Assembly (NCBI RefSeq): GCF_964204645.1
Contig: NC_134031.1
Span: 18,979,910-19,043,909 of the forward strand
DNA from: Tubulanus polymorphus
Taxonomy: Eukaryota > Animalia > Nemertea
Direction: 5' to 3'
DNA length: 64,000 bases
In this document: positions 1 to 64,000 of the stretch, piece after piece
How the letters are laid out: every line of letters starts with the position of its first letter
How positions within the stretch are numbered: position 1 is the first letter of the stretch
The notes under the pieces: model-generated
The model's database searches: none
Seen by the model: the letters and a program-made list of their open reading frames with translations, nothing else
What the model was told of the DNA's origin: nothing
Made by a program: the position numbers and the translations under genes

Positions 1-1258
1 AAAAAGGGACCTCAAGGGATTTACGGAATTTACTTTCTCTCGTAACAGTATCTATTGATACTCGAGTCGCACCTCGTGGATCCTCACTCACCGCAGTAGC
101 ATTCTATGAATTCCTCTCTAGTAACGCGATATCGAGTGATATTTGACATTCGTTGCTTCAAACAGTTGAAAGACCGACCCGATCGTGCCACTACGGCCGT
201 CGCTCGGGATAAAATCTCGCGCTCTCCGATACGACTGAGTCATTGTTCTCATTGGCACTGATATAAATTGATGGCCTGGCGTAGGTACGCTCGCTCACTC
301 GCCGCAGCACCATTGTATCAATTATGGATATGCGTAAGCAGACACCGAGCATTTACGTCGATAAACGCGATTTGTTTTTCTCCCCATCGAAAACCAAAAC
401 ATTGCCACACATACAACATACAATTCACAACATACAACTCACTACTTGCAATTTGCAACTTACAACATAAAATCATTTTTCACATGTTTACAGATGATAT
501 TGTCTTAATGATATATGTTTTCTGTGTCAAAGTTTTTCCTATTGCCTACTTAATGGCAGTAATATTCAATGGTTGATAATAAAAATCCCACAACAAGAAT
601 GAAGAATAAAGTCCTAAAAGCAGCTACAGTTTATTCAACATTTTGAGATCATCCTTATAGTCATTTTCAGGAATACTGAAATATTTCGGTCTTTTTTCAT
701 TCTTAGATTTTATAAATGGTACAACACGGACTCGAAGTTTTTACATCAATAGTTATGGGTTTGAAATCTGGTGGTAGCCGATCGTAACTTATATAGTTTT
801 TTTCATTCGACATTCATCTTATTCATTCTACTCCTCCGGAAATTGAATAAAAACTCGGAGTGGAAAACGTAGATTATCCGGAGGTCTTTTTCAATAAAAA
901 TACAACAGCAGATTAGTTCTTACGGCTCTGCGTGGAAAAAATGTGGACATGCCCGCGGCAAGAGATATTTCGCAAGTAGCGGTGATAATTGTCAAGTTCT
1001 GTTGAGTGTTAACACACGGCTAAGAATCTGTAATTGTCATTTACAATGCTCTATGATTCACCACTTGACAGGGTTCTTACACCTAAGTGAAAAATGGCAT
1101 GTATTGTCCGGCTTCATTAACTACAAAATGTCTTCTTCTTCTGCGATCCACCACCATGTTAATCTCGGACGCGCTTCTTTTTACGCATTGCATCGGGGAC
1201 TTGTACTCCACTCGAATATCATAGAAGTGTTTTACTGCTGCTGAACTTAGGGTCCAGG

Positions 1259-1366
1259 GCCCAGTTCCACAGTTCTGAGTTAAGATTTGACTCCGGGTTA
1301 ACTCATCAAAAATGAACTAACTTTAACTCAGGGTTAACTCTAACTCACGACTGTGGAACTGGGTCC
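1259..1366. mobile_element. Short MITE (CCCAGTTCCACAGT TIR family)
   Basis: TIR CCCAGTTCCACAGT / ACTGTGGAACTGGG. Related ends at ~24995-25385, ~54875-55450, ~58853 and ~59150. Confidence 0.7.
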
Positions 1367-1704
1367 AGTTTTGTAAATAAGTTGTGACTTATAATTGTCG
1401 ATAAGATTAAAAATCCACCAGGTATATGTTTGAAAGGAATACTATTATGTTTAAAAGATTGTAAAAAACCAAACGGAAATTTAATGAATTCATTTGTCCT
1501 CTCCTGTCTATATGTATTGTAAGCAACACATTTTAGATCTTTTGATTAACTGAAATCTTAGTAGCATCAAATCAAAACTTCCAACTCAGATCTTATGAAA
1601 ATTAATTCTAGCCTTTGATTTATCTATAGTGCATGTACACATCCACAGGGGTTAGCCTCTTATTTACTTATCCCTCAAAGATTTACAAAGATCCTCTCTT
1701 TCAG

Positions 1705-4700
1705 GTGTTGACAATTCACGGTCGAACTCGGGATCAGAAACAGCATCTCACTGGAAAGGCCGACTGGGACGTCATCAAGGCTGTGAAGTATGTATATACA
1801 AATCAACCTGAAATATGAAACAGAAACTCTTTGCTGTTTCATGACCTGCTCTGAAACATGAAACACTTTTTTTATTGTGGTGATGTCAGAGTAGTGAAGT
1901 GAAACAAGAACCTTTTGGAAGGGATTCAAATGAATAAAACTAATATTCAATTTGTCATCTAAAATACTGGATATTCCTGACAGGGTGGCCACTGACCTGG
2001 AAAACTCAGGGAATCAGAAAAACCTAGAAGAAATCAGGGAATTTGACAAAAAGATCTGGAAAAATTTGGATATGTTATTGACCACGCATCTCTTTATCAA
2101 TACATCTTAAACAAAGAAATTCCTCGCGTAATTTTGTGTTATAACATGGAAAAATCAGGGAAAACTCGGGGAATTTGTAAATTGGTGCAAAGTGGCGCCA
2201 CCCTGTTTTAGGATATAGCCGAAGCGTTGACTAGCTCAGGTGAACATTTCGGACTAATTGTGAGATATTATATCATCGTTACAGCACTGGTTCAGAGTGT
2301 TTCCAGTTCATGTCTCGTTGTGTGCGCGCTAACGGTTTATAGATTATCAAATTGCGTTGTTGTTGTTTTTCCGTTCGGTTAAACTCGCCAGGTCGGCGGT
2401 CACTGAAGAAAAACACCGCGCACGAATATTGCAAGTGACGTATTGTGTAATGAGGAATTCCCTCGTGAGGGAACCTTATAGGTCACTCGTACGGCAGCAA
2501 TGGTGGCGGGTCTGATTTATGACTCATAGGTGTAGTACGCACAGACTATCGGTATTTCAGACGACCTGTCATCATCGCCGTGACGACGATGAGGTCGTTA
2601 TTGAATCTATATCTGATTATTGCACGATTCCCTCGATTCGCGGTTGGAAATGTTTTTCAGATCGTTTTTCATTGTTCTCTAGTTAACGTATGACCTGGGG
2701 CGGGGACTCCGTTGGGATCCCGGGACGGGGGGCTTCACAGGGGGATATAACATACTACATTTCTTCTATCGAAACGAACAAATCGTTAACAGATTTTGCA
2801 TTCTCTTCTTTAAACTATGAGATTTCAATTTGTGGGGATATATATTGGAACATTTCAATTTTGTGGCCATTCCTCCTGATAGTGGCATCGATCCCTCCTC
2901 TCTCCTTTTGTTCCGAAACTTCCGAAACTTCTTAAACTAGTTTTGGAGGTGTGTGATTATTCATTGAAACTTTTTTTACCCTCCTCCCTCCGTCCCGACA
3001 TTTCATCAATGTCTACATCACGATAACATAGAGAGACACAGATTAGCTTCGTTCCTTTATGACTAATACTCTCTGATTGGTCGGTTGGTTGGTTGGTGAT
3101 CATCATGTCTCATTCATTGTCGACAGAAAGAAGAATCGTAAATTGTTTGATTTGTGTTCGTCGAAACGCAGCATGAAAATGTTAGTCAGAAACCAATTGT
3201 AGCTTATTAAACGACCGTGTTGTTACTGTGTCTCTTTCTTCCCTTATTCGATTTCAGTTGCTGCTTTAGTTAGAGTACGAAACATTGTTTTCTTCTTTCG
3301 AAGTTAGGTTCATGTTGCGAACATCCATTACTGTAAGGTCGAAGGCCCTGAGAAACTCAACTAATCAAACTACCGTTAGTTACAGTATCACAACACATTG
3401 TCCTAAAGCGTCCGAGTCTTGGGTTCTTTGTTTACTAGTTTACTTGATTTCAGAAAAAGCATCCTGAAATCCCCTATGACATCACTGAATGGTGTTATAG
3501 AATCAAAGTGAAAAGAAAAATAGCAGCCACTTTCAGCCACACTATTCATAATGGCTTTTCAAATTAAGTTGACAACATTTGATGATATCTTTGGAAGAGA
3601 TTTAAGGAGCTTCTATTTTTGATTTCAGAAAAAGCAGCCTCCTAAATTGCCTTATGACCTCACTATAAAATGATGTTATAGAATCAAAGTAAATCTCATT
3701 TAAAGAATAAAAATCTTGACTTTGTCGGCAACATTTATTGAAAAATCTTAACTAATTTTAGCCAATTAGCTTTACTAGTTGAGAGAACCACAACCGCTTG
3801 GCTTTGTTTGTTGCATTTGTGTTTTGAAAGATAGTGGAGATTTTAAGAATAATGGCCACCACTTAAACACTATTCATAATGTCGTTTCATGTTAAGTTGG
3901 CAACATTTGACGATATCTTTGTGAGATTTAAGGAGCTTCTACAACGAGCCTGCCTTGATATGATGAAAATTCTAAATCTTCCAGTATTTTTATTTGGCAC
4001 CGATGCCCTTTTACCTGAGGGTGAAAGTTCAATCAATAAAGGCAGCTCTTCTCTTGTCAACCAGTTCCAATATTCTCATTCACCCATCTCTCCGCGATCT
4101 GCAGTTTCTTTTGATCTGACGGAGCCTTTATAGTTGATGAGAAATGATTCACTAACCATCAAACCGAAAGAGACGAGAGAGAGTTGTGAGTTGTGAGTGA
4201 CCTGATCACTTTGTGACTATCAGGATTTCTATGAATTGCGTAATATAAACTCACGTCAACATCTTATCATTGGCTTTTGATTTTAGACGAGGAGTTGCTA
4301 AACCATTATCCAGTTACGTACTTGTCAATGTAAATGGCAAAATTATATTAAATTTCTTCTCGTATTTTCAGGCAAGCTGTCGGTATTCCTGTGATTGCGA
4401 ATGGCAATATTTTAGATTTTAACGATATAGAAGATTGTTTACGGTATACGGGAGCTGATGCTGTCATGTCGGCTGGTAGGTTCTTGCTCTAAGGTTCAGT
4501 GCAGGACTTTCAGTGCATAGTTGTTTATTTCACCCTAAAACGTGAAACAGGTCGTACTCTGTAGGTTTACTGTTTCTATTAGGAATCACATGCTTTAAAT
4601 GTAGTACTAAGAAGCTTCATCAGGTGAATGAGTTAAGTCGATGAAGAAACAATAGTGTTTATAGGGAGACTGTCACTGATTCGAGTACTGCCTGTTTTCA

Positions 4701-5247
4701 CTTCCACTTTGACACCAGCTTAACAAATTTCACAGTGCCTTAGAGACCAGGAACTAACACTGTATAGGACACTAACAATGGTATTGATGATAATAGTAAA
4801 AAGTTTATTAATTTTCAGAGGCTATTCTCCACAACCCAGCTTTATTTAGTGGTAAAAACCCAAACGTCTGCGAGATGGCTGAAGAGTTTTTAAATCTGTG
4901 TTACGTCCATTCGACAGATATTGGACATGTTAGGACCCATCTGTTCTGGTTGTTTGCATACAGGTAAAAATAGCAAAAAAAGATTGTTTTTAAATAACAA
5001 CATTTTTCCCGCTGAAAATACAAGAAAATTCCTCATTATCACTTGATGTTTTTTCAGTTTACCCAGTTTTCCGGATTTACAAATGCAACTGGGAATGGCG
5101 AACACGATGGATAAATTGAAGGATGTCGTTAACAAGTTAAAACAGTGTTTACTGCTAATGAAAGAGACATACTCATCTAGTGACAGTGATAGATATACCC
5201 TCGAGCCTTGGATCTGTCACTCTAGACCTCGAGTTAAGAATAAATGG
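1705..5247 (+). CDS. DUS1L: tRNA-dihydrouridine(16/17) synthase 1-like, 3' exons only (5' exons not found, presumably upstream of the window)
   Basis: Phase-compatible GT-AG exons 1705-1787, 4372-4475, 4819-~4963 and 5058-~5247 translate to [28 protein letters not shown] / [13 protein letters not shown]...TGADAVMSA / [10 protein letters not shown]...HLFWLF / ...[10 protein letters not shown]. These are Dus1-family motifs (HGRT, ANGNI, MSAE.L.NPALF, WIC). Confidence 0.9.
1981..2204. mobile_element. MITE (CAGGGTGGC TIR family with GGAAAA/CAGGGAATT subrepeats)
   Basis: CAGGGTGGC ... GCCACCCTG. Degenerate relatives at ~25014-25255, ~40600-40846, ~44240-44570 and ~46229-46437. Confidence 0.65.
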
Positions 5248-5586
5248 TGACTATACTTTGTAGAGCAATGTCTTGAAGTTGAAGTTTATTTTCATTAGCT
5301 ACAATCGAAGAACATTCATCAAAATACTTGAAACTCGGCAAATTGTTAACGTCATCTATAGTAAGATAATGATTTTTTTGGAACCAGTAACAAAGTCACG
5401 AATTATAAAGTACAAATATTGTCTCAAATCTAAAAACAGGTCTTAAGCTGTTTTATTGGCTATTAAACGAAGAAAAGCGTCTAAATCTTGAATAAGCAAC
5501 TGGCCAGCAGATTGGCTTCGTGAAGTGTTATTATTGAGAAAATTAACTAATGATTTAATTGAAATTATTTTTTTTTCTATTTGTAG

Positions 5587-8573
5587 CGATGGAACTACAG
5601 TGAGATGTAACATTCAAGGTCGAGATGTGTCGGAAACTAAAACTGCTGTCGAACATTCAAATATCGGAGCTGATTGTGAAGAAAATGATCTGAATTTAAT
5701 GCATTTATGGTCGGATTCTGACGGCGACTCAGAAGAGAGTGAAAATAATACCTTATCTGTAAGTTCAGTAATTACCTACCGATATATACCCTACTTAATT
5801 CAGTTGCGAAGAATAAGAAATTCTCTTTACGTTGGGAATAGAATGTTGACAAGGCTAGAGTTTCTAAAGCACAAAAAAGCAGAAGATTTTTATGGATTTT
5901 TTGTTCAAGATTTTCGGTTGAAAAAAGAATTCGAAGTTTTTGATAAATTCAGCAGTTCTGTCATTGAGGGTTTGACAACCTTAATTCAGTTGTGAACGAA
6001 TTGAACAAACATGCATTTTCAGAAAGGGGAGAAGAAGCAATTGCGCTCGGAGCAGAAAATCGCCGGTAAGAAAATACGCAGAAAGAAACAACTGATGAAC
6101 CGACGCCAGAAAATACGAGAAGAGCGTCTGCAATTACGAGGTGAAAATCATTTTCAAGAAGTGTCAGTAGTCGAGTCATTTTCGAGGAGATGATGGTAAC
6201 TCAGACTTGTTCATTATTTTTGGTGTTTTCTCATCAAATAGTTTATCAATCTCGAGTCCAAATAAAATGATAACATAAAGACACTACTTTTTCACAAAAA
6301 CCATTGATTTATAAGATTGTCGATGATTATATAGTAAACTGGTAAGTTAACTGATTTGTTGTTGAAGTTCAGTAATGTAAATGAAGTCCTTAGGATATTT
6401 TCTTAAATATATATAACTTTATTTGGAGGAAAATATAGAAATATAAAATTTTGCTGAGCTTTACAAATCTTAGATTTAGATATTAGACTCAATAGCTGAT
6501 TATTGAAGTGTGATTTCTGGTTTGTTTAGAGGTCGGTGAAGCTGAAAGTGAACATATATCGAAATATGACAAGAGACAAATAACGAATGAACGTTTAAAA
6601 GAAGCATTGAAAACAGGATTAAGAGTTTGTATCGATCTCAGTTTAGAAGACACAATGAGCAAAAAGGTAAAGAAGCTGAAAGAATTCTTTTGTCGGTGGT
6701 TGCAATCACTGTCTCTTCTCGAATGGTCCAGGCAGCATTTTACCAATACTACTGAATGGCTTAGCATCAAAATGTGAAGTGACATCGATCGCCTTATACG
6801 GTTATCAATCTGCAATCGGCCCTCAGACAACAGACAAATTAAGCGAAATCAAATTTCTGTCGGCTTTCCGAGACCATAGTACCGTCCTTACAAAAGCTAT
6901 TCGTCAAAAGCTCCCAAAGCCTCCTTGAATAATATGGGAGTAGGCAGCAGATTGATACCTGAATTAGTACCTCTGTCTAATACTGATGTAACACTAAAGA
7001 TGATGGATATATTGTATTTAAGGAATGCAGTCGACTCGCTCAACAGTTGTGTAGATTGTATGGATACAATCGTCAATCAGAAAACCCACTTTCGCTTCAT
7101 TTTACCGGCTTTGATAAATGTGGAATATTGTACAAAGAATGTCAGCGAAAAAATGACGGTTTCGAACAATACATCGTGAGTTTAGAAATAGATTTTTCGT
7201 TTCATGCTCTAAAATGTCAGGAATTGGTTCCACAGTTTTTACAGAGATTCGCAGTTTCTTAGGGGGGAAAATCAGGGATTTCCGTATTTATTTTTCCCTG
7301 ATTGGAGAATCGGGGAATTCTGACTCGTGTCTTTGAAATCATCAGGGAAAGGTCAAAGATTTTGAATTGTTGGCCTCTTGTTGTGGTGATGAGTGGAACC
7401 TTTTGATTAGAAACAGCCCCCACTGAGGATATCAGGGAATTTTGATAAAAAATCAGGGAAGATATAAGGGAATTTGGATTTTCTGATCTGTAAGAAACCT
7501 GCAACTGAAAATGGACGGATCTTAACTCCGTAGTGTCGGGCTTAGAACTGTTGGACTGAGTGTAATGAAATGTTGTTGAATTCAGGAAAGAATTTGCCCC
7601 TGACTCCGAACTGAAATTAAAATGTTGTTTATCTTGTTTTTGTCAGGTGAATATGCACGAGGAATTGCACGGTGATATTTTCGATCCGGCGGATATCGTT
7701 TATCTTTCGCCCGATTCTGAGAATGTTTTAGAAGATCTCGATATATCGAAGGTCTATATGATTGGAGGATTGGTTGATGAGAGTGTCACGAAGGTATGAG
7801 TCTTATTTTCGAATTTATCTTAGCAGTTATATTCAATTTCAGCACACATATTTTAATTTGAAGCTCCCAAGACCCATTTTCACAGACTATGAAAGATCAA
7901 ATTAGTTCATTTTCTGGCCTAATTTTCACAGGTCTTGATTGAAAACTAACTTTTGAATTGATTGAGCGAGAATTAAACAATACGTGAGCACAGTCAAGAC
8001 TTAGATTTCAGACCAGTCTAAGATATCTTAGTCTATAGCCATCCTTATAACTTCAAACTAGTCTTACGATTCAAGATCATTGGACTTTACACACGACTAC
8101 ACAACTGGTATCTAACTTAATTTTAGTCAGATTCAACTCAGAACTGAACAGACCTGGTCACCGTTGTTTTGTACATATCCTCACATTTTCTTTTCCTTGT
8201 ATTTCTTTTTTTCAGAACATAACACAAAGTCGAGCGAATTCTAGTCATATTCAAACAGCCCGGTTACCTATAGATGAATACATGGTGAAAGCTGATGTGG
8301 GAACTTACAGTCAAATTCTAGCTCCAAATCAAGGTATTGTATGCAATGTTTTATGCTCGAAACAAAGTTGAAAATATACCATTTAGAACGAAGTACTTTT
8401 ATATTGCCTCATTGAATAGATATTCTTTCACCGTGTCAATTTATGCGTTTTTCACTTTTGCAGTCTTTCAAATTCTTTTGACGTACTACGCGACGCGAAG
8501 TTGGCCGAAAGCATTTCAAACCGGTATTCCAGCGAGAAAAGGTTTCATTGTCGACGAAGCCTACAAATTATGA
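5587..8573 (+). CDS. TRMT10B: tRNA methyltransferase 10 homolog B-like (SPOUT Trm10 family); probably the C-terminal part of a DUS1L-TRMT10B fusion
   Basis: Exons 5587-5758, 6023-6140, 6530-6666, 7023-7175, 7647-7793, 8216-8333 and 8464-8573 join in phase. Motifs: RVCIDLSLEDTMSKKE, RLAQQLCRLYGYNR, IVYLSPDSENVL, VYMIGGLVDESV, TARLPIDEYM, ILAPNQVFQIL, W..A...GIPARKGF. Confidence 0.9.
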
Positions 8574-9591
8574 CACGATGACAATTTGTAATTATAAGGT
8601 TTAAAAAGATTGGGAGAAAATGAAATGAATAAATCGATATTTTTATGCTAATTTTATCCGTCTAATCTTCGGTTGGCTCTGTTCCAGTAATCGTTAAACT
8701 AGACGTAAAACGTTGCTGTTTTCTTTGAGGTATTTTTGTCACCCTATTATGTAAGAAACATGTTGATTGATTCATACGTGTCTAAGTCTGTTGAAATACC
8801 CGAAGCTTGCCTGGGCCCCGTGTTGCGTATCTACCCTATGATGTATTTAATCGGATTTGAAAACGACCTAGAAACAATGTATCAACACTAGATCGTAATG
8901 GAATGATATCAATTGAAGCGGGTTGAACGCGGGTAGTGCAGGAGTGAAAGAATTCGATTCAAGCCTCAAACTATGAAATCACCCCCAATTGATTGACAAG
9001 AAGCGAAGGAAGTCATGTACACGCCTTGCGCTATTTTCACAGTAATACACCCCAAGATGAGGGACACAGTGTGAGCCTAGGGCACATCATGGGCACAAGA
9101 ATAGTTACAATAATAGTAAAACTAATAATAAAAGAATAAGTAAATGATAATAACAATAATAATTTTAATTTTTGATAAATCAATTTACCCGGTACTTTTC
9201 AATCTTTCAAATTCATCGCGTACACAAGCCATTTGATCGAGTCTAAAGCCGTTTATAGTCTTAGGAGAATGAGACCCCCAGACAGTATGCGAATAGATGT
9301 TAACCACTGACCAAGCCGACTGGTTAGCACGCTTGCGTTCTACGTACGAGACTCAGACATTGCGTCACGTGTCAAACACGTGAACAGTTGCAGGACTGGT
9401 TTATGGTTGACAACTTTTGAAATCCTTTAACAACCGTTGACTCGTTTCAGGCATGTCTGGATGGTTTTTTTTTAATCGTAAGTGCTTTAATAGATTCGCC
9501 TTAACAAACGCGAAGTCTTTCATTCTCAATTCGACAACGACAGTAACCGGACGCATTCCTCATAAACCCTTCCTCCTCTAGACCTCTGATC

Positions 9592-11029
9592 ATGTCTGCC
9601 AACTCAGTACCCATGGACCAGTATGATGACGGTATTGCTGCTGAATTATACGATGCCTATGTCGGCTGCCGTCCGGACGCCTATAACCAGTGGATTTGTA
9701 AAAATCTCAAAGAACATAACTGCGAAACTGTTTTGGACGCCGCTTGCGGAACAGGGTAAGGAAAGCGTGTATCACGCGGAAAAGGATGAGACGCGAAACA
9801 AAAACACATAATTTCTTTCAATTTTCTATCCATACTCGTTTAGGATCGATTCGGTGATGTTGATTAATCAGGGTTTTCAAGTGACCAGCACCGATTACAG
9901 CGATCAAATGTTGAAATACGCGTTCAAAAGAAGATGGACGAACAGAAAAGACGAACGTTTCGAAAACTGGGGTAAGACCGTAGCGCGAGGAGTCGCATGG
10001 AGAGATTTCAACCCGGGATAACGCAACCTCGATTTCCATCTATTTCTAGTGATAGAACAGGCGAATTGGTTAACACTGGCTGACGATCTCGAGAACGCCG
10101 GAGTTGCCGCGGTTCGTACCGGGTTCGACGCCGTTATCTGTTTGGGAAATTCGTTCGCGCATTTGCCAGATACCGACGGCGATCAGCGAAGTCATAAGCG
10201 GGCGATGGCGAACCTGGCATCGATGGTCAAACCGGGTGGAATTCTGCTGATAGACCATCGAAACTACGACGGGATTCTTAAAACTGGAGTCGCTCCTCAA
10301 GGACGAACACCTCATATAAACGTATGTACAGTCAACCCTAGATATACCAACATGTATTCTAAAAACCAATCATTGGACCTGACATTTCGGATTCTCATTG
10401 ATATTATATTAAGTTGGGATTGTCTATTCACCACATCCAATAGTAATCATATATACATGTACTATAGATCATATGAAGTCTTGACTGAACAGATTTTAGA
10501 TATTCATCATCATTGGCTCCTTCAGTCTTTCGACCATGGATAAACAGCGCCGCAGAGAGTTCAGTTTAAATCCTAGCGTCTTAGATATTGCTGTTTGATA
10601 TAAGGTAGTGTTTTTCTTTTCTATGCAGAGCCAATTCGTACGCGATATCAAGTGTTTCAATTTGTTCGTCGACGGTAAACCGGCTTCGGTGACGCTCGAG
10701 TATGTTTTCGACATGGAAAAATTACTGAAAGCGAGAAATGGATTCAGTAAAAGCGACCTCAAAAAATGGTAAATAGAATATTAAATTTTTTCTATTCACC
10801 TAGTCAGACTGTTATATATATATATATGCTAACTATCTCGTTTTTCAGCAACCCTAAATTTCGTTTGACCTACTACCCTCATGAGCGCGAGACATTCACG
10901 GCTATGTTAGAAGAAGCATTTGGACCCGACTGTAAATACGAGGTTTTCGCCGATTTTTCTAAATTAGGCGAACTGGAGTCACCCGCCTACTATCATTACC
11001 TAATTCAAAAACCTGCATTAAATCAATAG
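9592..11029 (+). CDS. GNMT: Glycine N-methyltransferase-like protein
   Basis: Exons 9592-9755, 9844-9971, 10050-10321, 10629-10768 and 10849-11029 are in phase. Motifs: DQYDDG, VLDAACGTGIDSVML, IEQANWLTL, FDAVICLGNSFAHLPD, LIDHRNYD, FRLTYYPH. Confidence 0.88.
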
Positions 11030-11968
11030 GTAAACTATAATCTATAATGATGATTTTAGTGTGTGGTAATTGAACACGTCCCACAATTCGTATTTTATAT
11101 GATAGAATTTCCAACCATATTTGAATTGAATACACTCACAATCCTCTTTGCGTATTTTTGGTAATCGATGTTGTGCAGAAACTCGTTCTAAAATGTATAT
11201 TTACGTTTTAAAAATTCATGATATTAAGAAATTATTATATAAACTGAATTGTAAGATTATCATTATAAATTATAATATAAACATTAATAAATGAATGATT
11301 GATTAATGTTATACACCGATCTTGTTCATTTTGTCGGACTTTTTTCGACGGTTTTAAAGGAGGACGATGGTTCAACGCGCTGCGGAGAATTCTGCCAACC
11401 AATTCATCATAGATCTGCGCATTGATCCCTCCCACACCCGACGGCTAAAAGTAGCCCAATCTGCTATAGATCACTTTCACTAACCTGGGTAATGCGAGAT
11501 TTCAATACGATTCATGCACGATGAACGAAAAGATCAACAACAAACAACAACAAAATAAACGATCCCTCTACCAGCCAACCTAGTAGAATCAAGTGACAGA
11601 ACATATATACTTAAGTTATCATCCAGCCTTTTACTTGGTAGCCTCACAGATACGATACGAAAAACCAGTCTTGAAAATCATACATATCAATTAAAAAGCT
11701 TGCGAACAATGAATTTTGACAAATTTATTTTGTTTTTTATCGATACGGCAACCTTTCTATCGTCTGTCAAAGTATCTCTTTGTAATTATTAAAAGAAACT
11801 CGGCCGGTGTCGAAATGTCACGACACTTCAAACTAAAAAAGTAGGTCAATAAAACTAAACCTTTGAAATATATGTTAATAGTGTCGACTATAAGAGTGAT
11901 TATATCATACATTTCAAACATTTGAATATTGTATTGTTCTCCATTGGATCAGTTTTATTTGATAAACT

Positions 11969-13184
11969 ATGTCGACTAACTGTAATACTGCAGAGCAGCA
12001 CCCGACTCTGCATCAGATCCCTGGCCAATACGAGATCGTCGAACACGGATTTATCGGAGGAGCTTTATTGCCCAAAGAAATGCTTGAGAAACTTCGCAAT
12101 TTCGAAGTCTTCGAAGACGATTGTTTTGTGGCCACCTATCCGAAAACTGGTGAGTTTCGAATTTAAACTGCATCAGCATTTCAACGTGAAATGGTTTACA
12201 TATTTGAAATTTAACATGAAGTTTACCATATACAAGGATTTCCCATAAGAGGCAAAATCTAGTTCCCCAGTTGTGTCTTTTATCTGGATAACGACTCGGG
12301 ACTTAAGTTCACTTGATTTCTAGATATCCTTATTGTTACGTGATGTATAGATAAGAATTACCGCAGCTATCTTACAAATCACGTTTCTTTACAGGGGCCA
12401 ATTTGACAAAAGAAACGGTGTTTTTGATTAACCAAAACGGAAGCGATGAAGTTGCCAGACGAAAAACAATCCAAGATAGATGTCCTTTCATCGACCACAG
12501 GGGGTTTTCACTGGTCGAGAAGTTGCCTCGTCCACGAGTTTTACACAGTCATATGCCATTTGATATGTTCCTGATACAAGCAATAGAAAGGAACGCCAAA
12601 ATTATCTACGTCTTGAGAAATCCTAAAGATACTTTAGTTTCGTTTTATCACTTCTACAAGTCGTGTAGTGTTTTTGGTAATTTTCCAGGTACACCCACCA
12701 TGCTAATTTTATAGTTGAATCAGTCTAAACATTGCATCAACCTGAATTCTATTCATTTTCAGGTTCATGGGATGATTTCTTCCAACTTTTCTTGCATAAG
12801 AAATTGTTCTGCGGAGATTTCTACGACCACGTTTTGAGTTGGTGGAACCAGCGACATCGCGATAACATTCTATTCCTGAAATATGAAGATATGGTCACCG
12901 ACCCGAAATCAAACATTCTGAAAATCTGCGCCTTCCTCGGTAAAACTCTGTCTGACGATAAAATCGATAATATCATCAAACAGACGAGTTTTGAAAGTAT
13001 GAGAGACAATCCGATGACTGATTACAGCCAATTAAAAGAACAGGATAACAAAATATGTCCGTTTATGCGCAAAGGAAAAATTGGAGACTGGAAAAACTTT
13101 TTTACAGACGAGCAATGTAAAATCATTGATAAAATTCACGAGAATCGTTTGGCTGAAACTGGTCTCAGTTTTCAATTCGAATGA
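11969..13184 (+). CDS. Cytosolic sulfotransferase (SULT1-like), copy 1
   Basis: Exons 11969-12149, 12395-12688 and 12763-13184. Has the PSB loop TYPKTG, catalytic His (LHSH), RNPKDTLVS and RKGKIGDWK motifs. Confidence 0.92.
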
Positions 13185-14379
13185 TTTACGTAAACGCGCA
13201 AGGATGAAATTTCACAGTTTAAAACTAGAATAAAACTAGCTCGCTATGATAATTATAATGATGAGAATTCATGATTATCAACTTGTCTGAGGTAAACTGA
13301 TTGATTGTCCACTAATAATGCGTAGCTGAGCTGTGAATTCAGTATTTTTCTGTGTATTCTTGAGTCCTGCTTTCTTGCTATATATAAGTTAACTAATAAT
13401 TTCATTCTCTGTCGTTCCAGTGCATATCTCGATATATACTATACATAGAAGATGAATCAAATCTAAGAAAAAACATTTTATTCGCGTATTTTCAAAACTT
13501 ACACTACCGGCAATAAAATTGAATATATTATGAATATCTATGAATGAATGATAAAAAATCGTATTATTTCGATTTCGTCGGACTTTTTTGACAGTTTTAT
13601 TTATACGGGAATTACAGCGTTTCGTGTACAAAAAAATTCCCCGAGACAGGGAGCTCTTTTCTATTGTGTAGTTCATCCCCGATTATGTTTAAGGTCAAGG
13701 CTATCGTATTACCGCGGACGCGCACCGATGACTGAGCGGAGACTTTAAGAAAAAAAACAATTCATCAAACATAACTTTCAGTAAAATACAAGAACGAACA
13801 ATGAAAGTAGGGCAGGCAACGGCGGAATAGTCATTATATGTCTGGATTTCAGTGGTCCAAGATTTTTAAAATAAATTTTGAAAACTTTTAAAATAATGTT
13901 ACGTGAAATTGACTGTTGAAACTTGAATAGAACCTTCATTGCACGTATAAATACATTCGTAAACAAAGCCGGTTCCTGAAAAACAAGTTTTTAGCAATTG
14001 TATCCATAAATCATCACGGTGAATAGAATATCGGAATCCAGCAAAGATTGCGAACAACAAATTTCACCAATACCTGATTCTGTTTCTTCATCGATACGGC
14101 AACCATTCTATCGTCTGTCAAAGTATCTCTTAGTAAATGAACAGAAATAAATTCGAGAGGTCTATACGTCATATCATAGAACTAAAATCAAATCAATTGC
14201 GGAGACTAAAACGTCACTTAATACTATTAAAATTTCAATATAGCAATTATAACATGTCTGTTCATATTGTCGATGACCTACATACATAAACTTTACGAGC
14301 TAACATCATTTGATTTAACATACATTGAAATTCATATTTTTTTCTCCATTAATTCGCTTCATTTGATCGACCTGGTGCA

Positions 14380-15623
14380 ATGTCGACTGACTGTACTTAT
14401 ACTGCAGATGGAAAGCAATCCTCGACTCTACATCAGATTCCTGGCCACTACGAGATCGTCGAACACGGATTTGTCGGAGGATATATAACGCCTCCGGATA
14501 TTCTCGGAAAAATTCGCAATTGCGAAGTTTTCGAAGACGATTGTTTTGTGTCCAGCTATCCGAAAACTGGTGAGTTTCATATACACATTTCAGTAGTATT
14601 CTAATGTAAAAAGGCTTATTGAAAATTGAGAATGAAGAAAAAACCATAAGCAAGCATCTCTTATGAAAGGTAAAAGTTCCACACTTGTGTTTTAAACCTG
14701 GAACGTAACAATTCAGAACTACATTCGAAAGTTTACTTAATTTCTAGATATCTTAATATTACAAAGTCAAACGAAAGACTACCGTAACTAACTAGCAAAT
14801 CTGGTGATGTTTCACAGGGACCACTCTCTCAAAAAAGAAACGGTGTTTTTGATTTATGAAAACGGAAATGATGAAGTTGCCAGACAAAAACCAATGCACG
14901 AAAGATGTCCCTTCATCGACACACCCGAGTGGTTTCCATTGGCCGGGAAGTTACCTAGACCACGCGTTATGAGCTGTCATATGCTGTTTGACATGTTCCC
15001 GATTCAAGCAATTGAGGGAAAGGCTAAGATCATCTACGTCATGCGAAATCCTTAAGATACTTTAGTTTCGTATTATCACTTCTACAAGTCGTGTAATACT
15101 CTTGGTAATTTTCCAGGTACCTAATACTCCCACCATGTTGATAATTGCATAGCAGAATGTGGTCTAAATGCTGTATCAAACTAACTTCCTTTTATGTTTA
15201 GGTTCATGGGATGATTTCTTCCAACTTTTCTTGCATAAGAAAATATTCCTCGGAAATTTCTACGACCACGTTTTGAGTTGGTGGAACCAGCGACATCGCG
15301 ATAACATTCTATTCCTGAAATATGAAGATATGGTAACCGACCCGAAATCAAACATTCTCAAAATCTGCGCCTTCCTCGGTAAAACTCTGTCTGACGATAA
15401 AATCGATAATATCGTAAAACAGACGAGTTTTGAAATTATGAGTGACAATCCGATGACTAATTTTAGCCAATCACCGTACCAGGATAATAAAATATTCCCT
15501 TTTATTCGTAAAGGCAAAATTGGGGATTGGAAAAACTTTTTTACAGACGAGCAGTGTAAAATCATTGATATATTCATGAGGATCGTTTGGCTGGAACTGG
15601 TCTCAGTTTTCAATTCGAATAAT
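14380..15623 (+). pseudogene. Cytosolic sulfotransferase copy 2, disrupted
   Basis: Exons 14380-14569, 14818-15116 and 15202-~15623 are homologous to the neighbouring copies but carry three lesions: a +2 frameshift at the start of exon 2 (~14827-14836), an AAA>TAA stop in RNPK (15053-15055) and a 1-nt deletion near 15570. Confidence 0.85.
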
Positions 15624-16469
15624 CTACGTTAACGCACAATTGTGGAAAACACTCTTCAACATAACTAGCTCACTTATAAAAATGATTATACTTATGATTT
15701 CATTGTCTATAGCGACTGATGTATCCCATTCAATAAATCACACACAAACGAAAGATACCAAATATGATAAAACATTTATACGTGAATATTTAATGTGAAT
15801 ACAATTGCAGCAAAATAAAGTTATCTAATAGTAAACAAAATCCGTTTTGAAAGAATAGATACTCTTTAATAAGATCAGCCAATATCATAGCGATTTCTTA
15901 TATAGAAATAAATAACTATCTAATATCGGACAAATATCTGATTATTCTATGAATTAGGAACCGGCGGAACAGTGTCGAGTTTGAGGACAAAAAATGATCA
16001 GTTGCAGTTAAATCTCATCGTAGATCAACATCTTAATCATGTTTAAGCTGAGAATGAAAAGATGATACATTCCAAATTATGAATTTCTGACGATGCTCTG
16101 TCAGTTGAAGTCACGTCCGAATAAATATCCAGCCAGGCACAGATGAATAAAACATGATGTATCTATAACATTGATGCGTGACAATTGAATTAATGGTTCA
16201 TGAATTATCTGATATTGTAGAATTCATTTCAATCCCTTTTTAATGGCGAGCTTTAAATAATGCTCAATTATGCGATCGCATTAGATTTAGATTTGCAATT
16301 TTCAACCGACCTCTGATATAGTTTCAACTAATTTGTTCGCCTGAATAATATAACATCCATGCTTTGCCAGATATTTAGTTTTACATAAAATATGGTTATC
16401 GTTATTACGGCCGTATTAGGTACATATTAATTTTATTTTCTCCATTTGTTCAGCTTTTTATATGTCACC

Positions 16470-17553
16470 ATGTCGACCAGTTGTGCTGATACTGCGGATA
16501 ATAAACAGTTCTCGACTCTGTGGAAGATTCCTGGCCAATTCGAGATTGTCGAACACGGATTTATCGGAGATTGTTCTACGTCTCCAGACCATCTCAACAA
16601 AGTTCGCAATTTGGAAATTTTCCGAGATGATTGTTTTGTGGTCAGCTATCCTAGAACTGGTGAGTTTCAAATTCTTTCTTGCCATGGGAGCTGCCGTGCA
16701 GTACCTTTTGCCACCGCTAAATTAACAAATTCTGGTGATGTGTTGCAGGGACCACTTTGACACAAGAAACGGCGTTTTTGATTAATTACAACGTAAATGA
16801 TGAAGTTGCCAGACAAAAACCAATTCAAGAGAGATCCCCATACATCGATACGATTAAATGTTTTCCATTAGCCGAAAAGATGCCTAGACCACGATTAATG
16901 AAAAGCCATCTGCCGTTTGACATGTTCCCGATTCAGGCAATTGAGGGAAAGGCTAAGATCATCTACGTCATGCGAAATCCTAAAGATACTTTAGTTTCGT
17001 ATTATCACTTTTACAAGTCGTGTAAAAGTCTTGGTAATTTTCCAGGTACGTAGTATATACCAGCCATGTTGATAATATCATAGTTCAATTGGTCTAAACA
17101 TTGTATCGACCTGAATTCTATTGATTTTCAGGTTCATGGGATGATTTCTTCCAACTTTTCTTGCATAAGAAATTGTTCTGCGGAGATTTCTACGACCACG
17201 TTTTGAGTTGGTGGAACCAGCGACATCGCGATAACATTCTATTCCTGAAATATGAAGATATTGTCACCGACCCGAAATCAAACATTCTCAAAATCTGCGC
17301 CTTCCTCGGTAAAACTCTGTCTGACGATAAAATCGATAATATCGTAAAACAGACGAGTTTTGAAATTATGAGAGACAATCCGATGACTGATTACAGCCAG
17401 TTAAAAGAACAGGATAACAAAATATGTCCGTTTATGCGCAAAGGAAAAATTGGAGACTGGAAAAACTTTTTTACAGACGAGCAATGTGAAATCATTGATA
17501 ATATTCACGAGGATCGTTTGGCTGGAACTGGCCTCAGTCTACAATTCGAATAA
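16470..17553 (+). CDS. Cytosolic sulfotransferase (SULT1-like), copy 3
   Basis: Exons 16470-16659, 16749-17045 and 17132-17553 with an intact frame. Motifs SYPRTGTT, KSHLP, RNPKD, RKGKIGDWK. Confidence 0.92.
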
Positions 17554-18229
17554 TTAACTTGAAAACGTTGGTGAAATCTTACACTCTCTCAAACACTGTT
17601 CAACACAACTAGCCCCAATAAGCTTTTATTTTCTATAGTGCGCTTCATGGGTTTCAGCACGATTTACATATCATCTCATTATATTGCACAATTGAATAAA
17701 ACAAAATTTGACAAAACATTGTGGTTTTGGAGAAACAAAATTGATTTCGTGTTGACAAACATCGATCTCAAATCATTCAAGCACTCATGCTTTTATTCTG
17801 AACGAAGTCATTCATCTCGTTGAAGCTGAGATGGAAAACGACAATATGCAATAGATCGTGAATTTCTGACTTAGCTCCGTCAGTTGGAAAACAAAACCCT
17901 GGTTCAAAACAGTATGGTCTATACGCTATGTCCAGTCAGGTAAGGTCCACCGAAATAAATGATAATGTTTAATACCTACAATGTTGATGATATACAAGCA
18001 TTCATTTACAACTATATTTGATTACCAAATCCATGAATCATTGGATTATCTGAACTTAGTTTCATAGGTAATGAATCGAGATATCGTACTTTCCGAACGG
18101 ATTTTTCTGATTCTATTGACCCATTCAGGATTGAGTTTTATTTTACTGAAACAACTGAGTTGACGAATAGATTGTTCGATTTATAGTATATGATAAATGA
18201 CATAACTCCATTCGTAGCCAATACTTTGT

Positions 18230-18390
18230 CTGCTCGGGATTGGTCGTCGTGTAAAGTAGCACCGATAGAACGAAAATACATTCTTAGCAGAGACCCGGAT
18301 GACAGAATTACTGAAACTGCCAATACCAGGCAAACACTAACATCAGCAGCAATATAATCAATAAACCACCATACAGATAGATGGATCGGG
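18230..18390 (-). pseudogene. Possible degraded GPCR fragment (TM3 region)
   Basis: The minus-strand ORF segment WWFIDYIAADVSVCLVLAVSV...YFRSI resembles TM3/ICL2 of invertebrate peptide-receptor-like GPCRs but lacks the E/DRY motif. Confidence 0.3.
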
Positions 18391-18743
18391 AGCTTGGGTA
18401 TTATGCCTTCAGTTCCACTGGTCAAAGATTCAACTCACTCAGCGCTTATCGTTTACAGACATACACCAGTCTATATACTCAATACTGTTTTCACAATTGA
18501 AGGTATTTGTAATTTTCTACCCCTATACGTTAGTTATGTCAGCCACTATGTATTCATCGGATTAACTATGATATTTAACTATGCATTTGTGACGTATATG
18601 CTGTTGCACTTTCGTGACCCATTATAGCATAATGAAATACGTAGCGTTAAGATATGATAACCTCGATATAAACACCGACTTTGCATGACACATTATGTTC
18701 ATTTGATTTTCTCCGTTTGTTCTTCAGCTTTTTAACTGTCGCC

Positions 18744-20112
18744 ATGTCGACTAACTGCACTGGTACTGCAGATGATGAGCAGTTCTCGACTCTGCATCAG
18801 ATTCCTGACCAATTCGAGATCGTCGAACACGGATTTATCGGAGGGTATTTTACGCCTCCAGAAATTCTCGACAAAGTTCGCAATTACGAAGTCTTCGAAG
18901 ACGATTGTTTTGTAGCCAGCTATCCGAAAACTGGTAAGTCTCAGAAATCCTCGCTTGTCAGGTTAGTGGTTCCAGTACGATGAGGAGAGAATCCCACAAT
19001 GATAATAAAAAGTCCGAAAATGAAACTTCGAGATAGTAGTTTATTTCAACGCTTCGACTATATCCTAATAGTCATCTTCAGGAATAATGTTACCATTATT
19101 ACCATTATTCCTGAAGATGACTATTAGGATATAGTCGAAACGTTGAAATAAACTACTATCTCGAAGTTTCATTTTCGGACTTTTTATTATCATTGTGGGA
19201 TTCTCTCCTCATCGCGTCAACGATATTGTGTTCTACCTATCGTGATGGTTCCAGTACCTTGTCGGTCTGCTGTCGAGTGTGATGCCGTTAAGCGTGATTT
19301 TTAACAGGGACCACTTTGACACAAGAAACGGTGTACTTGATCTATCACAACGGAAATGATGAAGTTGCCAGACAAAAACCAATACACGAGAGATTTCCTT
19401 ACATCGATACTAATGAACTTTTTCCATTAGCCGAAAAGATGCCTAGACCACGTTTAATGAAAAGTCATCTGCCGTTTGACATGTTCCCGATTCAGGCAAT
19501 GGGAGAGAAGGCTAAGATTATCTACGTCATGCGAAATCCTAAAGATACTTTAGTTTCGTATTATCACTTTTACAAGTCGTGTAAAAGTTTTGGTAATTTT
19601 CCAGGTACGTAGTATATACCAGCCATGTTGATAAAATCATAGTTCAATTGGTCTAAACATTGTATCGACCTAAATTCTATTCATTTTCAGGTTCATGGGA
19701 TGATTTCTTCCAACTTTTCTTGCATAAGAAATTGTTCTGCGGAGATTTCTACGACCACGTTTTGAGTTGGTGGAACCAGCGACATCGCGATAACATTCTA
19801 TTCCTGAAATATGAAGATATGGTCACCGACCCGAAATCAAACATTCTCAAAATCTGCGCCTTCCTCGGTAAAACTCTGTCTGACGATGAAATCGATAATA
19901 TCGTAAAACAGACGAGTTTTGAAATTATGAGAGACAATCCGACGACTAATTTTAGCCAAACGCATTATCAGGATAATAAAATATGTCCTTTTATTCGTAA
20001 AGGAAAAATTGGAGACTGGAAAAACTTTTTTACAGACGAGCAATGTAGAATCATTGATAAAATTCATGAGGATCGTTTGGCTGAAACTGGCCTCAGTTTT
20101 CAATTCGAATAA
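18744..20112 (+). CDS. Cytosolic sulfotransferase (SULT1-like), copy 4
   Basis: Exons 18744-18933, 19308-19604 and 19691-20112 with an intact frame. Motifs SYPKTGTT, KSHLP, RNPKD, RKGKIGDWK. Confidence 0.92.
18967..19257. mobile_element. Penelope-like element (PLE) remnant: inverted pLTR-like repeat with a tail and a target-site duplication
   Basis: Inverted arms of about 112 bp (18978-19089 and 19103-19214) with one mismatch, followed by a 31-bp unique tail. The 12-bp direct repeat TGGTTCCAGTAC lies at 18967-18978 and 19246-19257. The arm contains CTGAAGA...GAAACGTT. The insertion is absent from the paralogous intron of copy 3. Confidence 0.75.
19103..19152 (+). ncRNA. Minimal type I hammerhead-ribozyme-like motif of the PLE type
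   Basis: TTATTC-CTGAAGA-T-GACTAT(taggat)ATAGTC-GAAA-CGTTG-AAATAA. This gives the CUGANGA and GAAA core boxes, a 6-bp stem II, a palindromic AACGTT stem III and a TTATT/AATAA stem I. Confidence 0.55.
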
Positions 20113-21257
20113 TGCTTAAACAGTGTTTATAACATATTCACTCTATTGTAAGTCTTTTCGTTCAACGCCCGCTGTAATTGATGCGTGTTGAGATGAATAA
20201 ACAGGTACATCTTTATTCGATGATTGTTTCAATGAAGAAAAAAAACCGTATTATTTGCATGCCACAGTAGAAATAGTGCGCTGCACGAAATTTTTACTTT
20301 ACTTTACTTTACTTAAACTTTTATTCCAACTCAAAGCACGTACATTGAGGATAGATTATAATTCATATAACAGATAAAATTCCTTCTACAAAAATTCATG
20401 AATGGAATACACGCTCGTAGAATACATTGATATACAGATGGCGTCCGAAAAAAATCAAATTAAGAATATACCAAAAACTCTAAAGCAATGAACTTGACGA
20501 ATAGATAACATTCACACGGAACGTACGTAGATTCTATTGAAGGTGGGAAAACAAGGTCGAATATAATAAATTATGTCTGCACATAGATGACACTTGTAGT
20601 CTTGATGAATATTGGGGGACCTGAAAGTGTCTAAACAAAGTCTGTACAACAGATCCATTGGGTTGAATCGTTGGATTTTCAAACTTCATTCAATTCTAAC
20701 TTTCTGGTTCGGCATTATCTTATTCAGTTATATTTATATAATGCATTTTACACAATAACCATTTCACAAATCAGAGAACATTGCACTCGAATTGATTTTC
20801 ACTTTGCGATGGAAAATAAATTCACCAAGTTAATATCATCTCCAATGAATGATGAATAGCTGATGCGGCCTTTAATGAGACTTTATTTAATCATACATAT
20901 CTGACTGCACGGATTTCAATCACGTTGTTTTACCAAATTGTTCATTGAACTTCCCAGATATCTAAAGGTAAAGGCAGACAAAGGATCTCGTGGAATCATG
21001 AATTTTAGTCAGATGCAAATAGACCTGGTGGCAGTAACATCGCTCTGATGTCAGTAGAGAACGAGTCTGTTTCCGCAACGAATGATGACTAGCCGTGACC
21101 ATAAAGACTTGATTATTATATCGCTGTGTGGATTTCAGTGACATTAAATTGTTTTACCAGCAATACGTATTTGTTGTTCACACAGCAGCATCCCTTGCAG
21201 TCACCCCGAATTTACCGGATATCTAAGGTACAAGCAGACAAAGCATCTCGTGGAATC

Positions 21258-22211
21258 ATGAATCTTAGTCAGAAGCAAATAGCTAGACCCGGTGCCAGTT
21301 ACATAGTTTTGATGTCTGTGGAGAACGAGTCTGGTATCCACCGTACTGTTTCATTGCTCATTCCCATTATCGTATTCTTGTTAGGAGCCTTCGGAAATTC
21401 AGCTACTTTCCTGATAATGTCAAGTCGTAAATTTCGCAATTTATCTTATGCTAACTATCTAATCGTTTTGTCAATCAGTGACTTTCTGGTTTGTCTCAGT
21501 TTTACACTGATGCCTGTTTTACAGTTTGCTCTCTTGCATTTGGACATCGGCCCAATATTCATGATGAATTCACTGATCGGTTGTCAAATCTACGAATTTC
21601 TGATAAATTCCATGGGCGTCAATAGTACGTGGTTATTAGTAGCGATATCTCTAGAACGTGCGGCAGTTGTGCTCTTCCCGTTCACATCTCGTTTGATTTG
21701 TACACCGAGATTCGCGCGATGCATCATTTTTATCATCTTCATCATGAATGCATTAATAGTTGGTGTTCCCTCAACAATAATCATGCGTTTCTCCGACCTG
21801 TTTTTCGGATGTTACCAGGAGTTGTTGGATCAATTCATGCTTTATTCTGTATTCATAGTCCACGGTTGTATCCTGCCTTTGACTTTGATTATCATATCAA
21901 ATTCTGTTATCATAATTCAGTTATTCAGAGGTTCGAAAATAGTAGTTTCGTCCGATCAGAAATCGACAAAAGCAAAACGTACAACAATAATGCTTGTAAC
22001 AGTTTCACTCGCATTTGCAGTGTTTACACTTCCAAACACTATTACTTTATTTTTACCAATCACAAGTGAAAAGAGAAATTTTCTTGTACGAATTTTCTCT
22101 CGGTTCGAACAGTGTAATTATATTGTCAACTTTTACATATATCTTTTACTGGGACGAGAAATTCGTGAATATTTCTGTGGAAAAATCTGCTGTAGAAATT
22201 CAGTCCAATAA
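21258..22211 (+). CDS. Intronless rhodopsin-family (class A) GPCR, peptide-receptor-like orphan
   Basis: Seven hydrophobic segments. GN in TM1, LSISD in TM2, Cys at the top of TM3 then SLERA (DRY equivalent), LP in TM5, TLP in TM6, NFYIY in TM7 and a CC tail. ATG at 21258 within ORF 21126-22211. Confidence 0.88.
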   Translation: MNLSQKQIARPGASYIVLMSVENESGIHRTVSLLIPIIVFLLGAFGNSATFLIMSSRKFRNLSYANYLIVLSISDFLVCLSFTLMPVLQFALLHLDIGPIFMMNSLIGCQIYEFLINSMGVNSTWLLVAISLERAAVVLFPFTSRLICTPRFARCIIFIIFIMNALIVGVPSTIIMRFSDLFFGCYQELLDQFMLYSVFIVHGCILPLTLIIISNSVIIIQLFRGSKIVVSSDQKSTKAKRTTIMLVTVSLAFAVFTLPNTITLFLPITSEKRNFLVRIFSRFEQCNYIVNFYIYLLLGREIREYFCGKICCRNSVQ

Positions 22212-23956
22212 CCATTGATTTCAAGTTAGATTCGTTCATATATGATACTTCTAAAGCCAGGGTCGCCTTCTTAAAAACAAGAAGATACCTTGGACCTGTC
22301 ATACACTGCCATGAGATGAAGCATGGACAGTGGAGAGTACTGTTACATTTCAATGTTCACTCCTCGAACTTCACTCCATTCTAACTAGCATATTATCTTA
22401 TTTAGTTACACTTATTCACAAACTTATTTCACAAACCTGAAAAGGTTAAATTCTAAGTTTATTTAATCTCCAACGAATGATGAATAGCTGTAACTGTAAA
22501 TAAGACTTAATCATACACATCTGTGTGGATATCAGCAACGCGGCCCAGGAGCGGATTTAAAACAGAGACCGGTAACCAGTCTAATTGACGAGGACAGGCA
22601 ACCAGTCTAGTGGTGAGCTAAGATATACTCACATGCCACTATAGGAATTTTTCGCTGGGTAGTTAGTTTACATATTTACCGCCCATGTTTTTTCTAGGGG
22701 CAGCACTTGACGGTCAAAATCTGACACCACACTAGCGGCGCGGAATCAACCGACGAATATAGCGCAATTCTTGACATGAAACAAAATCGTCAATTTGACA
22801 GAGAATCTCTTTTTAAATAACTATCTGTAATATCAAATATAGCTGTAGGTAAAAAATCTTTAACAAGTTTTAAGAAATAGTTTATATTCCGTTTTTGGTT
22901 TTTTTATTACTAAGAATTCTTCACACAATGTTTTAACACATTTCTCACACGTGACAAAACAAACAAACAAACAAATCATAACAAAATAAAATCGGTTTTT
23001 AAGCACTTCATAGAACAAAAATACGTATCTAAAACAATGCTTTCAGTTTTGCGCGAAGGCTTAAAACTAGTCAGTAACCGGTCTGTGGTTTAGTTCACGA
23101 TCGGATATTTTCAAATAAGCCCATCCGATTAAGTTTAGGTCACTAACTAGTTTAAAACATGATTTCAGAATGATTGAATGATTGTTTGAAGCTCCATTAC
23201 CAAAAGAGTGTCACTTCTTTAAGTACTAACTATGAAGTCCACACGGTTATGTACTTAATACCTTCACTGAAGCATAATCAAGTCACTTGTGATATGAAAT
23301 TAATACAATCAAATAATTGTTAAATGATACAAGCAGTAGACTATATGGAGGTAATATATCTGTATATTTCAATCATTATCTTAATACTTTGATTCAAGGC
23401 TACCTGAGCCAGGAAGTACATTCGAATATTTTTTGCAAGGGCAACTTTTAACTCAGGGTCCAGCTACACTCAAGGCTTGGATTTGAGACTGGTCAAAGTC
23501 CATCTCTGAGTTCTATAACTAACCAATCTCATAACTTAAGACAAAACATTTAACCACAGTCTTATGGACTAGTAGTCAAGCCCTGAGGTCAGCAGAAACC
23601 AAAATTTAATAGCGCTTAAACCGTGGATGTTAATGAGTAAATACAAGTATTCGAAATCACTCTTATTGGGGAATAACCTAGACACAGAACTTAGATCGGT
23701 GGTTTGAGAACTGTCATAGACTGATAAAATAGTAATCACAATTTCACACGTGGCAGTAAAACGTGCCGAACTTCACTGCAATTTCCTTCCCTTCACCCAT
23801 AGTTACAATACTCTACAATATAATGAACTACTTGAGAATTAAGTCCGAGCTAAACGAGGTTTACTGTGGAAATGATTAAAATCACAGAAACCAGCGCGAT
23901 CTCAAACACAGGTAGTATCCATTCATCTATTGTTTTCACCGAGATAAACCGACGTT

Positions 23957-29452
<5,496 letters not shown>

Positions 29453-30629
29453 TATTTATCTCTCTTAACCTGAATATCGAAGATTTATCACAATTCAACG
29501 TTTTTCAACCACGTAGACAGTTACAGAAAGTTCACTAAATGGATGAGCGGTGTCGCCACGAGACGGTCATCTTATCACTTATCGCGTTTGATACTGAATT
29601 GAAGTGGCCCCTGAAACGGTCAACTGGATCTTATCGAATTCCATATGGAAGTAAAACGTAATTCGTAATGTCGTTTCAGGGCTTCCATAGTTTACTCCAG
29701 TAACAAAATTAAAGAAAAATTTTTTTTTCAGATTATAATGAATGGTATTGGCACTAAAGAAGTTTTTGGCAGAATTTCAGAGGATCGGTCAGTGCAATGT
29801 TTCCGCTCTCTATTGACAGACCGGGCCTGTAGGCCTACTGTTTTTAAAATCGTGATCAATTTTACAATAACCTAATAAAAGTCCCGGCAGGAACTGATTA
29901 CAAATTTTATTATATTTAACAAAAATGACCCAGCCGCTGCGAAGAAACAAAGTATCATTTTTGTTTAGCCTTGAACTAGGAATTATTTATGTCACCACTT
30001 CGGGGAAGCTATGCATTGAAGATATGCGTGAGAAATAAAGCTAGAGGTTTTCATCAATAAATGTTAACGTTTTTATCCTTCGATTTCAATAAATTATTCT
30101 AAAATTTAAGAAATAAACAGGCGGTGGCTAAATTAGGAGGGGACGCTGTTGGGAATCAAGTAATTTATTTTTATGGCCTCATTAAAGTTCCACGATTGTT
30201 CAGCTGGCTACTGGCGCGTGTTCAAAACGGCAGTTGAACCTTCGATAACTCCATTCAACAATAACGAGACACAATTGCGGTTTTTCAGAGTTGGTTGATA
30301 TCATTCACACGCGCTATTGATCACAATTGGAAACGTCACCGGCTGACCACAGTGCGTAAGCATAGGCGAGCTCATTCACCTCCGCTCTCTCACACTGTGC
30401 AGACATGCTTCCGTGGATTCTCCTGGCGATCATGATCCTGGCGATCTTCGCTGCGCTCCTGTTCCTGCTTCCTGAGGAACGACGTCTTTATGTCTTATGT
30501 GTTACTGTTCGTCTCTGTGCTGTCCTGTACTGTTCCGTGTTAATTAATCCGTTCTATTTTTCAGGAATTAACCCGTTCTTTTTTTCAGGGCCGATTTCTC
30601 TGTCGAATTTCAACGTTTGCTGGAACAAA

Positions 30630-30860
30630 ACTAATGTCCGAAAGCGTCAGCTCTCCTTCGCCGGTCATGTGTCGAGGATGTCAGACAAAAAGTCGGTCAG
30701 GAAATGGCTGCCCTCTACACACCCTCATACGGAACACGAAAACCAGGATGACGAGGCTTCACTCTCCCCAAGTATCAACAGAGTGTGCTGGGTGACGTCA
30801 ATGACGGGCAAGTCAGTCGAATTGCACGGGTTAAAAATGGAGTGGTTAAGCTGGACTGTC
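30630..30860 (+). mobile_element. Degraded non-LTR retrotransposon (RTE-like) 3' ORF fragment
   Basis: RKRQLSFAGHVSRM resembles the R.L.F/WAGHV.R motif of RTE-clade ORF C-termini; the following sequence appears frameshifted. Confidence 0.45.
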
Positions 30861-32780
30861 TACTAGTATTCATTGATTCCTTTTCAGGGATTGCTTCGGA
30901 CAAAGATTTAGTCTTGTCTTCCTTTGCGTTCTAGCATTCATTGATTCCTTTTAATATGTAATCCTACTAAAATGGACTCACTTAAATCATCCTCCATTTT
31001 TGATCAATTTTTATACCAGTGGTCTCACGATGATCCAACGAGCATAGGACAAACAATTCCCCACATAAAGAGGACAAAAGGCAGGGCCAAGAAATTTCCA
31101 TGATGAGAACAAAAGATTGTCCAAGAGAACTCAATGTACGGGGTGCCTCATGTAAAACCTCGTACTAATTGTCTCACAAAGATCCAGCCAAATCACATAA
31201 TCATTCGATCATTTCATAGCCCCACACAAAGTATCACTAAGGCTTGTAGTTCTATATACATTTTCATTTATTAGAACTTTTTTAAGAAAAGATATTATAC
31301 ATTTACAAATACATAATAGTGAGTCTCTATTTACAAACAGCATATTCTCCTTAGTGCACATAGCAATCCAGGCTTCAAGTAAAGAGGGTCTGGTTTGGTT
31401 TCCCTATACACAGCATTAGGTTGCTTTTAAAATGGCCCCCAAGGATGATGATTTATCCAGAGATAACTTCAATCGCCGCTGAATCATGAACGGACTTTCT
31501 GGTACATTTAAACTGACATCGAATAGAATATACAAGTTCTCGTTATCTTACCATAGGCGGATTAAAATTAAAACAAAACATTAATAAACTAAAACTGTTT
31601 TTTTTATACATACATGTAGGTAGATTAGAAGCAGCGAACAATTACTGCCGTACTCCAAATCTTTAAAACAAAATTATTTTCTTTATGTCCACCACAAAAG
31701 TCTGGACCTTTCAAACTTTCTCCATTTCCCTCCCACTCAAAAAAATTATCATATTTCACATCTAACACAATATTTACCCGAAGTAAGAGGGACAGATCTA
31801 GAAATATTGAAGACATTTTTACATAGGTTCAAAAGGAAAGGAAATGCTAGAAATTTGTGTAGAAGTACATCCAAAAACATACAATTTCTGGAAGGATGAT
31901 TTGCTAGTTTCAATTATCTGTATCTAGACATAAAGAGCAATTGATTGGAAGGCTCGGTCCACAGAAAGCCCTATCTAGATCCACCCCTCGATGAATTATC
32001 GAAAGAAAAATCAAACATTTTTAAATGCATTGAACACATGGAATAATCAAGATCAGGTACGATATTGAGAAGCACTAAAATTTCAGAAAAAGACATATTA
32101 AATTTGACAACCTTTAAAATACAACAAACTCATATGTGCAAAATGCGATCATAATTCATATTATCAAATTGATTCAGCATCATTTTGTCGTTTTGTTTAC
32201 AAAATATATGTTATATTATATGTATTATGACAAAATACCTGAATTGGAAAAAACTTTACCGCTCCAGCTTTCAGTTATTCAGAGAATGAGCCCAATTTCA
32301 TAGATCACGGAAACTAAATCATATCAAATCTAGCTCTAATACAAAGAATGAACAGAATCCAATCATGTTCTTTATGATCGACTTTATCCGGTCCATCAGT
32401 GGTCTTATAACGGCCAATGACAATCATCTCATTTTCAACGTTTTCAATAAAGATACTTGCGAATTGTGGACCCCTGAAGGTATTTGATATAATGAATAAT
32501 TACATTCGCCAGGCTGCGTGAATTACACAAAAACGCGTCTAACTCAACTGTATCAATTCGATTTCTTCATTAAGGTTCTTACAAGGGAGTCCAAAAATTC
32601 CCGATTACATAAGATATTCTCATTGGAGGCTGTTACTGCCTTGTGCCACTCATCCGACCAGCATGAATAAACAAGAAATCAAAAGTTAAAATTCCCCACC
32701 TTTGTGCAGACATAATTCACTGATCTATAAGAACCCTGATTAATTCAGTTGAGTGAAATGCGTTCCGTGAAACTACAGGA

Positions 32781-35700
32781 TCAAGCGTCACCATTTCGAT
32801 CCCTGCTACGTTCCTTGCTCCGATCTCGACTACGTTCCTGGCTATGTTCCTTGCTCCGATCGTGACTGCGTTCCTTGCTATGTTCCTTGCTACGTTCCTG
32901 GCTCCGTTCCCTGCGACTGCTCTTATGATGTTTATGTTTATGATGTTCTCGATGTTGTCTCTGTTTTTCTCGGTGAAGCATGTCCTCGAACGACGCGCTG
33001 CTCTTTTTATCCTCGTGTCGATAATCTCGACTGCGACCCTTCGACTCGCGATGACGATCCCGACTACTTGAACGATGATGACGACGATGATGTTTGGACG
33101 ATGAATGCGTATCGCCGTGGTGACGATCACTACGGTTACGATGGTGATGTCGATCGTCGCGTGACCTCGATCGATGGCGTTCGCGACTGGAATCACGGGT
33201 TTTACGCCGATGTTCGTCTTTCTCACGACTCGAGCGATGGTGACTGTGCTGATGGGCATCTTTTGATTCTCTATCTTTTGAACCTCTGAAAATTTACAAA
33301 TTCAAAAATGTAATTAGATTCTAGTTATGAATGATGTACAATATTCATCTAAGAGTAAATGATTTTTCAAACTTTCTAGGGGCCGGTTGCACAGTCGGGG
33401 CTTAGACTTAAGACCAGTCTAAGACCAACTTAGTTCTATAGCCAATCTAACAATTTAAGACCAGTCTTAAGATTTAAGACCACTTTTAGACTTAAGTCAT
33501 GACTGTGCAACTGCCCCCTGGAAACATTAAAAAATCTCCATTGGAGCCTTTCATAAGGAGAAATCCTATAGCCTTGAAAGGGGTGTATGCACTTTGAGTC
33601 GCCCAACTTTTGAAATTCTAGGGAATTATTACTACTAGGGAAAATCAAGGGACAGTTAACTTTTTCCAGAGGAACTCATGTATCTTTGATAATAGGGATT
33701 TCTGGTTGAAGCAGAAACCAATTGCATCATCTATAACAAAAGTAATTCTAACTCACCGCGACTGTTGTTGTTGTTGTTGTTGTTGTTTATTCTGGTCGTG
33801 CTCCTCGAACTGATTCATTATTTCTGTTTCCGGTGCCTGATTTTCTTCCGTCTGCTCATGTTCGTCGAACTGTTCACCGCTTTCCAGCATCATCTGCTCC
33901 TGTCGCTCTCTGAGACGTTGTTCGATCTGTTTCTGAATCGGCACGGGTATCCGCGGAAACAACGTCGAATACCATTCGAGTTTGACGAGCCACTGGCGTA
34001 ACATATCGCCGATCGTTAAACAGCAACCGCCGCCGGCTTTCACGTCGATCTCCTGAAATGAGCCAAGTAAAAAACGGTCGACACCGCGGTGAGATATAAC
34101 TCGTAAACCAGTTAAACAGCACGACATCGCCCCCACAAGTTCCTACTCATATAATCAGACATAAACTATTGAAAATCAGGGGTCAGTTTAGCGGGGTGGG
34201 ATTTAAGACCAGTTTTTACAGGGTTCACTCAATAATTCAAGGATTGTCTCCAACCCTTGACCATAAAATACTATGATTGAATTATGAGATATCCTTAGTT
34301 GGGGCCGTTTCTTATTCAGAGGTCCTTTTTGACACTTCTCACCTAAGAGAACGAAGATGGAATTATCTAAGAACCCTGTATAAATACTGGAGGTTGAACT
34401 TGCCCATCTTGGTTCTATAGTTGATCTAACGATCTAAAAACCACATTTGGATTTAATACTGAGCAACTGGGCCTCAAACAGAAGAGACCATAGAGGAGTT
34501 TCACTAGCATACTTTTCTTATATCGACAAATCTTTTCCAATGAGAATATAAATTTTTCCGGTTCTGGCACGGAAATTTCACCCACAATTGGGAAAAGAAT
34601 TCTTACAGATCAAGATATAAATTACAGCAAGGAGTTTTAACCTAAAGATCTAAGGGTCTAATCTAGTGCGAGGACAGGGCTTAAGATTTCCACCTAGAGA
34701 CGACGAAACAACGTTCGTTTTTCCATCGCGCACAAATCTAAATTAAAATTTGCATTTTGTTTTTAGACTTACTGCACTCCTCCAAGCAGGAACTTGTGGG
34801 GCAGAATGAATTGTAACAGTATGTGTGCTGTGAGCACGGCACGGTGAGTGTGTCTATTCTGTCAGCTAGTTTTTATTTTTTAAACAGTTGACACCTGAAA
34901 ACATAAACGCACATTTTCACAACCATCTAAGATAAAGGAAATGAAATATCATCAAATCGGAATAACGAACTCTCACACGGTTGCCATCTATTTTTGATTG
35001 GCTTTTTACTGACAAAGTTGTAATTCCTTGACTGAGTAAGAATCCAATCCATTTTATGTCGAGTCAAATACATAACAGAATTTGTTTGACTACATTAAGC
35101 ATGATCTCAACTAATATCCTGGTTTGTTATATATTCCCTGACTAATTTGTAAGATAAGAAAATTCCCTGATTTCTTGGTAAATGGCCACCATGTCTCAAG
35201 AAGGGGGTAAAAGGCAGCACCAAAATACAAACTTTTTTATGCAGACCTGGAATAAAATGGATTTCAGAGAAAATTCTTAAAAAAAAACTTTAAATTGTAA
35301 CATTTTTGAAAATCCAAATGAAGTCGGACAACAATTATAAATGTTTGAATGTACTTATCTTTGTTTGAGACGTACCTCGGGATCATCTAAATAATATTCA
35401 TACCAATCGAACAGTTCGCCAGGCGGCTGGGTGTACCTAAAACGAACCAGGAGGTGAGTTTCACTTCGCATGAAATAGATATTTCATGTAGAACGTAAAG
35501 AATTGAATTACCTGATATACATGAATCCGAGGCCGCGAATATACGGCGAATCGGAGTGATTCACTAAACCCATCACTTGTTTACGAGTCAATTTCAACGT
35601 GAATAATTTATACAGTAAACAAAACGCACTGGATACAATACCACCGGCTCCGACACCTCTCACCTGAAAACAATAACAGAAAATATCTCACAGCTTCTTG

Positions 35701-36646
35701 TAGCAACAGTTATGCCGCAGGGTTTTTCTTAACCCTTTCAGTGTGTCTACACTGTGTCTGCAGTGCCGTGTATTGATGCAATTCGTTTTTATCTTTATTG
35801 AAAGATTGCAGCACTTGTCAAACATAGTGAAATATCAGTAACTAACGCACTCTAGCGGTATTCCTGTTATTCAACACACTAAGGTGGAATTTTTCAAAAT
35901 TTTTAAATTATTTCCCGACTATAGGGTATTAATTAGTCAGCACAGAAAGGGTTAATAGTTGTTTATTTTCACTGTGGGCTTACATGCCCATTCTGTAAAT
36001 AAGTGACTCAGGAAATTCAATAGCACTGGACAGGAATAATATGTTTACTATTTATCAAGGATGAATTTGGTTTTAGTTGTGATTCTGTTGTGCAGAGAAT
36101 CCCCTGAATTCCTTGAGTAAAAACCAAGGTTTGACCAAAAATTCCCAGATTGAGATATCCTCAATGGGTCAATGAAGGAGTTTCTTCTTGAAATGTTCCT
36201 TGACCTTGTGTCGCTTGGGCCCGGTGACCAGAAATTGCATTAAAAGACGACTTTTTCCCCTAATCTTAGAATTGATCGATTTCACACAATTGTCTCTTAC
36301 CCCTCCACACATGCCGGTCTGACCCGCCGTTTTGCGACTGCCTTTTTCCCACGGTTCCAAATGGCCGACCTGTAGAACGGAAAAACCAGACAAATTTAAT
36401 CAATCAAACTATAAGAAGTATTCTAACGACGAGTTGCAGCTAGAATATTATAATTATCTCTGCTGACTGTTATTACCTGCTGGCACGTACCTTGTTGTAG
36501 ATTTCATCGATCACCTCGTGGTATGTTTTTAATTCGTACAGGTTGTTTTTGAAATACGGCGATGATTGGATGTTCGTCAGAATCATTGAATTTAGATTCA
36601 TCGTTTTCTGATTACCGTGAATCGTTAACGAGTTACTCGGCGCCAT
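32781..36646 (-). CDS. PRPF38B: Pre-mRNA-splicing factor 38B
   Basis: Exons 36491-36646, 36301-36369, 35512-35663, 35376-35436, 33757-34052 and 32781-33285. Motifs TMNLNSMILTNIQSSPYFK, HLEPWEKGSRKTAGQTGMCGGVRGVGAGGIVS, DVKAGGGC, LEWYSTLFPRIPVP and an RS/RE-rich C-terminus. A non-coding 5' exon ends at about 36977. Confidence 0.95.
33380..33519. mobile_element. MITE (GGTTGCACAGTC TIR, TTAAGACC internal repeats)
   Basis: GGGGCCGGTTGCACAGTC ... GACTGTGCAACTGCCCC. Closely similar copies at ~52693-52869 and ~56662-56799. Confidence 0.75.
34773..34894 (-). other. Candidate poison (PTC-containing) cassette exon in the long PRPF38B intron
   Basis: Minus-strand acceptor gtttatgttttcag|GTGTC and donor GCA|gtaagt define a 122-nt exon. 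In the incoming phase 0 it reads GTG TCA ACT GTT TAA. Confidence 0.55.
35729..35955. mobile_element. piggyBac-like MITE, second copy
   Basis: Same TTAA-CCCTTTC termini and internal similarity to 27035-27329. Confidence 0.8.
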
Positions 36647-37604
36647 ATTTACTCGAATAGCTGAAAACAAAACGCGAAACCAAGCTGAAAAAAGTGTCAG
36701 GCCAGGGGGCGAGATGAGAGTGGAATTTTCACAAGCTTGACAAGGAAGGCTACAATTCGCTTCTTTAATTTTTCGTAACAAAATCCATGGATTTTAAAAT
36801 ATTTTCCCCCTATTTGCAGAAATGTTAAATTTGAGAATTTTGCTCATTTTCACCCGTCATGTCTAACCTGGATTGGAAGGAAGTGGTGTGATGATGGACG
36901 TAATCGGCACAGACTACACGATACATTTCCACAACGCTTTAAAATCATTGGAATAGAGTTGAAAACTGACAACTCACCTGATTCTGCTCGACTCGTTAGA
37001 TACTCGGGTCACCTTTCTTTACTCTTAAACTCGGTGTTACGTCGATTAAAAAACGTTTTCCTATCGTGAATAAAGAATGCGCTACACAAACAACGCTCGA
37101 TAATCGTCCCCGTCGTCAGGTGGCAGCACCGGACGGCGATAATAGTGGGTAGCTCCGAGAATATCCAAATCTGGGCATCCATACCGAATTCAAATTTACT
37201 TTATTGTTCAGTATTGTGGAATAAATACATCATCGATGGATAGACAGTTCAAGAAAGTACACAGGACAAACGAAAGACAAAAAATATTGATTTTAAACAG
37301 CAGTTTAGAAGAGATATACTGCATACTTCACCAATGCTCTCATATCAGGCAACCAAACTTCCAGAGAATTTTTGTGTTCGAGGGGCAATTTTGTGCCTGA
37401 AAACTCCTTATTGATTTTTGTAACAAGCACTTATTTCGTTGGTGGTTAATAGTGTTTTAGCGATTTGATTCAATAATTCGCTGGCACAATTTATTATGGC
37501 TAAATCAAGTTTCAGACAGTCCTAACAGTTACTTCTTCTGTTTGTCAGTCTGAATTTCAATCCATACATTGACAAATTTGGCTGGAACAAGCATTGCTAT
37601 GTGA

Positions 37605-37760
37605 AATAGCTTGATGATTGACAAGATGCTCGGCTCAAAACCCAAGAGATTGTGGGTTCGAACTCCAGTGAACCCACATTATGTCAGGACTAGTCAGTGT
37701 TACCCGAATCCTAATAACAAAAGACATATTGAGGGTGCTGGAGTGTAAGTGGAAATGGAA
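37605..37760 (+). mobile_element. tRNA-derived SINE-like relic
   Basis: B-box GGTTCGAACTCC at ~37655 after a decayed tRNA-like head; no complete cloverleaf. Confidence 0.4.
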
Positions 37761-37887
37761 ATCTCATAAGCATTAAACGAAACACAAAATTCACTTCAGA
37801 ATTTATGATTTAAACTTTATTATTAACAGTTTACTAAATGCTTTCGATTGCTAAGAATTTACAAGTTACACAGACACAGACAGGCGG

Positions 37888-40800
37888 TTAAAGATCAACT
37901 ATTTCCATGAATTCGATTGACTGCTCCTCATTCTCAACCTCATCTTCAGCCTCGACTGGTTCAGTGTAACGGATCGTGGTTGAAGTTCTGCAGCGCGTGC
38001 TTCGTCTCGACGGGGGTGGAGGAACTGCACGGGATTTCCTCGGTCTCCCCCTACGAGGCTTCTTCACTCCATCAACTTCGTCGTCGACTACAGATGAAAT
38101 AATAATTAAAATGTAGGGTCGTGACGTTTTTCTCCCCCCATTTACAAATTCCAAGTTAAAATATGAAATTCCGCGAGTGAATCCTGGGCAGGTCAGACCC
38201 TGTTTATCTATCATTGAAACTTACTTTTGTCACTCGGTATTGGTTTCTTCGGTTTTGGTTGCACTTTTTTCGCCCCTTTACGTTTCCTGAAAATAACAAA
38301 CATCGATTGTAATTTATTTTCTACTGATTGCAATAAAAAATCGAATCACCATGTCACTCACTTGGCAGGAGGTGGCGCTGCATTCGAACTTTCTGATGTG
38401 GAGGGAACAGGTTCTTCCGGTTGGGCCTGAAAAATAACTGACTCATAAACCCCAACGACATATTTTGGTGTGTGCGCTTATAAATTTTGTCGGACAGTGT
38501 ACCTCAGAAGGATGTGATGGCTGTTCCGGTAAAATAACCGTAGATAGAAATCCAGGCCAAAGAAACAGCGACAGAAATCGTTTGCGCAGCAACTGATATT
38601 CGTCCGTCTGCCGGATGAAAAACATTTGATCCCATTCTTCACGGTGCGCGAGCAGTGGATCTGGATCATCTGTGAAATATAACAGAATTTCAGATTCTGG
38701 GTGGAAAGATGCTCCTTGGCTATGATATAAAGTAGGGTGGCCGCTTCCACATTTACAAATGAACCTTCTTATGTGTTATAAACCTTCCACGTTAGGCTAT
38801 ATCACACAATTCCCAGAGTGAATCTGCGGCAGGTGAATAAAGAAATTAATTCGTTCTATGAATCAGGTATTGATAAAGAATGCGTGGTCAATAGCAAATC
38901 CAAATTTCCTGAGTTTTCCCACATTATTTCTTGATTTTTCTGTTCTTCGAATTTTCCAGGTCAATAACCAATAATAACCAATATCTATCTGTAACTTACC
39001 GTCATCAGTATCACTCTTATTTGACTTGGAGTCAGTTTCTGGTAACAGGGATCGGTTGCCTTCATTGATATCATTGAGAAGTGCTGCTTTAAAACAACTT
39101 CCGACAGGCGTTGTAACATTATTCAAACAGTTTCCACCTGAAATTCATCATTACAAACCCTGATCAATAATCGATATTATCTTATTTTTATTATCATCAT
39201 TATTATCATCATCGTTATTATCAATATTAACTTTAAAAGATCTGGATTTTTGGGTTATTTACCCGAACTAGTTGAAGCCTGAGCATCATGTGAAGAGGTC
39301 GATGCTTGATTAGTTGAAGTGACTGCAGCCCCCACTGGATTTGATTGAGTTTTTTCTGAATTTGCTGAAGTCATTGCAGCCCCTGCTGAGTTTGCCGAAG
39401 ATGTTGGAGTCCCTGCTGAATTTGCTGAAGATGCTGGAGTCCCTGCTGAATTTGCTGAAGATGCTGGAGTCCCTGCTGAATTTGCTGAAGCTATTAGAGT
39501 CCCTGCTGAGTTTGCTGAAGATGTTGGAATCCCTGCCGAATTTGCTGAAGCTGTTGCAGTCCCTGCTGAGTTTGCCAAGGACGTGGGAGTCCCTTTTGGT
39601 TTTGTTGGATTTTCTACAGCATTTGAAGTCGTTGCAGTCTCTGCTGAGTTTGCTGAAGTCGTCACAGTCCCCACTGAGTTTGCTGAAGATATTGGAGTCC
39701 CTGCTGAGTTTGCTGAATTCATTGGAGTCCCTGTTGGATTTGCTGAAGTCCCTGCTGAGTTTGTCAGAGCAGTGGCAGTTGCTGTTTTGACTTTTGAAAC
39801 TTGTTTAGTTTCATTTATCAGAGACACTTCCTCAACTGGAGTAGGATTGCGCGATGCTTTGCCCGTAGCAGTCTCACTGCTATTACCAGCGGATAAACTA
39901 GAACTAGCATCGAGTTTAGTAATTCTGAGACCATTAATTTCGGACGACTGTGAAGAAGTGAACGTTTTCACTGCTGAACCGCTTACACCAGACGACCCCA
40001 ACATTGACTTGATAGTCGGGTATCTGCCCTCGCTTGCTGGAGGTACAAAATGCGCTTTGAGTTTAACGTTCGGTTGCGTAATATCGATACCGACGCATTT
40101 TGACAGTTGTTTGATTAAATCCATCGACTTCGTGCCGTAGATTTTCATGCCTTTTTTCCCGTCACACGACGCTAATCGAGTGAGAATGTTGTGAAGATCA
40201 GGAATTTGAGGCAGTGATTGTAGTTCTATAGTTTGTGAATTGGTGGCGCTGATCTTCTCGCATTCGTTCTGATGGCTCATTTTCTGATTCTGGATGCGTC
40301 TTCGTTCTATCAGTTCTTTCACAGTTGGACAAACGCTTTTCTCTTTTCTCTTTTTCCGTTTCACCCTCTATAAAGAAAATTCATCCTATATTTATATATC
40401 CTATAACAACAGCAAAGTTGTCCCTACATCTTTTCAATTTCAACGCTTAAGATCCTTTTCCTTTTCGGTGAATTTTGATTCTTTTAGATTGTAATCAAAT
40501 GTCAGTTTCGTCAGATCTTGCAGTTCTGGGAAGTTATGGTGATTACGGGTTTTGCAAGTTTTGGTTCTGACAAGATAACAAACTTTCTGCCAATTTACGA
40601 ATCTCCTGAGTTTTCCCCAGATTGTTCATGTTATAACACTAAATTCCCTGAGTAAATCCAAGGATTTTCTTGATTTAAAATGTTAAACATTTTATTCATT
40701 CTCATGAATCATGTAAAACATGTGGTCAATAACATAAAGTATCCAAATTCCCATAGTTTTCCAGGTTTTTTTTGTAAAAGTTTGTCAAACTCTGTGAGTT

Positions 40801-43800
40801 TTCCGTGGTTTTTCTAGTTTTTCAGATTCCAGATCAGTGGCCACCATGTTACTGTTTTAGTTGTTTGGGTACTTACAGGTTCTGGAAGCCCCAGTCGTTT
40901 GCGAGCAGCACTCTTACAATACGCGTCGAGCATTTTGACGTCGAGTTGTAATTTACGACGCTCCAGTAATAAACATCTAAATGCGACGAGGGTCATTACG
41001 TTCGGCGGAATAGGAGGTATATCATCAGAACTATCAGCAGCATCCAGCTCGCCTTAAAATACAACATTTCATATTATTTCAATTATTACTTATCCTACTT
41101 ATGCTGAAAAGAAGAAATATCATATTTTACACTTCCAGAAAGGGGTCATTCATCTTTCACGTACACATAAGGGGAGGGGGGAAGGGATCAGTGCAATTGT
41201 GTACTGTAATGCTCAATGTATACAAAAAAATGGCAGATTTTGCGTACAGAGGGGGAGGGGGGTTAAAACATTCAAATTTTATGCGTACGTAATTAATGAA
41301 TGATCCCAAAGCCAGGAAATAACTTCATGTAATTCTTCAGTCAAATTGACCTGAGATCTTAGGAACTGGTTCCAGTTCGTTATCGATCTAATTTTGTAAC
41401 AAAATAATATTTTCAAATTCAAATTTCTTTTTTACCCAATTCCTCTGAATCAGCATATTTCCACCAATCAATGCACAGGTCAGACGAATCTGTTAATATC
41501 GGTGGTGAATAGTCTTCCGCACATTCTTTAGTTCGCATTAACTGAAAAGAGACATTTGAATGAACTCAACAAACTGCGAAATTCAAAAAGATTGACATAA
41601 CGCGTTCTTTTTCAATGAATACCTTGAACAGTATTTGACCTAACATTGGTTCGATTTCCTTTAGGTCGCTTTCACTGAGACTTTGATCTGCAAAACACAA
41701 AAATTTGAGGTCGAATGATTTCGAACATAAAACATACTTTATTGCGCCTTTATAAAAACATATCGGTATATTGTACAACAAAAAATAGAACATAAACATT
41801 ATCAAATCAAGGATGAAATACAATATGTAAGATTTCAGGGTTGACCGAACAATTTGATGAGAAGAAGGAAGTAATGAGATTAAATAGGTTATTTATCTAA
41901 GGATAATAGATACAAATGTAGAAAGGATGCCCGTATTGAAACAAGCTTTAGAAGGAACTATTGCTTTTTATTTAATATTACATGAGTGTAAGATAAACTA
42001 GTGAAGATTCGAAAAGTGGGTGTTAGTCTTGGAGAACTATTTTGATGAGTGATGTTCACTCTATCCCCGCCCTGATACCGAGTGGTCTTACCGATGTATT
42101 TTCTCTTGCGGCCGCGTCGTGCAACGGCCATTATTGCCCCCAGATAACTCGCCATTGATTCGTCGATTTCGCTGTCGGTTTTGAATTTCTGATTGCTCTG
42201 CAGTTTCTGCAGGTTCGTGTAGTGATACAGCAGTTCTTGTAATTTGGGGAAATAGCTTCTACGCAAGATGCTCAACAGAAGATTCTTGTCCGCCTAAATT
42301 AATCAAATAGTATAAACATATTATCATACAAGCAAAAATAAAAAGTACCAGTTAGTTCAATTCCTGGCTATAAGGAGTTTTAAAGGAGAAAATTTCAAAT
42401 TTCGAGGTAGTGTCCACATCACTTTTAATCCTAATTACTACCGGTATCCAGTTTATGAGAAATCTAGATTAAAGCATCTTACTTCAGGTACAGGGATAAG
42501 ATAAAAATCCCGATTAAACTGTCATCCGAATGAGGCGGGTTTCACCCCAGTCTGAGATTGGCCTTCAGTTTCTGCAGTACTTACAATTTGAATGCTCCCG
42601 TCAACGAAGGCAGCCAGTTTCTGGCTGTCTTGTACATTCGTTTGAACTGGTCGAGTCACAAACGACAGTTTTTCTTTTCGGTTTTCGACCGCATTCATTT
42701 TTTCACTCAGATAATTCAGGATTCGTTGTTTTCTCTCCGCGCTGCTCGGTCCGTCTGGTGTCCGGCACGAAAAAAGAATGTATTGTTACCGAGCGTTCTA
42801 ACAGATCCATAATTCCTGATATTCTATCCCTGACCCTTCACTAAAAATTCCCTGATTTTGCTCAGTGGGGGCTGTTTCTTATTTCCCTAACTTTTCCCTG
42901 TTCTCCAACATAAAGAATTCCATTTTTCCATCTAGGGAAAAATACATCATGAATTCCCTGATTTTCCCTGGTTTAAACTCATATTTAAGAACCCTGATAA
43001 CTACGGCGTTGAGCAGATGTGGAATTCGATAAAAAGGGCAACTGTGGCGATTGAGGATATCTTGTTTTCAAATGAAATCTATTCTCACCAGCCTGCGGGG
43101 AGGAATTGGTAGATTTATTGACCAGTAATCTCTCCACGATGTTCTGCGCCACTTTCAACAACCATTCCTGCACCAAAGTTATACCATACCGGAGACTAAA
43201 AATGACGAGTGGCTGTAAAGAGAAATAACAAACAAAATATCTTCAACTTCTTTCCCTGATTCTTACAGATCAGGGAATCTTAAATCCCTCACCCTAGATC
43301 AAAAAATCCCTGATCAAATCTTGAGATATGAGGAGGGGCCATTTATTTTTAAGAGGTTCGCTGAGGTGCTCTCGTCACCAGTAAGAACATGAAACTCTAT
43401 TCTCTGACTTTTCCATGATTTACAAAATGAAGAAACAGAATTCGCTGATTTTCCTCGCAGAAAAAATAATTCTGGAATTCCCTGAATTTTCTGATGTGTT
43501 AGAACGCTGTTACTTACAGGATCGGGGGGTGATTTTTTCTTAGGGACACCTGGTTTGGGGTCTCGTTCAAGCAATTTACTATGTCTCTCGATCAGCTTCT
43601 CTTTGATATACGGAATGCATTGTCCCTGAAATAGAATTCATATTCATTTAATCGCACAAAATAAGAAGCAGAGTATTACAGATGAAAATGAGAATCCAGT
43701 TTCCCAGTTCGAAGGTTGAAACAATTCAGGGGCGGATCTTCAATCAAATTTCAATTTCAAGAAGTCAATCAAATTTTCTGAGTGCCCTTTTTCACTTTGT

Positions 43801-46800
43801 CAACTAAAATAATTGGTGCATAATGCTTAATATTGCCTTTTGAGACATAAAAGTACCCTGTTGGGACGTGACAAGTTCTTCCAAATATTGGCCTTTGCTT
43901 CTGCAACTGATTACATTAGAAATGAACTAATCTCAACGCGCTCTAAGGGTCAAATTCAACCGAGAAATGCGACATCGGAGCCCGAGCCGTCAATTTTACC
44001 GGGTTATTTTTCAACAATTCTTTCGTTTTCGCGTCTCTTTTCTTCCACATGGTCAAAACACGGAATCGTTGCATACACTGATGGTCGGTTCTTCCAGGCA
44101 TGTAGTTCGAGATAGTAGCCCAGCGACCTGAAAAAGAAAATCAGCCGGTCTTACATCGTGCTGTACCAATACAGTAGACTACGCTTGCTTCGGAACCGAT
44201 TGTCTCTGGTGCATGACAAACAGTTAAGATATTCCTACGTCATGGTTCCCACAGTTATATGAATTCAAAATTCCCAAGTTTTTCCTAAGTATTTCATGGG
44301 TGATTTTTCAATTTTCCCAAATGGAAATGAACACATATTGTCATGCTACAGTCAACATTTTAACGGTGACTGGTTGATAAAGGTGATTTTCAAGGGAAAT
44401 TGCTGAAGAACGTTGCCCTTGGCAAATGAAATATGTGAAATGTAATGAATTTCCCAAGTATTTCCCTGATTTGAGGAAAATTTTTCAAATTCCCAAATAT
44501 TTCCAAACCGGGAATTACTATTTTAAAATTCCCAAGTTTTTCCCAATTTCTCTGTTCTGTGGCAACCATGCTACAGTTGATCTCTAGAAAGAGAGAGAGA
44601 GAGTGAGTCCAAAATGTTGTGAAAATTTTTGATCAAACAGATTGTATTTTCTAATGTTTTGAATTGGTATATAGCGGGTTTTAATTCTCTACATCCATGT
44701 GAAAGTTTTCCATTATTCCTACTCCTAATTCACGTGATCCCAACTGCGTTGATCTCTCTCACAAGAGTTCTAGCAAAATATTTCAACGAACGAAGACTAG
44801 GTGCAGTTCATACCAACCTCCGGGGAATTGAATGGCTAAACTCAGCAATTTATGGTCCTCGGCGTACGTCCAAGCATCTCTTTTAATTCCACGAATCAGA
44901 GAATTCTCATATCTATAGTAATCATCATAAAATATTTCACATTTACCAAAAATTGCAGAATCATTTCCGAGAAACAATATTCAACTTATGAAAACTTTGA
45001 GAAAACTGGTTTTCACAGTATCGTGGTTACCTTTCAGCGCACTGGATAGGACTGCGTCCTGGAATCTGACTAGAAATCAGTTTCCAATCCAAACGGTCAC
45101 CGCATTTCTCGATTACTTCGCGCAGTAACTTTAAAAACAAATTAACACTGCATTATTTATTCTCTCAGAACCGCAATTGAACAGCAGACTGTGTGTCAGA
45201 AATGAGGAGATACTACTGAATGCTGCGGGGCGGTATCTGCGAGTAATAAACGTTAGACTCTAGGAAGCCAGGTCATGGTTTCGAACATTACTGTAGTGTC
45301 CTCGGGCAAGTAGGTACCTATCCCAATTGTCTCTCTCCACCCGAGAATAAGTGGATAACTGTCCTCATGGATGACTCTTGAGCGCTTAGTAGCTGCTCTG
45401 ATTTTACTTCTCCCCAGGGAGAGATGATTGATACATGGTTAGCATTAGATTTGGGGGTAATAATACAGCAATTCAATGGAAAGCGTCTTTGAACATTCTA
45501 TCGGTGGAAAGGGTGCTACAACTTCACTATAAACTACGAATGAAAATTGATACCTGATCTTCATGCGGAGACCACCGATTATGTTTCATTACGGGGTTTA
45601 ATTTTTGCCAGCGACCACGACATTGATTCGGACTCCTGCCTTCGATGTAATACGAGACTACAACATAACAACAGATATTCAAATAACAACGGGCATTTTG
45701 TTCAAATTAAAAGAATGTCAAGCACCTTCAAAAGTATTTTCCATTTTGAAGGAGGTTTTAAGGAATCAAGGAGTCATGGGGCCACTGTCTAATAGGTGAA
45801 CTTGAATCATACAACATACCTTGTCTCCAGATAACCTCACTTCCAATCGTACACATGTCAACAACTTCAGTAAGAATTTTATCTTCAGCAGCGCTCCATT
45901 CTCTTAAAAAAAAAAACAGCAAAAAAATTTAAATCAAAATATCTTGCAGCAAACCGAAGAAACATTGATGAAATGCTCTGAGCCCATGTTGTAACAAAAT
46001 CTCACAATTGAATGAAAAATAAGGTTGGAAATGTTCCTTTGAGCTAGTAGTTCTTATTCAAGCAGTAATGTTTGACATACCTCACAGGAATTTCGCGTAG
46101 ATTCGATTGGAACCTTTGTAAACATTGTAACGCTGTGCGGTTGGTCTGAAAGAAATGAAATCATCAGAAACTCATGAGACATTAGCCATTAGATTATGAG
46201 ACAGGGCAACTGAATTGTAGACTATATATCAGGATGGCCACTTTCTGGCAATTAACAAATTCCCTAAGTTTTCCATCTTATAACATAATTTCCTGAGCAA
46301 ATCCGAGGAAAATCTTGGTTGATAATGTTAAAGTTTATTCATTCTTTATGAATTTTTTCCATTTTTCCAGGTTTTCTTTGCATACGTTTGTCAAATTCCC
46401 TGATGTTTGCAGGTTTTGCAGGTAAGCAGCCAACACTGTTGGCTTATTACTCTGTAATCTAACTCACTGTCCCTCTGAACTATTGTAAATTTCATATTTT
46501 TGAATCAAATAATATATCATTGAAGACTGAAATAAATTATACAAACTAACTCCAAGTTCTGATGCAATTCGGTCCCAGCTTCGGTAATCGTATATTCTAA
46601 TCAAAGATCGTAACTTTGTATCCTCTTCTCTCGTCCAGACGCCGTGGTTGATTGCCGGGTGAAGCAGATTCTTCCATGACAACTCGAGACTCACGTCACT
46701 TGTCGCCTTATCAAACTGCGACAAGAAAAAAAAAAATATCAGAAAACATCTTACGAAATCTTGCGCGTTGGAAAGCGATCCACAAAACGATATCTCAAAA

Positions 46801-49800
46801 TGAAATGCACAACATACGTCTTGTACTGATATCTTCATCCAATCGATTTCTTTAATTTCTTCTCGTGGAAGATTCAAAATTTCTTTGCCGCTCATTTGTC
46901 TAAAACCGATCGAAAAATATCTACACAGTCAGAAACGAGTTGAATACTCTACACAAACCAGATTAACTGACTGATACAGCGGAACCTCGTTAATATGAAT
47001 CTTTTAGGCAAAAGTGAAATTGTTGTATTAAACTGGTTTCGTATTTTCTGGATTGATATAAATATGTTAGCTGCAACATGCTGGAAATCATTGTAATAAA
47101 CGGATTTTGTCTTTAGCAGAATCGTATTAATCAGGTTCAACTGTATCTCAACTAAACCTTCACAAAAAATTAGAGTGATTTGACATCAGAAATAGTAGTT
47201 ATATCGAAAACGGACTAGGAAATATTCGCATACTGGGAGTATCTTTTAGATATTTCTTTTCAGGGTACCAGGTAGTTGAGCTCTTAATGAGTAGCCATGA
47301 CAACTCTCAAATAGGAGTTGTAGCCCGGTATTTAGGCTAACTGTGGTTCAACTCGTGATACTTCAGAGCAATAAAGGAAACAGTGAATTCATTTACCGAG
47401 CGGCTGTGATTTTCGCGTTGATATCATCAATGTTTTTACTAATCATTTCTCGTTGATCCGACTTCGGTTCCGCTCGCTCCAGTTTACAGAGTTCATTCTC
47501 TAATCTGCAAAATACAAGCAGTTCTTATACATTTCAGCCATTTCAAGTGTTTTCAAAGTAAATGATAACCATTTAGAAGAGGATACATTATCAAAGATGG
47601 AAACTGTTTAATTTTATGTACTATCTAGCAATCTCAAAAAATACCTATTAGCTTTTTTAAAAATTCCTCGAAATATTCCCGGACTTTTTTAAAGAAAAGA
47701 AAATTCCCGATTTCCGATTAAGTGGCCACCCTGATTATGTTACTCACTTGTTCATTAATGGACGTAGAATTTTTTCGCGCCCCTCGCGTATTACAGCTGT
47801 GTTCAATTTCTTTTTATCAAGATTGGTCCCTGAAATACAACCGTACAAGAACATGAAACCATAACCAATTTCCGTGTTCGCTACAGGGGGCTAAGCGGGC
47901 CTGAGACCGAAGAAAATGTCGACAAAGGATTTTTCTCAAAATTTCATTTCAGTTACATAATTTATCATCAAATCTTGTAAGAATGCCTAGAAATGGCTCC
48001 AGAAGAATCTGAAATTCTTAAACCTTCCCGAATAGACTAAGTTAATATTTCATTTAAAAACTTACAGATTCTGAGTCTTGGAAGGAAAGGCTGTGGTTCG
48101 TCTCGTTGGCGCTTTGTTCGCACGTCCTCATTTTCCGGCGGGTATTGACCGCGTTTTCCTCGGATAAACGGACAATTGAAATTTCCCCATATTTTTTTCT
48201 GTCCCGTCGAACTGACTTTTGCTTCGGCCATCTTTTGAATATTCTTTTCTAGTTCTTCCTGCACGTTGACAATTGAAAAAATGTGCCAAATCATTAAAAA
48301 ATTGATACTTAATGCAGCTATCAATCTGATTACACCAAAATTAAGGTTAATTTTCTTCTAGGGGGATTGAAAACCTTGCTACTTCAGCAGCCACAATGGG
48401 ACACAGTTAACAATGAGCGGAACCCCTTAAAACTCCAGGATATGGTTAACACTGTACTTCACAGGATGCAGACAGCAGATTGATACCCAGTTGATCCATT
48501 CCATTTAAATAATTTCCTCGTCAATATAGATACTTACCTGTTTTTCGAGATTTTGAGAAAGCAGATTTTCGATGGATTGTAAATACTCTTCGATCACCTC
48601 CTGATACGCTCTATTTAAGGCTAAACACGTCTCAGGGTCGCAGGGTAGATCTTCACCACCTATCTCTATATCTATACCGACCATTGAATCGTCCAGCTTC
48701 GAGTCTTCTGCATAGCTTGCCTGCACAATGAGAACAATGGACTAATTGAGTCCTTTTAGAACCACAGTGCAGTTACACGAAAAAATTAAACCTTAAAAAT
48801 GATTCAGATTTCATTATTGTAGATATTTAAAAGATAACGTAACAACTGTTTGTAACTGTATCAAAAATTTAAATCAAACTTTTTCATTCTGTTTAAAATT
48901 GGGACCCGGAGTGTGAGGAAGGGATTACGAGATAAGTTCTTACAGAGAAATTGAAATTCCCTAATATTTCTCTGCTCCTTGACCAAAAATTCCTCAATGG
49001 GAAATTTTTCTTACTCGTCACCTGCAGGAATAATCCCTGATTTTCTCTGTAAAAAACCTGAGGGTCTTATAAAATTTTCACTTACGCGGTCAACAGTAAT
49101 AGCAGTTTGGGCTGAAGTGCTGCCATCTTCACTGAATACATCTACAAACAGAACTAAACACAGAAACAACTTTGAGTTTATAGAAATAAGAATAGAGGGC
49201 GGTTGATGGAACTGACATTGTGACAATTAAAACTGCATAGGGTAGAGTTTCCATAGTCAGATGTGGGGGAAACCCTCGGAAACATTTCATCAGTTATCGC
49301 CATAGTTTCTCATTGTTACTATGGTGGTTATCACCCAGGGGGATCTTTGATACCCAGTTTATGACCACCGCCCGGGAATTTTGATAGTTAATTTGACTTA
49401 AATCAACCACTCAGCAACCGACCACAGCAATTAATGTTTGATCTACAATTTTTCAATTAAAATCTAACCTCGGTCTTTTTCTAAATTATAATCGAAGAGA
49501 AAATATGAACGGATGATATTTTACAAACCATCTTCAGTGCAGGAGCTCGTAGCCAGCGTGACGGCACTTTTTTGAGAATACGCGTCGTCGGTTTCGCTGA
49601 AATACGATGAATCACCACGGACGAATGAAACGGTCGAAAGCGACGGTGTAGACGAGGTATCAGCGACGTGAGGTTTCCGTTCAGACGAAGAACCAGCGAC
49701 GGGAGGTTTATATTCCGATGAAGCACCGGTGAGTCGCGATTGATATTCCGAAGACGCGCTGACTGATGACGATGTAGATTGACTAGCAGACGCTTGATAC

Positions 49801-49985
49801 GATCCAGTGATCGGACATTGTTTTCTTTCCGTTTCGTCGCCTTTCAAAGCTAATTCCAGCAGAGTTATATCATCCTGCATTCGCTCCCTTTCAGTTTGCT
49901 GCGTACTCGCATCTGTACTCGCAGTTCCTTCGCAGCTGGTATCATTGTTTTCAATTTTTCGTATGGTCCATTTGCACGGATCCAT
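37888..49985 (-). CDS. SNAPC4: snRNA-activating protein complex subunit 4 (SNAP190), Myb-repeat protein
   Basis: Multi-exon gene with ATG at 49985. N-terminal CLALNRAYQEVI and YPPENEDVR segments; tandem Myb repeats (W.N.LHPAINHGVWTREED, RTALQCLQRF, WSAAEDKIL, GRSPNQCRGRW, WSPHED, IPGRSPIQC, WTYAEDHKL); PPNVMTLVAFRCLLL and YQLLRKRFLSLFLWPGFLS near the C-terminus. Not every internal boundary was verified. Confidence 0.85.
39340..39770 (-). repeat. Coding 30-bp minisatellite in SNAPC4 (ANSAGTPASS-type 10-aa repeats)
   Basis: Recurrent gagtccctgctgaatttgctgaagatgctg-like units. The translation shows about 12-13 degenerate (S)ANSAGT copies. Confidence 0.85.
45225..45510 (+). mobile_element. SINE-like relic in a SNAPC4 intron
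   Basis: Decayed B box (GGTTTCGAAC) followed by GTGTCCTCGGGCAAG...TTGTCTCTCTCCACCC, which is typical of invertebrate SINE bodies. Confidence 0.45.
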
Positions 49986-50384
49986 TTCAAGGCTGAGGCA
50001 ACCTAAAAATGAGGATAAATAATACAAAAAAAAGCTTTCATTCATTCATTCATAAACAGTAGTAGATAGTAAACTTGTAGCAGATCTATGACATGCATGG
50101 TTCGGTTGTAGTTACAGTACCTCAAGAGGCTGAAGGTTTAAACAACAATACCTAACAGTTTATGAGTTGACGAGATTATTTTTCACTCCTGGACCAAAAA
50201 CGATGTCACTCAGTCCATCATCAACACAAGACAATAAATTATTTGGAGATTGGATTGAATTTGGAGTTGAATTGAAATTCGGACAGAGGGAAAGAAAATT
50301 GTTTTTCGCGGTGAAATGCAAGAAAATGGAATTTTGTTTAAGTTTCTCGCGAATGCGAATAGAGATCTAATAAACCTATAATTA

Positions 50385-50697
50385 CCTGCACTGATATTGA
50401 TAAGTGACAAGCTGCGGTAAGCCGCTAATCATCAGCGTCTTATACCAGACACTGTCACTGCCATACGTTCTATGCGCGAACCCGCGCTGATTTACATCGT
50501 CCGGTGGCGCCGCCTCGCGACATAAATTACAAACCGTCCGGTGGCGCCGCCGAGTGAGATAACCGCGAACCAACCCGGAAATCAATACATCGGAAGAGAA
50601 GTACCCGGATAATGACATCAGCCTAAATTATTCTCCATTTTACGGATTTTCTTTCTAAATTTACACGTTTTCAGGGCTGTTAATATACGACAACGAT
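50385..50697. promoter_or_regulatory. Bidirectional promoter between SNAPC4 (-) and VAMP (+)
   Basis: CpG-rich stretch of about 300 bp between a minus-strand donor at ~50385 and a plus-strand donor at 50698. CCGGTGGCGCCGCC occurs twice (~50501 and ~50538). Confidence 0.65.
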
Positions 50698-53600
50698 GTA
50701 AGTAACTGCGCTCAAGGTTTTAAACTACCCCCTGAATCGAAAAAACTATCATAAATCGTCGTTCGATCGTCAGATTTCACTGGAAACCGACGTGAAAATG
50801 TTGACGTGAAATGATGATTCACTGAAAATTTGACATTTCTCGTATCTCGTAATGTTCAGGCCTCACACATCCACATCGAGATATCTCGATGTGGAATCGA
50901 CTGATTTCATTTGTTTTTTGACCGTGTGTTTAACCAACCCATTACACTGCCTGATCTGAATTATCTGAATTAGCATTTTATGAGCAGTATTTTGGCTTTT
51001 TTGCTCGAGAGCAAATTTATGAGGGCGGTCTGCTGGCTGGGTGGGATAGGGGGTGGGCATGATGTTTAGGGATCGAAGGCGTTCTAGGGTATGATTTAGA
51101 TAATGATTACATCTGATTCTAGTTTATGGTGGGCTTGTTTCAGTATTTGAGGAAAACTTAAAAATATTTTTAAGCCGTGCATGAAAAAATAGGCTGGATT
51201 GCAATTGCGTCATATGTATTTCGACAGCTTCAATGAATCAGTTTAAGTAAGATTAGTTGATGATAGATTTATTAGATTTATTTCGGAAATAATCAATTGT
51301 AAAATGTCGCCAGGTCTCAACCACCGACTGGAGCACCACCTCAGGGAGGCCAACCCGGGTAAGTTTTAAAATATCTGTCGTTTTGTGTTACAAGTGATGG
51401 ATATATATATATATATGTACATACGCAGTGTGCCAGTTTTAATTTCCTTTGTTAAGGTATGATTACCCAATTCCTAACAGGAAACTAAATAGATTTCTGC
51501 TTAAGACGTTTTTATTATTTCATGCATGAGGTTTTGTGTGTGTGTGAATAGAACTGCTTTTTTCACAGTTTCCCATGCGTCACTTCCTCACATTTTTTCT
51601 GAGTATAGAATTTACGTTTAGAATTTATGTTCGCCTAAAATAGAATTTTGTGCTTTTCCATTGAAGCGTTGGGTGTCTCAGATTCAGTAAAAACCTTTAG
51701 TAATCGCATGTTGGTTCACTGTTCAGAGTAGAAGGAGGCACTGATGTGTGTATTTCAGATAAGAAAATGTTTGGACTGGGCAAATGGAATTAACGGGACT
51801 CAGGGAAAATCAGGCAATTTCTAGATTCACTTTTCAGAGAATTCTGATTCTTTTCTTGAAAATCAGGGAATTTGAATTTTAAGTACTTGCTCCTGTTGAG
51901 TGGGCACGAGGAATCTCTTGCAAAGAAACGACCCTCACTGAGGATTTATTCCTGGAAATTTTCATCAAGGGTCGGGGAACAATCCGGGGATTCCCTGATC
52001 TGTAATAACCCGAGGGAGATGTTGACTAAGGGTGGCCTAACCGCATGTATCACCATATATGGCTGTATTCTGGTGTGAATGCTTTGGTCTCGCAGCATAA
52101 GGCGCTGTAGTTAATCTTTGACATATTGGTTAATTTGAATAATTAATTATCGCCTATTTAATTAGCTGTTAATGAGCTATTTGTAGCTTCGCAGTAGTAT
52201 ATTCTGTATATGTAGTCAATTATTTATTTAAATGTCTCTGTAGTTGTAATGTAGCTAACCACTGTCAAACATGAATATATTTTACGAGATATTTCTTGTT
52301 TTTTATGTCAGATTTTGTGTATTTCTGAAGGTTCATGATTTATAAAGGATCTCTTATGTCATTGATAAATGTTGGCTGATAAAAATTCTTTTTCAAATTT
52401 GAAATGATCTGTGAATACATTAGTAGATAAGTGTTTAGAGTTAGCCCAGGATGGCTGTGCTGAACTTCCAGTTCATTTTCACTGAGTTTACGGTAATTCA
52501 GAACTGTTGAACTGAGTTCAGTGGATAAACTCAACTATTAGACCGTCCCCAGGAAGAAGTTATTATTACCTATTTAGAAAACTGGCCCCTGCATCCATTT
52601 CCAACATTGAGTTAAAACATTGAAAATGATTTTGAACTAAATAATTAATTCTAGATTCAAACTGAACTGGGAACTGTTTAACTGGGGCCTGAGGCTGGTT
52701 GCATAGTCATGGCTTTGTTCAGTGTGCAGCCAACTTAGTTCTATAGCTGATTCAAAAACTTAACACCAGTCTAAGATCACTTTGGCTCTATTGCCAGTCT
52801 AACAATTTGAGACCAGTCTTAAGATTTAAGACCACTTCTGGACTTAAGCCACAGTTATGCAACCAGCCCTTGGGTTTTAAGAATCGTGGAATCTTAGGGC
52901 CTACCTGAAATGAAATGCAACATAATCAAAGACAATTTCAAGGTTTTCCACTTTGTCTGATGTAAACGATTTTACTGTTTCTATTCAGGGCGACCGATGA
53001 GTAAGTAATAATAGTAGCATCATTTACACACTACTGATCATGCAAAACAGGGATTGAATTCAGATGAAACTTTGAATTCGATCTCTCACCGAGTCCAGTT
53101 CCAGAGTCAAGACTTTAAAAAGTCTAGTTGAGTTGATTTTAATCTCGCCAATCACCTTTAGGACTCTGGATCTGGCGACACTTTTTTACATATACTTTAA
53201 GACATATTTTAATGCATTAAACTTCTTTGATCTTATAATAACATATTTAGAAAGATACGTTTTTATCTGTGTGTCAATTAAATCCTCAGAATTATAGTCG
53301 GCATCTTGTTTGTGTGGAAAAAAATCGATCTAAACTTTAAATTCTTCTATTTTTTGCTCGGTTTCTTGAATTTTCGTAATTATCACGTTTAGGATTTTTA
53401 CATTTTCAATCATCTCAGGTTATAATACATATCTATGCATTATAGAACAGAACATTTTCTTTTATATGTTTGTATTTTCTTCTGGAAATATATCTTTATG
53501 CTTTTGATGTTTTGCATAAGAATTGCGGAAAAAGTGATTTAGAATGTTCGTCCGTCATCATCATGGAATTTAAGTGAAATCACTTTTAATTGCATCAGGA

Positions 53601-56600
53601 AAGATTTTCCATATTTTTAGCACCGATCAAAAGTGTTTTTATCTTTTTCGAATATTTTGCATGTAATCATATAGAAAAACGTGTATAATATTCAAAATTA
53701 GCTTTAGAGATTGTAAAATCCAGATTTAGGGTCTTATTTATGGCGCCAGTTTCAGAGAGAGCTGTGGAAAATAATTTCGGTTATGAACTGGACTGCGATC
53801 AGATTTCGATGTCTAATTTATATGCATTTTGATATTTACAGGTCAGCTCCCGGAGTTCCGCAGGGAGGCAGTAAACGCCTTCAACAAACACAAGCGCAAG
53901 TCGACGAGGTACGAATGATAGACACAATGAAAATTACTGTACACAGTAAACCTCTTCTAACTATGACAAAAACGAAATTTTCTGATTCCCTCGTATTTCT
54001 TTTGTCCTGAGTTCGGCTATGCGAAGTTAACCGTAATTTTCAGGGTTCGATTGATGTGAAAAAATATGAAAAATTGACGAGTGCTTAAAAAAAATATGAT
54101 AAGTTCCGATGTTTAATTAAAAGGATTTGAAAAATATGTAAAATCCTGAATTCATCAACCTGACCGACCCGTGTATTTTTTTTTCTGTAAAAACTACGAA
54201 ATTTCTCTTTAAATTCGTTTTTTCTCGTAGGTTGTGGATATTATGCGGGTAAATGTCGATAAAGTTTTGGAACGTGATCAAAAATTATCAGAATTAGACG
54301 GACGTGCAGGTACGTAAACTGAGTCACAGTGTGTGTGTGTGTGTGTCGCTCATCTCAACCAGCTACTGAAACACATCCAGAAAACATGGCCGCCTTCATA
54401 TTCCTCTCTATGACATCATCAAATCGGGACCACCGGCGTGCGTTTAGTCAAGATAACCCGATCAAAATTCAATCTACTTTTGTCTAGATTCTGTATAAAA
54501 AAAATAGATAATCACTCTCGATAAACTCGGATGGATCTTTAGACTTCATCATAATTCGTGGAATTTGAGAAATTATGGATAGATTTCAATTGAATCTTAG
54601 AACAAATCCGGCATCGTTGTCCTAAAATACACACTAGCGACACCTGGTGGTTCCTAGCTTGTCCCAAGTAGCTTGCAGAGTCCACATTGTCCAGTGATTT
54701 ATGACTCATTAGATTTAGATTTAACTCAGTAATTCAATGATGTCATAGGAATTACATGTGGGCGGCCATCCTGAGCGTTTCTTTATCAGTCTGATTTTAT
54801 TCCGAACCATTTCGGTTCAAAACGATCTTTCTATCCCTCAATCTACAGGTGAATAAGAAATCTTTAAAACACTGGATCCAGTTCCACAATTCTGAGTGAA
54901 GAAACTCGTTGAAATTGATCTAATTTTAACCACAGACTATAGTCCATGTTTTAACGGACTATAGTCCATGTTTAAATGGACTATAGTCCATGTTTTAACG
55001 GACTATATAGTCCATGTTTAAATGGACTATAGTCCATGTTTTAACGGACTATATAGTCCATGTTTTAACGGACTATATATTCCATGTTTTAATGGACTAT
55101 AGTCCATGTTTTAACGGACTATATAGTCCATGTTTTAACGGACTATAGTCCATGTTTTAACGGACTATAGTCCATGTTTTAACGGACTATATTCCATGTT
55201 TTAACGGACTATAGTCCATGTTTTAACGGACTATATAGTCCATGTTTTAACGGACTATAGTCCATGTTTTAACGGACTATAGTCCATGTTTTAACGGACT
55301 ATAGTCCATGTTTTAACGGACTATATAGTCCATGTTTTAACGGACTATAGTCCATGTTTTAACGGACTATATAGTCCATGTTTTAACGGACTATATAGTC
55401 CATGTTTTAATTCATCAGAGTTGTTTGAGTCTCTCAACTGTTGAACTTGGTCTTGATGATAAAATCATGGCTAAAATGCGCAATATTTTCTCGTCGCTGG
55501 AATTAGTTTTTAGTTCGCTGCATGTCGCGGTTTATTCGGGTCCTGTCAGAACTTTACTCTAAGTTGCGAACATTTCTCCATCTTTCTCTTTCGAAAAAAA
55601 AAAAAACACAATCCAGTTTTCGATCCTCGTCAGAATTTTCCGGTGATGGAATTTTTTTTTGCTGTCCGTTTTTTTGTTGAGTGAGATGAGTTTCCGTTTT
55701 TATTTTCTGTACAGATGCTTTACAAGCGGGTGCGTCACAATTTGAGGCGAGCGCCGGAAAACTGAAACGGAAATATTGGTGGAAGAATTGCAAGGTATTT
55801 TGTGTTAACATGCATGTCGTATCCCTCCCGCCTCTCCTCGCGCCTCTCCTCGCGCTCTCACGTGGAACCTCGTTAAAACAAAGTGAACCAGAAAATCTGT
55901 TGTTTCTACTGATTATCCAGTTATGATATTACAATCAAACTTGAAGTATTTAAGTCATTTCTGTCCGGCTTCAAATAGACACTAAGTATTTGGACTATTT
56001 TCAAATATTCTGGCTTGGAACAAAATGCTGAATTTGTCAGTTAGGTCCTTATATCCAAATTTGTTATAACGAATGTTCCACTGTAAATGTATATTCAACT
56101 CCTAGTCATATCTGAAATCAAGAGTTCCACTGGTTGGATTTCTTACATTTGACTCTTAAGCTTCATCGACCATGAACAAAATTTATTAGCTTAAGAGTCC
56201 AATTAAAACATTTAACCAGGAACTGGATTCTGATCCAGTACTGCTGGTACTGACTCGAATACTGATTCAGTTGCGTGGATACTGATTCAGTACTGCAGGT
56301 ACTCACTCAGTACCTCCGTACTCACTGAGTATGGCGGGTACTCACTCAGTAGCATGGGTACTGACTCAGTTCCGTCGGTCTTCAGACCCTAAAAACATCG
56401 AGTTTTAAAACGGCACCGCTTCATTATATATCTTCACTTGCTTAATTTGACAATTGAGTTTTTATACTGGTACAGGTGACCTTGACTCCGTGCATGTCTG
56501 CCCAGGGTTTGCACGTGTTGAACTTGAATAGTCCCAGGGAATATTTTGAAAGTCGTCAGTTAAAACCATGGTTTCTAAATGTTACTATGGTGGATCTCAA

Positions 56601-59600
56601 CTAGATTGAGGATTTACCCCTAGGGATAACTCTGATACTCAGTCTATGAAACCAGGCCCAGGGGCTGGTTCCATAGACAGGGCTTAGACTTAAGACTGGT
56701 CTAAGACAAACTTCGTTCTATAGCCGATCTAACAACTTAAGACCAGTCTTAAGGTTTAAGACCACTTTTGGTCTTAAGTCCTGACTATGGAACCGACCCG
56801 AGAAACTCAAATTTTTGGTTTAATCACTATTGGTTACTTCATATTTTCAATGATGAGCACAACATTTCAAACTTAACCGTTTCGAAGTAGATATCATCAA
56901 ACTGACGCCCTTGATGGCTGTTTCAGAACAATTTCATTTGCGTTATTGGAAACAGTATTAAGTTATGAATAGCAACCAATGATTCCGAATTTTTGAGATG
57001 AAGAAAATGATGTTTTCAAGCCCCGGGGCGATGTTGAGAAAGCTATATTTATCAAGATGACGTTTGTTCAAACATTGATAATCAATTTGTCTCGAAGGAG
57101 AACGTCTCGTTCTATTCCTATAAATGTCTCCACACTTAACCTTTCAATCTCGTTGACCTTTAACGGCGTTCTTTGAGATGCAGTCAGTTTGAATCGCTGT
57201 TTCATATTTTTGATACTAGAGAAAATACATCACACTTTTCTAATAGTCGTGCTTGAATCAAGCTTTTCGGGTTGAAATGTTGCTAGAACTGTCGGGATCC
57301 TGAACTGAGTCCGACAGTGGTCTTGAATCTTAAGACTGGATCCAGTATTTTTGAAATGAATATTTCTGCAAATAGTTTCTCAGACTATTTCAAGTGAGAA
57401 ATATTTTTGAATAAAAATCAATAATCAATACATTTATAATCTGATGACCAAAACCAACAATTGATGATTTAACAATTTTTCCCGACAGTTTTGACTAGTG
57501 GGATACCCGCAGTGCTACTGTGGCAATCGAAGATTCCACGTATGGCCCACCAGGTGTCGCTAGTAGTTACTCGGTCTTCGGCGTTCAATTTCTTCTACAT
57601 TTCAATTAAAACTCAATTTTTTCCAAAATGAATCGATTATCGATGAAAACTAAACCGATATCTGAAAAGAAAAATGAATTGTATAATTGGTCGGTGCTGT
57701 GATAATATATGGATTCTGGAGTCTAAACATTCAGTTCAAATTTCATCGAAAATGAACTGATTTTGACAACGAACGACCTATTGCTCGTCACGCCATCTGG
57801 TGGGAAATCTGGTGTTACGGATTCACCATTGTTAAATCATCAACTGTGGGTTCTTTGCTCATAAACTCTGTGGAGATGAATATTAGTCTCGTCATGTTAT
57901 AATCTATTATTATCAATTCAATGTTGTTCAGTGATTATTCTTATGTTCTTGTTGTTTTAAACAGAAAGTTTACAAGCCGGTGCCAATCAGTTTCAAACCG
58001 CTACCGTGCGAATAAGGAGGAAATATTTCTGGCAAAATTGCAAGGTTGAAAAATCATATTTCATTTTTTTTTTTAAATTCTTCTTCCGTTTGAAATTTCC
58101 GACTTTACTCTGAAAAAATGCTTCGGTCTTTCCGTCGAAACGTAACGGTTCTTCTCGGAAATATTCTCACTTTTCTCTCTGAATTCTTTCGGTTTGAAAA
58201 AAGAGAAAATTTAATTTCAAAAACTGCGACATTTTCTTCTAAAAGAAAAACAGGAAAATTAAATGTTGGAAGAAATTACAGAGTTTTAGGTTTAAGAATC
58301 AGATGAAATCACCAGAGACTCCGAACTTGGCATCCAAAAAAACCCACTTAAGGATGAATTCAACCCCTCTAAAATCCTGAGATGTGGAGATGACTGAATC
58401 ACTGATAAATTTTCCAACATTTATTTTTGCTAGTTGAGATGGAATTCTTTAAAAGTGCATGCGATTTGACCTTGAGGTCTGTAGAGGTCGGTTGTGGGTA
58501 GCGTTTCATTTTCAGCTTCTCCGTGAAAAACTTTTAAAATTAACTGTAGAATTCTCTACTTTTCATTTGAAAGAGAAGAAAATCACTATTTGAAGTAGTT
58601 CTTTAGCGGCTAGGACTTTCTTAGTCGTCGGAGTTCGGGAGGTGGATTCATCCTAGATAAATCTTTCGGACAGAAGGTTTTACATCGGCACAATGACTTT
58701 CTACAGTGCTGCCCCCTATTATGGTTGCGGAATAAGGTAGCGTGCGAATTGGGAATGTTTTTTTTTTCTATCAGCGGTGTTGGTTATTAGGGACCCGGCT
58801 TCTACTACAGAGAAACCAAGGCTGGGTGCAGATTTAGACCCGGGGTCCGTGAACCCAGTTCCACAGTTCAGATTAGACTTTTAGATCTGACTGTAAATCG
58901 AAGTGCCCCTGTTTTATAAACTTGGATCCAGTTCCAAACAGTTGGCCCCACTCCGCGCGGTTGCGCCAACGCGCGGGATTTACGCGAAGTAGCAGAAACA
59001 AACATGGTCACATTTTGAACGTTAGAAATTGTACATGAATGGGGGACCTCAGTGGTTAAGATGGATCTTTGAACGGATCTCTGACAACTGACTACACTTC
59101 TACAGTCAATTCTACAGATTTAAGTCAGATTTCCACCAATATCTATGGAACTGGATACTGGTCTATGAAGACCGGCTGCTCTGAATGAAAATGGCCCCGA
59201 GAATCTTAAGCTGATTGGGGTTGATCAGTGGGCCTGCCCCACAGCTACAGCTGAGGAAGGAATCTGATGAACTGTCCAACAGCTACGGCTGAGGAATCTC
59301 TAATGAACTGTGGGTACCCATCTGCCCCACAGCTACGGCTGAGGAATCTCTATTGAACTGTGGGTACCAACTGCCCCACAGCTATGGCTGAGGAATCTCT
59401 AATGAACTGCACTGGTACCCACTGCCCCACAGCTATGGCTGAGGAATCTAATGAACAGTACTGGTACTCACTGCCCCACAGCTATGGCTGAGGAATCTCT
59501 AATGAACAGTACTGGTACCCACTGCCCCACAGCTATGGCTGAGGAATCTCTAATGAACAGTACTGGTACTCACCGCCCCACAGCTATGGCTGAGGAATCT

Positions 59601-62600
59601 CTAATGAACAGTACTGGTACCCACTGCCCCACAGCTATGGCTGAGGAATCTCTAATGAACAGTACTGGTACCCACCGCCCCACAGCTATGGCTGAGGAAT
59701 CTCTTATGAACAGTACTGGTACCCACCGCCCCACAGCTATGGCTGAGGAATTTCTAATGAACAGTACTGGTACCCACTGCCCCACAGCTATGGCTGAGGA
59801 ATCTCTAATGAACTGTGGGTACCCACTGCCCCACAGCTATGGCTGAGGAATCTCTAATGAACTGTACTGGTACCCACTGCCCCACAGCTATGGCTGAGGA
59901 ATCTCTAATGAACTGTGGGTACCCACTGCCCCACAGCTATGGCTGAGGAATCTCTAATGAACTGTACTGGTACCCACTGCCCCACAGCTATGGCTGAGGA
60001 ATCTCTAATGAACAGTACTGGTACCCACTGCCCCACAGCTATGGCTGAGGAATCTCTAATGAACAGTACTGGTACCCACTGCCCCACAGCTATGGCTGAG
60101 GAATCTCTAATGAACTGTACTGGTACCCACTGCCCCACAGCTATGGCTGAGGAATCTCTAATGAACAGTACTGGTACCCACTGCCCCACAGCTATTGCTG
60201 AGGAATATAATGAACAGTACTGGTACCCACTGCCCCACAGCTATGGCTGAGGAATCTCTAATGAACAGTACTGGTACCCACTGCCCCACAGCTATGGCTG
60301 AGGAATCTCTAATGAACAGTACTGGTACCCACTGCCCCACAGCTATGGCTGAGGAATCTCTAATGAACAGTACTGGTACTCACTGCCCCACAGCTATGGC
60401 TGAGGAATATAATGAACAGTACTGGTACCCACTGCTCCACAGCTATGGCTGAGGAATCTCTAATGAACAGTACTGGTACCCACTGCCCCACAGCTATGGC
60501 TGAGGAATATAATGAACAGTACTGGTACCCACTGCCCCACAGCTATGGCTGAGGAATCTCTAATGAACAGTACTGGTACCCACTGCCCCACAGCTATGGC
60601 TGAGGAATCTCTAATGAACAGTACTGGTACCCACTGCCCCACAGCTATGGCTGAGGAATATAATGAACAGTACTGGTACCCACTGCCCCACAGCTATGGC
60701 TGAGGAATCTCTAATGAACAGTACTGGTACCCACTGCCCCACAGCTATGGCTGAGGAATCTCTAATGAACAGTACTGGTACCCACTGCCCCACAGCTATG
60801 GCTGAGGAATCTCTAATGAACAGTACTGGTACCCACTGCCCCACAGCTATGGCTGAGGAATCTCTAATGAACAGTACTGGTACCCACTGCCCCACAGCTA
60901 TGGCTGAGGAATATAATGAACAGTACTGGTACCCACTGCCCCACAGCTATGGCTGAGGAATCTCTAATGAACAGTACTGGTACCCACTGCCCCACAGCTA
61001 TGGCTGAGGAATCTCTAATGAACAGTACTGGTACCCACTGCCCCACAGCTATGGCTGAGGAATCTCTAATGAACTATAACACGTCATGTTTTCAGATGAT
61101 GTTAGTTATTGGTGGTATAGTGCTGGTTATTGTAATCATTATAATTGGTAAGAACAGGAATCAGCGAAATATTTAATAAACGGCGAATTCATTTTGAAAA
61201 TTGAAACTATGGATCGTCTTCCATGTTTATTCATCGATGTTGTAGAGGTGACCCTGAATATAAAACACACCAAGTGTCGCCACCTACTGAGTGTTTACTA
61301 TACTAACTAGCGTGGATGTATCGTTTATGTCGTGTATAGTTCACCGATTGTACCGTAGCGATTTCTCTTCCAAACCTACCACCAGGGGGCGCCTTTGAGG
61401 GGCTTAAGTCTTAACTGACTGACTGAACCTCTGAATTCGGATGTGTAGATGAGGTAGATGATCTCTGTCGTACAATCGGTCAGCGTTACGCACTATTGTT
61501 CATTATAGTGATTGAAAAACCAGCGATATATTTAATCATCATTAGGCACCAGTTTTATAGAATTCATACTCTGTCTATAAAACTGTGGCCTCAATGGTAC
61601 AAAAATATACCACAATATGAGACGCTTTCATTGATTCCAGTTTTGAGGAAATTGCCGCAAGAGAACTTCAGAAAAAACCGGGAATATAAAACCTTGGGTT
61701 CTGAACAAACTGACGCAAAATTCTGTCCTAGGATCAGTTGAACAATCATGGCTGAGATTTACGCCCAATCTAAGACCATCTTATTTCCGAAGCCAATCTA
61801 ACAATTTGACACTATATTTTAACCCTTTCAGTGCTTACTTATCAATACCCAAAATATAATTTTAAAATTTACTGAAAGGGTTTAATCGCAGCATTGGGGC
61901 CTGAACGAAAGAACCCTATAAAACCTCAAGTACTTGATCCTTTTTGAAACTGGTATAAATGAATGCGTCAATTACCCCCCCCCCCCCCTCAATATCCCCC
62001 TTCCCCCTCCTCAATACCCCTCCCCCCACCACCACCTACATATTATATTTGTATGGGATCTGATGATGATGTTAATTGATTTATTTACAGATGATGATTA
62101 TAATGGGTGTTGTTATCGGCCTTGTTGTTATAGTGGTTGGATACTGGCTTTATACTAAGTTCCATACACCTGCCGCAGCTGCTGCTCCAGCTGCCGGAAC
62201 GGCAGCCGGTACCGGCGCGCCGCCGCCCGCAGCCGGTCCGAGTCCCGCATCGGGCCCGGCCGCCGATTAGTCTCTTTAATCCATTTTGACTCCTACGATG
62301 CCCATTGGTAATGATAAAAATATCGAACCGTCAAAAATAACGATTCTATTTCGTGATTAGCTTTCACCGCCGCGTCAGGCGTGGTCGCAACTGATACTCA
62401 CCAGGTGGCGTTGCGACCGTGCCGAGTGTGCATATTTCTTTGCATGTTACCTATCTGCATCATTTACGATTTTCTCAGTTTTTATCTTCGTCATTTTTCA
62501 TTCTGATGATATTTTGTCTCTTTCTCTTCGTAAAAGTGTTTTCGATGATTTATCGCGGCTTCGCTTTAGTTTTTCGGTGACCCCTGGCTCCACACGGCCT

Positions 62601-63993
62601 TGCAGGGGTCACCGGCCCCGAACGATTTTGTAGAGATGCGCACCACCACCTGTTCTGGTGAACTTCAAAATATTCAAAACTTTTCGCTGAAATCTTAGAT
62701 CGTAATTTCCAAAAAATTCGTCAAAACTTCTGGCTTTGATGGATGAATAAAGAATTAAAGAATAAGTTTTCGAAGCGCTATTTAAAGATGTCATGATGTA
62801 ATATGACTTGATGAATATTGATAGAAGTAAATAAGACTTAGTGAACTGTGGGCGGGAATTGTGAGCCTTTCTGGATTAAAGAGAATCCAAACTCAGAATA
62901 ATTGAAATTACTGATTCGAAACAAGCCTTGAATTTCTCCAACGCAAAACACTAAAAGTGTTCGTAGTGTTATTGATTTTGTTTTGTCCGTACAATATTTT
63001 TGCAAGAAACTGATTCTGAATATTCTGGATCCTGAGATAAATGTATTATACGCAGGTATCAATGTGCATCCTGGAACCCAGCTCTTCGTACATGCATCAA
63101 TTGTTGATACCTGAGTGAGCCTAGCACCGGCCTAGTTCGAGTTTTAAAGTCCTGCTCCTCACCTCTCTGAGCTCTTACCATATTCAGAATCAGTTCACAT
63201 AAATTCACTGTTAGTTAAATGTTGTTTTATTCACCGCGTTTTTTCTCTCTCTCTCTGAAAGTCGAGCAGACGACTTTCGATCGACCAATCACCATCGAGC
63301 TCTGGACGCGAGGATTTTGAGTTGTTTTCGGTTTACCTATGCCGTCACATTTGAGCCACTGGCGCGGTACCGCGGTTCTGACTTGTGTTCACGATTCGAA
63401 TCTACTCGTACCTTACAAATTGCATCCCAATATCGTTATCTGATATAATTTGAACTTTGTCAAGCATCTCATATCTCAGAATTTGTGGTAAACCTCTTGT
63501 CCCATGAGCAATCATTTCAGAAATGTTGCTGGCAATGAGAGATAATCCCCGATTACTATGACCGGTCTGCATTAGATTCATCTGTTCCGGAACAACAGAC
63601 TAGAAAGTGAAACTGAACCTGGCACAATTATTTATTTCGAGTTGGCAAAATGACCAAGAGAAAATTGAGACAAAAATTTTTCTAATTGGTCACCATAGCA
63701 TAAAATTTTTGACCGAATTCCGCAGTTGTTGGATTTTGTTTGAATCTAGAGTTGATTTTGATTAGAAGTTGGCTCTAGATTCAAATTCCGATTGGGAACT
63801 GCGCAACCAAATTCTGACAGTTTGTTTAATAAGAAATGTCCAGCTACAGTTGAGTGTAATGTACGCCGATCTTGTGATATCTGCACGGCGTGTTGTGTTG
63901 TGACTTTGTTGTTTTATTTTGTATATTTTATTGTTTTATAGATGTGGATTATTTTGATATCTGTGATAGTAGTTATTTTAGTCATTATCATCG
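50696..63993 (+). CDS. VAMP2: Synaptobrevin / VAMP1-2-3-type R-SNARE, alternatively spliced; 3' end beyond the window
   Basis: Start codon split AT|G (50696-50697, then 51314). Exons 51314-51358, 52989-53000, 53842-53908 ([12 protein letters not shown]), 54231-54309 ([26 protein letters not shown]), 55715-55794 or 57965-58044, then transmembrane exons 61096-61147, 62091-62270 or 63942-63993. The symbol denotes the family, not one-to-one orthology. Confidence 0.93.
52693..52869. mobile_element. MITE, TTAAGACC family copy
   Basis: GGCTGGTTGCATAG ... TTATGCAACCAGCC, with internal similarity to 33380-33519. Confidence 0.7.
52989..53000 (+). CDS. 12-nt frame-preserving microexon of synaptobrevin
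   Basis: ttttactgtttctattcag|GGCGACCGATGA|gtaagt. Phase 2 at both ends, matching the flanking exons. Confidence 0.65.
   Translation, partial: GDR
54934..55410. repeat. 22/24-bp minisatellite with palindromic core
   Basis: Unit GGACTATAGTCCATGTTTTAAC (some units with an extra TA), about 21 copies. Confidence 0.95.
55715..55794 (+). CDS. Synaptobrevin SNARE C-terminal exon, variant A (canonical)
   Basis: [27 protein letters not shown]; 80 nt; acag|...|gtattt. Confidence 0.92.
56235..56375. repeat. Degenerate ~20-bp tandem repeat
   Basis: About 6-7 GTACTGACTCAGTACTGCGG-like units. Confidence 0.6.
56662..56799. mobile_element. MITE, TTAAGACC family copy
   Basis: GGTTCCATAG ... CTATGGAACC termini with the same internal sequence. 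It abuts another repeat (~56565-56660) that is the reverse complement of ~27930-28025. Confidence 0.7.
57965..58044 (+). CDS. Synaptobrevin SNARE C-terminal exon, variant B (duplicated, divergent)
   Basis: [27 protein letters not shown]; 80 nt with the same phases as variant A; long pyrimidine tract then acag; donor AAG|gttgaa. Confidence 0.85.
59235..61075. repeat. 51-bp minisatellite
   Basis: Unit CTGCCCCACAGCTATGGCTGAGGAATCTCTAATGAACAGTACTGGTACCCA, about 36 copies, with 48- and 49-bp variants. Confidence 0.97.
61096..61147 (+). CDS. Synaptobrevin transmembrane exon 1 (internal, 52 nt)
   Basis: ttttcag|[18 protein letters not shown]|gtaaga. Confidence 0.85.
61819..61885. mobile_element. 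piggyBac-like MITE, internally deleted copy
   Basis: TTAACCCTTTCAGT...ACTGAAAGGGTTTAA, only about 65 bp, abutting a fragment of the TTAAGACC MITE family. Confidence 0.6.
62091..62270 (+). CDS. Synaptobrevin transmembrane exon 2 (terminal, with Pro/Ala/Gly-rich luminal tail)
   Basis: tttacag|[59 protein letters not shown]; AATAAA at ~62746. Confidence 0.8.
   Translation: MMIIMGVVIGLVVIVVGYWLYTKFHTPAAAAAPAAGTAAGTGAPPPAAGPSPASGPAAD
63942..63993 (+). CDS. Synaptobrevin transmembrane exon 3 (internal, 52 nt)
   Basis: ttgttttatag|[18 protein letters not shown]|gtaagt; same length and phases as TM exon 1. Confidence 0.82.
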
Positions 63994-64000
63994 GTAAGTA

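Follow-up and report, generated by a model that had tools for sequence, protein, structure and literature searches.

Candidate alternative SNARE-motif and membrane-anchor exons in a single VAMP1/2/3-type v-SNARE gene of the nemertean Tubulanus polymorphus

A single VAMP1/2/3-type v-SNARE gene (synaptobrevin/cellubrevin-type) is located on the + strand of the analyzed window, a stretch of 64,000 nt from Tubulanus polymorphus (Nemertea). All exons described in the original prediction were recovered with matching phase and AG/GT borders. The last two bases of exon 1 (AT, 50696..50697), which are followed by a GTAAGT donor, begin the start codon. Together with the opening G of either N1 or e2 they give the Met-Ser start found in the RefSeq isoforms P0012, P0203, and P0204. 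An optional N-terminal micro-exon had been proposed; such an exon exists and is represented in RefSeq, but there are two of them. Micro-exon N1 (51314..51358, 45 nt) keeps the phase and encodes 15 Pro/Gly/Gln-rich residues, which match residues 2-16 of RefSeq isoforms X1 and X2 exactly and do not occur in X3. Micro-exon N2 (52989..53000, 12 nt), flanked by AG and GT, adds Ala-Thr-Asp-Glu and accounts for the four extra residues of isoform X1; its pattern matches once in the window versus 0 expected in shuffles. Exon e2 (53842..53908) completes the N-terminal region and opens the SNARE motif with its first layers. The central SNARE motif is encoded by exon e3 (54231..54309), which ends in phase 1 and includes the zero-layer arginine in the Glu-Arg-Asp-Gln-Lys context of an R-SNARE. 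Both exons are unique in 45001-75000, i.e., no second e2 or e3 copy was found from approximately 5.7 kb before the start codon to 10 kb after the last exon.

Downstream of e3, two paralogous C-terminal SNARE exons are present, as had been predicted. Exon 4A (55715..55794, 80 nt) covers the canonical SNARE motif from layer +4 to layer +8 together with the juxtamembrane linker and is contained in all three RefSeq isoforms. The exon 4A region reaches 33.5 bits with the PF00957 profile (curated cut-off 26.4), and the RefSeq products carry PF00957 as well. Its paralogue 4B (57965..58044, 80 nt) is in the same phase and absent from RefSeq. As homologous neighbors of equal length and phase with their own AG/GT splice sites, 4A and 4B have the characteristics of a tandem duplication. 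Identity between them amounts to 14 of 27 residues. Since 4B scored 94 against 4A in BLOSUM62 scans of 30 kb and the next best place scored 21, chance similarity is excluded. Layers +4 to +8 are Leu, Ala, Phe, Ala, and Leu in 4A versus Leu, Ala, Phe, Thr, and Ile in 4B. Thus, 4B retains the core-facing residues at +4 to +6 and the basic/aromatic linker, and positions +7 and +8 are occupied by residues that are small or hydrophobic. It differs from 4A at 13 mostly surface positions, including Lys83->Arg, Trp89->Phe, and Lys91->Gln (VAMP2 numbering). The 4B acceptor combines AG with a good pyrimidine tract, and the donor (GTTGAA) is weak. Due to the length of 80 nt, which is not a multiple of three, inclusion of both exons or of neither shifts the frame; in case of joint inclusion, 4B is read in the shifted phase and hits a stop.

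At least three transmembrane exons had been expected, and three were found: 5a (61096..61147), 5b (62091..62270), and 5c (63942..63993). Read in phase 0 after exon 4, each of them encodes 17 hydrophobic residues, in agreement with the single anchor of an R-SNARE, and a further anchor-like exon was not found in the 30 kb downstream. Exons 5a and 5c are both 52 nt long with AG/GT borders. Exon 5a is of the MM/Gly-Gly type with a GTAAG donor and is absent from RefSeq, whereas 5c is of the VAMP3-like MW type with a GTAAGT donor and occurs in isoforms X1-X3, where it is joined to a short tail exon situated 973-1007 nt past the window end. Presumably, 5a needs the same tail exon. If its donor is unused, the frame ends at a stop codon (61174-61176) overlapping with an AATAAA, and if 5a is followed by 5c, the frame stays open into a Cys/Tyr-rich luminal tail. 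Tails comparable to this 5a-5c read-through are annotated in Lineus X3 and in an oyster entry. A minisatellite of 1.8 kb ends 21 nt upstream of the 5a acceptor and could impair it. Exon 5b, likewise absent from RefSeq, is a terminal exon that combines an MM/Gly-Val-Val anchor with an Ala/Pro/Gly-rich luminal tail of 42 residues and its own stop. Poly(A) signals are located at 62746-62880, about 480-600 nt past this stop, and both the anchor and the beginning of the tail are similar to the long-tail isoforms of Lingula.

Each extra exon is a single exon, and all are arranged in order on one strand, flanked by the unique e2/e3 and one tail exon, which agrees with the one gene with duplicated exons that had been postulated. 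The three RefSeq isoforms of Tubulanus (X1-X3) differ at the N-terminus only, and every one of them contains 4A and 5c. Consequently, the 12 products calculated in the original prediction are theoretical, a matter of arithmetic and not of observation. Four sequencing runs on 52300-58299 cover the introns without exon joints, behave as low-coverage DNA, and are uninformative on expression. RNA loop-out via a perfect 18-nt inverted pair was considered as well. As one arm is located in a dispersed repeat, for which at least 431 candidate copies were counted, the pair was treated as transposon-derived and incidental, and no other long inter-intron pairing was found.

Orthologues of the extra exons exist in other phyla and are under purifying selection. 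A B-type exon 4 with an open frame, a length of 80 nt, and AG/GT borders follows the A-type exon and precedes the anchor exons in Lingula anatina (L018, at 22590), in Owenia fusiformis (L016, at 27620), and at locus L014, and an additional copy occurs on metagenome contig L013. Replacement differences among the B-type copies range from 0.18 to 0.32 and silent differences, which are saturated, from 0.7 to 1.0, in a comparison of 27 codons only. In a tree of these 27 codons, the split between A and B received a support of 92/97 and the core B clade of 95/97, with 4B of Tubulanus placed among B-type copies from four other sources. The 4A/4B split appears to predate the divergence of nemerteans, brachiopods, and annelids. 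The protein sequence of 4A is identical to that of the exon-4 copies of oyster, chiton, and locus L014.

In the brachiopod Lingula, all three anchor-exon types recur in unchanged order, and two of them are used in its RefSeq mRNAs. Orthologues of 5a occur at the same position in Lingula, Owenia, locus L014, chiton, and oyster, and those of chiton, mussel, and Lingula are used in RefSeq mRNAs. Furthermore, the RefSeq isoforms of Lingula combine three e3 copies with two anchors, those of the chiton Liolophura carry an MM or an MW anchor, and those of Mytilus comprise the full set of six pairings of an MM or MW anchor with a tail. As the anchor exons and the B-type exon 4 are shared with a brachiopod and an annelid, these duplications are not novel to the nemertean lineage. 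The conservation in Lingula and Owenia does not extend to chiton and oyster, in which a B-type exon 4 is absent, and in a hemichordate exon 4 is fused to one MW anchor; the array is therefore not universal. No RefSeq isoform with a B-type exon 4 was found in any species examined (Lingula X7-X9 and Lineus X1, X2, X4, and X6 were not covered). When 1.84 billion representative proteins were searched with 4B alone, the matches consisted of B-type exons in read-through calls from genomic sequence and of a single divergent mRNA; a canonical isoform with a B-type exon was not found. A v-SNARE with a B-type C-terminal half was found on a spliced mRNA contig (L015), which derives from a divergent paralogue.

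Given this conservation across phyla, the spare exon copies are probably real alternative exons, and their use in Tubulanus is putative. According to the exon structure, the spliceosome would choose 4A or 4B after e3 and subsequently 5a, 5b, or 5c as the anchor exon. In case of 5a or 5c, the common short tail exon would follow, whereas with 5b the transcript would terminate in this exon, which supplies a long luminal tail and poly(A) signals of its own. With regard to the substitutions listed above, 4B should alter final zippering and the contacts of the linker with the membrane or with regulators, and not SNARE pairing itself. Non-consensus donors are a property of all B-type exons from five sources. 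They suggest a regulated, probably cell-type-restricted, low-level inclusion, which would explain the absence of these exons from gene models.

It is improbable, though conceivable, that 4B, 5a, and 5b are relics of ancestral alternatives which are no longer spliced in Tubulanus, so that only the 4A-5c path with its N-terminal variants is expressed. The restriction of RefSeq X1-X3 to 4A and 5c, the weak 4B donor, and the minisatellite adjoining the 5a acceptor are in line with such a loss. On the other hand, all three exons retain an open frame, exact length, phase, and AG/GT borders, although silent sites are saturated compared to every other copy, a distance over which a neutral exon should have decayed. 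In addition, 5b still has its poly(A) signals about 480-600 nt past the stop, and as weak donors are shared by the B-type exons of several phyla, they look like a conserved property and not like decay. There is practically no room for the assumption that the extra exons are pieces of separate partial gene copies, which had been named as the finding that would speak against the original prediction, or that they are chance open frames. Neither the scan of the window nor that of the genome yielded supporting evidence: a second e2 or e3 is missing from the region 45001-75000, the genome search returned one VAMP1/2/3-type locus only, at these coordinates, the exon order is the same as in Lingula, and the similarity scores are far above background. 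The single locus, for which a count had been proposed, also fits the assumption that exon duplication takes the place of gene duplication in this animal.

Another question is how freely the exons are combined. Coordinated choice is known for many exon clusters in other genes, and with a chance somewhat short of even, the exons of Tubulanus may be used in a few fixed paths, e.g., 4B with one anchor only, which would leave the repertoire far below 12-18 products. Evidence against such a restriction comes from the RefSeq isoforms of Mytilus with all six anchor and tail combinations and from the mixture of e3 copies and anchors in Lingula, both of which are model-based and may have been assembled from short reads.

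Altogether, we consider it likely that the gene possesses an array of alternative exons that is old, lophotrochozoan-wide, and used by splicing. RefSeq already contains the anchor and tail alternatives of mussels, a chiton, and Lingula, whereas the SNARE-motif exon pair 4A/4B appears to be unannotated so far, and the B-type exon seems to be missed by current gene models in several phyla. The literature outside subscription journals yielded no account of VAMP genes with alternative exons for the SNARE motif or the anchor. Synaptobrevin constitutes the vesicle half of the fusion machine, and layers +4 to +8 together with the Trp-rich linker are the site at which the zippering force reaches the membrane. 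A conserved natural exon that swaps exactly these layers and the linker would offer a ready comparison for the tuning of fusion, and the pair 4A/4B would demonstrate that, in animals possessing one VAMP1/2/3 gene, splicing diversifies the SNARE core in addition to anchor and tail. Among the vertebrate anchors, that of VAMP3 corresponds to the MW-type exon and that of VAMP1/2 to the MM-type exon, which provides a testable case of interchangeable exon and gene duplication. It is tempting, and at this point rather speculative, to regard 4A/4B as an ancient and still-used switch that gives two C-terminal zippering/linker modules by cell type, and the MM/MW pair as the exon-level ancestor or counterpart of vertebrate VAMP1/2 versus VAMP3. 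If so, vertebrates have split into separate genes what lophotrochozoans still achieve by splicing.

Several of these features have counterparts in known systems. VAMP1 occurs with alternative C-terminal tails, and alternative C-termini were also described for Drosophila n-Syb (PMC6025963). The same-size, tandem, mutually exclusive exons 5a/5b of vertebrate SNAP-25, for which both isoforms were experimentally shown and are functionally distinct (PMC2581893), resemble 4A/4B in that tandem exons of equal size replace the end of the SNARE motif and the adjoining linker. However, SNAP-25 is a Qbc SNARE whose exon pair arose within vertebrates, whereas the Tubulanus gene encodes an R-SNARE for which the use of 4B is inferred. 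Exons 8a/8b of C. elegans unc-64/syntaxin are alternative last exons with different anchors, and their neuron-specific use and regulation by UNC-75/CELF were shown (PMC4946901). As predicted for the Tubulanus anchors, a SNARE is thereby provided with different transmembrane anchors, but unc-64 encodes a Qa-SNARE with two such exons and the Tubulanus gene an R-SNARE with three. Comparable as well are the RefSeq VAMP sets of Mytilus, Liolophura, and Lingula, for which no publication was found outside subscription journals. They belong to the same family and show orthologous MM/MW anchors and alternative tails in combination, with three alternative e3 exons in addition in Lingula. An alternative exon 4 is not annotated in these sets, although the Lingula locus contains a B-type copy, and the fusion of the middle anchor exon to a long tail as a terminal exon distinguishes Tubulanus from them. 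In vertebrates, the anchor types are distributed to separate genes, VAMP1/2 versus VAMP3, whereas in the Tubulanus gene MM and MW are putative alternative exons.

The stop-to-stop frame around exon 4A matched VAMP proteins in a protein search, among them the "vesicle-associated membrane protein 3-like isoform X2" of the palaeonemertean Tubulanus polymorphus itself, whose 90% cluster contains the RefSeq isoforms X1, X2, and X3 with 123, 119, and 104 residues, respectively. When the RefSeq protein was searched against all six frames of the entire 268-Mb assembly, the locus in the window was the only match, exon 4B included; the genome thus has a single VAMP1/2/3-type gene. All exons, placed by translation and exact peptide look-up, lie on the plus strand. 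The start codon begins in exon 1, whose end at 50697 supplies its first two bases; next come the optional micro-exons N1 (51314-51358, present in X1 and X2) and N2 (52989-53000, 12 nt, X1 only), the latter being the sole match to its pattern, with none in shuffled sequences. The first and central SNARE-motif exons, e2 (53842-53908) and e3 (54231-54309, ending in phase 1), each occur once in the region according to a scan with exon peptides. They precede 4A (55715-55794) and 4B (57965-58044), two paralogous exons of 80 nt each that encode SNARE layers +4 to +8 and the juxtamembrane linker, the membrane-anchor exons 5a (61096-61147, 52 nt), 5b (62091-62270, including its own stop), and 5c (63942-63993, 52 nt), and a short tail exon 973-1007 nt beyond the window end. 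In 5b, a long Ala/Pro/Gly-rich tail is fused to the anchor exon, and poly(A) signals occur 480-600 nt past the stop. In the 30 kb downstream, a scan for an acceptor plus hydrophobic exon detected these three anchor exons and no others. We regard it as virtually certain that 4A, 4B, 5a, 5b, 5c, and the N-terminal exons exist as described. With one locus, one e2 and e3, and three anchor exons, the original prediction of a single gene with duplicated SNARE and anchor exons holds; translations and peptide look-ups bear out both exon sets, and the optional N-terminal micro-exon is present as well, though as two exons and not one.

Since both exons 4 have a length of 80 nt, inclusion of both or neither shifts the reading frame, and 4B in the shifted phase meets a stop. 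Frame shift and nonsense-mediated decay would hence enforce the choice of either 4A or 4B. Between the two, 13 of 27 residues differ, including Trp89, which is Phe in 4B, and 4B carries one positive charge fewer. Due to the conservation of the layers, SNARE pairing is presumably retained with 4B, and the changes would fall on the linker and on the surface involved in late zippering. The anchor cluster, in turn, does not appear to be strictly exclusive, because the frame remains open if 5a is joined to 5c. The product would have a luminal tail rich in Cys and Tyr that terminates in the last exon, and such tails are annotated elsewhere. Placed after 5a, either 5b or 5c (62090-62160 and 63941-63993, respectively) would be translated in a different frame into a tail of this Cys/Tyr-rich kind, and Lineus X3 (P0206) and one oyster entry (P0327) have similar annotated tails ("Asp-Val..."). 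Read-through at an unused 5a donor reaches a stop that overlaps an AATAAA; an oyster X1 isoform is an analogous case.

All three RefSeq isoforms of Tubulanus comprise 4A, 5c, and the tail exon and differ solely in N1 and N2. The four runs retrieved by a search for reads, inspected over 52300-58299, cover the introns and lack joints at the exon borders, which identifies all of them as DNA runs. In one of them (run X1), a synonymous C-to-T difference at 53902 alters the third position of a Val codon in e2; 4A and 4B are free of listed read differences, which is uninformative given that such differences occur locally about once per 200 nt. 4B, 5a, and 5b are probably used in Tubulanus, and their free combination seems less likely than their use.

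Among 1.84 billion representative proteins, a search with 4B alone retrieved two gene calls reading through B-type exons in genomic contigs and a single spliced mRNA that is B-type in its C-terminal half. Across related phyla, a B-type exon 4 is present in Lingula, Owenia, and a locus of an ENA assembly (L014). The order at L014 is that of Tubulanus (e2, e3, A-type exon 4, B-type exon 4, MM- and MW-type anchors), and in both Lingula and Owenia the B-type copy is situated closely 3' of the A-type copy; Owenia contains a third, A-derived copy. No B-type copy was detected by scanning the chiton and oyster loci with exon peptides, and in the hemichordate Ptychodera (L019, 22463-22594) exon 4 is fused to its only anchor, of the MW type, in a single exon that lacks alternative copies. 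In every B-type copy the 27 codons remain open, the phase is preserved, and the splice sites are AG (acceptor) and GT (donor); the donors are non-consensus (GTG or GTT) in all B-type copies and GTA in all A-type copies. Common to the B-type copies are, in VAMP2 numbering, a polar residue at position 69, a residue other than Ser at 75, and Arg at 83; Leu70, Ala74, and Phe77 in the layers are invariant, as are Arg-Lys and Trp90-Asn92-Lys94 in the linker. Replacement differences among them are low (0.18-0.32) compared to silent differences (0.7-1.0), and a neutral exon would have decayed. The tree separates A- from B-type exons (support 92/97; core B clade 95/97), a grouping that is suggestive only, as the alignment spans 27 columns.

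To find anchor counterparts, we used the exon peptides of Tubulanus to scan other genomic loci, which were retrieved through exact look-up of their proteins. In Liolophura (chiton), Ostrea (oyster), Owenia (annelid), and L014, an MM-type exon precedes an MW-type exon, and the brachiopod Lingula has three anchors in the Tubulanus order (Gly-Gly MM type, Gly-Val-Val type, and MW type). Vertebrate VAMP3 and VAMP1/2 carry MW- and MM-type anchors, respectively. The Tubulanus 5b tail resembles long-tail exons of Lingula and Owenia. Chiton RefSeq isoforms carry either the MM or the MW anchor, the Mytilus isoforms cover each of the six pairings of two anchors with three tails, and in the Lingula isoforms X1-X5 three e3 copies are variously joined to two anchors. 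These e3 copies (L018) are arranged in tandem at 18228, 18865, and 19526, and all occur in RefSeq isoforms; Owenia (L016) contains two e2-like copies at 22159 and 22296. Thus, other parts of the SNARE motif were duplicated in other lineages, but not in Tubulanus. Gene models of spiders and a mayfly (P0130, P0131, and P0187) contain two e3-like segments in series, which look like tandem alternative e3 exons mispredicted as both included.

A perfect 18-nt inverted pair (54633-54650 and 57547-57564) flanks 4A on both sides. The pair is probably transposon-derived and not a splicing switch, since its downstream arm lies within a dispersed repeat, for which the genome has at least 431 candidate copies and the DNA runs show a depth of approximately 200 times baseline. 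Most inverted repeats of the region stem from a satellite in the e3-4A intron (54935-55410, about 21 copies of a palindromic 22-nt unit). A minisatellite (59271-61074, about 36 copies of a 51-nt unit, 95% identity) ends 21 nt before the 5a acceptor, which places the 5a branch point in the array or at its edge. Between 5b and 5c (63397-63518) lies another dispersed repeat; it is about 120 nt long, and at least 40 copies are spread over the chromosomes. A TGCATG (Rbfox-type site) occurs at 55811-55816, 17 nt 3' of 4A; in a post hoc comparison of a small sample, TGCATG or GCATG is situated at most 50 nt downstream of the A-type exon 4 in L014 and Owenia and is absent from that interval in Lingula and in the two species with a single exon 4.

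A literature search, mostly outside subscription journals, yielded no description of VAMP genes with alternative exons for the SNARE motif or the anchor. Since RefSeq shows combinations of anchors and tails in other phyla, these are already known by annotation; none of the loci examined has an annotation of the conserved B-type exon 4. The closest models are given by exons 5a/5b of SNAP-25 (PMC2581893) and exons 8a/8b of the syntaxin gene unc-64 (PMC4946901).

What the first reader, a model, noticed from the sequence alone, without database searches (positions are those of the whole stretch)
55715..58044. Mutually exclusive exons swap the C-terminal half of the SNARE motif and the juxtamembrane linker
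A = [27 protein letters not shown] and B = [27 protein letters not shown]. Both are 80 nt, phase 1 in and phase 0 out, so including both or neither shifts the frame. B retains the protein pattern despite many synonymous differences, which suggests purifying selection. It changes the last zippering layers and turns the conserved WW into FW, a region known to govern fusion triggering. The Q-F bond cut by tetanus toxin and BoNT/B is kept in both.
Basis: partly seen in the sequence, partly recalled or inferred. Interest (0 to 1): 0.8.

Follow-up and report, generated by a model that had tools for sequence, protein, structure and literature searches.

The report
Alternative SNARE-motif exon pair in synaptobrevin
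The single neuronal-type synaptobrevin gene of the ribbon worm Tubulanus polymorphus carries two old, selectively maintained copies of the exon for the membrane-proximal end of its fusion helix, so one gene can probably make two versions of the vesicle fusion protein.

Summary
Exon A (55715-55794) and exon B (57965-58044) are both 80 nt, both bounded by AG/GT, and both enter in phase 1 and leave in phase 0. They lie in the Tubulanus polymorphus VAMP/synaptobrevin gene.

- **Annotation:** RefSeq isoforms X1-X3 all use A. B is unannotated.
- **Frame:** including both exons gives a stop inside B. Skipping both shifts the transmembrane exons out of frame.
- **Selection:** synonymous sites between A and B are saturated (pS 0.76) while pN is 0.28. 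This is an old duplicate under purifying selection. Core layers +4 to +6 are identical, and +7/+8 change conservatively (A to T, L to I).
- **Origin:** B is not copied from another VAMP paralog in this genome.
- **Conservation in relatives:** the tail of Lineus longissimus RefSeq isoform X5 is a B-type exon read out of frame directly after exon A, so the exon exists and is spliced in a distant nemertean. An environmental contig carries an 80-nt B-type exon.
- **Same design elsewhere:** Owenia and another metagenome animal have three tandem 80-nt copies at this position. A Lingula-like protein carries an alternative version of this exon behind identical upstream exons.

Not shown: a B-only mRNA in Tubulanus, or any functional difference. 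I found no paper describing this. I rate it a new variant of a known kind; the closest known case is SNAP-25 exons 5a/5b.

The parts
50696..50697 (+). Last two bases (AT) of the first exon; the start codon is split AT|G across an intron (donor gtaagt)
   Evidence: joining this to 51314 gives the N-terminus of RefSeq XP_074655854.1 (P0001).
51314..51358 (+). Second coding exon (proline/glycine-rich N-terminus)
   Evidence: for the sequence; it matches P0001 residues 1-16.
53842..53908 (+). Exon encoding the start of the SNARE motif (...[12 protein letters not shown])
   Evidence: it matches P0001.
54231..54309 (+). Constitutive 79-nt exon: N-terminal half of the SNARE motif including the zero-layer arginine. 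It ends in phase 1 with one G carried over.
   Evidence: Pfam Synaptobrevin 28 bits, profile positions 15-40.
55715..55794 (+). Exon A: the canonical C-terminal SNARE half (layers +4 to +8) plus the juxtamembrane linker
   Evidence: It is used in all three RefSeq isoforms. The peptide is identical in Lineus and a chiton.
55795..57964 (+). 2170-nt intron between A and B, rich in interspersed repeats
57965..58044 (+). Exon B: the divergent alternative copy (QFQT...RIRRK...FWQN type). Its acceptor is good and its donor (gttgaa) is weak.
   Evidence: B-type relatives.
61096..61149 (+). Alternative transmembrane exon 1 (MM... type, with a gt donor)
   Evidence: It resembles the TM exon of Lineus isoform X7. 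Not in the Tubulanus RefSeq models.
62091..62270 (+). Alternative terminal exon 2: transmembrane helix plus an Ala/Pro/Gly-rich tail and the stop codon
   Evidence: Not in the Tubulanus RefSeq models.
63942..63993 (+). Alternative transmembrane exon 3 (MW... type), the one used by RefSeq isoforms X1-X3
54633..54650 (.). One arm of a perfect 18-nt inverted pair flanking exon A (the partner is 57547-57564)
   Evidence: The 18-mer has about 1,719 copies in the genome and the flanks align loosely. These are two copies of an interspersed repeat, not a dedicated selector.
57547..57564 (.). Second arm of the 18-nt inverted pair

Best explanation
Exons A and B are an old tandem duplication inside the one neuronal-type synaptobrevin (VAMP1/2/3-like R-SNARE) gene of Tubulanus polymorphus, and they work as a mutually exclusive pair.

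**How it works.** Exon 3 ends in phase 1. The spliceosome joins it either to A or to B, and then to one of three alternative transmembrane exons. Both exons are 80 nt, so only transcripts with exactly one of them keep the frame. With both, a stop codon falls inside B. With neither, the membrane anchor is read out of frame. Such products lack the anchor and are probably degraded.

**What the two forms are.** A gives the canonical v-SNARE. B keeps core layers +4 (L), +5 (A) and +6 (F). It changes +7 (A to T) and +8 (L to I), most of the surface residues, the basic linker (KLKRK becomes RIRRK), the first membrane-interface tryptophan (WW becomes FW), and K91 to Q. The B form should therefore still pair with syntaxin and SNAP-25, but with different final zippering, different linker-lipid contacts, or different regulator contacts. 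It is probably used in a subset of cells or vesicle types.

**Shown:** the anatomy, the frame logic, use of A, long-term purifying selection on B's phase-1 reading frame, presence and splicing of the B-type exon in another nemertean, and the same exon multiplied in other lophotrochozoans.

**Inferred:** B-only mRNA in Tubulanus, how the choice is regulated, and any biophysical difference.
For: - **Anatomy and chance:**
- **Gene model:** it is validated by RefSeq proteins for this species.
- **Frame consequences:** B read in phase 0 stops at codon 17. The transmembrane exons read after skipping lose the hydrophobic helix, and one of them stops.
- **Selection:** A versus B gives pS 0.76 (as saturated as A exons compared between phyla) and pN 0.28, Fisher p=7e-4. 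B versus the environmental B-type exon gives pS 0.78 and pN 0.19.
- **Intragenic origin:** no other VAMP-family locus of this genome is B-like.
- **Lineus:** residues 100-125 of isoform X5 (XP_064642882.1) follow exon A directly. They match the phase-0 translation of the B-type exon of contig L007 at 19/26 residues, E=3e-9. Back-inference forces the B-diagnostic states Q11, R/G16, I/V17 and R/W18 in the proper frame. Tubulanus B fits 20 of 26 positions and A fits 17.
- **Environmental exon:** L007 positions 3353-3432 form an 80-nt AG/GT exon of B type.
- **Tree:** on the 27 columns, B groups with L007, L008 and P0258 (support 90/90).
- **Same exon position multiplied elsewhere:** Owenia has three 80-nt AG/GT copies. 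Contig L034 has three and L038 has two.
- **Lingula:** UniParc protein P0134 is identical to Lingula isoform X10 through exons 2-3 but carries a different exon-4 peptide.
Against: - None of the three RefSeq isoforms of Tubulanus contains B.
- No B-containing Tubulanus protein appeared in the word search or in the search of 1.84 billion representatives.
- B's donor, gttgaa, lacks the usual purine at +3 and the G at +5, so it is weak.
- The only B-containing nemertean model I could see (Lineus X5) includes both exons and is frame-shifted.
- Four other lophotrochozoan loci (Ridgeia, Paralvinella, Mactra, Liolophura) have only the A exon.
- The selection statistics rest on 26 codons.
Confidence: 0.8

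Rival explanations
1. B is a relic. It was a working alternative exon for a long time but has recently died in the Tubulanus lineage, for example through its weakened donor. It is now skipped always and is drifting.
For: B is absent from the RefSeq isoforms. The donor gttgaa is weak. Tubulanus B carries lineage-specific changes at otherwise very conserved places, such as W89 to F and +7 A to T.
Against: The frame is open. The acceptor and polypyrimidine tract are intact. The length is exactly 80 nt. The core layers are kept and pN is far below pS. B-type copies in other animals also have weaker, non-GTA donors, as regulated exons often do. The RefSeq models for this species also miss two good transmembrane exons, so the annotation is plainly incomplete.
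Confidence: 0.13
2. B acts mainly as a poison or switch exon. It is included together with A to give a frame-shifted, anchor-less or degraded product that lowers synaptobrevin output, rather than to make a second protein.
For: Lineus RefSeq isoform X5 is exactly such a double-inclusion product. In Tubulanus, double inclusion gives a stop inside B.
Against: Selection is visible on the phase-1 protein reading of B, not on the phase-0 reading. The phase-0 peptides of Tubulanus and Lineus differ, and only Tubulanus has the stop, while the phase-1 peptide is conserved. Heptad core residues would not need to be conserved for a poison exon.
Confidence: 0.05
3. B belongs to something else, such as another gene, a retrocopy of a paralog, or an assembly duplication.
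For: None beyond the lack of annotation.
Against: B lies on the same strand, between exon A and the transmembrane exons, with matching phase. It is only 62% identical to A at the DNA level, so it is not an assembly duplicate. It occurs once in the genome, and no paralog is B-like.
Confidence: 0.02

Closest known systems
SNAP-25 exons 5a/5b (vertebrates)
   Same: Both are tandem-duplicated, equal-length, mutually exclusive exons inside a neuronal SNARE gene that swap part of a SNARE helix and the adjacent membrane-attachment region (PMC2581893; found).
   Different: SNAP-25 is a different SNARE (Qbc, not R) and the case is in a different clade. There the swapped part is the N-terminal helix end plus the palmitoylation linker, nine residues differ, and functional differences have been shown in mice. 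Here 13 of 27 residues differ and nothing has been tested.
Alternative transmembrane and tail exons of invertebrate synaptobrevin (RefSeq isoforms of Mytilus, Biomphalaria, Physella, Liolophura, Lineus)
   Same: This is the same gene family and the same logic of combining alternative 3' exons. Tubulanus also has three transmembrane exon choices.
   Different: Those events change only the membrane anchor and the lumenal tail. The SNARE motif exon is single in the molluscs I checked.
Alternative exon-4 form of the Lingula-type synaptobrevin (UniParc UPI00078A6760 = P0134) and the three-exon clusters of Owenia (L002) and contig L034
   Same: The same exon position, the same 80-nt length and the same phases. 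The 3'-most copy carries R16 and Q24, as Tubulanus B does.
   Different: These exist only as database sequences and no paper was found. The Owenia and Lingula variants group apart from Tubulanus B on a weak 27-column tree, so one-to-one orthology is open.
Paralog solution: VAMP1/2/3 in vertebrates, Syb/nSyb in Drosophila, several VAMP genes in clitellate-like metagenome contigs
   Same: Variant C-terminal SNARE and linker sequences are supplied for different vesicle classes. B-like exons sit in separate genes, each with its own exon 3, in contigs L016-L030 and in the intronless gene of L008.
   Different: Those are whole-gene duplicates with independent promoters, rather than one gene choosing between exons.

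Membership tests
Synaptobrevin / brevin-type R-SNARE (Pfam PF00957) | Sequence match to the Synaptobrevin profile | tested here: met
   exon 3 scores 28 bits and exon A 30 bits, both above the 26.4-bit cut-off although they are only pieces. Exon B scores 22.6 bits (E=9.5e-5), at profile positions 43-67 against 42-67 for A. The full RefSeq product carries PF00957.
Synaptobrevin / brevin-type R-SNARE (Pfam PF00957) | Arginine at the zero layer and hydrophobic heptad layers | tested here: met
   Exon 3 has ...LERDQKL.... Layers +4 to +8 are L, A, F, A, L in exon A and L, A, F, T, I in exon B (aligned to rat VAMP2 numbering from my own knowledge).
Synaptobrevin / brevin-type R-SNARE (Pfam PF00957) | C-terminal single transmembrane anchor directly after the basic, tryptophan-containing linker | tested here: met
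   Three alternative transmembrane exons start in phase 0 right after the ...NCK ending of A or B.
Mutually exclusive exon pair from tandem exon duplication | Adjacent homologous exons of equal length and phase, each with its own splice sites | tested here: met
   both are 80 nt, both AG/GT, both phase 1 to 0. The similarity scores E=5e-9 within the window.
Mutually exclusive exon pair from tandem exon duplication | Joint inclusion or joint skipping is non-productive | tested here: met
   there is a stop in B when it is read after A, and the transmembrane exons are out of frame when both are skipped.
Mutually exclusive exon pair from tandem exon duplication | Both copies kept by selection and conserved in other species | tested here: met
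   pS is much greater than pN. A B-type exon follows exon A in Lineus. Further B-type or multiplied copies occur in L007, Owenia, L034 and the Lingula-type protein.
Mutually exclusive exon pair from tandem exon duplication | Transcripts contain one or the other, with each used | not testable with these tools
   Use of A is shown by RefSeq X1-X3. No Tubulanus RNA reads are reachable here and B is absent from the annotation. In Lineus only a double-inclusion model was visible.

The most novel reading that the evidence does not exclude
The exon for layers +4 to +8 and the linker of synaptobrevin was already duplicated in an early lophotrochozoan. Since then it has been kept as a two-class alternative-exon cluster: a canonical A class and a 3'-placed B/C class with R16, a changed basic linker and Q24. 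The cluster survives in slowly evolving lineages (the nemerteans Tubulanus and Lineus, the annelid Owenia, the brachiopod Lingula). Elsewhere it was lost or turned into separate paralogous genes. One gene would thus encode two mechanistically different v-SNAREs, a natural experiment on the last zippering step and the tryptophan gate.
Probability: 0.4. Interest if true: 0.7.

Novelty: new variant of a known kind. Interest (0 to 1): 0.6.

Why it matters
The C-terminal layers and the juxtamembrane tryptophans of synaptobrevin are the part of the fusion machine that passes force to the membrane. Insertions or breaks upstream of W89/W90 abolish lipid mixing in reconstituted fusion (PMC7815645).

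Almost all knowledge of this region comes from engineered mutants of a sequence that is nearly invariant across animals. The A exon peptide is identical in a nemertean and a chiton. Here evolution has kept, for a very long time, a second version that differs at 13 of 27 positions in that very segment and is chosen by splicing.

This offers a natural isoform pair for asking which features of the last zippering step can vary and what they tune. It also shows that invertebrates with one synaptobrevin gene can diversify it by exon choice, where vertebrates and flies use paralogs. Finally, it flags an unannotated coding exon in the public Tubulanus annotation.

Tried and rejected
- **Fetching the Lineus gene locus:** isoforms X7 and X3 are not the product on record. 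The other Lineus isoforms did not appear in an N-terminus-restricted search. The Lineus evidence therefore comes from isoform X5 alone.
- **Other failed look-ups:** Liolophura X1 and P0339 were not on record. The P0258 contig has no retrievable DNA.
- **Metagenome scan query length:** An alignment of B-type open frames worked.
- **Search of 1.84 billion representatives with the B open frame:** no near-identical protein was found, only B-like relatives at 34-45 bits.
- **L007 against the Tubulanus genome at DNA level:** no match, so it is not a close relative.
- **The 18-nt inverted pair around exon A as a loop-out switch:** the pair is real and longer than in 200 shuffles. I rejected it as a dedicated element because the 18-mer occurs about 1,719 times in the genome and the flanks are repeat-like.
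- **B copied from another VAMP paralog:** rejected.
- **Literature:** four searches found nothing on alternative SNARE-motif exons in VAMP/synaptobrevin. A search for the sample accessions found nothing.
- **Joined spliced model:** All searches were exon by exon, by reference, or used proteins returned by the tools.
- **Vertebrate-type contigs:** three metagenome contigs with a vertebrate-type VAMP exon (L025-L027) could be human. I set them aside and did not analyse them.
Full report
**What is there.** The window is part of chromosome-scale contig C7 of a 268-Mb assembly. An open frame through one exon retrieved the RefSeq protein [quoted passage not shown]. Its 119 residues are reproduced exactly by the following plus-strand pieces:
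- a start codon split AT|G at 50696-50697 / 51314;
- exon 51314-51358;
- exon 53842-53908;
- exon 54231-54309;
- exon A, 55715-55794;
- a transmembrane exon at 63942-63993, which continues beyond the window.

The protein names confirm it.

**The observation.** Exon A and exon B (57965-58044) are each 80 nt. Each is preceded by a pyrimidine-rich tract and AG, and each is followed by GT. They share 50/80 bases and 14/26 full codons. Within the window the A peptide finds B at E=5e-9 and nothing else below E=0.19. Pfam's Synaptobrevin model matches A at profile positions 42-67 and B at 43-67. B occurs once in the genome.

**Frame logic.** B read in the phase it would have after A meets TAA at its 17th codon. 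If both exons are skipped, the three transmembrane exons are read in a frame that destroys the hydrophobic helix, and the terminal one stops after 21 codons. Only one-of-two inclusion gives a membrane-anchored SNARE. The A-B intron is 2170 nt, so steric exclusion is not the mechanism.

**Is B alive? Evidence from within the genome.**
- Between A and B, 76% of synonymous sites differ but only 28% of replacement sites do (Nei-Gojobori counts; Fisher p=7e-4).
- That synonymous figure is as saturated as comparisons of A exons between phyla (0.65-0.93). The duplication is therefore very old, and B's protein reading has been constrained for most of that time.
- Core positions are kept or conservatively changed: +4 L, +5 A and +6 F are identical, +7 changes A to T, and +8 changes L to I. 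Surface and linker positions carry most of the changes.
- The linker KLKRK becomes RIRRK, WW becomes FW, and K becomes Q before NCK. The layer assignment uses rat VAMP2 numbering from my own knowledge.
- No other VAMP-family locus of this genome resembles B (VAMP4-like, VAMP7-like and others). B is therefore an intragenic duplicate.

**Points against B being used.**
- The donor gttgaa is weak.
- The three RefSeq isoforms all use A.
- Those models also ignore two well-formed transmembrane exons, 61096-61149 and 62091-62270. The first of these is of the type used in Lineus isoform X7. The annotation is therefore incomplete.

**Relatives: nemerteans.**
- The word search returned only A-type proteins among the best hits, across many phyla.
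- Lineus longissimus isoform X5 (XP_064642882.1) continues after the A peptide with a 32-residue tail that looked meaningless.
- The search of 1.84 billion representatives with the B open frame produced an environmental open frame, P0260. I traced it to a 5-kb JGI metagenome contig, L007.
- L007 carries an 80-nt AG/GT exon of B type at 3353-3432, with the QFQT...RIRRK signature.
- Translated in the wrong phase (phase 0), that exon matches residues 100-125 of Lineus X5 at 19/26 identities, E=3e-9.
- The Lineus tail is therefore a B-type exon read out of frame directly after exon A. So Lineus has the exon in the same place, and its splice sites are used in vivo.
- Back-inferring which residues the proper frame can encode forces Q at position 11, R or G at 16, I or V at 17 and R or W at 18, which are the B-diagnostic states. 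Tubulanus B is compatible at 20 of 26 positions, A at 17 and L007 at 25.
- To my knowledge (untested here), Tubulanus (Palaeonemertea) and Lineus (Heteronemertea) span the deepest split of the phylum.
- The phase-0 peptides of Tubulanus and Lineus differ, while the phase-1 peptide is conserved. This argues against a purely poison-exon role.

**Relatives: other phyla.**
- In Owenia fusiformis (annelid; locus L002) the same position holds three tandem 80-nt AG/GT exons. One is A type, one is a close variant, and the third, 3'-most copy shares E1, T12, R16 and Q24 with Tubulanus B.
- Metagenome contig L034 has three such exons within 550 nt. The last has ...VKIRRK...WWQN. A related contig, L038, has the first two.
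- UniParc protein P0134 is identical to Lingula anatina synaptobrevin isoform X10 across the lineage-specific N-terminus and exons 2-3. It then carries a different exon-4 peptide, EQLQVGAQQFE...GRLKRKYWWQNCK. This is best explained as an alternative-exon isoform of the Lingula gene, although I could not fetch the locus.
- Ridgeia, Paralvinella, Mactra and Liolophura have a single A exon.
- In clitellate-like metagenome contigs, B-like exons sit in separate genes, each with its own exon 3. An intronless VAMP gene next to COX11 (L008) has an ESLQVGAQQFE...RIRRK segment.
- A maximum-likelihood tree on the 27 columns is necessarily weak. It groups Tubulanus B with L007, L008 and P0258 (support 90/90), and it groups the third Owenia copy with P0134 (88/85). 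Whether these are one ancient class or two is open.

**Mechanism of choice.** I found no dedicated selector.
- The perfect 18-nt inverted pair flanking exon A (54633-54650 / 57547-57564) is real and longer than in 200 shuffles.
- However, the 18-mer has about 1,719 copies genome-wide against zero for the control, and its flanks align as diverged repeat copies. It could still promote looping out of A, as inverted repeats do elsewhere, but it is not evidence of design.
- B-type copies in four animals have weaker donors than the A copies: GTT or GTG against GTA. This is consistent with regulated inclusion.

**Known comparisons and novelty.** Four literature searches found no report of alternative SNARE-motif exons in VAMP/synaptobrevin.
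- The closest described system is SNAP-25 exons 5a/5b (PMC2581893).
- Alternative transmembrane and tail exons of invertebrate synaptobrevins are visible in RefSeq isoforms, for example two transmembrane exons by three tails in Mytilus.
- The functional weight of the swapped segment is documented for W89/W90 and the linker (PMC7815645).
- Automated annotation has captured related isoforms in Lingula and Lineus. Exon B of Tubulanus is unannotated, and as far as I could search the phenomenon is undescribed.
- I class it as a new variant of a known kind.

**Limits.**
- No RNA reads of Tubulanus are reachable with these tools, so B-only splicing in this species is inferred.
- The statistics rest on 26 codons.
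Searches were exon by exon, by reference, or used proteins the tools returned.
- Three metagenome contigs with vertebrate-type VAMP exons (L025-L027) might be human. I set them aside unanalysed.

Noticed in passing
window 61096-61149, 62091-62270, 63942-63993: There are three alternative transmembrane exons. Two are short internal exons (MM... and MW... types). One is terminal, with an Ala/Pro/Gly-rich tail and a stop codon. The RefSeq models for this species use only the third. Mytilus RefSeq isoforms show two transmembrane exons combined with three tails.
   Followed up: partly
P0004 (Lineus longissimus XP_064642882.1), residues 100-131: This RefSeq 'isoform X5' is a double inclusion of the A and B-type exons followed by an MW-type transmembrane exon, all read out of frame. 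It is an anchor-less product and probably a decay target rather than a real protein isoform.
   Followed up: yes
L002 (Owenia fusiformis) about 22283-22362: A second, divergent copy of the exon encoding the start of the SNARE motif (...RRLMQTQAEVDA) lies about 60 nt after the canonical one, with an AG acceptor and a gt donor. Owenia may therefore also alternate this exon.
   Followed up: no
P0032, P0042, P0090, P0031 (spiders), P0109 (mayfly); L088/L089 at 3933-4010 and 6883-6960: Arthropod gene models contain two consecutive copies of the exon-3 peptide (VVGIMRVNVEKV... and VVDIMRTNVEKV...). Two metagenome contigs carry two exon-3 copies before one exon 4. This suggests a duplicated, probably mutually exclusive exon 3 in arthropod synaptobrevin, matching the Syb-like and nSyb-like forms.
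   Followed up: partly
window 54633-54650 and 57547-57564; genome-wide: An interspersed repeat family containing ACTAGCGACACCTGGTGG has about 1,719 copies (one mismatch allowed) spread over all large contigs, on both strands.
   Followed up: partly
window 54925-55400: An array of roughly 22-nt units (TATAGTCCATGTTTTAACGGAC-like) that are both tandem and palindromic sits in the intron upstream of exon A. It gives many overlapping inverted repeats.
   Followed up: no
window 50696-50697 / 51314: The start codon is split by an intron of about 616 nt (AT|gtaagt ... cag|G). The split is needed to reproduce the RefSeq N-terminus.
   Followed up: yes
L019, L059, L064, L070, L076; P0286: Metagenome contigs, several from one sample series, carry two complete divergent VAMP genes about 1.2 kb apart in tandem. 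One public gene model (P0286, 351 aa) fuses the two.
   Followed up: no
L025, L026, L027: Three metagenome contigs carry a vertebrate-type VAMP exon and could be human contamination.
   Followed up: no
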